This document shows positions 1-64,000 of a DNA stretch of 64,000 bases, piece by piece. Origin of the DNA: an uncultured virus (IMG/VR IMGVR_UViG_3300025407_000887). Lineage: Duplodnaviria > Heunggongvirae > Uroviricota > Caudoviricetes. The stretch lies in IMG/VR virus record IMGVR_UViG_3300025407_000887, one strand, 5' to 3'. A program made the translations under genes and the position numbers. The notes below the pieces were generated by a model that did not search any database, had not been told where the DNA came from, and saw nothing but the letters and a program-made list of their open reading frames with translations. The number at the start of each line of letters is the position of its first letter. Position 1 is the first letter of the stretch.

Positions 1-134
1 GCTGGAATAGACTCTAGCATTGCACGAGTAATATCGTCAGCTACCGGTTTAGTTGGTGTTTCTAATTTATAAGGTACTTCAGTTTCTACTTTTTTTGGTT
101 TTAAAGCAAAAATCTTTTTGATAAATTCTCTCAT
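1..134 (-). CDS. Hypothetical protein, runs off the window edge (MREFIKKIFALKPKKVETEVPYK...)
   Basis: ATG at 134-132 on minus strand, AGGAG SD (complement of 141-145), TAAATA boxes at 152-161, frame open to position 1; not in the ORF track. Confidence 0.7.
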   Translation of the reverse strand, partial: MREFIKKIFALKPKKVETEVPYKLETPTKPVADDITRAMLESIP

Positions 135-173
135 AATAATCTCCTGTTGATTATTTATTTACTATATAACAAT

Positions 174-1079
174 ATGCAAAAACTTCCCCTTGTTACTGTG
201 ACTTGTGCTAGAGACTTAGCATTGCTCGAATTACAAGCACAAAGTATCTACAAGCATTTAACACCAGGACATGATGTTTATATAGTAGTAAACGAAGCAG
301 ATCCTAGTGAATGGCAATCGATATTTGACGAAAAGATTAAACACTACTATACTCATCAATACCTACATACTTACTATAGGCATGAATTCGATGCACCGTG
401 GGCCAGTTGGCGCCCAGGAATGACTAATCAATGGTCAAGCGGTTGGGAAACACAACAAATTCTAAAATTAGCTATCGCAAAACAAATAGCTAACCCAGGA
501 TATTTTGTCTTAGATACGCAAAATTTTTTAATCCATCCGTGGTCTTGCTCCATAGAAAATGAAAAACTTCCTTATAGAAGTGGCAAATTTGTCATGCCTA
601 TCGAAACCTGGGATGCTTACGCAACAGCATTAGATACCGATATCGGATATCCAACCGACGATACGCTGTCTATATGTACTCCAATTTTTTTAAACACACA
701 TTTGGTATTGTCTTTAATAGAATATTTTAAAGGTCTTGCAGAATTTTCAAAATGGTTTAAATCTACCCGTAATAAAAGCGAATTTATTCTATATCTATTG
801 TGGGCAGAAAAAAATGGCGGACTAGATAAATTTCATTATAAAGTCAATGACTGGGGTAATCCTATGCTCAGGGATGGTCCAAACTTTGACGCAGATTTTG
901 AATATTTCGTTGGGTTTATTGGACAGCATAAACCGCACGTATGGGTTAGTGCTAATCACAGGAGCTGGGGAGATATGAATGATTTTCAATATCATGCAGT
1001 ATGTTCTAAACTTAAAGAATACGGATTAGAGCCTAACTTTGCAGAATACAGAAAAGATTACTTAACAAAATACAGATAA
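174..1079 (+). CDS. DUF6492-like / glycosyltransferase-like protein
   Basis: GWETQQILKLAIA motif followed by YFVLDTQN; ATG at 174 preferred over TTG at 147. Confidence 0.5.
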   Translation: MQKLPLVTVTCARDLALLELQAQSIYKHLTPGHDVYIVVNEADPSEWQSIFDEKIKHYYTHQYLHTYYRHEFDAPWASWRPGMTNQWSSGWETQQILKLAIAKQIANPGYFVLDTQNFLIHPWSCSIENEKLPYRSGKFVMPIETWDAYATALDTDIGYPTDDTLSICTPIFLNTHLVLSLIEYFKGLAEFSKWFKSTRNKSEFILYLLWAEKNGGLDKFHYKVNDWGNPMLRDGPNFDADFEYFVGFIGQHKPHVWVSANHRSWGDMNDFQYHAVCSKLKEYGLEPNFAEYRKDYLTKYR

Positions 1080-1082
1080 ATA
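1076..1082 (+). promoter_or_regulatory. T4-like late promoter box (representative; also at 1651, 1972, 3119, 17576, 22487, 27551, 30275, 35257, 38633, 40854 on + and 152-161, 3089, 27499 on -)
   Basis: (A/C/G)TAAATA recurs just upstream of structural/late genes and resembles the T4 gp55 TATAAATA consensus. Confidence 0.7.
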
Positions 1083-1086
1083 TACC

Positions 1087-1644
1087 ATGTACAATTTTAT
1101 CAAGCATATTACTTTAAATGAAGGTCATACTCCTAAAACTCTAGTTCAAACTAAGTTACCCTATGCCAAGGATGATTTAGAGCCCAGTATAAGCGAAGAT
1201 ACTATTAACTATCATTATGGAAAATTGTACAAAGCCTATGTTACACGATTTAACGATGGTGAAGGCGATCCAGATTTTAATGAAGCAGGTGCTTTTTTAC
1301 ACGATATATACTTTACACAATTTCAAAGACCTACCCGATCCAACAACCCCGATGGATCTGCGGGTGAGTTTATTACCAAACATTTCAAAACATTTGATAA
1401 ATTTACCGATGCTTTTGAAAAAGAAGCTATGAAAATACAAGGTAGTGGATGGGTATATCTAGCCCGTGATGGCAAGATTAAAACAATTAAAAATCACGAA
1501 ATTAAGATGGACATTATACTGTTGGTTGATTGGTGGGAACACTCATTTCAATTTGATTACGGAAGTGACAAAAAATCATATCTCAATAACCAGTGGAAAA
1601 TTATGAACTGGAATATTATCTCAAGTAGGATTGGTTTGGCCTAG
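1087..1644 (+). CDS. sod: Fe/Mn superoxide dismutase
   Basis: LPYAKDDLEP, TINYHYGK, FLHDIYF, QGSGWVYL and DWWEH motifs; the four metal ligands (H,H,D,H) are present. Confidence 0.9.
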   Translation: MYNFIKHITLNEGHTPKTLVQTKLPYAKDDLEPSISEDTINYHYGKLYKAYVTRFNDGEGDPDFNEAGAFLHDIYFTQFQRPTRSNNPDGSAGEFITKHFKTFDKFTDAFEKEAMKIQGSGWVYLARDGKIKTIKNHEIKMDIILLVDWWEHSFQFDYGSDKKSYLNNQWKIMNWNIISSRIGLA

Positions 1645-1663
1645 GGTAGAATAAATATACGAT

Positions 1664-1951
1664 ATGAAAACTATTAGAGATTACGTTAGATTAATTGAAA
1701 ATATAGAAGCAGAAGGTTTCACTCAAGCCCATGCGGACGCAAACCGCCTTAAGCTTCAACAAGAAAAAGAAAGACAAGAACAGCACAGACAAGAAAAAAC
1801 TCTAGCTAGATTTTCTTTACCTTTTAGGCCTGCTAATGCGTTTGTAGTAGACGGACAAGGAAACAAAGTAGTACAATGTATCAATTCTGAAGATGCTGTT
1901 GAAGTATGTTTAGCATTAAACACAAAATTTGCTCACGGTTTTAAACGTTAG
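1664..1951 (+). CDS. Hypothetical late protein, probable internal head protein
   Basis: ATAAATA at 1651-1657; N-terminus MKTIRDYVRLIENIEAE. Confidence 0.55.
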   Translation: MKTIRDYVRLIENIEAEGFTQAHADANRLKLQQEKERQEQHRQEKTLARFSLPFRPANAFVVDGQGNKVVQCINSEDAVEVCLALNTKFAHGFKR

Positions 1952-1986
1952 CTCTAGAGTTGGTCTAGAAAATAAATAATATTACT

Positions 1987-2799
1987 ATGAAAATCTGGGA
2001 ACTGTTAGACGAGGGTGTAAACGATCAATTCTTATATCACGGAGTGCCAGACGGTCCTACTATGATGAAGATATTAAAAAGTGGTGCTTTAAAACCTCAA
2101 GAGCCCTTTGACTTTGATCAAGACATGGATCAAGAAAATGGTGAAGAATCTATTCCACGCATAAGTCTAACTCGTAATCAATACTTGCATTTTCCCTACG
2201 GGCATGGTGTGGCTCAATTTGTTATAGATAAAAATGCTTTACGTAAGCACGGCTACAAAGTAGTACCTAAGGTAGGTGCTATGATGCATTACAAATACGA
2301 AACTGAAGAACAGGTATATAAACCTATACCTATTCAGGCTCCATTTATAGTTGAAATACAATACGATCCTGACTTAAAAATCCCCAGAGGTTTTTTTGAT
2401 CACGCTAAAACAATGGGTGTTAAAATTTCTCCGTGGCGCAAGGAAGGGCAAAATCCCCTAGCTAAACCGCCTGCTGATACTGGACCCCAACCGCAGAACG
2501 ATTATACAGATCCGTCAAAATTAAAAATACACAATAATGGATATACCAGTGGTAATCCTCCAAAGAAAACCGAACCCACTGAGTGGTATGTAGGTTATAA
2601 TCGACCAGGTGGATTTATTGATATGATAGGCCAGCGAAGTAAAGATAAATCATATATACAAAAACTTTACCCGCAACTCAAAGATAGAGTTGCTAAGAAA
2701 TTAGATTTTTCTGGATTACTCCCAGCTGATCAATATAGAAAAGAATGGAAACGTGGATACAGTCAAGTACATCCAGGCGACAAGGATTGGCAAAGCTAA
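1987..2799 (+). CDS. Putative ADP-ribosyltransferase-fold protein, probably virion-packaged
   Basis: LYHG ... ISLTRN ... YETEE arrangement (H / S-x-T / E-x-E); N-terminus MKIWELLDEG; late box at 1972-1978. Confidence 0.45.
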   Translation: MKIWELLDEGVNDQFLYHGVPDGPTMMKILKSGALKPQEPFDFDQDMDQENGEESIPRISLTRNQYLHFPYGHGVAQFVIDKNALRKHGYKVVPKVGAMMHYKYETEEQVYKPIPIQAPFIVEIQYDPDLKIPRGFFDHAKTMGVKISPWRKEGQNPLAKPPADTGPQPQNDYTDPSKLKIHNNGYTSGNPPKKTEPTEWYVGYNRPGGFIDMIGQRSKDKSYIQKLYPQLKDRVAKKLDFSGLLPADQYRKEWKRGYSQVHPGDKDWQS

Positions 2800-3083
2800 A
2801 ATTGGCCTAGCGTCTTAAGGCTACTTACTGGCATGTCCCATACTTTGCGAGCTTCAACACCCTTTGATTGAGCAAATTTCTTAGCGTCGCAACAGCCACA
2901 TACATGATAATAATTGTTGTTTAATCGCTTAGGATCCATGCTTCCTTTGTCTCGATTAAACACTTCGTGACAAGCATCGCACCTAAACACTACTACACGT
3001 TTTTTGCGGTTATAAGTATGCACAGTACCTCTTTTACCGGTACGTACATAGAAGTTTTCACGAAATTCAGTTCCGATATACAT
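2796..3083 (-). CDS. Small basic Zn-ribbon-like protein
   Basis: CDAC and CGCC cysteine pairs; minus-strand GTAAATA box 5 nt before the ATG. Confidence 0.6.
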   Translation of the reverse strand: MYIGTEFRENFYVRTGKRGTVHTYNRKKRVVVFRCDACHEVFNRDKGSMDPKRLNNNYYHVCGCCDAKKFAQSKGVEARKVWDMPVSSLKTLGQF

Positions 3084-3142
3084 ACTCTTATTTACATTAA
3101 GGTTATAAAAAGCCTTTGATAAATATCATATCGAGGGCTATT

Positions 3143-15971
<12,829 letters not shown>

Positions 15972-15972
<1 letters not shown>

Positions 15973-16349
15973 TGACACAACAAATAATCAATTTAGGAAA
16001 TACAGCCAACGATGGTACTGGAGATCCTCTACGAACAGCATTTACAAAAATAAATGCAAACTTTACCGATCTCTATTCTAACATACATTCAACTCAAATA
16101 GTTACTACTAGTTCTTATACCGCAACTAGTTCTGATTATTACATTGGAGTTAATTATGCTGGGCCAGTAACTATTACTTTACCCAGCGTGAGCAATGGAT
16201 TTCAATTGGTGATTAAAGACGAAAGCGGACGATCTTCAACTAATCCAATTACAATCGTAGGCACTATAGACAACAACACAAACATAATACTGGCAGCTAA
16301 TAACGGAGCTTTGACTCTAATATACAGATCAGGATGGAGATTAATCTAA
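15972..16349 (+). CDS. Short baseplate/tail-fibre protein
   Basis: NDGTGDPLRTAFTKINANF N-terminal motif; TITLP...VIKDESG fibre-tip-like segment. Confidence 0.7.
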
Positions 16350-17555
16350 ATGACATACATAATAAACAATGCATTAGCCAATGCACAAATTAACAGTCAC
16401 AACAGACTACGTATTACCGATTATCAATCTATTTGGTTCAATACATTTCAGTTTAGTAAAGAAACAGACAACTGGGACGAAGCTACAGTTACTGGCGGCA
16501 GTGCTACATGGAACAGCGCCAACAGTGGAGTGGATATGGCCACAACTACAGCCAGTGGTGCTAGTATTATTAGACAAACACAAAGGGTTATCCCTTACAT
16601 TCCGGGTCGCCCTGCACAGCTTAATCAGCAGATCAAGTTTTCAACCCCAATTGCCAACTTGACTCAGCGTGTTGGCTTGTTCGATGAAAATAACGGATTT
16701 TTCTTTGAACTAGTAGGCGCCAGCACATTCAATTTTGTAATTAGAACCAGCACCAGCGGCTCAATGCAAGAAACAAGGATAGCCAGATCCAGCTGGAACG
16801 GCGACAAGTTAGATGGCACAGGTGCCAGTGGTATCACTCTTGACTTAACTAAACAACAACTGATCAGTTTCGATTACGAATGGTATGGTGTCGGTGCTGT
16901 TACACTAGGGTTTATTGTCAACGGTTCTATCATAAACTGTCATACTTATTATACTGCCAACATACAAACTACTGTTTGGTGTAGCACTCCTTTCCTTCCT
17001 ATTAGATTAGAACTATTCAATACAGGTACAACCGCAAGTTCAAGCACAATGCGTCAAGGATCAAACAGCGTTACTTGTGACGGACCATTTAGCCCTAACC
17101 TAGGTGCCAGCAACAGTTTCGCTACATCTACGCCTATTACATTATCGCTTGGTACATACCTACCTATTATCAGTGTTAGACTGCAAAGTACAGCACTCAA
17201 CGGTGTTTTGAGACCTACCTATCTAACCACAGGTGCTACTACTGCCGCAGGTGCAGTCGTAGTGTGTGCATACAGAATTATTAAAAATGGTACGCTAACA
17301 GGTCCTTCTTGGAACAATAGTGTAAACACAGGTAGCTTTGCACAAACGGACAGTGCTTCTACGGCTATAAGTGGCGGAACAATTATCAAACAGGCAATCG
17401 CGCCAGGCACGGCTGAAGATATCAGTAATATTGCTTTCCAACTAGGTCGTCAAAGTCTAGGAACTGTTAGCGATACTTATACTATCGCTATCGCACAATT
17501 ATCAACAGGTACACAATACGGTCAAGCCAGTATGCAGTGGATTGAAAGCAGATAA
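16350..17555 (+). CDS. Virion structural protein (beta-sandwich/lectin-like)
   Basis: Within tail module; YIPGR, WNGDKLDGTG and EWYGVG motifs resemble phage structural proteins. Confidence 0.55.
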   Translation: MTYIINNALANAQINSHNRLRITDYQSIWFNTFQFSKETDNWDEATVTGGSATWNSANSGVDMATTTASGASIIRQTQRVIPYIPGRPAQLNQQIKFSTPIANLTQRVGLFDENNGFFFELVGASTFNFVIRTSTSGSMQETRIARSSWNGDKLDGTGASGITLDLTKQQLISFDYEWYGVGAVTLGFIVNGSIINCHTYYTANIQTTVWCSTPFLPIRLELFNTGTTASSSTMRQGSNSVTCDGPFSPNLGASNSFATSTPITLSLGTYLPIISVRLQSTALNGVLRPTYLTTGATTAAGAVVVCAYRIIKNGTLTGPSWNNSVNTGSFAQTDSASTAISGGTIIKQAIAPGTAEDISNIAFQLGRQSLGTVSDTYTIAIAQLSTGTQYGQASMQWIESR

Positions 17556-17601
17556 TATACAGTAGTCTAATACGGTAAATATATAAAAGAGAGCGGCAAA
17601 T

Positions 17602-19734
17602 ATGACAACATTACAACTAATCAACACTGGAACCTATGCAAATGACGGTACAGGTGACGATTTATTAACCGCGTTTAACAAAGTTAATGCAAATTTTACA
17701 CTATTACAAACAGATTCAGGTGTTGCTGGTGCGGCTAATCTTGGTACAGGTGTTGGCATCTGGGCTGACAAAAACTTACTAAATTTAGAATTTAAAAGTT
17801 TAACCAGTACCGGTGGTAGTGTTGGAATTACTAGTACTGCTACTACAGTTAATTTAGAATCAACTACTAAATTAGTAAATGATACTTCACCTATTGCAGG
17901 TGGTAATATTAATTTAAATAGTTATAATATCTCTAACGGTGATGCTCAAACTACAATCTACGGTTATGATCCTCGTGTAGATAGTGTATTACTTGAATTA
18001 CTAATGGACACAAACAACTTAACCGTTGACATGGGTTCTTTTAGTGCTCCTACTGGATACGAAACTAACCCAGTAACACAACGTACAAGTGGTGGTAGCG
18101 GTGGTTACAAATGGGACTTTGGTGCTAATTTCACTTCAATAAACAATAAAATTAATTTTGGAAACTATACAGCAGGAGATCCTATTCAAGATGCCAAGGA
18201 TCATCAAGTAACATTAACTGGAAATCTTAGCCTAGCTGGTAGTCATAATTTAACTTTAACTGTCACAGCTAATACACAACTAACTTTACCCACTAGTGGT
18301 ACATTGGCATCAACTGCTAGTAACTTAGGGCAGTTTGCTACTACGACCAGTACTGGATTATTTAATGTAATGGCAGATCCAACTGGGTCAGGTGGTAGTC
18401 TTGTATTTGCATCTAGTCCTACAATTACTTCTCCAACTATTGCTGGACATGCAACTATCGAAGGAGTAACTTCAACAGGTGCAACAGGCACAGGTAATTT
18501 TGTATTTTCTTCAAGCCCAACATTATATAGTGCAAGTTTAACAGGTACTCCAGTTATAGGAGGTACAAGCGTTACAGGTTCGACTGGTACAGGTAATATT
18601 GTATTTGCAACTAGTCCAAGTTTTACGACTCCAAATATCGATGGTGCTACTGCTACTAGTATTACTGCGGCTAATAGTACTTTTAATTTTGTTACTACAG
18701 CAACTACTATTAATATTGGTGCAAGTACAGGCACTACTACAGTTAATAATAATTTGACCGTTACAGGAAACTTAACTGTTAACGGAACTACAACAAGTGT
18801 CAATACTGAAACAGGTACTGCTATATCGGCGTCAGCTGGATTTGTATCAACTGGAACTTTTACTAGTTCATATACTGGTGGTATCATTGTTGATTATGTT
18901 TCAGGTTCAAGCCTGGGCCGTATAAGTGTTGGCAGCGGCGCTGGCATAACATTCTATAATAATGCTAACAATACCAGGGTAGCTCTATTGGCCATAGACC
19001 AATATGGTAACACGACTCCATCTGGTGCTATATTGTTCAGTTCAGCTACTATAGTGGCGGCTGGATCTAATCAAGGTACTGCTACAGCAATTACGGCAGA
19101 TAACACTTATATATCAAGTGGGACAGGCGGAGTAGTTTTACCTACTGCCATAGTTGGTAGAGAAATTTCAATTACAAATAACACAGCTAGTGCTATCAAT
19201 GTTTATCCAGGAAGTGGAGCAAGTATTGAAAATAGTTCAGTTAACATACCTACATCATTACCTGCATACGCTACACTAGGCCTTGCCGCAAAAAGTACTA
19301 CTAATTGGTGGGCAATACAACCAGTTTATAATAGCGGAACAAATATAAGTGTTACGCAAAGTGCTAACGGTTCTGTAACTTGGAATACTGTTGCAAGTCC
19401 AACATTTACTAATATTACACAAACTGGTTTAGAAATTACTCCAGCAAATTACATCACAGTTAATTCTAGTACAACTTACGCATTGAGCACCACAGTTACT
19501 GATAATATTTTAATAATTGGTGCATCTGGATTAACTGCAACTGTAACTTTCCCAAGTTCAGGTTTAATCGATGGACAACGTTTGCGTATAGCAGTGCAAG
19601 GAACTTATAGTGTAACACTAGCAGTTACCGCAGGACCTACATTAATTGGATCGGCGGCTGGTACTGTTAACCAATCTACATCAATTATCTACATTTATAG
19701 AGCAAGCAATACCTCATGGTACAGAATACAATAA
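17602..19734 (+). CDS. Tail fibre / baseplate-attached protein
   Basis: NDGTGDDLLTAFNKVNANF N-terminus; three TG(S/T)G..VF(A/S)(S/T)SP repeats; late box at 17576-17581. Confidence 0.75.
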   Translation: MTTLQLINTGTYANDGTGDDLLTAFNKVNANFTLLQTDSGVAGAANLGTGVGIWADKNLLNLEFKSLTSTGGSVGITSTATTVNLESTTKLVNDTSPIAGGNINLNSYNISNGDAQTTIYGYDPRVDSVLLELLMDTNNLTVDMGSFSAPTGYETNPVTQRTSGGSGGYKWDFGANFTSINNKINFGNYTAGDPIQDAKDHQVTLTGNLSLAGSHNLTLTVTANTQLTLPTSGTLASTASNLGQFATTTSTGLFNVMADPTGSGGSLVFASSPTITSPTIAGHATIEGVTSTGATGTGNFVFSSSPTLYSASLTGTPVIGGTSVTGSTGTGNIVFATSPSFTTPNIDGATATSITAANSTFNFVTTATTINIGASTGTTTVNNNLTVTGNLTVNGTTTSVNTETGTAISASAGFVSTGTFTSSYTGGIIVDYVSGSSLGRISVGSGAGITFYNNANNTRVALLAIDQYGNTTPSGAILFSSATIVAAGSNQGTATAITADNTYISSGTGGVVLPTAIVGREISITNNTASAINVYPGSGASIENSSVNIPTSLPAYATLGLAAKSTTNWWAIQPVYNSGTNISVTQSANGSVTWNTVASPTFTNITQTGLEITPANYITVNSSTTYALSTTVTDNILIIGASGLTATVTFPSSGLIDGQRLRIAVQGTYSVTLAVTAGPTLIGSAAGTVNQSTSIIYIYRASNTSWYRIQ

Positions 19735-19746
19735 CTGGAGTAATTG

Positions 19747-22527
19747 ATGTTAAACATCTGGACTAAACCTTCAGGATATACTTTTACAAATAGTGGTCAA
19801 CCATTTCAAGAACAAGTTTCTTTAAATGTAGCATTGCCCGTTAGCTCAACCACAGGTATAACATTTACCATAATTTCGGGAAGTTTACCAGGCGGTGTTT
19901 CTATTATCGGTAGTTCATTAGTAGGAAATCCTTACATTGTTAATTCTGCAACAACATATACTTTTTGTATAAGAGCTAGTAGCAGTAACGGTATTGCAGA
20001 TAGAACTTTTAACATGATAGTTAACGGTGCTAATCCTCCTGAATTTGTAACACCTGCTGGAGAATTACCAGTAGGTCCTAGACAACAATTATATGCATTA
20101 GACGGCACGTATGTAAATTATCAGATAGAAGCATTTGATCTTAATACATCAATTGGTGGTAGTTTAAAATATTTTATAGCAACAGGAGATGGATCACTTC
20201 CACCGGGGCTTACTCTTAGCAACGATGGTGTAATAAGTGGATATATTAAACCTCAAGAAATATTAACACCTGCCGCTGGTACTGGCGAGTTTGATCAAGC
20301 AGATTTTGATATCGGTGCTTATGATTTTGCATTAATACCCACTGACGGTTTTGACAGTTATCAATTTGACGATGTATTTTTTGATTATAATTTACCAAGC
20401 GTATTACCTAAAAGTTTAAATGCCAATTATCAATTTAGAGTCACAGCTACCGATGGTATCAACTATGCTCAAAGAATTTTTAATATTTTTGTCGTGGGCG
20501 ATGATCAATTTCGTGCAGACAGTACAAGTACTAATAGGTTTTCAGACGGATTCACCGCAGACTCGACTTTTTTAAGAACACCTGTTTGGTTAAGTAATAC
20601 TAGTTTAGGTATTTTTAGAGCTAATAATTATCTCACAGTTCCTGTATTATTATATGATAACACTGATATTATATTTCGATTAGAAACAACTAATTGCGAA
20701 GTATACGCAGTAAGTAAACAAATTCTAATCAGTGATAACGCCTTAAATAGTTATTTTGTCACTGTGACAAATTTATCAAGTGTTCCTGTAATTGGACAAT
20801 ATTTTACATTAGACAACTATCTCAATGGTGCTACTAGTCAAACTTATCAAATTTCTGCCGTCAATCAAGTAACTGCTCCTATTACTGGAACATTGACTAA
20901 TGGTAGCAAAATAATAACTGGCATCAACTATGCGTTTATTAATGAATTGACTATTGGTGCAACTATTGACGGCGGCGGTATTCCTGTTAATAGTACCATT
21001 GTTCAAATTGCTGTAAACAGTAATGTTAGTCCAAATACTATTACAGTTACAATGAATAATAATGCAACTGTTTCTACCACTGCCAGTATTAATGTCGGCA
21101 TTGCAGGTTATTATCGTTTAACAATAACAACTCCATTGGCTATAGCCATACCAAATTTTACAGCATTTTATATTGGATCACTAAGTCAATTACCTAAGGG
21201 TACACAATTTGATGTTGAAACAGGAGAGATATACGGTCGCGTTCCATATCAACCTGCTATCACCGAAACTTATGCTTTTACTATAACAGCTACTAGATTT
21301 AGTGCCAATATAGTTGATCAAGTTATTAACCACAAAACTTTTAATATTACAATTTTAGGTAGTATTAATCGTCAAATAACCTGGACTAGTCCAAGTAATT
21401 TAGGAACTATACCTGCAAACTATGTATCTACATTGCGTGTAAGTGCAACAACCAATATTCCTAACGATACATTATTATACACACTGACTGGCGGAAGTTT
21501 ACCTCCAGGACTAACTTTGACACTAGATGGTGAAATTGTAGGAATTCCTAATCAATATTATAATTCTACTACAGGCCAATTAGGTTTAACTACGTTCGAC
21601 GGCGGATTGACTACATTTGATTTCAAAGAAACAACAAGCGATTTAACATATAATTTTACAGTGACCGTTAGCGATCAGTATGAATATAGTGCATTACCTC
21701 AAACATTTACTATAACATTGAGTGCTCCTAATAGTGTTCCTTACAGTAATATTACTTGCCAACCTTTCTTGGCACCCGCACAACGAAGTGTATGGAAGGC
21801 ATTTATTAATAATCCTACAATTTTTATACCTAGTGATATCTATCGAATCAATGATCCTAATTTTGGAATACAAAGCAACTTAAACATGTTAGTTTATGCA
21901 GGTATTCAAACAGAGGTAGCCGGTGCGTATGTAGGTGCCATAGGACTAGGATTCAAACGTAAACAATTTAAATTTGGTAGTTTAAAAACTGCCATTGCTA
22001 CTGATCCTATTACTAATGAAACTGTATATGAAGTAGTTTATGTGCAGATGATTGATCCAAGAGAATCAAATGGAAATCACTTACCTCTAAATTTCAAGAC
22101 TACCAGTTTAGAACCTAATGTTATAACTGTAGACGAAAGCATAATAAATGCTAAACCTTTATACAATATAACTGTAGATAGTAAAGGATATTTGGTAAGT
22201 AATCCAAATACTGACGAATATTACCCAAACAGTATCACTAATTGGCAAACTAGATTGAGCGGAGTGGGCCTAACTGAACGTAATTATTTGCCGCTATGGA
22301 TGCGTAGTATTCCGTTAGGGCAAAAAGCTCAACTAGGATATGTGTTATGTGTACCACTTTGCTTCTGTAAGCCTGGAACTAGTAACGACATACTTTTAAA
22401 TATTGAACACAGTGGGTTCAATTTTAACACAATAGATTATACCGTAGACAGATTCATCATCTCTGCTGTCACCGGTTACGCAAGCGATAAATACCTTGTA
22501 TTCAGAAACGATAGGATAACCGTATGA
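19747..22527 (+). CDS. Baseplate wedge-like protein with Ig-like (He_PIG-type) repeats
   Basis: Repeated GSLP(P/G)G(L/V)(T/S)(L/I) Ig-type motif; GGAG SD at 19737-19740. Confidence 0.65.
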   Translation: MLNIWTKPSGYTFTNSGQPFQEQVSLNVALPVSSTTGITFTIISGSLPGGVSIIGSSLVGNPYIVNSATTYTFCIRASSSNGIADRTFNMIVNGANPPEFVTPAGELPVGPRQQLYALDGTYVNYQIEAFDLNTSIGGSLKYFIATGDGSLPPGLTLSNDGVISGYIKPQEILTPAAGTGEFDQADFDIGAYDFALIPTDGFDSYQFDDVFFDYNLPSVLPKSLNANYQFRVTATDGINYAQRIFNIFVVGDDQFRADSTSTNRFSDGFTADSTFLRTPVWLSNTSLGIFRANNYLTVPVLLYDNTDIIFRLETTNCEVYAVSKQILISDNALNSYFVTVTNLSSVPVIGQYFTLDNYLNGATSQTYQISAVNQVTAPITGTLTNGSKIITGINYAFINELTIGATIDGGGIPVNSTIVQIAVNSNVSPNTITVTMNNNATVSTTASINVGIAGYYRLTITTPLAIAIPNFTAFYIGSLSQLPKGTQFDVETGEIYGRVPYQPAITETYAFTITATRFSANIVDQVINHKTFNITILGSINRQITWTSPSNLGTIPANYVSTLRVSATTNIPNDTLLYTLTGGSLPPGLTLTLDGEIVGIPNQYYNSTTGQLGLTTFDGGLTTFDFKETTSDLTYNFTVTVSDQYEYSALPQTFTITLSAPNSVPYSNITCQPFLAPAQRSVWKAFINNPTIFIPSDIYRINDPNFGIQSNLNMLVYAGIQTEVAGAYVGAIGLGFKRKQFKFGSLKTAIATDPITNETVYEVVYVQMIDPRESNGNHLPLNFKTTSLEPNVITVDESIINAKPLYNITVDSKGYLVSNPNTDEYYPNSITNWQTRLSGVGLTERNYLPLWMRSIPLGQKAQLGYVLCVPLCFCKPGTSNDILLNIEHSGFNFNTIDYTVDRFIISAVTGYASDKYLVFRNDRITV

Positions 22528-24188
22528 CCAGTGCAATTAACCCAAACACCATTTCGACAACTTTTCCCATAGAAGGACAAGATAATCCTAGCCAAGGATT
22601 TCGTACTAATTTTGCCGCGATTGCTGGTAATTTTACAACTGCTTATAACGAAATAACAGATTTACAATCTAAAGCGTTAGTTTCTACACAACTAGGAACA
22701 GGAGTTAGTACACCCGCAGTTAATAATTTGCTGGGTGCTACTATTAGCAATGGTTTATATCAATTGTTTTCTGGAACTTATTATAGTGCCACTAATGTTA
22801 GCGGTGCTGTAAATATTGATCTAAGTCAAGGTGCTGTACAAAAATTTATTCTATCAGGTAATACTACATTTACATTTAGTTTAACTGGCGGTACAACAGG
22901 ATTTCCAACTTATCCAGGTACAACAGGATTATATTCAAGTGCTATTATTTTAATACAAAGCACTGGAACTGCTGTATGTTCTCCTACATTTGCAACAACA
23001 GCAGGAACTATTTCTTACGATAATAATTTTCCAATCAGTCCAAGTACAGGCACTTCTGGATTTGTAGTAGGTGGTGAAGGTGTTTCTTCTATTGTGGTAT
23101 CTAATGCAGGATCGGGTTATACTAGCCCTGCTACTATTTCTTTTACCGGTGGTAGTCCAATTACTAATGCTATTACACCAGTAGCAAGTGCAACTTATAC
23201 TATTGTCAATGCTGGAACTTCATCCCTTACTCCATTAACTAACAATACAACATTTGCAACATCAGTTGCTGTAACTGCAACTAGTGGAACAGGTTCTACT
23301 GTTACATTAACTTTTGCTCAAAACACACAGGCAAGTGGTATTACGCCATACACTATTGGTCAAACTATTGTTGTTTCAGGATTAGTTCCTGCTGGTTACA
23401 ACGGAGTTTGGACTGTTACTGGTGGTAGTGCTACCACAGTAACTTATAATTGTACAGCTACTGGTAATATGACTAGCAGTGCTGGTGCAGGAATTATTCA
23501 AGGTGGCATTGGCGGTAAAGGATATGCACTTGGCGATCTTGTACAAATTGCAGGAGTTTCTAATACTACTTTTGCTGTGGCATCAATCGCAAATACATTT
23601 GTAGGAACTGTTAGTAATTCTTCATCTTCTATGACTGTTTATGATTTTACTAATATTGCATCTGGAATGTCTATAACTACAACTACTGCTGGATTGATTC
23701 CAGCTGGTACATACATTGGAACTGTTACTCCTGGATTTCCAGGATCTATTACACTAGTAGCCAGCAATGGTTCAACTCCTGTAGTGACCACCGGAGCAGG
23801 AACTGCTATATTCACATATAATCCTGCAAGTGGAACTACTGTTGGCCCAATCGCAACATTAACCAGTTTCCCACAAGGAACACTTACAAGTCCTATTTCG
23901 TTAACTACATCATTGCGTAATATTATTACAGTTAGTGGTGGTGGAAGCGGAGCACGTTTAGCAGTTAGTTGCGGTATTGGTGCTATTAATGTTACTACTC
24001 CTGGTAAAGGTTATACATCGACAGCACCAACTGTTGTTATATCAAGCAACGGTAATCATACTGGTACTGACAATGCGGCAGGTACTGCTACATTAACCAG
24101 TGGCACAAGTCTTCAAACTACAAAAATACTAGCATGGACTGTTAATAACGGCAGTAATGTTTATTTAAGATACGAAGGTCAATTCTAA
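22524..24188 (+). CDS. Tail/baseplate structural protein
   Basis: GQDNPSQGFRTNF N-terminus, GSGYTS/GKGYTS repeats, late box at 22487-22493. Confidence 0.65.
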   Translation: MTSAINPNTISTTFPIEGQDNPSQGFRTNFAAIAGNFTTAYNEITDLQSKALVSTQLGTGVSTPAVNNLLGATISNGLYQLFSGTYYSATNVSGAVNIDLSQGAVQKFILSGNTTFTFSLTGGTTGFPTYPGTTGLYSSAIILIQSTGTAVCSPTFATTAGTISYDNNFPISPSTGTSGFVVGGEGVSSIVVSNAGSGYTSPATISFTGGSPITNAITPVASATYTIVNAGTSSLTPLTNNTTFATSVAVTATSGTGSTVTLTFAQNTQASGITPYTIGQTIVVSGLVPAGYNGVWTVTGGSATTVTYNCTATGNMTSSAGAGIIQGGIGGKGYALGDLVQIAGVSNTTFAVASIANTFVGTVSNSSSSMTVYDFTNIASGMSITTTTAGLIPAGTYIGTVTPGFPGSITLVASNGSTPVVTTGAGTAIFTYNPASGTTVGPIATLTSFPQGTLTSPISLTTSLRNIITVSGGGSGARLAVSCGIGAINVTTPGKGYTSTAPTVVISSNGNHTGTDNAAGTATLTSGTSLQTTKILAWTVNNGSNVYLRYEGQF

Positions 24189-24418
24189 TGCATCCATTAG
24201 TTGGCGATTTAAAAGATTTAAAAGATTCTGAAATTGACAGTAAGATTAATGATCTTACTCAAAAATACTTTATGACTAGAAACCCTGGACTGCAAGCTCA
24301 AATGGTTGCTGTTTTGGAAACTTATAAAGAAGAACAGCGAAAAAGACAAAAATTGGCTTTAGAAAAAATGATGGCCAATCGCGATAAAACACTTGACAAA
24401 CTAGTCAAGGTCAGTTAA
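24188..24418 (+). CDS. Hypothetical coiled-coil protein
   Basis: 76-aa ORF coupled to the upstream gene by TAATG overlap. Confidence 0.65.
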   Translation: MHPLVGDLKDLKDSEIDSKINDLTQKYFMTRNPGLQAQMVAVLETYKEEQRKRQKLALEKMMANRDKTLDKLVKVS

Positions 24419-24428
24419 AGTATAGGCT

Positions 24429-24938
24429 ATGCGCCTAGATAAATTCGGTAATCCTATTTTTAATTCACAAGATATATTCAAATTCCTTTATCAAGGAAAA
24501 CTTACCAACCTCAAAGATATCACAGTAGACTATACTGAAGAAATTGGAGAGTTGGAACAAACTGCTGGATTTACATTCCAAAGATTTAACGAACAGCTTG
24601 AATCTATCGATATTGCAGATTTCGATAGTGCATTACAAAGTGACTGGTTCATGCCTCCCGAATATAGAGATTTCAATGTAGAAGAATGGTGTCTTGCCAA
24701 ATGTACCACTCAGCAACAAAAAGACAGAGTGTTAGATGAAATGAATGCTTACAACGAAAGAGGCATGTTACCGTTACTGCAATGGACTAAACATTTTGTG
24801 GACACTTGTAACGAAAATGGTATAGTTTGGGGTGTAGGACGAGGTTCTAGTGTAGCCAGTTTTGTACTGTATTTGCTAGGTGTACATCAAATAGATTCGG
24901 TCAAATATAATTTAGACTGGCAGGAATTCCTGAGATAA
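24429..24938 (+). CDS. DNA polymerase III alpha (DnaE)-like fragment
   Basis: WGVGRGSSVASFVLYLLGVHQIDSVKYNL matches the DnaE GxGRGS region; only 169 aa. Confidence 0.8.
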   Translation: MRLDKFGNPIFNSQDIFKFLYQGKLTNLKDITVDYTEEIGELEQTAGFTFQRFNEQLESIDIADFDSALQSDWFMPPEYRDFNVEEWCLAKCTTQQQKDRVLDEMNAYNERGMLPLLQWTKHFVDTCNENGIVWGVGRGSSVASFVLYLLGVHQIDSVKYNLDWQEFLR

Positions 24939-24965
24939 GTAGTAGTATATTAAGGAGAGTTAAAA

Positions 24966-25265
24966 ATGGCTCAAAAACAAATTTATAAATCAGCTCGCGG
25001 TAAAGAAGTCGATATGCTTAAACTTATGAAGCAGAACGAAATGACTGTTGCTGTCGGCAATGCCAAAGTTAATGCTCGTGGAGATAAACTTGGAGTAAAC
25101 GGAGAAATTATCAAGCGTAGAGAAGAGATCATAGCAGAAGGTGCAGGTGCTACTATTCCTAATCAAGTTAATGTTCGTCCCCAAGAAGAAAAAATTGTGC
25201 CAGCAGTGACAACAATTCCTACCAAAAAAGACATTAAAAATCAAGATCCGGAAGGGAACGAATAA
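24966..25265 (+). CDS. Hypothetical protein
   Basis: AGGAG SD; ATAAGTA late-like box at 24935-24941. Confidence 0.7.
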   Translation: MAQKQIYKSARGKEVDMLKLMKQNEMTVAVGNAKVNARGDKLGVNGEIIKRREEIIAEGAGATIPNQVNVRPQEEKIVPAVTTIPTKKDIKNQDPEGNE

Positions 25266-25699
25266 TGGATTTAAAAGGTATTGGTCACGAAGGTATTAAA
25301 CCTAAAGTACGAGGCAAACTTATCCCGATACGTAACAATGTTCTTGTTACTGATATGGATTTTGGAGAAAGAAAACTGGGTATGTTTATTTTACCTAGCG
25401 ATGATGGCAAAGCCGAGGGTGTACGTCATCGTTGGTGTCGAGTTTGGGCAGTAGGCCCTGAACAAAAAGATGTCAAAGTCGGAGAATGGATCTTATTAGA
25501 ACATGGTCGTTGGACTCGTGGTGTTACTGTTGTAGAAGATGACGGTACTGAAATCATCATTCGTCGTGCTGACGTAAACGCCATTCTAATGGTAAGTGAT
25601 GATAAACCGGAAGAAAAATACCTAAATACATATGGCGCACACTCTAAAGTGCAACATCAAGAATGGGATCCCGCCCAGTTTGCCGGACCTCAATTTTAA
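25265..25699 (+). CDS. groES: GroES-like co-chaperonin
   Basis: LIPIRNNVLV, VWAVGP, DVKVGEWIL pattern of the Cpn10 family. Confidence 0.75.
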   Translation: MDLKGIGHEGIKPKVRGKLIPIRNNVLVTDMDFGERKLGMFILPSDDGKAEGVRHRWCRVWAVGPEQKDVKVGEWILLEHGRWTRGVTVVEDDGTEIIIRRADVNAILMVSDDKPEEKYLNTYGAHSKVQHQEWDPAQFAGPQF

Positions 25700-25720
25700 A
25701 ATTAATTTTACCAAACTACT

Positions 25721-25747
25721 ACAGGACTCTAGACAAGTCCTGTTTTT
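25721..25747 (+). terminator. Intrinsic terminator after the groES-like gene
   Basis: ACAGGACT (25721-25728) / AGTCCTGT (25736-25743) 8-bp stem followed by a T tract. Confidence 0.7.
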
Positions 25748-25758
25748 ACCTGTACAAT
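25730..25758 (+). promoter_or_regulatory. Sigma70-type promoter for the clamp loader gene
   Basis: TAGACA-17 nt-TACAAT. Confidence 0.6.
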
Positions 25759-25778
25759 AAGCAAAACAAAGGAATCTT

Positions 25779-26696
25779 ATGAAAGAACTATGGGTAGAAA
25801 AATATCGTCCTAAAACAATCGATGGATATGTTTTTAGAGATACACATCAAAGAGAACAAATTGAAAGCTGGATTAAACAAGGAAGTATCCCTCATCTGTT
25901 ATTCAGCGGTAATGCAGGAATTGGTAAAACTACCTTAGCTAAGATTCTACTAAATGAGTTAGAAGTAAATGATTTAGATGTATTAGAAATTAATGCAAGC
26001 CGTACCAACTCAGTTGAGGATGTACGTGATAAAATTGTAAGTTTTGTCCAAATGATTCCGTTTGGCGACTTTAAGGTGGTGTTGTTAGATGAAGCAGATT
26101 ATTTGTCTCCAAATGCTCAAGCGGCATTGCGTGGAGTTATGGAAGAGTATCACACTACTGCACGTTTTGTTCTTACTTGTAACTATCCTAATCGTATTAT
26201 TCCTGCCTTACATAGTAGATGTCAAGGATTCCATATTGAAAGGGTGGACATTACAGAGTTTACTGCTCGTGTTGCTACTATCCTAGTAGAAGAAAATGTC
26301 GATTTTGATTTAGATACACTAGATTCTTTTGTCAAAGGAACTTATCCAGATTTGCGTAAATGTATTAATACTGTACAGATGAATAGTATGGAAGGTAAAT
26401 TGCATACACCCGAAAAGGCAGATACAGGGCAAGCTGATTATAAAATTCAAATGGTTGATTTATTTAAAGCAGGAAAGATTAGCGAAGCAAGAAAACTAGT
26501 ATGTAGTCAAGCACGACCAGAAGAGATGGAAGAAATTTACAGATGGTTGTATGACAATGTCGAGATATTCGGCGACGATGCTACACAAGAAAAAGCTATA
26601 CTACGAATAAAACAAGGTTTAGCCGACAACACTCTTGTGAGTGATCCCGAAATAAACCTTGCCGCAACGTTAATTCATTTGAGTCATTTGGTGTAA
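25779..26696 (+). CDS. Clamp loader subunit (T4 gp44 / RFC small subunit-like)
   Basis: LWVEKYRP, GNAGIGKTT Walker A, LLDEADYL Walker B, SRC motif. Confidence 0.93.
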   Translation: MKELWVEKYRPKTIDGYVFRDTHQREQIESWIKQGSIPHLLFSGNAGIGKTTLAKILLNELEVNDLDVLEINASRTNSVEDVRDKIVSFVQMIPFGDFKVVLLDEADYLSPNAQAALRGVMEEYHTTARFVLTCNYPNRIIPALHSRCQGFHIERVDITEFTARVATILVEENVDFDLDTLDSFVKGTYPDLRKCINTVQMNSMEGKLHTPEKADTGQADYKIQMVDLFKAGKISEARKLVCSQARPEEMEEIYRWLYDNVEIFGDDATQEKAILRIKQGLADNTLVSDPEINLAATLIHLSHLV

Positions 26697-26703
26697 TAAT
26701 ACA

Positions 26704-27423
26704 CTAATCTCCATACACAGCTAACACCTCCTTCACTGCGTTATGGCGTTCTATGTCTCTGGCATCGAATTCTACTATATCTAAATGTTTTAGAATTGGA
26801 TGCTCTTGTAATAAATTACAAAAATCCATCAAGCCATTGTCTTTTAAACGATCGGCTTGATTTAAATCTCCTGTCACTACCATTTTACTTCCCTCGCCTA
26901 AACGAGTCAACAGCATTTTCATTTGATTTACTGTAGCATTTTGCATTTCGTCTGCTACTATATATGCGTTTTTGAATGTACGGCCACGCATATAGGCCAA
27001 TGGACTTATCTCAATAACACCTTCCTCTAGCATTTTTGCTATGTCTTTTTGATGATAATAGTCCGCAAATACATCAAATATAGGTCTTGTCCACGGTGCC
27101 ATTTTTTCATTTAATGTACCTGGTAAGAATCCTAGATCTTCATCTACGGACACGGCGGGTCTTGTCACTACGATTTTGTCCACAATCCCTTCTTGCAACA
27201 TCTTAATACCATGCTGAACCGCTAGCATAGTTTTACCTGTACCGGCAGGACCGATAGCAAATACTATACTTTTAGTTTCATCTTGGAGTTTTTGGACGTA
27301 TGTGGCCTGATTAGAGTTACGTGGGTAAAGACTCACTCTCGGCTTTTTCGCGGGAAGATACTGCGGAAAATCTATAATGTTAACTTCTGATGTAAAACGC
27401 TTTTTCACTCGTTGTTTACTCAT
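26704..27423 (-). CDS. phoH: PhoH-like ATPase
   Basis: GPAGTGKT, LGFLPG, YMRGRTF, DEMQN, GDLNQAD. Confidence 0.95.
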   Translation of the reverse strand: MSKQRVKKRFTSEVNIIDFPQYLPAKKPRVSLYPRNSNQATYVQKLQDETKSIVFAIGPAGTGKTMLAVQHGIKMLQEGIVDKIVVTRPAVSVDEDLGFLPGTLNEKMAPWTRPIFDVFADYYHQKDIAKMLEEGVIEISPLAYMRGRTFKNAYIVADEMQNATVNQMKMLLTRLGEGSKMVVTGDLNQADRLKDNGLMDFCNLLQEHPILKHLDIVEFDARDIERHNAVKEVLAVYGD

Positions 27424-27430
27424 TAAGTTG

Positions 27431-27494
27431 CTCCTACTTTACTGTTAAAGTAGGACTTGTAGTGACCGCCTTTGATAACTACAGAGGTCCTACA
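27431..27494 (-). promoter_or_regulatory. Structured 5' leader of phoH with two mutually exclusive hairpins
   Basis: 10-bp stem 27432-27441/27446-27455 covers the SD; alternative stems 27450-27456/27487-27493 and 27458-27463/27478-27483. Confidence 0.6.
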
Positions 27495-27583
27495 CTATTA
27501 TTTAACGTATTCCTAGAAAAGTAAACTAATACGTTATGATTTTGAACCAGCTAAATAAGTATAGAGAATTCTAGGATCAATAC

Positions 27584-28195
27584 ATGCACCACGACATATT
27601 AGATGTTATTAAAAACATACAAGAACTATACGAAAACAATTCTAGCCTTGCGGTTTTGAAGGACTTTGAACGTGTTTTTGAAGAGATGGACGTATACGTC
27701 TATGAAAACTGGATCGATGGTGAATTAGCATACGGCCCTAAAGTGGACCGTCATTGGATTACAGCCGGCTTTATGTGGCCTAAAGACAAGATGCCTAATC
27801 CGACTGCTGGCAAGCGTTTAATGGAATTAGGTTGTAAAGTTACATATCAAAAGAGTCATTTGCTAGAACCACGCAAAATTAAAAGTCCCCAGGACCTACG
27901 TCCAGGAAGTAAAAAAGGTAAACTAGATCGTAAACCTATTTGGATTGTAGAAGTACAGATGCCTAAACATATTGCTTTTGAAATTTATCAAGGCTACATG
28001 TTTAAGATGAAAGGTAAAGATAAAGACCATATGTTAACTAACGATCAAGGTAGTGCGCCAGCACCAGCACCGCAAGCACCAGGTGGTGGAATGCCTCCAC
28101 CAGCACCAGGCGGAGCACCGGCACCAGGAGCCGCACCAGGAGCCGCACCAGGCGGGGTAACTCCAGGCGGAGCACCAGGCGGAGTAGCACAATGA
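27584..28195 (+). CDS. Hypothetical late protein with Pro/Gly/Ala-rich tail
   Basis: CTAAATA at 27551-27557; 203-aa ORF. Confidence 0.7.
   Translation: MHHDILDVIKNIQELYENNSSLAVLKDFERVFEEMDVYVYENWIDGELAYGPKVDRHWITAGFMWPKDKMPNPTAGKRLMELGCKVTYQKSHLLEPRKIKSPQDLRPGSKKGKLDRKPIWIVEVQMPKHIAFEIYQGYMFKMKGKDKDHMLTNDQGSAPAPAPQAPGGGMPPPAPGGAPAPGAAPGAAPGGVTPGGAPGGVAQ
28054..28185 (+). repeat. Coding low-complexity GCACCAGG-type repeats (PGGAPAPG)
   Basis: Many gcacca(g)/gcaccagg copies in a locally GC-rich stretch. Confidence 0.8.
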
Positions 28196-28923
28196 AATTA
28201 GATGAAAATTTGCGAGCTGGAGATCTGAGAAACTTAGTTAAAAAAGTTTTTGAAATTGACAGTTATAAAAGTAAAATCGGTGATGATGAAGATATTTGTG
28301 TATTAAGTTTTACCGTAGACACTGAGGAACCTGCTAAAGATTTAGAAAATTTCTTTGAGATGGGTTATAGCTTTGTTTTGGATTCGGATGTTACTCCAGG
28401 TGAATTAGACGATGGTAAATATCGTGTATATGTTGAAATTGAAAGATCAAGACATATTGGCGAACAAATTTTTGAATTAATTGAAGGTGTTAAAAAATTA
28501 ACAGGCATGGAAGACATGCGTTTTAGATATTTCAAAAGTTTTAAAAGCGAGCCTGCTACCGTCGAAAGTTTAAGTGCAATAGTACCTAAGGATAAAAATT
28601 CTTACAAAATTGCTACTCAAGAAAACAAACTAAATAATTTTAGTGAATTTTTTAAACGTAGTTATGCTGACAACATAGTTGTCTTAGATGAAAGTATTAC
28701 ATTCAAAAGAGTGTACAGTGGTGAAGTAACATTTAATATTGTAGAAAGTGGACCTAAAGATATAATTCACAATATGATCAAAGGTCCAATTTTATTAGAA
28801 AACAAAGACATGGCAGAAGTTATGTTTTTAACTAAAGTTATTGGTAACTATAACATTGTTAAAGTTGGCAAGACATTTATATTTGAAAATACAAACTGGG
28901 CTGTAGCCCTTGAAAGGAAATAA
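28192..28923 (+). CDS. Hypothetical protein, probable head component
   Basis: ATGA overlap with upstream gene; MKLDE N-terminus. Confidence 0.65.
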   Translation: MKLDENLRAGDLRNLVKKVFEIDSYKSKIGDDEDICVLSFTVDTEEPAKDLENFFEMGYSFVLDSDVTPGELDDGKYRVYVEIERSRHIGEQIFELIEGVKKLTGMEDMRFRYFKSFKSEPATVESLSAIVPKDKNSYKIATQENKLNNFSEFFKRSYADNIVVLDESITFKRVYSGEVTFNIVESGPKDIIHNMIKGPILLENKDMAEVMFLTKVIGNYNIVKVGKTFIFENTNWAVALERK

Positions 28924-29558
28924 TGATGGCAGACGGATTTACATTTGATTTTAGTTTAACAAAGTGTACAGCTATACTTGGAAATAACCCATACAGCGAA
29001 CATTGGTATGAAGCATTGTGCAAAGTATTGCCCGATTACGATATCAACACACCAGAGCGTGTAGCCTGTTTCTTAGGCCAGACCATGGTAGAATCAGCAG
29101 GCTATACAGCTATTGTTGAAAATCTAAACTATCGTCCAGAAACACTTATGAAAGTGTGGCCACACTATTTTCCTACAATGGAAATAGCAAATCAATATGC
29201 TCACCAACCAGAAAAGATTGCTAATCGTGCTTATGGCGGACGTATGGGCAATGGTCCTGAAGAATCAGGAGACGGTTTTAAATATTGCGGCCGTGGACTA
29301 ATTCAATTGACTGGTAAAAGCAATTACGAACGTTTTGCAGAAAGCATTGATACTCCGCTAGAAGAAGTTCCAGAATTTTTAACAACATTTGAAGGCTGTG
29401 TACAATCAGCTTGCTGGTTCTGGGAAGCAAACAATTTAAATGCACTAGCAGATCAAATTGATGTACTTGGATTAACTAAGAAAATTAATGGCGGTACATT
29501 AGGTCTACAAGAACGTCAACAACATACTGCTAACGCACAACAAGTATTACAGGGATAA
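28923..29558 (+). CDS. Endolysin, glycoside hydrolase family 19
   Basis: FLGQTMVES, ENLNY, YCGRGLIQLTGKSNY, TKKINGG. Confidence 0.9.
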   Translation: MMADGFTFDFSLTKCTAILGNNPYSEHWYEALCKVLPDYDINTPERVACFLGQTMVESAGYTAIVENLNYRPETLMKVWPHYFPTMEIANQYAHQPEKIANRAYGGRMGNGPEESGDGFKYCGRGLIQLTGKSNYERFAESIDTPLEEVPEFLTTFEGCVQSACWFWEANNLNALADQIDVLGLTKKINGGTLGLQERQQHTANAQQVLQG

Positions 29559-29559
29559 T

Positions 29560-30012
29560 ATGTGGCAATTTCAATGGATGATGAGTCTAATACCTGATGC
29601 AATATTAAACTGGATTTACTGGGCTATAATTGCAGTAGGACTTACAGGTATGGTTGCAAGTTGGATTGGAAAATTTATTCCGTTCTACGGCAAATATGTA
29701 AGAATATTAAAACCTGTTGGAATTGCACTAGTAATTTTAGGTGTATGGTTACGCGGCGGCTACGATGTCGAGATGGCGTGGAAAGCAAAAACAGCAGATC
29801 TCGAGTCTAAAGTAGCTGTGTCTGAAAAGCAAAGTAAGGATGCCAACAATCAATTACAAGATGCATTAAAAGGAAAAACTAAAGTTATCCACAATGTACA
29901 AGTTGTTGTCAAAGAACATATTGTACACGATGCTTCGGCCATAGATGCAGAATGTAAACTTGCTCCAGAAGCAATTAAGGATCTTAATGATGCCGCAGGA
30001 GTAATCAAATGA
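29560..30012 (+). CDS. Inner-membrane spanin (Rz-like)
   Basis: N-terminal TM helices then coiled coil; follows endolysin and precedes a lipoprotein. Confidence 0.7.
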   Translation: MWQFQWMMSLIPDAILNWIYWAIIAVGLTGMVASWIGKFIPFYGKYVRILKPVGIALVILGVWLRGGYDVEMAWKAKTADLESKVAVSEKQSKDANNQLQDALKGKTKVIHNVQVVVKEHIVHDASAIDAECKLAPEAIKDLNDAAGVIK

Positions 30013-30278
30013 AAAGATTACTAATTTTATCAATTATTGTTTTACTTGCAGGATGCAGTACAGCAGTTCCTGTTCAAAGACATTTTCCAGATGTACCTGC
30101 TGATATGAAGGTAGCGTGTCCAGATTTAAAATTAATCGATCCAAATACAAGCAAACTAAGCGATTTAATTTTAGTAGTCAGTGATAATTACGAACAATAT
30201 AAAGAATGCAAAATTAAAATAGACGCATGGATTGAATGGTATAATACTCAGGAAAAAATATTCGATAGCGTCAAATAA
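30009..30278 (+). CDS. Outer-membrane spanin lipoprotein (Rz1-like)
   Basis: Lipobox LLAGC, Pro-rich segment, additional Cys residues. Confidence 0.75.
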   Translation: MKRLLILSIIVLLAGCSTAVPVQRHFPDVPADMKVACPDLKLIDPNTSKLSDLILVVSDNYEQYKECKIKIDAWIEWYNTQEKIFDSVK

Positions 30279-30305
30279 ATAGTAGTACAACAAATAGGAG
30301 CGACT

Positions 30306-30782
30306 ATGTCAATGAGTCAGAGCGAAAAGAAAAAAGAAGATTGGATGAACAGTAAATGGCGTCCAATGATGGGCTGGATGTATATGCTAGTCTGTACTAT
30401 GGATTTTGTAGGATTTCCAGTCCTATGGAGTTTATTACAAGCCATGTCCCATGGGCAAGTTAATAGCCAATGGCAACCATTAACACTTCAAGGCGCCGGT
30501 TTATTCCATATCGCAATGGGTGCCATTATTGGTGTAAGTGCATACGGTCGTACACAGGAAAAATTAAACGGTGCTAACAACGGCGGATTAAGTATGCCAA
30601 CTAATGTTGGAACAACATATACTCCACCTGCTCCAATAACAACTCCTGTGCCAGCAGTAACACCAGTAGCAACTCCTGTAACAGCAGTAACACCAGTAGC
30701 AACTCCTGTAACAGCAGTAACACCAGCAGTAAACGCAAGCGGTAAGAAAGTTATTCCAACATTTTCGCAACCAGCACTATAA
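30306..30782 (+). CDS. Holin-like membrane protein (3TM/GTA-holin-like)
   Basis: WRPMMGW motif, TM segments, YGRTQEK; within lysis cassette; late box at 30275-30281. Confidence 0.65.
   Translation: MSMSQSEKKKEDWMNSKWRPMMGWMYMLVCTMDFVGFPVLWSLLQAMSHGQVNSQWQPLTLQGAGLFHIAMGAIIGVSAYGRTQEKLNGANNGGLSMPTNVGTTYTPPAPITTPVPAVTPVATPVTAVTPVATPVTAVTPAVNASGKKVIPTFSQPAL
30641..30730 (+). repeat. Three tandem 30-bp coding repeats (TPV[PT]AVTPVA)
   Basis: aactcctgt(g/a)(c/a)cagcagtaacaccag(t/c)ag(c/t) at 30641, 30671 and 30701. Confidence 0.9.
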
Positions 30783-30793
30783 GGAAAAATAAA

Positions 30794-30970
30794 ATGAAAA
30801 AAATATTAGCATTAGTAATTTCGGCATGTGTACTAGCTAGTACTCCTGCATTTGCAGAAACTAAAAAGCCAGCACCAAAAAAAGAAGTTAAACATCATAA
30901 AAAGGCAGAAGGTACAGAAATCGCAGGTACCAAACCCGATACAGTAGTTCAAAAGAAAAAGAAAAAGTAA
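30794..30970 (+). CDS. Small secreted Lys-rich protein (58 aa)
   Basis: AAGGA SD; signal peptide MKKILALVISACVLASTPAFA; not in the ORF track. Confidence 0.7.
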   Translation: MKKILALVISACVLASTPAFAETKKPAPKKEVKHHKKAEGTEIAGTKPDTVVQKKKKK

Positions 30971-30979
30971 TTCAAATCT

Positions 30980-31008
30980 TTGACAGGCTCCGTTTAAGAT
31001 AGTATAAT
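30980..31008 (+). promoter_or_regulatory. Consensus sigma70 promoter for dnaJ-def-clpA
   Basis: TTGACA (30980-30985)-17 nt-TATAAT (31003-31008). Confidence 0.85.
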
Positions 31009-31034
31009 TACTATTATTAATTGGAGCCTTTTTT
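30985..31034 (+). terminator. Long hairpin plus T tract ending the lysis transcript
   Basis: AGGCTCC/GGAGCCT outer stem, ATAGTA/TACTAT inner stem, TTTTTT. Confidence 0.6.
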
Positions 31035-31040
31035 ACGACC

Positions 31041-31919
31041 ATGACTGATTATTACCAAACATTAGGTGTTAGCGAAACAGCTAGCCCAGAAGAAATTAAA
31101 AAAGCATACCGAAGCTTGGCTAATAAACATCATCCAGACAAGGGTGGAGATCAAGCCAAATTCAAAGATATCAGCGTTGCTTATGATACATTAAGTGATG
31201 CTCAAAAGAAAGCCGAATACGACCACCAACGACAGTTTGGAAACGGACAACAATTCCATTTTCATACAGGCAATCCGTTTGGAGGACAACCTGGGTTCGA
31301 TCCGTTTGGTGGTATATTTGGTCAACAATTTCCGCAAGGTCACCCATTTGGGGATATTTTTGGACACATGCGCCGTGGACAACCTCAGCGTAATAGAGAT
31401 TTAAACATTCAATGTACAATTAGTTTTTTAGATAGTTATACAGGCAAACAACTTGAAGCCAGCTATCAATTACCTAGCGGTAAGAAACAAAACGTAGTTA
31501 TTAGTGTACCAGCAGGCGTTAATAATGGAGACACTATTCGATATCAAGGGCTGGGCGATGACAGTATGCCTGGACCACGCGGTAATCTTAATGTTACAAT
31601 TTTAGTTCAAGCAGAACCCGGTTATGAACGTAGAGGGGATGATATATTCCATGCTGTGGATATTACTCCCATCGAAGCAATGATCGGTTGCAGAAAACAT
31701 GTAAAAAATTTATCAGGCACTGTATTAGATTTAGATATCAGAGCTGGTATAGAACATGGTGCAGAATTTGCTAGTAACGGGCACGGGTTTCCAAATGTAA
31801 ATAATGGATACAAAGGAAGATTTGTTACAGTAATCAAAATTAAACCAACTCCTGTAACCGACTCCGGAATTATTCAACAATTAAAAGATATCGATGCTAA
31901 AATTAATCAAAGAAACTGA
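31041..31919 (+). CDS. DnaJ/CbpA-like co-chaperone (no Zn finger)
   Basis: DYYQTLGV, HPD motif, G/F-rich linker, C-terminal DnaJ domain. Confidence 0.92.
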   Translation: MTDYYQTLGVSETASPEEIKKAYRSLANKHHPDKGGDQAKFKDISVAYDTLSDAQKKAEYDHQRQFGNGQQFHFHTGNPFGGQPGFDPFGGIFGQQFPQGHPFGDIFGHMRRGQPQRNRDLNIQCTISFLDSYTGKQLEASYQLPSGKKQNVVISVPAGVNNGDTIRYQGLGDDSMPGPRGNLNVTILVQAEPGYERRGDDIFHAVDITPIEAMIGCRKHVKNLSGTVLDLDIRAGIEHGAEFASNGHGFPNVNNGYKGRFVTVIKIKPTPVTDSGIIQQLKDIDAKINQRN

Positions 31920-32400
31920 TCCCATATTAAAACAACGTGCTGAAGATTGGGACTTTGGGTTAGATTCTAACGCAGATCAACTTGAAGATGAAATGATTGA
32001 CATAATGATTGCCAACAATGGAATTGGGTTGGCGGCAAACCAAGTTGGCTTACTCAAGCGAGTATTTGTTATTAAGTTAGATAACGGTCGTAGGCTAGGA
32101 ATGTTTAATCCAAGATTAATCAAATCTAGCGAAGAAATACAAATAGCTGAAGAAGGTTGTTTAAGTTTTCCAGATTTATTTCTAGATATTCCCCGTCCTC
32201 AACAAATCGACGTTGCATTTCTTGACAAAAATGCACAAGAGTGTACAATGACATTATCAGGCATTACTGCTAGATGTTTCCTCCATGAATTGGATCATTT
32301 AAACGGTATATGTTTCACTGATAACATTAGTGTATTGAAATTAGCAATGGCTCGTAAACGACAAAACAAGATAAGGAACAGTAATGGTCGAACCAAGTGA
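31894..32400 (+). CDS. def: Peptide deformylase
   Basis: GIGLAANQVG, EGCLSFP, HELDHLNG. Confidence 0.95.
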   Translation: MLKLIKETDPILKQRAEDWDFGLDSNADQLEDEMIDIMIANNGIGLAANQVGLLKRVFVIKLDNGRRLGMFNPRLIKSSEEIQIAEEGCLSFPDLFLDIPRPQQIDVAFLDKNAQECTMTLSGITARCFLHELDHLNGICFTDNISVLKLAMARKRQNKIRNSNGRTK

Positions 32401-34663
32401 TAACCTACAAGCAGTTTTTGAAAAAGCAATTGATACTGCTAAGAAACTACATCACGAATATCTAACAATAGAACATTTATTGTTTGCGATGTTATCCGAT
32501 GAAGGGTTTACTACTACGATAACAGGGTTTGGTAGTAATCCTGATGCCCTTAAAATTAATTTAGAAGATTATTTGAATAATAAATGCAAAGAAATCGTAC
32601 TGAATGAAGTAGTAATTAAACCTAAAAAGACTCAGAGTGTTGAACGTGTACTTAATCGTGCGTTCACTCAGGTATTATTTAATGGGCGTCAAAAAATTGA
32701 ACCAACTGATGTGTTCCTTGCTATGATAGGCGAAAAACGTAGTTGGGCGTATTTTTATATTCATCAAGCTGGTATAGATAAAGATAAATTTGCAGAGTAT
32801 CTTACAAATACTTCCGAAGAAGAATTTGAAGAATCTGGTCCACAAGAAGGTACAAGTAGAGCACTAGCGGCATTTACAACTAATTTAAATGAAGAAGTTA
32901 CTAAGAAAAAGATTGATCCAGTAATTGGTCGTATCGATGAACTAGAAAACATTGCCCTGGCTTTAGGTCGTCGTAGTAAAAATAACGTAATCCTTGTAGG
33001 AGATCCAGGTGTTGGCAAAACTGCTATAGCAGAGGGGCTTGCCTATAATATCGTAAATGGTGCGGTCCCTGAGTTCTTAAAAGAATACAAGGTTTATAGT
33101 TTAGATATTTCAGCTATGCTAGCTGGTAGTAAGTATCGTGGCGACTTTGAAGAACGTTTTAAACAAGTACTCAAAGGCCTAGCAAAGAAAGGCAAGACTG
33201 TGCTGTTTATCGATGAAGCACACATGATTAGCGGTGCTGGAAGTGCTAGCAATAGTGCCAACGATCTTGCCAATATGATGAAACCTGCTCTAAGCAAAGG
33301 CAACATCAAGGTTATAGCATCAACTACGTGGGAAGAATATCGTAAACACTTTGAAAAGGATCGTGCATTAATGCGTCGTTTCCAACGCATTACAGTTGAT
33401 GAACCTACTCAAGAAGTTACACTACAAATTCTTAAAGGTATTAAGAAGTATTATGAACAATTCCATAATACAAAGATCAAAGACGATGCACTTAATGCCG
33501 CTATTAAACTGTCGGTTAAATATCAAACAGACAAAAAATTACCAGATAAGGCAATCGATTTGATTGACTTGGCATGTAGTCGTTTTAATTTAAAATTAGT
33601 TGAAGATCGTATTATTTCTGAACGCGAAATTCAATTTGAATTAAGTAAATTGGTTAATATGCCTGAAGAAAAGATTATGGAAACAGAGTCTAGCAATATT
33701 GCTAGTTTGCAAACTAATCTTGAAAAAGAAGTGTATGGACAAGACATGGCTCTTACAGAAATTGTTGACAAGATTATTGTTGCACAAGCTGGTCTTAAGA
33801 CAGAAAACAAACCAGTTGGTAGCTTTGTATTCATGGGTCCTACAGGAACAGGTAAAACTGAAACTGCTAAATCGCTTGCTAAACACTTGGGTGTTAAACT
33901 ATTGCGTTTTGATATGAGTGAATATCAAGAGAAACACAGTATTAGTAAGTTAATTGGTAGCCCACCAGGATATGTTGGCTTTGAAGAAGATGCTGGACAG
34001 TTGATTACACAAATTCAAGAAGCACCTAACGCTGTTCTGTTGCTAGACGAAGTTGAAAAGGCTCATCCAGATGTGATGACTGTACTGTTGCAACTAATGG
34101 ACAATGGCTTTATTACCGGATCTAATGGTAAGAAAGCAGATTGCCGTAACATTATCCTTATTCTTACTACTAATGCTGGCGCAAATTCTGCAGAAAAGAA
34201 CGCAATTGGGTTTGGTAAACAAGAAAAAGACTATAGTGATGCAGACTTGAAGAAGTTCCTGACTCCAGAGTTCCGTAATCGTTTGGACGGTGTTGTTACA
34301 TTCAATAAACTCGGTAAAGATACTATGGTTAAGATTGTTAACAAGTTTATTGACGAACTTAAAGAACAGGTTAAAGATAAAGCAGTACGTATTAAAATCA
34401 ACAAAGAAGCAATTGAATGGTTGATTACTAAAGGATTTGATCCTAAGATGGGTGCTCGTCCAGTACAACGAGTAATCGATAAAGAGATCAAACGCAATCT
34501 TGCTAAGATGATGTTGTTTGGAGAATTGAAGAATGGTGGCTGGGCTACTATTACACTCGATAATGATCAATTAGCGATTGTTGCTAAAGCAAAAGAATCT
34601 AAAGTACCCTTGCTAACTGTAGACTCTACTACTCCTTTAGTTGAAATACCAGATGCTGTATAA
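32384..34663 (+). CDS. clpA: ATP-dependent Clp protease ATPase subunit ClpA
   Basis: Two AAA+ modules (GDPGVGKT, GPTGTGKT), IGF ClpP-binding loop, no ClpB middle domain. Confidence 0.92.
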   Translation: MVEPSDNLQAVFEKAIDTAKKLHHEYLTIEHLLFAMLSDEGFTTTITGFGSNPDALKINLEDYLNNKCKEIVLNEVVIKPKKTQSVERVLNRAFTQVLFNGRQKIEPTDVFLAMIGEKRSWAYFYIHQAGIDKDKFAEYLTNTSEEEFEESGPQEGTSRALAAFTTNLNEEVTKKKIDPVIGRIDELENIALALGRRSKNNVILVGDPGVGKTAIAEGLAYNIVNGAVPEFLKEYKVYSLDISAMLAGSKYRGDFEERFKQVLKGLAKKGKTVLFIDEAHMISGAGSASNSANDLANMMKPALSKGNIKVIASTTWEEYRKHFEKDRALMRRFQRITVDEPTQEVTLQILKGIKKYYEQFHNTKIKDDALNAAIKLSVKYQTDKKLPDKAIDLIDLACSRFNLKLVEDRIISEREIQFELSKLVNMPEEKIMETESSNIASLQTNLEKEVYGQDMALTEIVDKIIVAQAGLKTENKPVGSFVFMGPTGTGKTETAKSLAKHLGVKLLRFDMSEYQEKHSISKLIGSPPGYVGFEEDAGQLITQIQEAPNAVLLLDEVEKAHPDVMTVLLQLMDNGFITGSNGKKADCRNIILILTTNAGANSAEKNAIGFGKQEKDYSDADLKKFLTPEFRNRLDGVVTFNKLGKDTMVKIVNKFIDELKEQVKDKAVRIKINKEAIEWLITKGFDPKMGARPVQRVIDKEIKRNLAKMMLFGELKNGGWATITLDNDQLAIVAKAKESKVPLLTVDSTTPLVEIPDAV

Positions 34664-35240
34664 AATCACTACAAAATTATTTAGAGGAAAATACCAGTAC
34701 AAAATTGTACTGGTATGCAGTGTTTCTGCATGGTTCCGTTCGGGGGACATGCCTGAAACTATACAGCGAATTAAAGAATTAGACTCACCCAAACGTCAAG
34801 ATGCTAAAGAATACGGTCTTAAGATAGCTTTAGAACTTCTAAACCATCAAGATGTTGACGTTCGTGTAGAAAGTCCTTGGATTAGTGTATATACTAATGA
34901 TAAAAAACTAATAGATCGTCTAGCTAAGATTGATAAAAATAATGTTAAGTACATTAGCGAACCAGCTGGTTCCCTAGAAGAAAATACTATTTTAATGCCC
35001 AAGATGAATTTTGATTATCGTATTACCCTGGGTAAAACTACTCAAGAACACAGTTCATTTATTGCATGGGCGGAATCTAACCCTAAATTAAAACTAACCC
35101 CAAGTTGCAAAAAGGATCTATTAAAGGAACGCACTTGGGGAGGCAAGCATTTTTATCTCACCGGAGATAACAATTTGCTATTGGCTAAGATGCATTTAGG
35201 TGGTAGTATAGCTAAAATCGAACGCATTGTTAAAAAATAA
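34653..35240 (+). CDS. Hypothetical protein
   Basis: ORF overlapping the clpA stop; start codon uncertain. Confidence 0.65.
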   Translation: MLYKITTKLFRGKYQYKIVLVCSVSAWFRSGDMPETIQRIKELDSPKRQDAKEYGLKIALELLNHQDVDVRVESPWISVYTNDKKLIDRLAKIDKNNVKYISEPAGSLEENTILMPKMNFDYRITLGKTTQEHSSFIAWAESNPKLKLTPSCKKDLLKERTWGGKHFYLTGDNNLLLAKMHLGGSIAKIERIVKK

Positions 35241-35309
35241 ACTCGTTACAAAAGCGATAAATACTCTAACCGCAGAGATTTCTGCTGATTTATTAAAACG
35301 GGCTTAAAA

Positions 35310-35684
35310 ATGCGTATACGTGAACTATTTGAAGGTAATTTTTTTAAAGATGCCGATTATGTACAAGCTAAAGAAGGTGGCGAGCGTGAAATTAACTACG
35401 ATTTAGTTGATGATATAGCACACTTTATGGAACAAGACGATCACTGCTATCGTCGATTCTTTCATCCTGCATTGGATCGATTCCTTCATGTCAGAGAAAA
35501 TAAAAAAGATCCTAAGCCTGAAATCTTTAAAGAAGCTGTCAAAGAATGTTATAAAATATACGTTCAAAAATTTCCCATCCGTGAACTACCAGATGAATTA
35601 GATGAAGATACACTAGGTCAAGTTTGTGAAAAATTGTATGATGAACACAGTACACATCATGCTGATGGCAAATACAAGGATTAA
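35310..35684 (+). CDS. Hypothetical late protein, probable head protein
   Basis: ATAAATA at 35257-35263; MRIRELFEG N-terminus. Confidence 0.65.
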   Translation: MRIRELFEGNFFKDADYVQAKEGGEREINYDLVDDIAHFMEQDDHCYRRFFHPALDRFLHVRENKKDPKPEIFKEAVKECYKIYVQKFPIRELPDELDEDTLGQVCEKLYDEHSTHHADGKYKD

Positions 35685-35686
35685 TA

Positions 35687-38600
35687 GTGTTTCTTAGAGA
35701 ATTATTTTATCGTAACCACTCTGCTTTAAACGAAGGCGGAAACCTTAGCATTGGCGATGCAGACAGTGGTGAACCAGTACACTATGCAGACAAGATAGAT
35801 TTAGCAGTACATAATCGTACGTACATGGTTGGACTTTTAAATAAGTTATTGCATGACATTAATCTAGCATTTCATAAACAAACTAGAAAAAATTTATGGG
35901 AACCTAACCTACTAAAGAGCAAAGAATTCCTAAGCGGTAGTAGTTTGCATTTCTTTAACACTGAAGGTATTAGTGATGAGGAATTTGCCAAACATAAACC
36001 ACGTGTGGGCGATATCGATACACAATGCAATAGAGATTTAGAACCACAAGTTAAAGAATTCTTAACAAAATATACAAACAAACAGATCGGCGACACTACA
36101 TTGCTAGGATTTGGTAGTGGTAATGAACAGTATAACGCATTATTCCAATTTGCAAATCCTCCAATCAAAATACAAATCGATTTTGAATTTGGCGAGTATG
36201 AAGGCGGAGTTCCTAACGATTGGTTTAAATTTAGCCATAGCTCAGAGTGGAACGATGTTTCAAACAATATTAAAGGTGTGTTCCACAAATATTTGTATAG
36301 AGCATTAGCAGGTTCAATTAAAGTACATGCACATCTAAAATCATCGGAAGGTCGAGGCAAAGCCAAAGTAACTACAGTAACTCCCGATCATCTTTCAAAA
36401 TATTCATTTGGGGTATCAGGTAAACAAGGCGGTGGTCTAAGTGAACCATACAGTCCAGTAGTGGGAGACAATGACGAGCCGCAAGAATTACCACATCCAG
36501 AAAATCCGCAACAACAGTTGCCAGTAATGCAAGTGGCAAAACCAGAAACTCGTGTATACGATCAGCATCTACATAGTCAATTTAAAAAACTATTTCTACG
36601 AAATAATCCTAATGCAGAACCTACTCCAGAAGATTTAAAATTACAATGGAGTTTCTTAGGTACTGTTGACTTAATAGGCAAATATCTATCTAAACAAGAA
36701 CAACACGAAACAGTAAAACGTTTCTTTGAAATTTGTTTCGAACCTGGCAGTCAGATGATCGAGCGTGATGATCCTAAAAGTGATGCCGATATTAAATTTG
36801 CCGCTATTGATCAAATGTTAGAAAAATTGAATCTAACAAATATGAGATCATTAGCAGTTGACATGGCAAAAGAATACGAGGGAGAATTTTTAGATTTAGA
36901 AAAATTTAAAAAGAGCTATCAGCGTACTCCAGACCAAGCTGGTAAAAAAATACAATACGGTAGACATAGAAAAGATGCTATTGCCGGCGGTACATGGCCA
37001 GATTGGCGTAAAAACTCAACCGAACAAATATTTGAAGCAGAAGTCAAAGCTCAACTTAGAAAAAATATGCCGCATATGAAAGATCTAAAAGCCATAGACT
37101 TTTTAGATCTAGTAGATGAATTACACGACAATGGTAAATTTCAACTAAAAAATATTCCATTAAATGTTAAAATAGATGGATTTGGTGGGCGGTTTGGTAA
37201 AGACTCGGAAGGTAAACCTTTCATGGGTACTAGTAATACTCCTCCTAGATACGAAGCTGGTTTTTTAAAATATCATCAGGCAAAGGGCACACAGGATCCA
37301 GAAATACTAGGTCGTGCTAAAAAATTCGACGATTTATTTAATGAAATGATCAAGGCAGTTAAACTAGTCGACGATGCCGCAGGTCCAGAGTTGCTTATGA
37401 ATAAACAAGTAACTTGTGAAGTTTTATTTTTACCATTTGCTACAGAAACTGAAGAAGGCAAATTAAAATTTGTTGGTATCCATTACAATAAATTACCAAG
37501 AGGTGTACAGTTAGCCTTAGTTCCATTCCGTGTAGCAGATGCAACTACTGGAGAAGATGTACCAGATGCGGCGAAGATTATTAAAACTATTACTAGCATT
37601 GGACAACAAGGTAGTATTATGTTTATCAGTAACGCATTAACACAAAATAAACCGTTAGACGTAACTGAAATTATCAATGTTTTAGATAATATCGACGAAC
37701 TTAAACGCATCGTTTCAGATACGCATGGTAAACGTGATCGTGCCAGTGTACAGTTAAGAAAAGAAGTTGAAGAAAAACTAGCACCAGTTAAACTTGAATT
37801 AGAAAAAGCTATTATTAATGATCCTAACATTGTTGGAAAAGATTTGCTAGGTAAAGACTACGAAGGTATTGTCATTAATAGTCGACTGGGTCCTATTAAA
37901 ATTACTAGTCAAGAACAGCGAGATGTTATTAGTGCCAAAATGGCGGCTAAGGCAAGTGCAAGAACCGAACGTCCTCGTGAAAATTCTAACAAAACGGCTG
38001 TAGTTGCTATCGGTAGCTTTGTAGGCCACATCGGGCATGAGCAATTATTTGACTATACTATTAAAAAAGCACAACAAGTAGGAGGTGATCCTTATTTGTT
38101 TATTGGAAATGCTGAAGGCAAAAACGATCCTATCCCACCAAATGTTAAAGTTCAAACATGGCATAAAATGTATCCAAATTATGCCGCTAATATTAGTACA
38201 GTAACACACGAAGGCGGTACGCTAATTCAAAAAATTAAACATGAATTAATTAATCCGTTACCGGGCAAGCCTCCACGATACGATAATATTATTATTATGG
38301 TAGGTGAAGATCAAGCAGGGTTGAATATGCCAGCCGCTTTAATGAAGGCAGTTAATAAGTTTCAAGGGTACGAACATGTAAAAGTTAGTTTAGAAACTAC
38401 ACCTCGTGGAACCGGTATGAGCTTTACTCAGTTGCGTAATATTCTTAAAGATCCAAAAGCTACTCCGCAACAACAGTTGGCGTTATGGGAAAAAGGGTTT
38501 GATGTTAACAAATTAGGCAGAGCATGGATTCAACATCTAATGGATTTGACACGTAAGGGTATGGGAATTACAACACCAAAACATACACATCATGTTCAGA

Positions 38601-39088
38601 AACCTGCTATTCCTGCACCAGAACAAGAACCGCTAAATATAAAAGAAGCAAATTATTGGATTAGAAAAATGCGAGCAAACGAATTTATAAAAAAACAGTT
38701 GTCCGAAGGCGATATTCCAGCTAACGGTAAGAAATTTGACAAAAGCGAAATGGATGCAGTTCGTGGAGCATTGAGTATGCCGGGCATCAGTATTAACAAA
38801 GCTAACGGTAATCCTTATTCTGGATATCGTTTTGGTATTGCTATGGCTGGCGCACACAGTAAAGCCAATCACGAACACCATCAAATAACTCCGCCAGCAG
38901 GACCTATGGCTGGGGATCCTTTGTTAACTGTGTTTGCTGATGAAGAATATGATATCATTAAAAATGCCGCTAAAATGGTAATGGCTGGTCCTATTGTTCA
39001 GCTTAGTGACATGCGTAGTCATGAATTACCCACAACCAACAAAACAAGTCCTGTGGCTAATAAAAAACGTAACAAGTACGGTGTATAA
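35687..39088 (+). CDS. Multidomain protein: Pol-beta-type nucleotidyltransferase + KxDG ligase-like domain + HIGH cytidylyltransferase-like domain + C-terminal NKYGV domain
   Basis: LSGSS...GDID (about 35930-36019), VKIDG...EGIVI (37169 onward), literal HIGH (38027-38038). Confidence 0.65.
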   Translation: MFLRELFYRNHSALNEGGNLSIGDADSGEPVHYADKIDLAVHNRTYMVGLLNKLLHDINLAFHKQTRKNLWEPNLLKSKEFLSGSSLHFFNTEGISDEEFAKHKPRVGDIDTQCNRDLEPQVKEFLTKYTNKQIGDTTLLGFGSGNEQYNALFQFANPPIKIQIDFEFGEYEGGVPNDWFKFSHSSEWNDVSNNIKGVFHKYLYRALAGSIKVHAHLKSSEGRGKAKVTTVTPDHLSKYSFGVSGKQGGGLSEPYSPVVGDNDEPQELPHPENPQQQLPVMQVAKPETRVYDQHLHSQFKKLFLRNNPNAEPTPEDLKLQWSFLGTVDLIGKYLSKQEQHETVKRFFEICFEPGSQMIERDDPKSDADIKFAAIDQMLEKLNLTNMRSLAVDMAKEYEGEFLDLEKFKKSYQRTPDQAGKKIQYGRHRKDAIAGGTWPDWRKNSTEQIFEAEVKAQLRKNMPHMKDLKAIDFLDLVDELHDNGKFQLKNIPLNVKIDGFGGRFGKDSEGKPFMGTSNTPPRYEAGFLKYHQAKGTQDPEILGRAKKFDDLFNEMIKAVKLVDDAAGPELLMNKQVTCEVLFLPFATETEEGKLKFVGIHYNKLPRGVQLALVPFRVADATTGEDVPDAAKIIKTITSIGQQGSIMFISNALTQNKPLDVTEIINVLDNIDELKRIVSDTHGKRDRASVQLRKEVEEKLAPVKLELEKAIINDPNIVGKDLLGKDYEGIVINSRLGPIKITSQEQRDVISAKMAAKASARTERPRENSNKTAVVAIGSFVGHIGHEQLFDYTIKKAQQVGGDPYLFIGNAEGKNDPIPPNVKVQTWHKMYPNYAANISTVTHEGGTLIQKIKHELINPLPGKPPRYDNIIIMVGEDQAGLNMPAALMKAVNKFQGYEHVKVSLETTPRGTGMSFTQLRNILKDPKATPQQQLALWEKGFDVNKLGRAWIQHLMDLTRKGMGITTPKHTHHVQKPAIPAPEQEPLNIKEANYWIRKMRANEFIKKQLSEGDIPANGKKFDKSEMDAVRGALSMPGISINKANGNPYSGYRFGIAMAGAHSKANHEHHQITPPAGPMAGDPLLTVFADEEYDIIKNAAKMVMAGPIVQLSDMRSHELPTTNKTSPVANKKRNKYGV

Positions 39089-39612
39089 TGAGAGCGAAAG
39101 AATTCATAGTTGAACAATCTGTAAAACCAACAGATTCTCCTGCCAAGGCTTCTAAAAAAGCCAAACAAACCCAGGTTGTCAAACCCTACGTGGCTAAAGA
39201 TTTTCCTATGAAGAAAAAATTAGGCGATTTTGGTCTAGATCCACACGAAGCACATAGTCAAAGTCAAAGCAACACCGAATATGGTAGTACTAAAGGAGAT
39301 GTACCTATAGAGGCCGTAGCGGCTATGCCGGGTGCATTTAGTGTTCAAGATATTCCTAGCGATTTCTACAGCATGTATCGTATTGGAGTAGCTATTGCCG
39401 GCGGTGAAAGAAACGTGGCTTCAAAAGATAATTTTGGTAAGCATCCATTCTTTATGCCTTTTTCAGAACAAGAACATGCTAAAATTACCAAAGATATTAA
39501 ACGTATCGGTCACGACATTGAATTACGAACAACTCCTGAAAGTTTAGAATTGTCGACTGTAAACCAAAAAAGTCCAGTAGCTAAACGCAAGCCAAACAAA
39601 TACGGTGTATAA
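39088..39612 (+). CDS. Probable head protein, paralogous to the C-terminus of the upstream gene
   Basis: MRAKEFIVE N-terminus; shared YR(F/I)G(I/V)A(M/I)AG and SPVA....NKYGV. Confidence 0.65.
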   Translation: MRAKEFIVEQSVKPTDSPAKASKKAKQTQVVKPYVAKDFPMKKKLGDFGLDPHEAHSQSQSNTEYGSTKGDVPIEAVAAMPGAFSVQDIPSDFYSMYRIGVAIAGGERNVASKDNFGKHPFFMPFSEQEHAKITKDIKRIGHDIELRTTPESLELSTVNQKSPVAKRKPNKYGV

Positions 39613-40052
39613 TGGAACATAACAAATATCATTTAGCCCTTAAAACAGCATTTGCCAGTGAATTTAGTTTTTATCTAAAAGCACACAACTTTCATTGGAA
39701 CGTAGAAGGTCCATTGTTTGAAAGTCTACATGCATTGTTTGAAAGAATTTATTTAGAAGTATACGGTAGTATCGACACATTTGCAGAACATTTACGTGCA
39801 TTACAAATTTATGCACCAGGAAGTTTACAAAAGTTTAGTATGTTAACTAATGTACGTGATGAAAATGATGTTCCAGGATTTCACGAGATGCTGAGCGAAT
39901 TGTTACAAGACAGCGAAAAAATGGCTAATATTTTCCGTATTACTTTTGAAATGGCAGAACAAAATGGCGATCATGGATTAAGCAATTTCTTAGCCGACCG
40001 TCAAGATGCACATAAAAAGCATAGCTGGATGTTAAGAGCGAGCTTGAAGTAA
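39612..40052 (+). CDS. dps: Dps / ferritin-like DNA-protection protein
   Basis: KAHNFHWNVEG, LHALFE, DTFAEH, HKKHSWML. Confidence 0.92.
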   Translation: MEHNKYHLALKTAFASEFSFYLKAHNFHWNVEGPLFESLHALFERIYLEVYGSIDTFAEHLRALQIYAPGSLQKFSMLTNVRDENDVPGFHEMLSELLQDSEKMANIFRITFEMAEQNGDHGLSNFLADRQDAHKKHSWMLRASLK

Positions 40053-40282
40053 TGGATGAACTAGCACGTCTTAAGAAGTTGGCAGGCATTAATGAATTTA
40101 AGGGCTTGCAACCTTATGGCGGAAGTAACATCAGTATAACTGGTACAGAGAAACGCATTATCGAACGTGAACAAAATATACAACCTGGAACTGAAGAATG
40201 GTTCAAACTATGGTTTAGTTTACCTAAATTTATGGGTGGAGAACGTGCAGTAGGTAATGGGTTTAGAGGAATCAAAAAATGA
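40052..40282 (+). CDS. Small probable head protein
   Basis: MDELARLKKLAGINE N-terminus; IQPGTEEWFKLWF. Confidence 0.6.
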   Translation: MDELARLKKLAGINEFKGLQPYGGSNISITGTEKRIIEREQNIQPGTEEWFKLWFSLPKFMGGERAVGNGFRGIKK

Positions 40283-40857
40283 AAATTAAAGAATTGTTAG
40301 AAGGCCCTTATGAAGATGGCGTAAATGATGGTAAACGAGGTCATCGAAATCCACGTGCCAGTTCTATATATGGTCCTTCATCAGATCATTATGAAAAAGG
40401 TTACCAACACGGCGTCACCTTAGGAAAAAAAGAAGGTGAAGCAAACGTAAGAAGATATGAAGAGTGGCTTAAACCTTTTTCACATCTGTCAAATGAAGAA
40501 CTTCACGACCTAGCAGAAAAATTTAGACGTAGTCCAGAAGATAGAATGGCAAATGGACAACCGTATCCATATAACAGTAAATTTCAAGCAATACATCAAG
40601 TATTAGGTCAGCGAAGACACAATCCAAATTATGGGTTAGATGCTAAACATGGTGTAGCGGAATCAGCTAGTGCAGGTGCTACAAGTAGTGCTAGTATTGC
40701 CAGTGTTCCTAACCCTAATTACGCCAATAATGCTAATAAAAAACCTGTAAAAAGCGTTAGTGCCCTTGATCAAAATAGTGTAAGTTTATTTGGCGCACCT
40801 ATGGAAACCATGAAAAACAAAACAGGTAAAAAGTTAGCAATAATCAAAAGACGCTAA
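40279..40857 (+). CDS. Probable head protein
   Basis: MKIKELLEG; internal GVAESASAGATSS. Confidence 0.6.
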   Translation: MKIKELLEGPYEDGVNDGKRGHRNPRASSIYGPSSDHYEKGYQHGVTLGKKEGEANVRRYEEWLKPFSHLSNEELHDLAEKFRRSPEDRMANGQPYPYNSKFQAIHQVLGQRRHNPNYGLDAKHGVAESASAGATSSASIASVPNPNYANNANKKPVKSVSALDQNSVSLFGAPMETMKNKTGKKLAIIKRR

Positions 40858-40885
40858 ATATATAAAGATAACGGAGTTACATAAC

Positions 40886-42370
40886 ATGTCAGATTTAGAT
40901 CAATTGAACCCAGGAATGGGCACAGCAGAAGCAGGGGCAGAAATGCCAGGCGATACTGCCGGTGGTCAAGAGCATCATCTAGAACTATCCCCTGAAGACA
41001 AACAGCAACAGGGCAAAATGGCCAAGGCCGATTTATATAAATTAGCCAGCTATTCACACAAATTATTCAAACAGTTACACGATGATGACGAATTAGAAAA
41101 CTGGGTTGAAGCCAAGATTACTAAAGCGGCAGACTATATTGCTACTGTATATCACTATTTAGAATATGAAATGAAAGTAAACGAATTCGGCAAACATTTG
41201 AATGATGCTGAGATCACCAATGAGCAACGTGCTCATATGGAAACTATGCTATCGGAGGCAAAAATGAAGATTGCTGAATTAAAGAAAACTCAAGCTGTTA
41301 AAATGTTAATGCGTGAAGAAAAATCATCAACTGGTGGAGATATTGATCGTTCAAAGCCAGGTGTAGTAAAACACAAACATAATCCAGATCGTTTCAGTGA
41401 TGAGCCACACTCTGAGCCAGCAAGCAAAGCCAAAGGTCAATCAAGTGCTGAAAAGAAAGCTGGTCGTGATATGGATAAAGAAGAAAACAAACGTGGTAAA
41501 GAATGGGAAAAGAAATATCCTGGATCACGTCATATTTACAAAGCTAAAGATGACAGTGATGATGGCATTGATGAAAGCATGGAAGATTGCGAGCATTGTG
41601 GCGGTTCAGGACAAGTTGCAAAAACTCCTCCTAAAGCACATCCAGATCATGCAGAAAAAATTAACAAGTATAAAACATTAAAGAACGCTGTTAAAGCTAT
41701 TGTAAACGATCATAGCGAAGATGGTGAAATGGTTCCAGAAGGTAAAAAATCTAAGCCAGACTTTTTAGATTTAGACAAAGACGGTAACAAAAAAGAGCCA
41801 ATGAAGAAGGCTGCCGCTGACAAGAAAAAAATGTCAGAAGCTAAAGCTAAGTGTTGCTGTGAAGAAAAAGGTAAAGCTAAATGCCCAGTTCACGGTAAAG
41901 TTGAAGAAAGCAAACCAAGTGCTGGATTGAGTGCCGCTAAGAAATCTGCTACAGTTAAGAAAGCTAAGTCCGGTGGAGACATTGGTAAACCAGGTAAGAA
42001 CTTTGATAAGCTAGCTAAGAAAGCTGGTGGTGGTGAGAAAGGTGAAAAGATTGCCGCTGCCGCTATGTGGAAGAACATCAAAGAAACTACTGCATATATC
42101 GAAGAAAAGAAAGCAATTGAAAAGAAAGCTGACAAAGATTACGATGGAGATGGCAAAGTAGAATCTCCTAAAGATGAAGTTTGGGGTTCACGTGCAAAAG
42201 CCGCCGCTAAAGCAGGACATCCATTTGGTAAAAAAGAAACTGTTAAAGAATCTACAGAAGTAGATCGTATGCGTGAATTAACAGGTCGTCTGAATCGTAA
42301 TGAAAACATTATCAACGAATCACGCGAAGCTGATACTTTCCGTAAATTAACAAACATTCTTAAAGGGTAA
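40886..42370 (+). CDS. Highly charged probable prohead core / internal protein
   Basis: CTAAATA at 40854-40860, GGAG SD; K/E-rich; many [LIVM]xE sites; DLDKDG and DYDGDG motifs. Confidence 0.6.
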   Translation: MSDLDQLNPGMGTAEAGAEMPGDTAGGQEHHLELSPEDKQQQGKMAKADLYKLASYSHKLFKQLHDDDELENWVEAKITKAADYIATVYHYLEYEMKVNEFGKHLNDAEITNEQRAHMETMLSEAKMKIAELKKTQAVKMLMREEKSSTGGDIDRSKPGVVKHKHNPDRFSDEPHSEPASKAKGQSSAEKKAGRDMDKEENKRGKEWEKKYPGSRHIYKAKDDSDDGIDESMEDCEHCGGSGQVAKTPPKAHPDHAEKINKYKTLKNAVKAIVNDHSEDGEMVPEGKKSKPDFLDLDKDGNKKEPMKKAAADKKKMSEAKAKCCCEEKGKAKCPVHGKVEESKPSAGLSAAKKSATVKKAKSGGDIGKPGKNFDKLAKKAGGGEKGEKIAAAAMWKNIKETTAYIEEKKAIEKKADKDYDGDGKVESPKDEVWGSRAKAAAKAGHPFGKKETVKESTEVDRMRELTGRLNRNENIINESREADTFRKLTNILKG

Positions 42371-42375
42371 TACCC

Positions 42376-44085
42376 GTGGACATGAAGCGTATCCTACAGG
42401 CTATGGATGGAGTTGCTACCAAGCCTGTAGTAGGCGCTAATGAAATGTCTAAATTTCTTCGTATTGTTAACGAAGACCCATATCAACGTTCAGGCGAATA
42501 CGTCGACCTCGACGATCCTAAATACAAAAATGCTGTAGATGCAAGAGGCGGCCAAGTTCAAGGCGGTTCCGGCGAATGGGGCATGCAACAAATGTATCAT
42601 GGATTCGGTTATTGTACTCAAGATAGTACAATGCGAGCTCAAGAACTTGCTAAGGCTATGAAAATAGACTGGAACAAAATTGGGCAGGAACTAGATGCAT
42701 ACAATAAGGACCATGTTAAAAAAGGTTCTAGATATGTACGATATGCAACTTTAAACACAATACCAACTGAGCTCCTTGTCGATGGCGAATGGATTCCTAT
42801 TCCTAAAAATCTTTATACTGGCGCTGAACGTGAAGTATTAGCAATGGGCGGTAGTACTGAACTTGATAGAATTGGAATGGATGATCCTGGAGTGGGTTGC
42901 GAGGACGATGCCCCGTTAGGGAAAGCACATCCTCTACGTGGCAATCGTTATATCAAACCAGGAACTAAATTATTTTCCAAAGATCAAAATGGGCAACCTA
43001 ATCAAAGTGCATCACCTACCGGTACTACTGCTCCGGCAGATCCTAAGATCATGCAGTTACAAAAAGAATTAATATCCGCGGGAGAACGCGGAAAACTAGG
43101 TCCATTTGGACCAAATCATGATGGAGTCGATGGAGTAATGGGAAAATATACTAAGGCCGCTATAAGTCGTCATCCTGATATTGCAAAGAAATATTTTCCA
43201 ACAAGTACAGATGAAAGTATAAACAAATTTTTATCTATCATTGACAAAAATGATGTCAAAATTTTAAAAGAAGAAGTTAACAATAACACAGTTTTAAACG
43301 AAGGTGCCAATCCTCATAAAGTGTCATTGCCGGTACAAATGGCGATGCAACACTATCAAGCACCGAAAGAAACTGTTATTTCAAAACCAACTGTTCTTAA
43401 ATCTTATTTTAAAGAAGTTGAAGACCAACATTTAGAAGCTGTTACAGAAAAGAAACAACTAATGCGTCAGTACGCTAGCCATATTGCCGAACGTGTTTTA
43501 ATGAAAGAATCCGCTAGTTCTAAAAAGCAGGATGTAGCAGAAGTTAAACAACGATTAGATGCTAAATGCTGGACAGGCAAACACAAAGAAGGCACCAAGA
43601 TTAAAGGCGGTGTTCGTGTTAATAACTGTGTACCAAACGAAAGTGTTATTAGTGAAAAAAGTACTACAGAAAAACAAGCACGTACTATGGCCGCTGCCGC
43701 ACATAATCCAGAGTTTGCTAAAAAATTAGGTATTAAATCTAGTGTTGCTAAAGAGTTTAATAAAGCCGATACAGGTACTAAAAAACTAAGCAATGCTATG
43801 AAGCATAAGAAGAAAGTTAAAGAAGATCAAAATTCAGATCACAGAATAGGGTTCGATCCTATGGGAGCAACTCCAGGAGTAATGGATGCAAAAGATGCTA
43901 CACCAAGCGGCGGACATCTTAATTTAGAAGACGCTCAGTCAAAACTACATCCAACCAAACGTTATCGTATGATGCGCCGATTGAGCAAAAAAGGCGGTTA
44001 CGATTTAAGTCATTTAGAACTTGCAAGCGATGAAGAACTACATCATCTATACGCACAGCATGGTTTAAAAGAAATCAGAAAATAA
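42376..44085 (+). CDS. Modular probable internal head protein with peptidoglycan-binding-like module
   Basis: IMQLQKEL...GVDGVMGKYTKAAI; CWTG...VNNCVP motif; many xxE sites. Confidence 0.55.
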   Translation: MDMKRILQAMDGVATKPVVGANEMSKFLRIVNEDPYQRSGEYVDLDDPKYKNAVDARGGQVQGGSGEWGMQQMYHGFGYCTQDSTMRAQELAKAMKIDWNKIGQELDAYNKDHVKKGSRYVRYATLNTIPTELLVDGEWIPIPKNLYTGAEREVLAMGGSTELDRIGMDDPGVGCEDDAPLGKAHPLRGNRYIKPGTKLFSKDQNGQPNQSASPTGTTAPADPKIMQLQKELISAGERGKLGPFGPNHDGVDGVMGKYTKAAISRHPDIAKKYFPTSTDESINKFLSIIDKNDVKILKEEVNNNTVLNEGANPHKVSLPVQMAMQHYQAPKETVISKPTVLKSYFKEVEDQHLEAVTEKKQLMRQYASHIAERVLMKESASSKKQDVAEVKQRLDAKCWTGKHKEGTKIKGGVRVNNCVPNESVISEKSTTEKQARTMAAAAHNPEFAKKLGIKSSVAKEFNKADTGTKKLSNAMKHKKKVKEDQNSDHRIGFDPMGATPGVMDAKDATPSGGHLNLEDAQSKLHPTKRYRMMRRLSKKGGYDLSHLELASDEELHHLYAQHGLKEIRK

Positions 44086-44117
44086 TCTAGTCTCTTTCAT
44101 ACACTGATAATTAGTGT

Positions 44118-44717
44118 ATGTACAAGAAAATCTCCAATAACACATATCAACGTTTACGCTATTTCCCAACCTATGCGTTGGACGATACTGTTTTTACGCT
44201 AAAAGAATTAGATCAAATTATAGAGCATACTTCCAAATTAGGATTAATGCCAGGAATAGATCGAGGAAACGTAAGAAAGAGTGATATAAATTTTATGCAT
44301 CCTAACAAAGATAACTATTGGATCTTTGAAAGATTCAACGATGCACTGGATTATATGAATGAAAAATATTTCAATTTTGACATAAACGGTTACGAGTTCA
44401 TACAATATTCAACTTATGAAGCTGATAAAGATGGAAGATATGATTTTCACATAGACATGGCGTTAGGTGAAATGATGAAAGATTGGCATGAAAATAGAAA
44501 ATTGTCCATGACATTATTATTAAACGAACCTGGAGTCGATTTTGAAGGCGGAGATTTTGAATTTAATACATGTGGGGATAATAGAACCGAAAGACCAAAA
44601 ATGCGTAAAGGTGCTTTGATTTTATTTCCAAGTTTTATGATGCATCGTGTTACACCCGTTACAAAGGGTATTAGAAAAAGTTTAGTTATTTGGTTAACCG
44701 GACCAAAATTTAAATAA
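44118..44717 (+). CDS. 2OG-Fe(II) oxygenase (prolyl-hydroxylase/PKHD-like)
   Basis: HID, RKLSMTLLLN, FEGGDF, FPSFMMHRVTPVTKGIRKSLV. Confidence 0.9.
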   Translation: MYKKISNNTYQRLRYFPTYALDDTVFTLKELDQIIEHTSKLGLMPGIDRGNVRKSDINFMHPNKDNYWIFERFNDALDYMNEKYFNFDINGYEFIQYSTYEADKDGRYDFHIDMALGEMMKDWHENRKLSMTLLLNEPGVDFEGGDFEFNTCGDNRTERPKMRKGALILFPSFMMHRVTPVTKGIRKSLVIWLTGPKFK

Positions 44718-44725
44718 AAAAAGTG

Positions 44726-44754
44726 TTGCTCTTAAGCAATAAATACTTTATAAT
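44726..44754 (+). promoter_or_regulatory. Sigma70-type promoter with a late box (ATAAATA 44739-44745) in its spacer
   Basis: TTGCTC-17 nt-TATAAT. Confidence 0.65.
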
Positions 44755-44774
44755 AGGCATATAAGGAGAGAACT

Positions 44775-45032
44775 ATGGCAGGCAGAAATTATGGCGCAGA
44801 AGAAAAAGCAAAATTAGAACGACTAATTAGCGAGGGTTCTACTGTATTACGTGAAGTAGAAGATTTGCAAGAAGGCTTAAAAGAAACTGTTAAAGCAGTT
44901 GCCGAAGAATTACAAATTAAACCTAGCGTTATTAACAAGGCTATCAAGATTGCTCATAAAGGCGATTGGCAACAATATAACGAAGACTGGGAAGAAATTG
45001 AAGCAATTTTGGATATTACAAAACGTATTTAA
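44775..45032 (+). CDS. Small dsDNA-binding protein (T4 DsbA/GapR-like)
   Basis: 85-aa helical protein, LKETVKAVAEELQIKPSVINKAIKIAHK; AGGAG SD. Confidence 0.55.
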   Translation: MAGRNYGAEEKAKLERLISEGSTVLREVEDLQEGLKETVKAVAEELQIKPSVINKAIKIAHKGDWQQYNEDWEEIEAILDITKRI

Positions 45033-45034
45033 AT

Positions 45035-45556
45035 ATGCGAGTAGTACAACAGCCCAGTGCATTTTTAATTACTAAACTAGATCAGCACGAACTAATTAAA
45101 GAACACTTGCTTGAATCAATTAGTAAGTTAGGTGAACATAGTATTATTGAAGAGAATGGATTGATTCCACAACGTATTTCAAATACTGACTGGGGTCAAT
45201 CATTAAATTCGACATATTTTAATATAATGAGTCCGTTGCTCAAAGAGCATTGTAGACAAGTTAAAAATATGTTAAAATTACCATTTAATATTGATTGTAT
45301 CGATTATTGGTTTCAACAATATCGTACAGGAGATTATCACAGTTGGCATAGTCATGCTAATTGTCTATATTCGAATGTATACTATTTAGATTTACCAGAA
45401 GGCTCAAGTAAAACAACTTTTAAATTTATTGACGAAGAATTCGAAGTAGAAGTAACCGAAGGCGATATATTAACTTTTCCAGGGTCAGTGCTACATTGTA
45501 GTAAACCAAATAAAAGTGAACAGACAAAAACTGTTATTGCTTTCAACACAAGATAA
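45035..45556 (+). CDS. 2OG-Fe(II) oxygenase-like protein
   Basis: WFQQY, HSWHSH, EGDILTFP, LHCS, KTVIAFN. Confidence 0.75.
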   Translation: MRVVQQPSAFLITKLDQHELIKEHLLESISKLGEHSIIEENGLIPQRISNTDWGQSLNSTYFNIMSPLLKEHCRQVKNMLKLPFNIDCIDYWFQQYRTGDYHSWHSHANCLYSNVYYLDLPEGSSKTTFKFIDEEFEVEVTEGDILTFPGSVLHCSKPNKSEQTKTVIAFNTR

Positions 45557-45563
45557 AGGTCCA

Positions 45564-45614
45564 GCGAGCCAACAAATCGCACATGGGTATTTGCAAGCCT
45601 TAAATTGCATGGAG
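45564..45614 (+). promoter_or_regulatory. Twin-hairpin element abutting the DNA polymerase SD
   Basis: GCGA-GCCAACAAA-TCGC and TGCAA-GCCTTAAA-TTGCA, then GGAG. Confidence 0.5.
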
Positions 45615-45624
45615 AAAAAAATTT

Positions 45625-48291
45625 ATGTCTTATGTAGACGCATGGTTTGACCGCGAGAACGATATTATAAAAATCGTTGAGCGAAATAAAGATGGCAAAA
45701 GAGTATTTAGAGATATTCCTGTACGCCATACATTTTATGTTAAAGACCCTAAGGGTAAACATACTTCAATTTACGGTGAGCAACTCACTCGTATCATTTG
45801 TAAAAACACAAAAGAACTACGCAAAGAACAAGCCATCAATAGTGGCAAGGAAATGTACGAAGCAGACATTAATCCAATCTTTGTTACACTAAGCGAACAC
45901 TATATTAATCAAGATGCTCCAAAGTTAAATGTAGCATTTTTTGATATTGAGGTAGACTTTGATCCAGAACGTGGTTATGCAAGTCCAGACGATGCATTCA
46001 TGCCAATTACTGCGATTGCTGTCTACCTACAATGGTTAGAAACTATGGTATGTATGGCTATTCCTCCTAAGGGTCTTGAGATGGAAGAAGCTAAAGAAAT
46101 GGTCAAAGACTTTCCTAATACATACTTGTTTGATAACGAAGCAGATTTGTTGGATATGTTTTTGGATCTAATTAAAGATGCTGATGTTATTAGCGGTTGG
46201 AACTCAGAAGGATTTGATATTCCTTACACAACTAATCGCGTGACAAAAGTATTGAGTAAAGAAGACACAAGACGTTTTTGTTTGTTTGATCAATTTCCAA
46301 AACGTAGAGAATATGAAAAGTTTGGTCGAAATAGTGTAACCTATGACTATATTGGTCGCGTTCATTTAGACTATCTCGAATTGTACCGCAAGTATACGTA
46401 TGAAGAACGCCACAGTTATAGACTTGATGCGATTGCAGAATATGAGCTAGGCAAACGTAAAACACAATATGAAGGTACACTAGATCAATTATACAACAAT
46501 GATTTTAAAACATTCGTTGAATACAACATCAATGACTGTAAACTTCTTGACGATTTAGATAAAAAATTAAAATTCATGGATTTAGCCAATACACTGGCAC
46601 ATGAAAATACAGTATTGCTACAAACTACAATGGGTGCCGTGGCTGTAACTGAACAAGCTATTATTAACGAAGCACATCGTAGAGGTATGCAAGTTCCTAA
46701 TCGAACAAAAATGAGTGAACGTGAGGATACTGCGGCTGCCGGTGCTTATGTTGCTGTTCCTAAAGAAGGTATTGTGGACTGGGTTGGATCATTAGACATT
46801 AACAGTCTTTATCCAAGTGCTATTCGTGCATTAAATATGGGACCGGAAACTATTATTGGTCAACTACGTCAAACTAAAACAGAAGAATACATTGAACTTC
46901 AAATGGCCAAAGGCAAATCATTTGCGGCTAGTTGGGAAGGTAAATTTGGTAGTGATGAATACGAAGCTGTAATGAATCAAGAAATTGGTACTGATATTAC
47001 AATTGACTGGGAAAATGGCGACGTTGATGTATTAAGTGCGGCAGAAGTATATAGATTAATTTACGAAAGCAATCAGCCTTGGATGCTTTCGGCAAATGGT
47101 ACTATCTTCACCTATGAAATTGAAGGTATAATTCCAGGGCTATTGAAAAGGTGGTATGCAGAACGCAAGGAAATGCAGGCCAAATTAAAAGATGCAATTA
47201 AAGCTGGAAACAAAGTTGAAGAAGAATACTGGGACAAACGACAACTTGTTAAGAAGATTAATCTTAACAGTCTGTATGGCGCTATTCTTAATAGCGGTTG
47301 TAGATTCTTTGATAAACGAATTGGACAATCGACCACACTCACAGGACGTCAGATTGTCCGGCATATGGCGGCCAAAGTAAACGAGATTATCACAGGCGAA
47401 TATGATTACAGAGGAAAGGCAATTATATATGGTGACACTGATAGTTGTTATTTTAGTGCTTATCGCACTTTACAGAAGGACATCGAAGCGGGATTGATTC
47501 CTTGGAGTAAAGAGAATGTAATTTCATTATACGATCAAATTGGGGAAGAAGTTAATCAAACATTTCCACAATTTATGTTAGATACTTTTCATTGTCCAAA
47601 GACTCGTGGAGAAGTTATTCGTGCCGGTCGTGAAATTGTTGGCAGTAAAGCCCTTTTTATTACTAAGAAACGCTATGCTGTTCTTTACTATGATAAAGAA
47701 GGTAAACGTGCAGACATAGATGGCAAAGCAGGAAAGATTAAAGCCATGGGGTTGGATCTGAAACGTAGTGATACTCCAGAATTTATTCAAGACTTCTTAA
47801 GCGATGTTCTTGAAATGGTATTGATGGGTAAACCTGAACAAGAAGTTCTGGATCATATTAGTGAATTCCGTATTCGTTTCAAAGCTCGTCCAGGATGGGA
47901 AAAAGGTAGTCCCAAACGTGCTAATAATATTACTGATTATGGTGCTAAAGAAAAGAAACAAGGTAAGACCAATATGCCAGGGCATGTCCGTGCTAGTATC
48001 AATTGGAATACATTAAAACGTATGTATGACGACAAGTATAGCATGGCTATTACAGACGGTGCTAAGGTTATTGTTTGTAAACTTAAACCTAATCCGTTAG
48101 GTTATACATCGGTTGCTTATCCAGTAGATGAACTGAGATTACCACAGTGGTTCAAAGATTTACCTTTTGATCATGCTGAAATGGAGGCAACAATTATCGA
48201 CAATAAGTTAGATAATTTAATTGGTGTACTAAAGTGGGACCTAAATAGTACCGAAGAAAAAAATACTTTTAATAGTTTATTTGAGTTTTAA
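45625..48291 (+). CDS. DNA polymerase family B (T4 gp43-like)
   Basis: FFDIEV exonuclease motif, DINSLYPS, KINLNSLYG, YGDTDS, KKRY. Confidence 0.97.
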   Translation: MSYVDAWFDRENDIIKIVERNKDGKRVFRDIPVRHTFYVKDPKGKHTSIYGEQLTRIICKNTKELRKEQAINSGKEMYEADINPIFVTLSEHYINQDAPKLNVAFFDIEVDFDPERGYASPDDAFMPITAIAVYLQWLETMVCMAIPPKGLEMEEAKEMVKDFPNTYLFDNEADLLDMFLDLIKDADVISGWNSEGFDIPYTTNRVTKVLSKEDTRRFCLFDQFPKRREYEKFGRNSVTYDYIGRVHLDYLELYRKYTYEERHSYRLDAIAEYELGKRKTQYEGTLDQLYNNDFKTFVEYNINDCKLLDDLDKKLKFMDLANTLAHENTVLLQTTMGAVAVTEQAIINEAHRRGMQVPNRTKMSEREDTAAAGAYVAVPKEGIVDWVGSLDINSLYPSAIRALNMGPETIIGQLRQTKTEEYIELQMAKGKSFAASWEGKFGSDEYEAVMNQEIGTDITIDWENGDVDVLSAAEVYRLIYESNQPWMLSANGTIFTYEIEGIIPGLLKRWYAERKEMQAKLKDAIKAGNKVEEEYWDKRQLVKKINLNSLYGAILNSGCRFFDKRIGQSTTLTGRQIVRHMAAKVNEIITGEYDYRGKAIIYGDTDSCYFSAYRTLQKDIEAGLIPWSKENVISLYDQIGEEVNQTFPQFMLDTFHCPKTRGEVIRAGREIVGSKALFITKKRYAVLYYDKEGKRADIDGKAGKIKAMGLDLKRSDTPEFIQDFLSDVLEMVLMGKPEQEVLDHISEFRIRFKARPGWEKGSPKRANNITDYGAKEKKQGKTNMPGHVRASINWNTLKRMYDDKYSMAITDGAKVIVCKLKPNPLGYTSVAYPVDELRLPQWFKDLPFDHAEMEATIIDNKLDNLIGVLKWDLNSTEEKNTFNSLFEF

Positions 48292-48292
48292 T

Positions 48293-49069
48293 ATGAAAAA
48301 AATTATAATTGCGGGTCACGGATTTGTTGGCAAAGCAGTAGCCAACTCATTGAAAGAAACTATAATACACGTTGTCGATCCAAAATATACAACTGGAGAA
48401 ATAAAACACTACCCAGATGCAGACGGGGTTATTATTTGTGTTGGTACTCCTAGTACACAATTAGGAGATTGTGATGTTAGTCAAATCTATAGTGTAATGG
48501 AACAAGTTCCCGAATCTATGCCGGTATTGATCAAATGTACCGTACGTCCAGACTATTTGAATAAGATTGTAACAGATTTTCCTAAACATAGTATTGCGTA
48601 TAGTCCAGAATTTTTACGTGCGGTAAGTGCTAACGAAGACTTTGCTAATCAAGAATATATGATTTTAGGCGGTGCTAACCCCAACAATATTTGGAGTGAA
48701 TTATTTACTAGTTCACTTAAAAACCTAAATACAATTGAATATTGCACACTGACAGAAGCAAGTATGTTGAAATATACCACTAATTGTTTCCTAAGTGTCA
48801 AGGTAGCGTTCTTTAATCAAATTTATGATATGTGTCAATTAAATGGTGCAGATTATAATACAATTATTGAACTGTTAAAGTTGGATGAGCGTATGGGTAG
48901 TAGCCATATGCAAGTTCCAGGTTCCGACGGCAGTAGAGGATTTGGTGGTGCTTGTTTCCCCAAGGATACAAATGCATTTATACATTATGCTGATAGTGTA
49001 CAAATATCTCACACATTGGTAGAATCGGCAGTAAAATACAATAAACGAGTTAGAAAAACATTGACATAG
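48293..49069 (+). CDS. UDP-glucose/GDP-mannose dehydrogenase family protein (short form)
   Basis: GHGFVG, CVGTP, SPEFLR, GFGGACFPKD. Confidence 0.88.
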   Translation: MKKIIIAGHGFVGKAVANSLKETIIHVVDPKYTTGEIKHYPDADGVIICVGTPSTQLGDCDVSQIYSVMEQVPESMPVLIKCTVRPDYLNKIVTDFPKHSIAYSPEFLRAVSANEDFANQEYMILGGANPNNIWSELFTSSLKNLNTIEYCTLTEASMLKYTTNCFLSVKVAFFNQIYDMCQLNGADYNTIIELLKLDERMGSSHMQVPGSDGSRGFGGACFPKDTNAFIHYADSVQISHTLVESAVKYNKRVRKTLT

Positions 49070-49090
49070 TCACAAAAACCTATATAATAA
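49061..49090 (+). promoter_or_regulatory. Sigma70-type promoter
   Basis: TTGACA (49061-49066)-16 nt-TATAAT (49083-49088). Confidence 0.7.
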
Positions 49091-49108
49091 ACAAACATGG
49101 AGAATCAT

Positions 49109-49840
49109 ATGAAAGACTTTTTACAAGACCTAGTAGCACATACACACAGCCTGGGCTTTTTGCCGTTGGTTAGAGTTAGTTCTACTACTAAAGAAACTAA
49201 GATAGAATCGATTGCCGAAGATCGTTCGGTTATTGTTGATGCAAAAACACATAACCCAATCGACCAGTTGGAAGGCGTATTTGGTATGCCGGATCTTAAT
49301 AAACTAGATTTGCATTTAAAATGCCCAGAATATAAAGAAGGTGCCGGTATCAGTGTAGTTAAACAAGACCGTAACGGCGAAATTATTCCAACAGGACTAC
49401 ATTTTCAAAATGCATTAGGCGACTTTGAAAATGATTATCGTTTTATGAATGAACAGATCATTAACGAAAAATTAAAGAGTGCTAAATTCAAAGGAACTAC
49501 ATGGGATGTTGAATTTGAACCAGCAGTTGCCAGTATTCAGAAATTAAAATATCAAGCGGCAGCCCACACAGAAGAAAAAACATTTCAAGTTAAAACTGAA
49601 AATGGAAATTTAGTATTTTATTTTGGCGATGCTAATACACACGCAGGTAGCTTTATATTCCAATCAGGTGTTACTGGTAAATTAAAACAAATGTGGGCAT
49701 GGCCTGTGAACGCTGTACAAGCAATTTTGGCACTATCAGGTGACAAGACTATGCGTATTGCAGATGCAGGTGCATTACAAATTACAGTAGATAGCGGTAT
49801 CGCAGTTTACAATTATATCTTACCAGCACAGAGCAAATAA
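49109..49840 (+). CDS. Putative sliding clamp (gp45/PCNA-like)
   Basis: About 243 aa, near polB, clamp loader in window, C-terminal YNYILPAQ; GGAG SD. Confidence 0.6.
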   Translation: MKDFLQDLVAHTHSLGFLPLVRVSSTTKETKIESIAEDRSVIVDAKTHNPIDQLEGVFGMPDLNKLDLHLKCPEYKEGAGISVVKQDRNGEIIPTGLHFQNALGDFENDYRFMNEQIINEKLKSAKFKGTTWDVEFEPAVASIQKLKYQAAAHTEEKTFQVKTENGNLVFYFGDANTHAGSFIFQSGVTGKLKQMWAWPVNAVQAILALSGDKTMRIADAGALQITVDSGIAVYNYILPAQSK

Positions 49841-49841
49841 T

Positions 49842-50195
49842 ATGACACAGGATCAAATACTGCTAGCATGCGGTGTATGGCTAATACTAATGGTTATTAG
49901 CTATACACATAGCGGTTGGCACAATATGCGTGACTGCTATATGATGTGGTTTACAAAAGAGTATTGGACTGCTTATAATACAGTCGAGTTTATCAGCTGG
50001 TTAGCTAAGGCAATTATTATTATTCCTGGATTAATTTTTGGTATTCAAATTTGGGAACTATATTATTTGACCTTATTAACCAGTGTAACCCTTATTTGGG
50101 CCAGCCGTAAAAAGGCATTGCCAACACTTGTAGGTTTTAATACCATGTGGGCTTGGTTAAGTCTTATGGTTCTAGCACAACATTGGATAAAATGA
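49842..50195 (+). CDS. Small multi-pass membrane protein
   Basis: Three to four hydrophobic segments. Confidence 0.65.
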   Translation: MTQDQILLACGVWLILMVISYTHSGWHNMRDCYMMWFTKEYWTAYNTVEFISWLAKAIIIIPGLIFGIQIWELYYLTLLTSVTLIWASRKKALPTLVGFNTMWAWLSLMVLAQHWIK

Positions 50196-51895
50196 ATAAA
50201 AATTTAACAGCTACTCAGAATGATTATGCGTACTTCCTGCCGGCAACGTCGGGATTCTTTAGTACATACATAGGTAAACAACGGTATGGCAACTATGTTG
50301 ATCCTGCACGTATTCCTGCTAGCTTTGGACCCATGGGGGTTGAAGCAATGAACTATCTAAATCCCAAAGCGGCATTTTACTTTGACCATTGTTTGTACTC
50401 AGCTGGACATGCTAATTTAGATTTGACTAAACCTGATCCAAGCGAAGATATGTTTCGCAATAGAGATCGTAGTACTAGTTGGGTACTAGGAGATTCAGGC
50501 GGATTCCAAATTGGTAAAGGTGTGTGGGCCGGTGAATGGCGAGATCCGCTTGGACCAGAAGTTGCGGCCAAATGGATAGAAGTTAATGCAAAAGGTGTTG
50601 AGCTCGTTCCACAACTAGATGCCACAGGTAATCCTAAATTAGACAAGAATGGAAATCCTAAAATGTCTAAAATTGATCATCCAAAATTGTATCAAGCACA
50701 GTTAGATGCGGCACAAAAGAAACGTGAACAAGTTCTTGCTTGGATGGACGCCTTAATGGATTATGGCATGGTACTTGATATTCCTGCATGGGTTGAACGT
50801 AGTCCTGTTGGACGTGCGGCCACTGGTATTGAAAGTTATCAACAGGCTGTAGCGGCAACCAAGTATAACAATGAATATTTCATTAAACATCGCACAGGTG
50901 CTTGTAAATTCTTAAATGTATTACAAGGTGAAAATCACGCACAGGCAGAAGACTGGTATCAACAAATGAAAGACTTTTGCGATCCTAAGAAATATGACAA
51001 ACCATTTAATGGTTGGGCTATGGGCGGACAAAATATGTGCGATATTCACTTGACGTTAAAACGTCTAGTGGCGTTACGCTTTGATGGACTTCTTGAAAAA
51101 GGACATCAGGACTGGATGCATTTCTTGGGCACCAGTAAGTTAGAGTGGGCATTAATTTTAACCGACATACAACGTGCTATAAGGAAATATCATAATGAAA
51201 ACTTTACCATCTCTTTTGATTGCGCCTCGCCGTTCCTTGCAACAGCAAATGGACAAATCTATGTCCAAACAGAAATTACCGATAGAGAAAAATGGCTCTA
51301 CCGCATGTTGCCGTCTCTTGATGACAAAAAGTACGCTCAAGACACAAGACTCTTCCAAGACGTAGTAGTACAAGACGGACATTTTGATAGTTTTACCACA
51401 AGCCCTATCATGGATGGTGTCAAAGTTAACGAAATTTGTATCTATGGTCCAAATGATATGAATAAAATTGGTAAGATTGGCAAGACTAGTTGGGATAGTT
51501 TTACCTATGCTATCATGATGGGACATAATGTTTGGATGCATATCAATGCTGTACAGGAAGCCAATCGTCAATATGATGCAGGTAAGTGTCCGACTATGCT
51601 GGTACAAGAAAAATTTGATAGGCTTTATGCTAAAGATGTAATCGAAGCTATATTTGCTACAGATGATCGAGATACTGCCAACGCTATTATTGATGAATTT
51701 AGTAAATTTTGGATGGCTATTCCCGGAACACGTGGCTATACTGGTAAAAAGACAGTTAATGCTACTACCAAATATTTCGAATTGTTTGACGAAGTAGACG
51801 CAACGAGTGTACAATTAGAAGATGAACCAGACTTTTCTGAAGAAGTTAGTGACAAACTTGACGAACTCGAGGCCAGTGTACATGACATTACCTGA
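50192..51895 (+). CDS. tRNA-guanine transglycosylase-fold protein (DpdA/TGT-like)
   Basis: GDSGGFQ, MVLDIP, NVLQG, GWAMGG, HFLG, SFDCASP in TGT barrel order; no CxCxxC Zn motif seen. Confidence 0.8.
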   Translation: MNKNLTATQNDYAYFLPATSGFFSTYIGKQRYGNYVDPARIPASFGPMGVEAMNYLNPKAAFYFDHCLYSAGHANLDLTKPDPSEDMFRNRDRSTSWVLGDSGGFQIGKGVWAGEWRDPLGPEVAAKWIEVNAKGVELVPQLDATGNPKLDKNGNPKMSKIDHPKLYQAQLDAAQKKREQVLAWMDALMDYGMVLDIPAWVERSPVGRAATGIESYQQAVAATKYNNEYFIKHRTGACKFLNVLQGENHAQAEDWYQQMKDFCDPKKYDKPFNGWAMGGQNMCDIHLTLKRLVALRFDGLLEKGHQDWMHFLGTSKLEWALILTDIQRAIRKYHNENFTISFDCASPFLATANGQIYVQTEITDREKWLYRMLPSLDDKKYAQDTRLFQDVVVQDGHFDSFTTSPIMDGVKVNEICIYGPNDMNKIGKIGKTSWDSFTYAIMMGHNVWMHINAVQEANRQYDAGKCPTMLVQEKFDRLYAKDVIEAIFATDDRDTANAIIDEFSKFWMAIPGTRGYTGKKTVNATTKYFELFDEVDATSVQLEDEPDFSEEVSDKLDELEASVHDIT

Positions 51896-52142
51896 TGAAC
51901 GCTTTAGAAGTATACAGCGAACAGAAGAATTTTTACAGGATTTAATGAATCCTCAAAAGACTCCACGTATTCCAAAAGAAGTACGTGAGCAAGCTCGTTG
52001 GTGTTTGCGTCATTATCCTAGCTATCATAATTTAAAAGAAATCGAACGTGCGGCTCCAGAAGTTATAACCGAACGGATGGAAGATGTACAACGTATGATT
52101 AAGTATTGGGAAGAAGGGAAGAAGTTTACAAATGAAAACTAG
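51882..52142 (+). CDS. Small conserved hypothetical protein (BPSL0761-like)
   Basis: MTLPDERFRS...PRIPKEVREQARWCLRHYP. Confidence 0.6.
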   Translation: MTLPDERFRSIQRTEEFLQDLMNPQKTPRIPKEVREQARWCLRHYPSYHNLKEIERAAPEVITERMEDVQRMIKYWEEGKKFTNEN

Positions 52143-53013
52143 TCTTGTTGTAGGCATGGGTATTGGCAATCTATATGCTACCGTATTAGGTAAACTTGGT
52201 CACGGTATTGTTACTGTAGATAGCGATCCTGCTAAAGGTGCAGACTTTTTAACAGTGGATGCGGCTATTGTAGCATGTCATATGTTTGATACAGTACATA
52301 TTTGTACTCCTAATTTTACACACTTTGATATTGCTACTAAGGTTGCTAAATGTTCTAGTATGGTGTTTATCGAAAAACCTGGCGTCAGCACTAGTAATAT
52401 ATGGTATACCTTAGTTAAGACATTTCCAAGTACACGCTTTATGATGGTTAAAAACAATATGTGGCGTAGTAATATTACCGAATTATCAGAATCAGCAAGG
52501 CGAGCTAAGTCCGTAAATATCGAATGGACACGTAAGAACTGTATACCTAGTCCCGGCAGTTGGTTTACTACACGCAAACTGGCTTTTGGCGGAGTTAGTC
52601 GAGACTTAATGCCTCACTTGCTAAGTCTATATATTGCTATGAATCCTGATTGGCGCAAGGATCAAGTAAATGGTCGAGGCGCACAGATGATGTGGGAACT
52701 AAAAGACATAGATAGTACAGAGTATGGCGTTGTTAATCCGAATGGCACATACGATGTGGATGACAAGTGTAATATAAACTTTGGTAATAAATGGCATTGT
52801 AGTGCTAATTGGCGAAGTATGGACTATGAAAATAGTGCCATAGAGTTTATAATGCAAGATAACACAGTAGAACGTTTTGATTTAGGTTGGTGTCCGGAAG
52901 ATGCTTACCTAAATATGATTAAAGATGCTGTTGAAAACCTAAATAACGATAACTTCTGGCAAAAACAACTAGAACAAGATATATGGATACACAAACAAAT
53001 CGAAGTTTTATGA
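52132..53013 (+). CDS. Gfo/Idh/MocA family oxidoreductase
   Basis: VVGMGIG, ICTPNFTH, IEKP, GGVSRDLMPH. Confidence 0.85.
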   Translation: MKTSLVVGMGIGNLYATVLGKLGHGIVTVDSDPAKGADFLTVDAAIVACHMFDTVHICTPNFTHFDIATKVAKCSSMVFIEKPGVSTSNIWYTLVKTFPSTRFMMVKNNMWRSNITELSESARRAKSVNIEWTRKNCIPSPGSWFTTRKLAFGGVSRDLMPHLLSLYIAMNPDWRKDQVNGRGAQMMWELKDIDSTEYGVVNPNGTYDVDDKCNINFGNKWHCSANWRSMDYENSAIEFIMQDNTVERFDLGWCPEDAYLNMIKDAVENLNNDNFWQKQLEQDIWIHKQIEVL

Positions 53014-53915
53014 TGGTTAAATGTTTACAAACTGTCGGCGACGGTGTATTCAAAGAAGTAGATTATGCCAAAAACGATATAGCATTTAACGAAATTGAAG
53101 TTAAAGCAGTTATGACTGGTGTTTGTCGCAGTGACATCGACATGATGATGGGCGATTTCGGGCCACTACCATTGCACATGCAAGGGCACGAAGGTATCGG
53201 TCAAGTGACTAATATTGGTTCTCAAGTACGAACAGTTAATATCGGTGACTTTGTTGCTACACGTGGTGAACCGGCCTATGCCGACTACTACAATGTTAAA
53301 GAAGATGAATATGTTAAAATTCCCGAAGCACATCCTCGTTACATTTTAGAACCTGTAGCTTGTGGCATTAATCTTATTAATCAATCTAAGACGTATTTCC
53401 AGGACAAGCAAGGCAGAAATGAAAATAACAGAGTACTAATTATTGGCAGTGGGTTTCTTGCCTGGGTAGCTTATCATACACTACGGCTAAATGGTTATAT
53501 CTTCCACGTGGATGTGCTAGGACATAGTAATCGAGCCCTATGGAAGGATAAACTATTGTCCAGTACTATTGAAAACTATGATATTGTTATCGATCTAAGT
53601 GGTAACTATGAGCTAGGTACACAGATTAACCTAAATAACAATGCGGTCATTATCGACGGAGTTGGCAAGGCTGTTAGCAAACAAGAAGCACAGGCTCAAC
53701 TTTGGAAGGCTGTTACTACCATCAAACCAAGTCCACGCAATCCAGAATTTATAGATTGTATGCATATGGCAAAATATTGGATTGAAAAAGGCTACTTAGA
53801 GGTTGATTCTTTTTGGACAAGATGTTACAATCGTACTACAGAATGGCAACAAGCGTTTGCGGACGGCGTTAATCGTCCGAAGGGTTACAGCAGAGGTTAT
53901 ATCAAATGGGATTAA
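53010..53915 (+). CDS. Zn-dependent medium-chain (sugar/polyol) dehydrogenase
   Basis: GVCRSD, GHEGIG, LEPVAC, IIGSGFL. Confidence 0.85.
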   Translation: MMVKCLQTVGDGVFKEVDYAKNDIAFNEIEVKAVMTGVCRSDIDMMMGDFGPLPLHMQGHEGIGQVTNIGSQVRTVNIGDFVATRGEPAYADYYNVKEDEYVKIPEAHPRYILEPVACGINLINQSKTYFQDKQGRNENNRVLIIGSGFLAWVAYHTLRLNGYIFHVDVLGHSNRALWKDKLLSSTIENYDIVIDLSGNYELGTQINLNNNAVIIDGVGKAVSKQEAQAQLWKAVTTIKPSPRNPEFIDCMHMAKYWIEKGYLEVDSFWTRCYNRTTEWQQAFADGVNRPKGYSRGYIKWD

Positions 53916-54445
53916 ACACAGAAGAACGACAAGGTGTCGTTTACTTTACAGGTTATGAAGTAGAGCATACTATTTGTCATGGCATGTTTACATTATTTGT
54001 TGTAGGCACGCCACCTGTAGAAGATATCCTGCGTATTGCCGATGACAGTCAAGCAATGTTAGATGAATCTAAACGTATCAAGCATATCTATTTTGGTACT
54101 AGCCAAAGTTTTAATCCTAAAGCAATTAGCCACGAAGAATATCGAGCGTGGGATAATGTTATTATTCCATGTTTAAAGAAAGACTACTGGGTGACTTTAG
54201 ATTTTGATGTCAGTCACTCTGAAGGTGTACTTGAATCTGGATACAGTGAATATCCGAGATTCGTACCTATGATTAGTGTTAAGTTACCTTACATTAATCA
54301 ACACAACTATAACGCCACACTTAAACTGGATGATCGCACTTGGGGTGCTACAAATCCAGGTGTGTGGACACATCAACTACATGATCTAATGAGTATGGAC
54401 AAATATACTCACTGGGATCAGTATACACAAGACACATCATTATGA
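53906..54445 (+). CDS. Hypothetical protein within the modification cluster
   Basis: 179-aa ORF; GYEVEHT, TLFVVG, TNPGVW. Confidence 0.65.
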   Translation: MGLNTEERQGVVYFTGYEVEHTICHGMFTLFVVGTPPVEDILRIADDSQAMLDESKRIKHIYFGTSQSFNPKAISHEEYRAWDNVIIPCLKKDYWVTLDFDVSHSEGVLESGYSEYPRFVPMISVKLPYINQHNYNATLKLDDRTWGATNPGVWTHQLHDLMSMDKYTHWDQYTQDTSL

Positions 54446-55044
54446 ATACACAAATTCGACAACTTATAGAACAGCAGATTTGTCAACCATTAGTCGGACT
54501 TATAGTTCCAACTAACCAAGGAGGAAAAGCTGGTCGCCATGTTGAACTTATACTACGAAATATGGGCGTTCCTATCCAACCCGGAGAAGGTGCCGATTTT
54601 ACGTTAGTACTTAATTTATTTAATATTACATACTATGTAGAAGTTAAGACTAGAGATGTATCTGCTACAAGTCCTCATACTATTGGAACTATACATCCTT
54701 CAAAAGTTGCCAATACATTATATGAAGATTCAAGCATTTGGCAAAAATTACAATATCAGATAAGAGTTACTACAGAAAATTTTAAAATTATCAAAGCTGA
54801 ATTATTTGATTTTACAGTTCCACATATTCAACAAAAATTTAAAGAAGCATTTATTCACGGAAAAGATCAAATTGTTTCTAACACAGCCTTAAGTTGTACA
54901 CATGTCAAAGGTCATTGGGGATATTTTGAAAAATGTAATTCTAGATCCGATAGTTTTTACTTTAGATTAAGTAAAGATGATATGCCAGCAATAGAAAGAA
55001 TGTCCCGTTCAAATTATCAAAACCTTTTTGAGGAAACTATATGA
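54442..55044 (+). CDS. PD-(D/E)xK nuclease, restriction-endonuclease-like (MvaI/BcnI/MutH-like pattern)
   Basis: GKAGRHVE...GADF...VEVKT. Confidence 0.5.
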   Translation: MNTQIRQLIEQQICQPLVGLIVPTNQGGKAGRHVELILRNMGVPIQPGEGADFTLVLNLFNITYYVEVKTRDVSATSPHTIGTIHPSKVANTLYEDSSIWQKLQYQIRVTTENFKIIKAELFDFTVPHIQQKFKEAFIHGKDQIVSNTALSCTHVKGHWGYFEKCNSRSDSFYFRLSKDDMPAIERMSRSNYQNLFEETI

Positions 55045-55439
55045 CACAAAGTACACTACGTCAAGACTGGCGACCAAACAAGATGATCTGGGTCACCTTC
55101 CAAAAAGAAGGCATCCATGCTTATCCAGCGGCCGCAACTGATCCAAACTTAGCAACAGGAGATGAATATGATGTATCGTTTTTGGCTACTCCTCATCGTC
55201 ATATATTCCATTTTCGTGTTTGGCTTTCAGTTACCCACAACGACCGTGATGTCGAATTCATCCAGTTCAAACGCTGGTTGGAAAATTTATACAAAGACAG
55301 TATACTAAAACTGGATTATAAAAGTTGCGAGATGATGTCAGACGATTTGTATGACATGATTTCACAAAAGTATCCAAGCCGTGAGGTTTGGATTGAGGTC
55401 TCCGAAGACGGAGAAAATGGTTCATTTATTAAATATTAA
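55041..55439 (+). CDS. T-fold QueD-like protein, candidate DpdL-type CDG decarboxylase
   Basis: GIHAYP, LATPHRHIF (LxxxHRHxF), SCEMM, VSEDGENG. Confidence 0.7.
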   Translation: MTQSTLRQDWRPNKMIWVTFQKEGIHAYPAAATDPNLATGDEYDVSFLATPHRHIFHFRVWLSVTHNDRDVEFIQFKRWLENLYKDSILKLDYKSCEMMSDDLYDMISQKYPSREVWIEVSEDGENGSFIKY

Positions 55440-55450
55440 GGAAAGCTATA

Positions 55451-55708
55451 ATGGCTAAGAATTACAAGGACTTTAGTTATTTCGAAACACGTCCCGATAT
55501 TGTTAAATTATTTGATGATCTCGAGGCATTCCATGATTGGTGCCGTACAGAACTCTGCGAGTTTAACGAAGCTCACCTCTACAACAGAGAAAGCTGGCAG
55601 TGGCGTAACTTCGACAAGACACGTCGTCCTAAGAAGCCTTTCACAGGCGAACGTAAACCTTATCTAGGTAAAAATCCGAGATACAATAATGACCGTATTT
55701 CTAATTGA
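55451..55708 (+). CDS. Hypothetical protein
   Basis: 85-aa ORF with AAGGA SD. Confidence 0.65.
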   Translation: MAKNYKDFSYFETRPDIVKLFDDLEAFHDWCRTELCEFNEAHLYNRESWQWRNFDKTRRPKKPFTGERKPYLGKNPRYNNDRISN

Positions 55709-56789
55709 TTTAGAAGCTGTTGAAACTAGGTACACGGGTCAATGGAAGACTCATGTACCTGCTCTCTTACGAAAGGCAGGACACAATGTTCAAATTATAT
55801 CTGGGCCTACGGATATTCCTACAGCCACTACTCCTGGTGCTTTTCTTAATTTTGGCGGCACCAATATATATAAGTCTCGACAAGTGGAACAAATGGGGCG
55901 TCTATTTTGCTCCGGATCAGTTCAGCCTGGCGATCATTTCATCTTCACTGATGCTTGGCACCCTGGTATCATAAACTTAAAGTATATGAGTGAGTTGTTG
56001 CAAATTCCTGTAACAACACACGGCCTATGGCATGCTGGCAGTTATGATCCTCAAGATTTCTTAGGACGTCTAGTCGGTGCTAAACCTTGGGTTAGACACG
56101 CTGAACAAAGTTTTTATCATGCGTTTGATCATAATTACTTTGCTACTAAATTTCATATGGAATTATTCTTTAGAGAATTACTCAACGGAGGATTTCAAAA
56201 TGAAAATCCTTGGTATGAAGAAGATTTAGCCGAAGTATTAGACAGTAAATTTCCCAAGATGCAACAAACAGGGTGGCCGATGGAGTATATGGAAGATATA
56301 CTACTCATGTATAAGAACATGCCCAAGCGTAATCTAATTCTTTTCCCTCATCGCATCGCACCCGAGAAGCAAGTTGAGATTTTCAGAGACTTAGCTACGC
56401 ATTTACCGCAGTATGAATTTGTAGTGTGTCAGGATCAACAGCTAACAAAAAATGAATATCATAACTTGTTAGGCGAAGCAAAGATGGTGTTTAGTGCTAA
56501 CTTACAAGAAACACTAGGCATTAGTTGCTATGAAGGTGCGGTAGTTGATGCTATTCCGCTAGTACCCGATAGACTTAGTTACAGCGAAATGTATTATGAA
56601 GGATTTAAATATCCAAGCAAATGGACAGAAGATTTTAATGCTTATACTGTATATCGTCCCGATCTGTGTCGTAAGATTATAGAGTTAATGGACAATCATA
56701 CACGCATGATTCCCACTGTTCGAAAACAAACAAAGGACTTACATGACAACTTCTTCAGTGCTAACAAACTCCTTCAATTGGTCAAGTGA
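55689..56789 (+). CDS. GT-B fold (group 1-like) glycosyltransferase
   Basis: FPHRIAPEKQ, QETLGISCYEG (E-x7-E), VPDRLSYSEMY. Confidence 0.8.
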   Translation: MTVFLIDLEAVETRYTGQWKTHVPALLRKAGHNVQIISGPTDIPTATTPGAFLNFGGTNIYKSRQVEQMGRLFCSGSVQPGDHFIFTDAWHPGIINLKYMSELLQIPVTTHGLWHAGSYDPQDFLGRLVGAKPWVRHAEQSFYHAFDHNYFATKFHMELFFRELLNGGFQNENPWYEEDLAEVLDSKFPKMQQTGWPMEYMEDILLMYKNMPKRNLILFPHRIAPEKQVEIFRDLATHLPQYEFVVCQDQQLTKNEYHNLLGEAKMVFSANLQETLGISCYEGAVVDAIPLVPDRLSYSEMYYEGFKYPSKWTEDFNAYTVYRPDLCRKIIELMDNHTRMIPTVRKQTKDLHDNFFSANKLLQLVK

Positions 56790-57177
56790 TTCTGTTGGTA
56801 TAACAGCTCAAGAAATACAACCGTTAACGTCTGATCAAATATCTGCCCTAAGTAATATTACTATTAATAGTACTACAGGGTCTAGTTATTACTATACAGG
56901 TGCAGGAATATCGAGTGGTAATGCTTTTACCATTAGTAGTACTGGTGCTGTTTCAGGTACTATCGGTTCGGGTCCTACTATTACTCTTACAGGTTCAGCA
57001 GGCTACGAATATAAGATGCCTATAGAATTTGTAGATACATTGCCCGATATAAGTAGAATACAAAAAATGTGCGATGAATATCCTGGATTAAAAATAGCAT
57101 TTGAAAAATTTAAAACAACTTATCAACTAGTGAAAGACCATTATGATACTCCAGAAGATCAAAGACCTCGTCCTTAA
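56743..57177 (+). CDS. Hypothetical protein with S/T/G-rich N-terminus
   Basis: ORF; C-terminal YPGLKIAFEKF helix. Confidence 0.55.
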   Translation: MTTSSVLTNSFNWSSDSVGITAQEIQPLTSDQISALSNITINSTTGSSYYYTGAGISSGNAFTISSTGAVSGTIGSGPTITLTGSAGYEYKMPIEFVDTLPDISRIQKMCDEYPGLKIAFEKFKTTYQLVKDHYDTPEDQRPRP

Positions 57178-57634
57178 TTGGCTTGAACGCCATGACCGTA
57201 AACGCATCATTATGGATCGTGCAGAGAACGAACCATATCTCGAACGTTACTATGTTCTATTCAAAGAACGTGTAACATTCCCTTACAACGTATTTTTACA
57301 CAAGTTCTTAAAATCAGATCCAGATGATGTTCATGATCATCCTTGGAACTATTTTACTATTATTCTTGCTGGCGGCTACTATGAGTGGATCGCTCAATTT
57401 AACGAAGATGGTACAAAGAACTGTGAAGTAAGAGTATGGCGTGGCCCCGGCAGTTTCCGTTTTGGTAACACACATACCTTCCATCGTATTGAATTAAAAG
57501 AAGGCGTTACTCCATGGACATTGTTCTTTGTGGGCAAACGCCAACGCGAGTGGGGATTTATTGTAGAAAATAAATGGATCCACTTTGAAAAATATTTAAG
57601 TGATAGAAAGAATGGCCTACTTCCCAACAATTAA
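57143..57634 (+). CDS. Cupin-fold protein
   Basis: HDHPW, GGYYE, FHRIEL, WTLF. Confidence 0.7.
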   Translation: MILQKIKDLVLNWLERHDRKRIIMDRAENEPYLERYYVLFKERVTFPYNVFLHKFLKSDPDDVHDHPWNYFTIILAGGYYEWIAQFNEDGTKNCEVRVWRGPGSFRFGNTHTFHRIELKEGVTPWTLFFVGKRQREWGFIVENKWIHFEKYLSDRKNGLLPNN

Positions 57635-58004
57635 TACAACTGCTACTTCAGTATATACTAATGGTACCAGCACAGCTACTATACCAAATGGTGGTTATTT
57701 AACGTCGACTGGAACTAACACTGTCTGGACTACTGGTACTAGTGTTGCCAATCCTTATGATGCCGCACTGACAATCAGTCAATCCAACCCGCCTACATTA
57801 GATGTCAAAGGTAATCTTGTAATAAATGGCCGCGATCTGGAAGAACGGCTAAAGACAATTGAAAAAGTCTTGCAAATTCCAGAAAGAGATGTTACACTAG
57901 AACGTAAACATCCAAAGCTAAAGAAGTTATATGATGACTACATCAATGCTTTGGGCAAATATAGAACATTTGAAGCAATTAAAGGAGATGAAGATGCAAG
58001 TTGA
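57612..58004 (+). CDS. Hypothetical protein with T/G-rich N-terminus
   Basis: ORF; C-terminal HPKLKKLYDDY helix. Confidence 0.55.
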   Translation: MAYFPTINTTATSVYTNGTSTATIPNGGYLTSTGTNTVWTTGTSVANPYDAALTISQSNPPTLDVKGNLVINGRDLEERLKTIEKVLQIPERDVTLERKHPKLKKLYDDYINALGKYRTFEAIKGDEDAS

Positions 58005-58233
58005 ACAATTACACGAATCAATTAAAGATACCTACAAAGAAATAGTTATCAAAGAACAAGAAGGTTTTCGACTTGTGTTAAAGAAACACGAAGTACTTGC
58101 TCCAAAAGGTTTGTTTGCTCTTGATTTAGAACAGCAACATTTAAAAGATGGCGAAGTTGTTGACTCACAAACATATAATTTCTTTATGACTAAGGAAGAA
58201 TGCCAAACATTGGCAAGTGGCCTAACAGCATGA
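57994..58233 (+). CDS. Hypothetical protein
   Basis: GGAG SD before ATG 57994. Confidence 0.6.
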   Translation: MQVEQLHESIKDTYKEIVIKEQEGFRLVLKKHEVLAPKGLFALDLEQQHLKDGEVVDSQTYNFFMTKEECQTLASGLTA

Positions 58234-58721
58234 AAAAAATCCACTACACTTGGCAACAAGTCGAAGGAGCGGTATTAGATATCGCTCGCCAAATGTCGGC
58301 ACACTATTGGCGTCCCGACTATATTGTAGGTATAACCCGCGGTGGACTTGTGCCAGCTAATTTATTAAGTCAGTATACCGGTATTCCGATGAAATCGTTA
58401 GACGTAAGTCTACGCGACGGAGGAGATTGTGTTAGTAACTGTAATATGGCCGAAGATGCTTATGAAGGTAAACGGATTCTTGTTGTTGATGACATCAATG
58501 ATCAAGGATCTACTGTCGCTTGGATTAAAAAAGATTGGCAATCTAGTTGTTTACCCGGTGAGACCCAATGGCAATATGTTTGGGGCGATACAGTTCGCTT
58601 TGCAGTTTTAACACACAACCTCAGCAGTGAATTCAAAGACCCAGACTATTATGTTTGGTCTGTAAACAAAGCAGAAGAAGACTGCTGGTTAGTTTATCCT
58701 TGGGAGGATTTTTGGTTATGA
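58230..58721 (+). CDS. Type I phosphoribosyltransferase (Gpt/Hpt-like)
   Basis: VGITRGGLVPA, ILVVDDINDQGST PRPP-binding loop, VYPWE. Confidence 0.88.
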   Translation: MKKIHYTWQQVEGAVLDIARQMSAHYWRPDYIVGITRGGLVPANLLSQYTGIPMKSLDVSLRDGGDCVSNCNMAEDAYEGKRILVVDDINDQGSTVAWIKKDWQSSCLPGETQWQYVWGDTVRFAVLTHNLSSEFKDPDYYVWSVNKAEEDCWLVYPWEDFWL

Positions 58722-58915
58722 CTATGACTTCAGCATTAATAAAACTTACATTTGGTATTGCATTTATTGTAATTGCAGTTGTATTTGGACCCCTTGTAGG
58801 TATTTGGAGTTTGAATACTTTATTTCCAGTATTAAATATCCCATTTACTTGGCAAACTTGGTTAGCTTTCAATGTATTATTTGGAGGCAGTCTTGCTACG
58901 AGGTTAAAGAAATGA
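58718..58915 (+). CDS. Small membrane protein
   Basis: Two hydrophobic helices; ATGA overlap. Confidence 0.6.
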   Translation: MTMTSALIKLTFGIAFIVIAVVFGPLVGIWSLNTLFPVLNIPFTWQTWLAFNVLFGGSLATRLKK

Positions 58916-59070
58916 ATGAGTTAACTGTTTCAGAAATTGAAGATAAGATTAAAAAAGTCGAAGAAGATTTGAGATCTGCCGATACAGAAAATGCACGTAT
59001 GGCACTAACTAGCTACATTGATTATCTTCAAGATGAATTAAAAGAAGCAAAATTAAATGGACGTTACTGA
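58912..59070 (+). CDS. Small coiled-coil hypothetical protein
   Basis: GAGG SD; ATGA overlap. Confidence 0.55.
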   Translation: MNELTVSEIEDKIKKVEEDLRSADTENARMALTSYIDYLQDELKEAKLNGRY

Positions 59071-59275
59071 TATCCTTTGGGAAATCAAAGTACCTTGGCA
59101 GGGTCAAAAAGAATATTGGTGGAATGAATTATGTGCCGATATTGTAGAAGTGTTTGGATTGCCCGGTGATAGATATACTAGTCATCCCCATACTAATTGT
59201 ATGTTTTTTCGTTTTAAATCAAAAAAAGATTACCATTTATGCAAAATACTTTTATCAGACAAAATTGGGATGTAA
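59057..59275 (+). CDS. Hypothetical protein
   Basis: WNELCA...FGLPGDRY motif; overlapping gene packing. Confidence 0.55.
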   Translation: MDVTDILWEIKVPWQGQKEYWWNELCADIVEVFGLPGDRYTSHPHTNCMFFRFKSKKDYHLCKILLSDKIGM

Positions 59276-59442
59276 TCACAATCCTTATTATAGCATTAAC
59301 TGCCTGCATCTATACAGCATGGTATGTAACTGTACATCCTGCCATTACTGTAAAATATGATTGTTCAATTTCGGAAATTAGTCCTGACTATCCTATACCT
59401 GTTAAAGAAGCATGCCGTAAACTTCGAGCACAAAATAATTGA
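59239..59442 (+). CDS. Small membrane-anchored protein
   Basis: TM helix then YDCSISEISPDYP...CRK. Confidence 0.55.
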   Translation: MQNTFIRQNWDVITILIIALTACIYTAWYVTVHPAITVKYDCSISEISPDYPIPVKEACRKLRAQNN

Positions 59443-59470
59443 CAACGACCTAAATAAACCTATATAATAA
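59439..59470 (+). promoter_or_regulatory. Sigma70-type promoter with nested late box (CTAAATA 59450-59456) upstream of folE
   Basis: TTGACA (59439-59444)-18 nt-TATAAT (59463-59468); AGGAG SD follows. Confidence 0.7.
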
Positions 59471-59485
59471 CACATAGGAGTAATA

Positions 59486-60256
59486 ATGACTGAATCCAGA
59501 ATATACGAACACGAAAACATTCTTGCTGGCGCAGAACAGCAAGGCGATGATGACAAAAATTATAAAGAATGTAATCTAGCAGATGTTATCCGCTTTCAAA
59601 TGAAACGACGAGGCAAACGTTTTTGGGCCGGTGACAACATTAGCGAGTTTGTCGACGAAGAACAAAAAGAAGTCTTAATCGAAGAAGCTACTAAGGCTTT
59701 TGAAAAAGTATTAGATTGTTTGCTTATTGATCGTGAAAATGATCCTAATAGCAAAGGTACAGCCAAGCGATTAGCTAAAATGTATTTCAACGAAATAATG
59801 AGTGGCAGATATGAACCAGCACCAGACGCAACAGCATTTCCCAACGACTCGGTGGATCGATACGAAGGTATGTTGGTGGTACGTAGTGAGCTCCGCTCTA
59901 TGTGCAGTCATCATCATCAGCCCGTTACTGGTGTCGCTTACATTGGCATCATCGCCGCACAAAAACTTATTGGTTTGTCTAAGTACACTCGTATTGCTCA
60001 GTGGTGTGCTCGTCGCGGGACTCTCCAGGAAGAGTTGTGTAACGATATTGCTAGGGAAATCCAAAAAGCTACAGGAGCCATGGATTTAGGTGTGTATATT
60101 CAAGCTACACATGGTTGCTGTGAGAATCGCGGTATTATGGCCAAGAGTAGTTTAACACAGACCACAGTACTCAAAGGTGCGTTTACTAATGATGCTGGCA
60201 CAAAGAAAGAATTCTTTGACAATATTAAAATGCAACAGGAGTATGCTTCTAAATGA
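59486..60256 (+). CDS. folE: GTP cyclohydrolase I
   Basis: SMCSHHHQP, IGLSKYTRI, LQEEL, HGCCENRG. Confidence 0.95.
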   Translation: MTESRIYEHENILAGAEQQGDDDKNYKECNLADVIRFQMKRRGKRFWAGDNISEFVDEEQKEVLIEEATKAFEKVLDCLLIDRENDPNSKGTAKRLAKMYFNEIMSGRYEPAPDATAFPNDSVDRYEGMLVVRSELRSMCSHHHQPVTGVAYIGIIAAQKLIGLSKYTRIAQWCARRGTLQEELCNDIAREIQKATGAMDLGVYIQATHGCCENRGIMAKSSLTQTTVLKGAFTNDAGTKKEFFDNIKMQQEYASK

Positions 60257-60621
60257 CTGACCTAAGAATACAAGTACCAGCTGAAGGTATTATGCAAACT
60301 AACGACTGGGGTAAGAGTAAAGTCTACCGAGTTGCCTGTGAGTGTGGTGCTTCTGAGCACGATCATCATGTATGGGTAGAAGCTGACGATCATGGCGAAG
60401 TCAGTGTTACTGTTTATACAACTGTAAGAAGCAATTGGTGGAGCAAGGATCGCTGGCATCATATTTGGACATTGTTAACTAAAGGCTATATCGATACAGA
60501 GTCTACCCTAGTTATGCGTAAACAACAAGCATTTAACTATGCTCATACACTATTAAGTGCTGTTGAAGATGTTGAAAAATTCAAAGAGGAACGAGATGCA
60601 GAACGCCAAACAAATAACTGA
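60253..60621 (+). CDS. Hypothetical protein
   Basis: CECG...HDHH possible metal site; ATGA overlap. Confidence 0.6.
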   Translation: MTDLRIQVPAEGIMQTNDWGKSKVYRVACECGASEHDHHVWVEADDHGEVSVTVYTTVRSNWWSKDRWHHIWTLLTKGYIDTESTLVMRKQQAFNYAHTLLSAVEDVEKFKEERDAERQTNN

Positions 60622-60826
60622 TGAATTAATTCACCGTATGAAAACTACAGACCTAAATAAGTTTGAGATCAAACGTGAAGTCGGTGACAATTGGATTCCT
60701 AATGGAACTGTTCCTTTTGATATTAGTGCTAGTAAAGGTATCGCTACATTTACAGTATGGGCAGAAAGTATACAAGATGCAGAAGATCAAGTAAGTCAAT
60801 ATTTAGAGAAAGATGAAGATGAGTAA
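60596..60826 (+). CDS. Hypothetical protein
   Basis: GAGGA SD before ATG 60596. Confidence 0.55.
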   Translation: MQNAKQITDELIHRMKTTDLNKFEIKREVGDNWIPNGTVPFDISASKGIATFTVWAESIQDAEDQVSQYLEKDEDE

Positions 60827-61664
60827 AATTAAAATTGCAGAATTATTTTATAGTGTACAGGGCGAGGGTAGATATATGGGAGTACCTAGCGTGTTCCTTA
60901 GAACTTTTGGCTGCAATTTTTCTTGTAAGGGCTTCGGTATGCCACGTGGTGAGTTAAGTACGGAAGCAGAAGATATTTCAGAAGTAGTACATTTATATAA
61001 CAAGTATGAAGAACTTCCGTTAGTTTCTACTGGTTGCGATAGTTATGCTAGCTGGCATCCTAGTTTTAAAGATCTAAGTCCAATGCTTACTAGTGAAGCT
61101 ATCACAGATCGTATTATGGAAATTATTCCACATGGTGAATGGCACGACGAGCATTTAGTTATTACAGGCGGTGAACCTTTACTAGGTTGGCAACGTGCTT
61201 ATCCAGACTTATTGAACAATCCTAAAATGAAGGCATTAAAAGAGATCACGTTTGAAACAAACGGTACTCAGAAACTTACGCCAGAGTTTAAAGGATACTT
61301 GACTAAATGGAATAGTGAAGTAGGTAAAGAACTTACATTCAGTGTAAGTGCTAAACTTCCGGCTAGTGGTGAAAAGTGGGAGGAAGCTATTCTCCCAGAA
61401 GTTGTTTGTGAATATGAACAAGTTGGAACAACGTATTTGAAATTTGTAGTAGCAACAGAAGAGGATGTTAAAGATGCAGAACGAGCAGTTAAACAATTTA
61501 GAGAAGCGGGTTTTAAAGGTCACGTATATCTTATGCCTGTCGGTGGTGTTGAGTCTGTTTATAATCTCAATGCTAAAGCCATTGCCCTTGCCGCAATGAA
61601 GCGTGGCTGGCGTTATAGCGATAGATTGCAAGTTCCATTATTTAAAAACGAATGGGGTACCTAA
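60819..61664 (+). CDS. queE: 7-carboxy-7-deazaguanine synthase (radical SAM)
   Basis: ELFYSVQGEG, FLRTFGCNFSC...GCDS (insert within the Cys motif), ITGGEPLL, FETNGT. Confidence 0.9.
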   Translation: MSKIKIAELFYSVQGEGRYMGVPSVFLRTFGCNFSCKGFGMPRGELSTEAEDISEVVHLYNKYEELPLVSTGCDSYASWHPSFKDLSPMLTSEAITDRIMEIIPHGEWHDEHLVITGGEPLLGWQRAYPDLLNNPKMKALKEITFETNGTQKLTPEFKGYLTKWNSEVGKELTFSVSAKLPASGEKWEEAILPEVVCEYEQVGTTYLKFVVATEEDVKDAERAVKQFREAGFKGHVYLMPVGGVESVYNLNAKAIALAAMKRGWRYSDRLQVPLFKNEWGT

Positions 61665-61804
61665 TGTTAGAGATGATTGTTGCATTACTTTTAGTAGCAG
61701 TTTTAATAGGAGTGATTATGATTAATACTCCTAAAAATAATACGGCATGTACTGGTAATTGCCGACAAGGTAGACTTTGTGATTGTAAGGATAAAAATGA
61801 TTAA
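61664..61804 (+). CDS. Small membrane protein with CxxxCxQGRxCxC motif (46 aa)
   Basis: MLEMIVALLLVAVLIGVIMINTPKNNTACTGNCRQGRLCDCKDKND; TAATG coupling; not in the ORF track. Confidence 0.6.
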   Translation: MLEMIVALLLVAVLIGVIMINTPKNNTACTGNCRQGRLCDCKDKND

Positions 61805-62225
61805 ACTATTAAAAAAATGGATGGGAATTGATAAGTTAGAAGCAAACTTAGAAAATCTTAAAAAACAAGAAGCCGATGCTATTGCATCAACAGCTACAGC
61901 TCAACAAGCTGAACAAAAAGCAAAGATGACTCCAAAAGAACGTGCCACTGCCAAAGGTGAGCCGTGGGTAGCTGTTTTGGACACCCATGTTAATAAAGAT
62001 AATATTAGAAATGGATTCTTTGAGCTTGACTGGAACCCAGAATTTATTGTACAATTAAAGCAAGAGGGCTACGGATTTGAAGGTGATCCAGAAGAGGAAA
62101 TTGTGGATCGTTGGTTCCGAGATTTGGCAAGAAACATGTTAGCCGAAGAAGGACAAGACACAAGTCGTGGCATGGGTTATATTAACGTAAGTAAATTGCC
62201 TAATGGCAGAGCACAAATAGAATGA
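61797..62225 (+). CDS. Hypothetical protein
   Basis: AAGGA SD; GEPWV...GFFELDWN...EEIVDRWF. Confidence 0.65.
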   Translation: MIKLLKKWMGIDKLEANLENLKKQEADAIASTATAQQAEQKAKMTPKERATAKGEPWVAVLDTHVNKDNIRNGFFELDWNPEFIVQLKQEGYGFEGDPEEEIVDRWFRDLARNMLAEEGQDTSRGMGYINVSKLPNGRAQIE

Positions 62226-63217
62226 CATACATTATAGTAGATACTGCTAACACTTTCTTTCGTGCTAGACACGTTGTTCAAGGCAGTGCCGATATCAAAC
62301 TTGGCATGGCCTTTCATATTACACTCAACAGTATCAAAAAAGCATGGCAAGATTTTAACGGTAGTCATATTGTTTTCTGCCTCGAAGGTCGCTCGTGGCG
62401 TAAGGACTACTACAAGCCTTACAAAGCAAATAGGCAAGAAACTCGTGCGGCTATGACGCAGAAAGAACAAGATGAAGACAAGTTATTCTGGGAAGCATTT
62501 GACGAGTTTAAAAATTTCATTACAGAAAAGACCAATGCTACTGTAATGCAACATCCTAATCTAGAAGCTGACGATTTAATTGCTGGTTGGATACAGGCGC
62601 ATCCAGATGCAAAACACGTTATTGTTTCAACAGATGGAGATTTTGCACAACTTATCGGTCCTAATGTAAGTCAGTACAACGGTGTAGGTGATTTACATAT
62701 TACACACGAAGGAACATTCGATGCCAAAGGTAAACCCGTTAAAGACAAAAAGACAGGCGAGCCTAAACCAGCACAAGACCCAGAGTGGATGCTGTTCGAA
62801 AAATGCATGCGTGGTGATACCAGTGATAATGTCTTCTCGGCGTATCCAGGTGTGCGTACTAAAGGTTCTAAAAACAAAGTTGGTCTTACTGAAGCGTTCG
62901 AAGACCGTAAAAGCAAAGGATTTGCGTGGAACAATCTCATGCTTCAGAGATGGGTTGACCACAATGGAGTCGAACACAGAGTTTTAGAAGATTATCATCG
63001 TAATGTTCAATTATGCGATCTTACAGCACAACCAGAAGATATTAAAGTTAAAATTAGAGAAACTATCGAAGCTAATGCAAAACCTAAAACAGTAGATCAG
63101 GTTGGTATCCGTATGCTAAAATTCTGCAATGCATGGGATATGAAGAAAATTGCAGACAACATTCAGCAGTATGCAGAACCGTTCCAAGCAAAGTATCCAG
63201 AAAAGGAAACAGTATAA
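62222..63217 (+). CDS. rnh: T4 RNase H-like 5'-3' exonuclease / flap endonuclease
   Basis: IVDTAN, SWRKDYYKPYKANR, EADDLIA, STDGDF, GDTSDNV. Confidence 0.9.
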   Translation: MTYIIVDTANTFFRARHVVQGSADIKLGMAFHITLNSIKKAWQDFNGSHIVFCLEGRSWRKDYYKPYKANRQETRAAMTQKEQDEDKLFWEAFDEFKNFITEKTNATVMQHPNLEADDLIAGWIQAHPDAKHVIVSTDGDFAQLIGPNVSQYNGVGDLHITHEGTFDAKGKPVKDKKTGEPKPAQDPEWMLFEKCMRGDTSDNVFSAYPGVRTKGSKNKVGLTEAFEDRKSKGFAWNNLMLQRWVDHNGVEHRVLEDYHRNVQLCDLTAQPEDIKVKIRETIEANAKPKTVDQVGIRMLKFCNAWDMKKIADNIQQYAEPFQAKYPEKETV

Positions 63218-64000
63218 TGGCAACTAGAGAAGAAAAACAAGAATTGATGGAAATTCTTAAATTTACACCACGTACTTATAAAATCTCAATGTGGGGTTAC
63301 GGTGGTGAAAAAGTCATGGGTACCGTAGATCGAAAGATTTATGATTACTTTAAACAACGTAGGCTTGATCTAAGCGACTATTGCTGGAACAGTGACTATG
63401 CAGAAGATCATAACATTCCTGAAGACATGCAACCTTTTCCTTCTGGTAGCTGGTACGAAGGCGACGGCATGGGTCATGCAGGTGGAGTAAGTCGTAGTGC
63501 TGGCACACTACAGATTGAAGACGAAAACGGTAATACTGTCTTTGAACGCAGTTTAGAAGATATGGACGGCGGCAGCGATGACAGTGTAGAATGGGAATGT
63601 AACGATGAAGTCTGGATTGGTAGTCAACCTGACGGTACTGTGGTATTCCTTGGTAACTCAAATGAAAAAGGTACATTCTTTGAAGCAGACTTAGAATTAA
63701 AAATGCCTTTTGATATTACTAAATTAACACTAGGCTACGATGAAATTGACGGTGAAGAAATTGTTAATGCTGTAAAATACGATGGCGAGGATATTGACAA
63801 CTGGGGCGGCAGTACTGATGGCAAAAGTAGTGACTTTGGTTTCTATATTGCCGGCAGTAAAGATGCTACGGGCAAGTGGGAAAAGTACACCAACATGGAT
63901 GATATTGAATATCCCATGACCGAATGGTTCCCTAAAAAGAGCAAACCTGTCCGTGTAGGCAATTACATGATTAAAACCGCAGGTAAAAAGTCCTGGACTC
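63217..64000 (+). CDS. Acidic hypothetical protein, runs off the window end
   Basis: ATG at 63217 (TAATG coupling, AAGGA SD), MATREEKQELMEILKFTPRTYK..., frame appears open to 64000. Confidence 0.7.
   Translation, partial: MATREEKQELMEILKFTPRTYKISMWGYGGEKVMGTVDRKIYDYFKQRRLDLSDYCWNSDYAEDHNIPEDMQPFPSGSWYEGDGMGHAGGVSRSAGTLQIEDENGNTVFERSLEDMDGGSDDSVEWECNDEVWIGSQPDGTVVFLGNSNEKGTFFEADLELKMPFDITKLTLGYDEIDGEEIVNAVKYDGEDIDNWGGSTDGKSSDFGFYIAGSKDATGKWEKYTNMDDIEYPMTEWFPKKSKPVRVGNYMIKTAGKKSWT

Follow-up and report, generated by a model that had tools for sequence, protein, structure and literature searches.

phoH is a widely used phage marker gene and among the commonest 'auxiliary' genes of phages, and we know of no established function for it in infection. 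The window that we analyzed, a 64,000-nucleotide stretch of DNA from an uncultured jumbo phage, contains a phoH coding sequence at positions 26704 to 27423 on the minus strand (239 aa; PHROG 170, PhoH-like, E 1.8e-76). It is the sole long minus-strand ORF of the window, and its upstream neighbor is divergent. The product, a predicted RNA-dependent ATPase, matched 3524 phage records by tblastn and has 54.4% identity to its best named phage relatives. Its AUG (27423-27421) is preceded by a 70-nt leader on the same strand.

Leader words and a candidate late promoter

The minus-strand text agrees exactly with the preliminary description of the TAAATA box, the leader words, the loop and the Shine-Dalgarno sequence (SD). 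Segment 1, GUAGGAC (27487-27493), forms the 5' strand of a helix, P1, and is the candidate anti-sequestor; the P1 pairs are formed in 99.4% of the cells of our alignment A3. After CUC follows segment 2, UGUAGU (27478-27483), the 5' strand of P2, and then the apical part of P2, a 14-nt loop (27464-27477). Segment 3, ACUACA (27458-27463), provides the 3' strand of P2 and is separated by a single A from the GUCCUAC (27456-27450) of segment 4. Segment 4, GUCCUAC-UUUA (27446-27456), is a shared strand: it can serve as the 3' strand of P1 or as the 5' strand of a hairpin over the SD. The 3' strand of that hairpin is segment 5, UAAAGUAGGAG (27431-27441), which contains the SD AGGAG at 27435-27431.

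GUCCUAC can thus pair either with the 5' GUAGGAC or with the SD flank, and the two partners are mutually exclusive. Both of these pairings had been proposed in the preliminary description, and both are present. The SD hairpin consists of ten perfect base pairs, formed by UCCUACUUUA (27455-27446) and UAAAGUAGGA (27441-27432) with ACAG between them. We found a third pairing that had previously been missed, in which the 5' GUAGGACC pairs with GGUC-A-CUAC (27467-27459), so that the CUAC of segment 3 acts as a decoy partner for the 5' GUAG. Within the apex of P2, AUC (27476-27474) pairs with GGU (27467-27465; RNAalifold pairs 19-21 with 29-31), the variants ACU/GGU and UAC/GUA being present in L298/L333 and L339/L361, and GGUC (27467-27464) also makes up the lower half of segment 1's decoy. 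No AUG, GUG or UUG occurs between the putative +1 and the phoH AUG, which rules out leader-peptide attenuation.

The leader would be transcribed from a T4-late-type promoter, the TAAATA element at 27499-27504 on the minus strand. TAAATA is invariant in all 52 unique leaders, and across 191 loci the element is always TAA[AG]TA, placed 4-5 nt before the G of GUAGGAC and with a T at -1. Because this TAAATA-N4/5-T|G geometry is fixed in all relatives, we infer that the RNA begins at G27493 (minus strand); if it does, the P1 helix lies at the 5' end, within 0-2 nt. The full box reads TTAAATA in the window; relatives have GTAAATA or ATAAATA. Words resembling TATAAATA are enriched upstream of genes in the 120-kb record: against a background of 3.6%, all 19 occurrences of ATAAATA fall 0-60 nt before a gene start, as do 6 of 29 for CTAAATA, 4 of 19 for GTAAATA and 3 of 40 for TTAAATA within 60 nt. 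The accessible part of PMC3014915 provides the TATAAATA/gp55 precedent for T4 late promoters. The divergent gene, which starts at 27584, has a TAAATA of its own (CTAAATA; 27552-27557, plus strand) with the same N5-T|A geometry, and the reverse complement of this element is kept in relatives as ...TATTTAGCTGG. None of the 54 + 75 proteins of the 120-kb record, which is about 33% complete, matched a sigma-factor PHROG.

Three named phages with about 50% PhoH identity (PA5oct, Phosso and Atu_ph07) have a (T)ATAAATA-N5-G geometry at phoH too. The leader itself is absent from all three, and their phoH upstream regions have no significant fold (z = -1.5, +0.3 and -1.2, respectively); PA5oct phoH has an 8-bp hairpin at the predicted +1. 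For PA5oct, the portion of the genome paper available to us describes sigma-70-type promoters only (PMC7318152).

Conservation of the leader and of its competing helices

The leader occurs in two large clades of uncultured jumbo phages, in every complete phoH locus among the matches listed. With four PhoH queries it was present in 78/80, 76/80, 77/80 and 78/80 of the listed loci. All 10 misses of the first three queries are at contig ends, and the two misses of the fourth (L386 and L441) are short variants with a hairpin still at the beginning. In a motif scan at least 119 contigs each gave a single match, and a covariance model gave a single strong match (78-89 bits) in the window's record and in each of four relatives of 223-356 kb, all other matches having E values of at least 0.076. 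With one copy per genome, the leader is not a repeated or mobile element. The word GTAGGAC is not clearly enriched in the window, with 10 occurrences where 4.0 are expected and a count of 10 reached in 2 of 100 shuffles. Rfam 15, named in the preliminary description as a check, returned no leader match for positions 27000-28000 of the window (E up to 10) or for eight representative loci (E up to 1). Our search of the literature on phoH riboswitches in phages found no paper on a phoH leader; it did find, in the accessible part of PMC9004378, a glutamine riboswitch on ssrA.

Sequence comparison indicates that the leader is under selection at the RNA level. Among 31 coding sequences (465 pairs), identity is 0.947 in the 5' domain, compared to 0.891 at phoH codon positions 1+2, 0.611 at position 3, and 0.770 in the 60 nt upstream. 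Column conservation follows the folds: 0.958 for columns paired only in the fold that contains P1 and P2, 0.905 for those paired only in the SD hairpin, and 0.677 for those never paired. Segment 2 is invariant despite being a loop when the SD hairpin is closed, and the G and U before AGGAG are kept in 96/96 and 95/96 leaders, respectively. The top of P2 (UUAUC...GGCGGUC) is almost invariant in the window's clade only; three of its bases, GGC, are conserved yet paired in no scored helix (open, decoy or SD hairpin). The loop of the SD hairpin ranges from 4 to about 11 nt among relatives.

Compensatory changes support both competing helices, although double-sided changes are few and the sequences are closely related. 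In P1/P2, A-U is replaced by G-C in L028/L156/L332 and G-C by A-U in L076; L215 has U-A to C-G, plus A-U to G-C in P2, and nine type-B leaders add further G-C and A-U pairs. Three P1 pairs are changed on both sides in alignment A3. On a model-fitted alignment four P1/P2 pairs are changed on both sides, a number reached by 1 of 500 shuffles; on an unfitted alignment the same fold has two covarying pairs, which 19 of 500 shuffles reach. The SD hairpin has three pairs and 13 cells with double-sided changes (reached by none of 500 shuffles), and 97.1% of its pairs are kept. In the 1:3 decoy pairing no pair is altered on both sides, and the pairing is disrupted in L215 and at 5+5 cells. L060 has changes in both competing helices that go uncompensated, and in L051/L132 one position breaks both; the commonest substitutions in helices are G-U wobbles. 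The switch put forward in the preliminary description depended on structural conservation in relatives, and the structure is conserved, with compensatory changes in both helices.

The sister clade keeps the architecture in a different form. A two-part P1-P2 hairpin beginning at nucleotide 1 is present in the minimum free energy (MFE) fold of 51/51 unique leaders, with stem sequences unrelated to those of the window's clade: there are 31 distinct P2 strands among 48, 14-45 nt separate the two arms of P1, and the pair types in P1 differ (at position 4, GC in 36, GU in 8 and AU in 6). Here, as in the L109/L213-L218 lineage, UCC/UCUC words of the linker mask the SD, an arrangement compatible with P1. 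Mutual exclusion is therefore not universal in the family, since the sister-clade 5' hairpin and SD mask coexist. The P2 loop is replaced by unrelated sequences in L215, L218, L339/L361, L360 and every one of the 51 sister-clade leaders; with an apical loop that differs between the clades, there is no support for a small-molecule ligand.

Predicted folds and a proposed translational gate

By nearest-neighbor estimates at 37 °C, the leader has an MFE of -23.9 kcal/mol (z = -3.39), and 1 of 200 dinucleotide shuffles is equally stable. In this closed fold the 1:3 hairpin and the SD hairpin coexist and the SD is masked. As scored for the window's leader, the closed fold has -24.2 and the open fold, P1 plus P2, -19.9 kcal/mol; by themselves, the SD hairpin has -11.5 and P1+P2 -14.8 kcal/mol. 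The SD-free fold of the preliminary description thus exists as a pairing, but it lies 4.3 kcal/mol above the MFE, and the decoy pairing had been overlooked. Over 96 leaders the difference dG(open) - dG(closed) is +1.6 ± 2.1 kcal/mol, with the open fold lower in 20. The window contains four perfect 10-bp hairpins with loops of 3-12 nt, against 0-3 (mean 0.9) in 10 Markov-random copies; what lifts the SD hairpin above chance is its position over the SD and its conservation, not its perfection.

The 5' end influences the computed accessibility of the SD. When nucleotides 1-7 are blocked, the net cost of freeing the SD rises from 2.9 to 6.6 kcal/mol; among 138 leaders, 108 show a rise of 2 kcal/mol or more. 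With a free 5' end, the 2.9 kcal/mol compares with 3.0 kcal/mol when the upstream region is shuffled; since the cost is no higher than in this control, the design may cancel itself out and not repress.

We give about an even chance to the idea of a self-contained gate on translation, with the 5' end of the leader serving as anti-sequestor. The ground state would be the closed fold, with segment 4 pairing with segment 5, (UAAA)GUAGGAG, in the 10-bp SD hairpin and the 5' end parked on segment 3, (GGUC)ACUACA. In the open fold, segment 4 would pair with segment 1 and segment 2 with segment 3, forming a single long hairpin at the 5' end, P1-P2, and leaving the SD free. A ribosome could still open the closed fold, because the released segment 4 would re-pair at once with the 5' end, so that by calculation exposing the SD would cost about 4 instead of about 11.5 kcal/mol. 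PhoH synthesis would then be kept low and would require a 5' end that is intact and begins at the right nucleotide; an RNA without its first 7 nt in usable form would be locked shut. That both folds form in the cell and that they affect translation is an inference, like the start site. The translational switch of the preliminary description survives insofar as the window's clade has exclusive, conserved pairings and an ON/OFF platform architecture; its exclusivity does not extend to the whole family.

The order of folding is a further consideration, as in the MS2 maturation-gene leader and hok mRNA, where translation is set by the order and speed of RNA folding. For the phoH leader, too, the best fold predicted depends on the length synthesized: chains of 36-40 nt favor the 1:3 hairpin, those of 42-60 nt the open fold, and those of 62 nt or more the closed fold. 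In contrast to MS2 and hok, the open fold has a window of only about 20 nt of synthesis, and escape from the first hairpin has a computed barrier of about 10 kcal/mol; together these make a kinetic window for phoH translation doubtful. In our folding model the nascent RNA would go directly to the closed fold, with a barrier of 11-15 kcal/mol from closed to open. RNA thermometers such as fourU and ROSE also pair the SD in a helix with U-rich/A-rich flanks, but the phoH leader differs from them in that its computed SD accessibility is flat with temperature (0.20 at 5 °C and 0.23 at 45 °C), with the closed fold ahead by 3.5-7.3 kcal/mol over 45 to 5 °C. We therefore rejected a thermometer.

Competing explanations and known systems

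A static structure is a rather unlikely alternative to the gate. Here the 5' hairpin would protect a late mRNA from 5'-end-dependent decay, the SD hairpin would set a low translation rate, and the option to re-pair would be a by-product of the likeness between the 5' word and the SD flank. Some bacterial and phage mRNAs, that of ompA for one, are stabilized by a stem-loop at the 5' end of the leader, and the phoH helix likewise starts from the putative first nucleotide and is kept in both clades: a 5'-terminal hairpin is what the two clades have in common, it coexists with the SD mask in the sister clade, the 5' end is paired in both folds of the window, and PA5oct has its own hairpin at the predicted +1. 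We know of no 5'-terminal stabilizer hairpin that shares a strand with an SD hairpin. In the window's clade, moreover, the 1:4 and 4:5 pairings are incompatible, yet each has its own compensatory changes and conserved columns; segment 2 is invariant though looped in the closed fold; and the 1:3 pairing that a static structure requires is the one that lacks double-sided changes and is broken in L215 and at further cells. It is unlikely that the leader is instead a factor-responsive ON switch, in which a phage or host protein (possibly PhoH), a small RNA or a small molecule bound to P2 stabilizes P1-P2 and frees the SD. Such a switch would draw on the closed fold being favored both thermodynamically and along the folding path, so that an input is needed to open it, and on the near-invariance of the P2 top inside the window's clade, GGC included. 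Its three-state layout, with a shared P1 strand and a decoy for the 5' strand, resembles that of the add adenine riboswitch of Vibrio vulnificus as described in the available part of PMC5605240, a translational ON switch in which the 3' strand of P1 also belongs to the SD-masking helix, the apo fold pairs the 5' strand of P1 elsewhere, and the folds are close in energy. The phoH leader thus has the expression platform of a riboswitch, exclusive helices that share a P1 strand; it differs from add in being a simple hairpin with no three-way junction, no ligand pocket conserved across clades (the P2 top is replaced in the divergent lineages and the sister clade), no Rfam family match and no ligand suggested by sequence, and the ligand-dependent switch of the preliminary description finds no backing here. 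No candidate RNA-binding regulator was present among the 129 proteins scanned against PHROGs, from a record about 33% complete. A true sensor dedicated to phoH, whether its input is a protein, an RNA or a metabolite, is improbable in our view; it might involve feedback of the PhoH ATPase on its own mRNA, and such autoregulation is a conjecture.

Two further explanations place the control in the DNA or in the choice of start site. It is very improbable that phoH is translated from one temporal class of transcript only, as is T4 gene e, with the TAAATA start at G27493 giving an openable RNA with a full segment 1, and a sigma-70 start 2-3 nt further in giving a locked one. The hexamers for both starts are present, the second pair being TTTACT (27520-27525, minus strand) 17 nt before AATAAT (27502-27497), with 9 of 12 consensus matches; TTTAY is moderately conserved upstream, and the SD costs more than twice as much to free once nucleotides 1-7 are blocked. 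However, AATAAT is not kept among relatives (TAAATACTAT, TAAATATCTTT or TAAATAAAAAT in type-B and other leaders), and the region holds 6 such promoter-scan sites against 5.4 in shuffles, no excess and hence weak evidence. The precedent is late-promoter-dependent relief of hairpins over the ribosome binding site in T4 gene e and I-TevI, as set out in the accessible part of PMC3014915, where the late promoter is embedded in the hairpin's inhibitory 5' strand and late RNAs consequently lack the inhibitor. These T4 leaders and the phoH leader both have a TATAAATA-like late promoter directly at a structured leader and a hairpin that buries the ribosome binding site, with opening set by the 5' end of the RNA (for phoH, as predicted). 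In contrast to them, the phoH promoter is upstream of all strands, with TAAATA ahead of the SD hairpin's 5' strand by about 38-43 nt (27499 to 27455), so that all strands are inside the putative transcript; the 5'-terminal word is an anti-sequestor and not a sequestor; and phoH stands alone on the minus strand next to a divergent gene, for which reason read-through early transcripts are not evident. Least probable is a DNA-level element, either an operator for a dimeric protein or a bidirectional promoter (TTGATA-18-TATTAT, 27472-27501, plus strand). The repeats are perfect palindromes in DNA, and the plus strand within the leader matches the sigma-70 pattern at 10 of 12 positions. However, arm spacing varies (4-11 nt in the SD loop, 14-45 nt between the sister-clade P1 arms), which a fixed operator would not tolerate; G-U wobbles, the commonest changes, are sensible only in RNA; the plus-strand -35 varies (TTGATA, TCGATA, CCGATA); and the divergent gene has its own TAAATA. 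Variable spacing, G-U changes and that separate promoter element largely refute both forms.

With the leader, phage biology gains a structured RNA family that is uncatalogued, small (about 70 nt) and self-contained. Its apparent use of the 5' mRNA end as anti-sequestor differs from the classical hairpins at T4 late promoters. Since the leader RNA is kept more strictly than the codons of PhoH, the amount or timing of PhoH evidently matters to the phage. If the leader did prove to be a sensor, phoH would gain its first cis-regulatory RNA, and the signal that opens the leader would point to the role of PhoH in infection.

Genomic setting and promoter of phoH

The window's parent record comprises 120,433 bases and is judged about 33% complete, so that its source is a jumbo phage. 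Its phoH ORF (26704-27423, minus strand) encodes a 239-aa PhoH-like ATPase (PHROG 170, E 1.8e-76) that shares only 54.4% identity with its closest named phage relatives, the PA5oct group. phoH is the sole long minus-strand ORF among the window's 66 ORFs and is flanked by a plus-strand clamp-loader gene ending at 26696 and by plus-strand virion, endolysin, spanin and holin genes beginning at 27584. Because it sits between plus-strand neighbors, the 160-bp spacer (27424-27583) holds two divergent promoters in addition to the phoH leader. The stop codons of the converging phoH and clamp-loader genes are just 7 bases apart (26696-26704), and since a site scan found no terminator-like site between them, there is probably antisense overlap between the two transcripts. 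Within the 1.6-kb region, the sole terminator-like site is a minus-strand one (27897-27883); it falls inside the plus-strand virion gene, upstream of where phoH has its promoter.

Elsewhere in the record, one plus-strand ORF of 4167 aa (3469-15972) matches a PHROG, of unknown function, only in its last ~125 residues, and a peptide deformylase gene is followed by one for a 759-aa Lon-like ATP-dependent protease (31894-34660, plus strand). GTP cyclohydrolase, QueE-like and QueD-like genes (59486-61661, plus strand, and G000:C1:40821-41345 in whole-record coordinates) are suggestive of a 7-deazaguanine pathway (queuosine-precursor type) that may serve to modify DNA. Outside the window, G000:C1:2249-21900 encodes, clustered on both strands, at least seven radical-SAM-domain proteins and two taurine-dioxygenase-like proteins.

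The TAAATA preceding the leader is unchanged in all 52 unique leaders compared. Across 191 loci the promoter word is TAA[AG]TA; the 4-5 bases between it and the G of GUAGGAC end in T in every case. In the 120-kb record, all 19 occurrences of ATAAATA on either strand have a gene start ≤60 nt downstream (background 3.6%), a position directly before genes that resembles that of T4-type late promoters (TATAAATA, read by gp55; PMC3014915). ATAAATA thus looks like this phage's late-promoter word. Examples occur at 1076, 1651, 1972 and 3119 (G000:C1:43641, 44216, 44537 and 45684); at several sites an ATG lies at the predicted +1 or a few bases beyond, so leaders there would be very short or absent. 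The divergent plus-strand gene has the same layout (CTAAATA at 27551-27557, then N5, T|A), and phoH of phages PA5oct, Phosso and Atu_ph07 is preceded by (T)ATAAATA-N5-G. From the promoter geometry in relatives, the behavior of ATAAATA in the record, the divergent gene and these three phages, we infer that the phoH transcript starts at G27493. A weak possibility is a sigma-70-type reading (TTTACT-17-AATAAT), in which the RNA would start 2-3 nt further in. No sigma factor was recognized by PHROG scan among 129 proteins of this ~33% complete record. On the plus strand, a 10/12 sigma-70-like match (TTGATA-18-TATTAT, 27472-27501) lies inside the leader; its -10 and the AATAAT of the minus strand overlap with an offset of one base, and its -35 is not kept in relatives.

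In the Pseudomonas phage PA5oct (MK797984.1, 190292-191736), phoH stands alone, inverted relative to both neighbors and beside a structural-protein gene, with ATAAATA-N5-G upstream and, where the first base is predicted, a small 8-bp hairpin. By this comparison, the present leader seems to be a later arrival than the order of the genes and the type of promoter.

Alternative pairings and their conservation

The leader contains five complementary words, all on the minus strand: word 1, GUAGGAC (27493-27487), at its 5' end; word 2, UGUAGU (27483-27478); word 3, ACUACA (27463-27458), with GGUC (27467-27464) just before it; word 4, GUCCUAC-UUUA (27456-27446), which can pair with word 1 or word 5; and word 5, UAAA-GUAGGAG (27441-27431), which includes the Shine-Dalgarno (SD) sequence AGGAG (27435-27431) upstream of the phoH AUG (27423-27421). 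The preliminary description gave this sequence exactly and proposed a two-state switch between an interrupted hairpin with a 14-nt top (1:4, or P1, plus 2:3, or P2) and a perfect 10-bp hairpin over the SD (4:5). Both pairings are present; the proposal overlooked that word 1 is also complementary to the GGUC-A-CUAC of word 3, so that the minimum-energy fold combines 1:3 and 4:5, with the SD closed. Computed energies are -24.2 kcal/mol for this closed fold, -19.9 kcal/mol for the open fold (1:4 + 2:3, SD free), -20.4 kcal/mol for 2:3 + 4:5 with the 5' end free, and -11.5 kcal/mol for the SD hairpin alone. Folding is stronger than in shuffled sequences (z -3.39; equally good in 1 of 200).

Among 31 phoH genes (465 pairs), words 1-3 of the leader are 0.947 identical, compared with 0.611 and 0.891 for third and for first plus second codon positions of phoH, and 0.770 for the 60 nt preceding the promoter word. 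The MAFFT alignment covers 204 of 207 loci, three incomplete ones being left out, and these yield 96 unique leaders. Conservation is 0.958 in columns paired only in the open fold, 0.905 in those paired only in the SD hairpin and 0.677 in those unpaired in every fold; the G and U preceding AGGAG, outside the SD core, are retained in 96 and 95 leaders, respectively. Pairing is possible in 98.3% of 1270 open-fold cells (18-54% with slid partners) and 97.8% of 1621 closed-fold cells. The open fold has two double-sided pairs, matched by 19 of 500 shuffles, and nine leaders carry two additional open-fold pairs; the closed fold has two covarying pairs, both within 4:5 and none in 1:3. In the RNAalifold consensus, P2 and the SD hairpin are formed.

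A model-fitted alignment was built from 98 sources: the window, one locus for each of 94 diversity-picked leaders (of 138 unique) and three sister-clade loci. It has 95 matched rows, one of which, an antisense match to the palindromic hairpin, is to be discounted; L363 and L366-L368 had no match to the model and are absent. Four open-fold pairs covary (matched by 1 of 500 shuffles) in this alignment, which is biased towards that fold. The SD hairpin, to which it was not fitted, has three covarying pairs (13 cells; 0 of 500 shuffles), and 1:3 again has none. Covariation, which the preliminary description advised checking across phage phoH leaders, is found for both alternatives. Among individual relatives, GUAGGGC is paired with GCCCUAC or GCCUUAC (L028, L156, L332) and GUAGAAC with GUUCUAC (L076), and L215 changes both helices coherently (ACAGGAC/GUCCUGA and UAUGGU/ACCACA), thereby losing three of the four upper 1:3 pairs. 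P2 is in a shifted register in L339 and L361, words 1 and 5 of L060 both carry changes that are not compensated, and one C disrupts both helices in L051 and L132. The commonest variation, C/U or A/G in word 4, keeps a wobble with either partner, so most variation cannot discriminate between the folds. Judged from these alignments, two mutually exclusive helices are both under selection in the window's clade, which is hard to explain unless both folds are used.

A sister clade, whose PhoH is ~70% identical to that of L215, shares the promoter geometry and first word (GUAGGR) and has a wholly different leader interior. Folded individually, all 51 unique sister-clade leaders form a P1-P2 hairpin from nt 1, with 31 distinct P2 strands among 48 and varied pairs at P1 positions 4 (GC 36, GU 8, AU 6) and 6 (GC 34, AU 7, GU 7, CG 1). 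Because the fold persists with different sequences, comparative evidence indicates that the two-part hairpin at the 5' end is genuine and old as an RNA structure. In 46 of the 51, the SD pairs with UCC words of the linker, without competing with P1. YCUAC occurs inside P2 in 33 of 47, where shuffles would give 13.5; as these sequences are related, this is suggestive only of a word that could park the 5' end.

Distribution of the leader

PhoH queries from the window, L109, L215 (metagenomes) and L366 found the leader at 78, 76, 77 and 78, respectively, of the 80 loci kept for each, from 432, 585, 507 and 595 stretches reported. The 10 leaderless loci of the first three sets are all cut by contig ends, and the two misses of the L366 set, L386 and L441, are variants of reduced length in which a hairpin still comes first. 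A P2 motif scan gave one match in each of at least 119 contigs, all 5' of phoH. The leader covariance model matched once, at 78-89 bits, in each of five records, the window's own and those of four relatives (223-356 kb); no other hit in them was better than E 0.076. The Rfam search advised in the preliminary description returned no match to the leader, and a literature search on phoH, riboswitches and phage turned up no account of one like it. These leaders form a family that is specific to phoH and uncatalogued. Just past the phoH stop of L215 (740-911), the Rfam families RsmZ/PrrB and sraA match weakly, below threshold; what they match there is probably a terminator-like hairpin.

Energetics and possible modes of action

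Over the 96 aligned leaders, the energy of the open fold minus that of the closed is +1.6 ± 2.1 kcal/mol (range -5.6 to +5.3; values for the misaligned L071 are unreliable), and the open fold is the lower in 20. Freeing GGAG, with refolding allowed, costs a net 2.9 kcal/mol in the window's clade (n = 138) and 2.7 in the sister clade (n = 51), compared with 3.0 and 3.5 when the upstream part is shuffled and 6.6 and 4.6 when nt 1-7 are blocked; blocking adds ≥2 kcal/mol in 108 of the 138. The 5' word thus almost exactly offsets the SD hairpin. As the chain grows, 1:3 is best when 36-40 nt have been made; the open fold takes over at 42-60 nt, and the closed fold from 62 nt. Exchange between the open fold and 2:3 + 4:5, in which strand 4 just swaps partner, has an estimated barrier of ~5 kcal/mol, and exchange of either with the closed fold one of 11-15 kcal/mol. 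The folding model predicted no SD opening between 5 and 45°C.

The sister clade, where SD pairing and P1 do not compete, favors a static stabilizer hairpin beside a plain SD hairpin, a reading that we consider fairly unlikely. Opening by a trans-acting or ligand factor is unlikely: the model predicts a closed default and the top of P2 is frozen inside the window's clade, but no binding pocket is conserved across clades. In its action the leader would be comparable to a translational ON riboswitch's expression platform, yet it has neither a ligand core nor an Rfam family. It is also similar to the T4 hairpins through which the RNA start site governs translation; unlike theirs, the phoH promoter is not within the inhibitory stem. 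We regard a gate set by the start site as very improbable, and readings at the DNA level as more improbable still.

The simplest mechanism using only what is seen is a self-contained translational gate, to which we give about an even chance. The closed fold would be the resting state of this gate, and the 5' end of the leader would subsidize its opening, so that PhoH translation would be modest and would require the 5' end to be intact.
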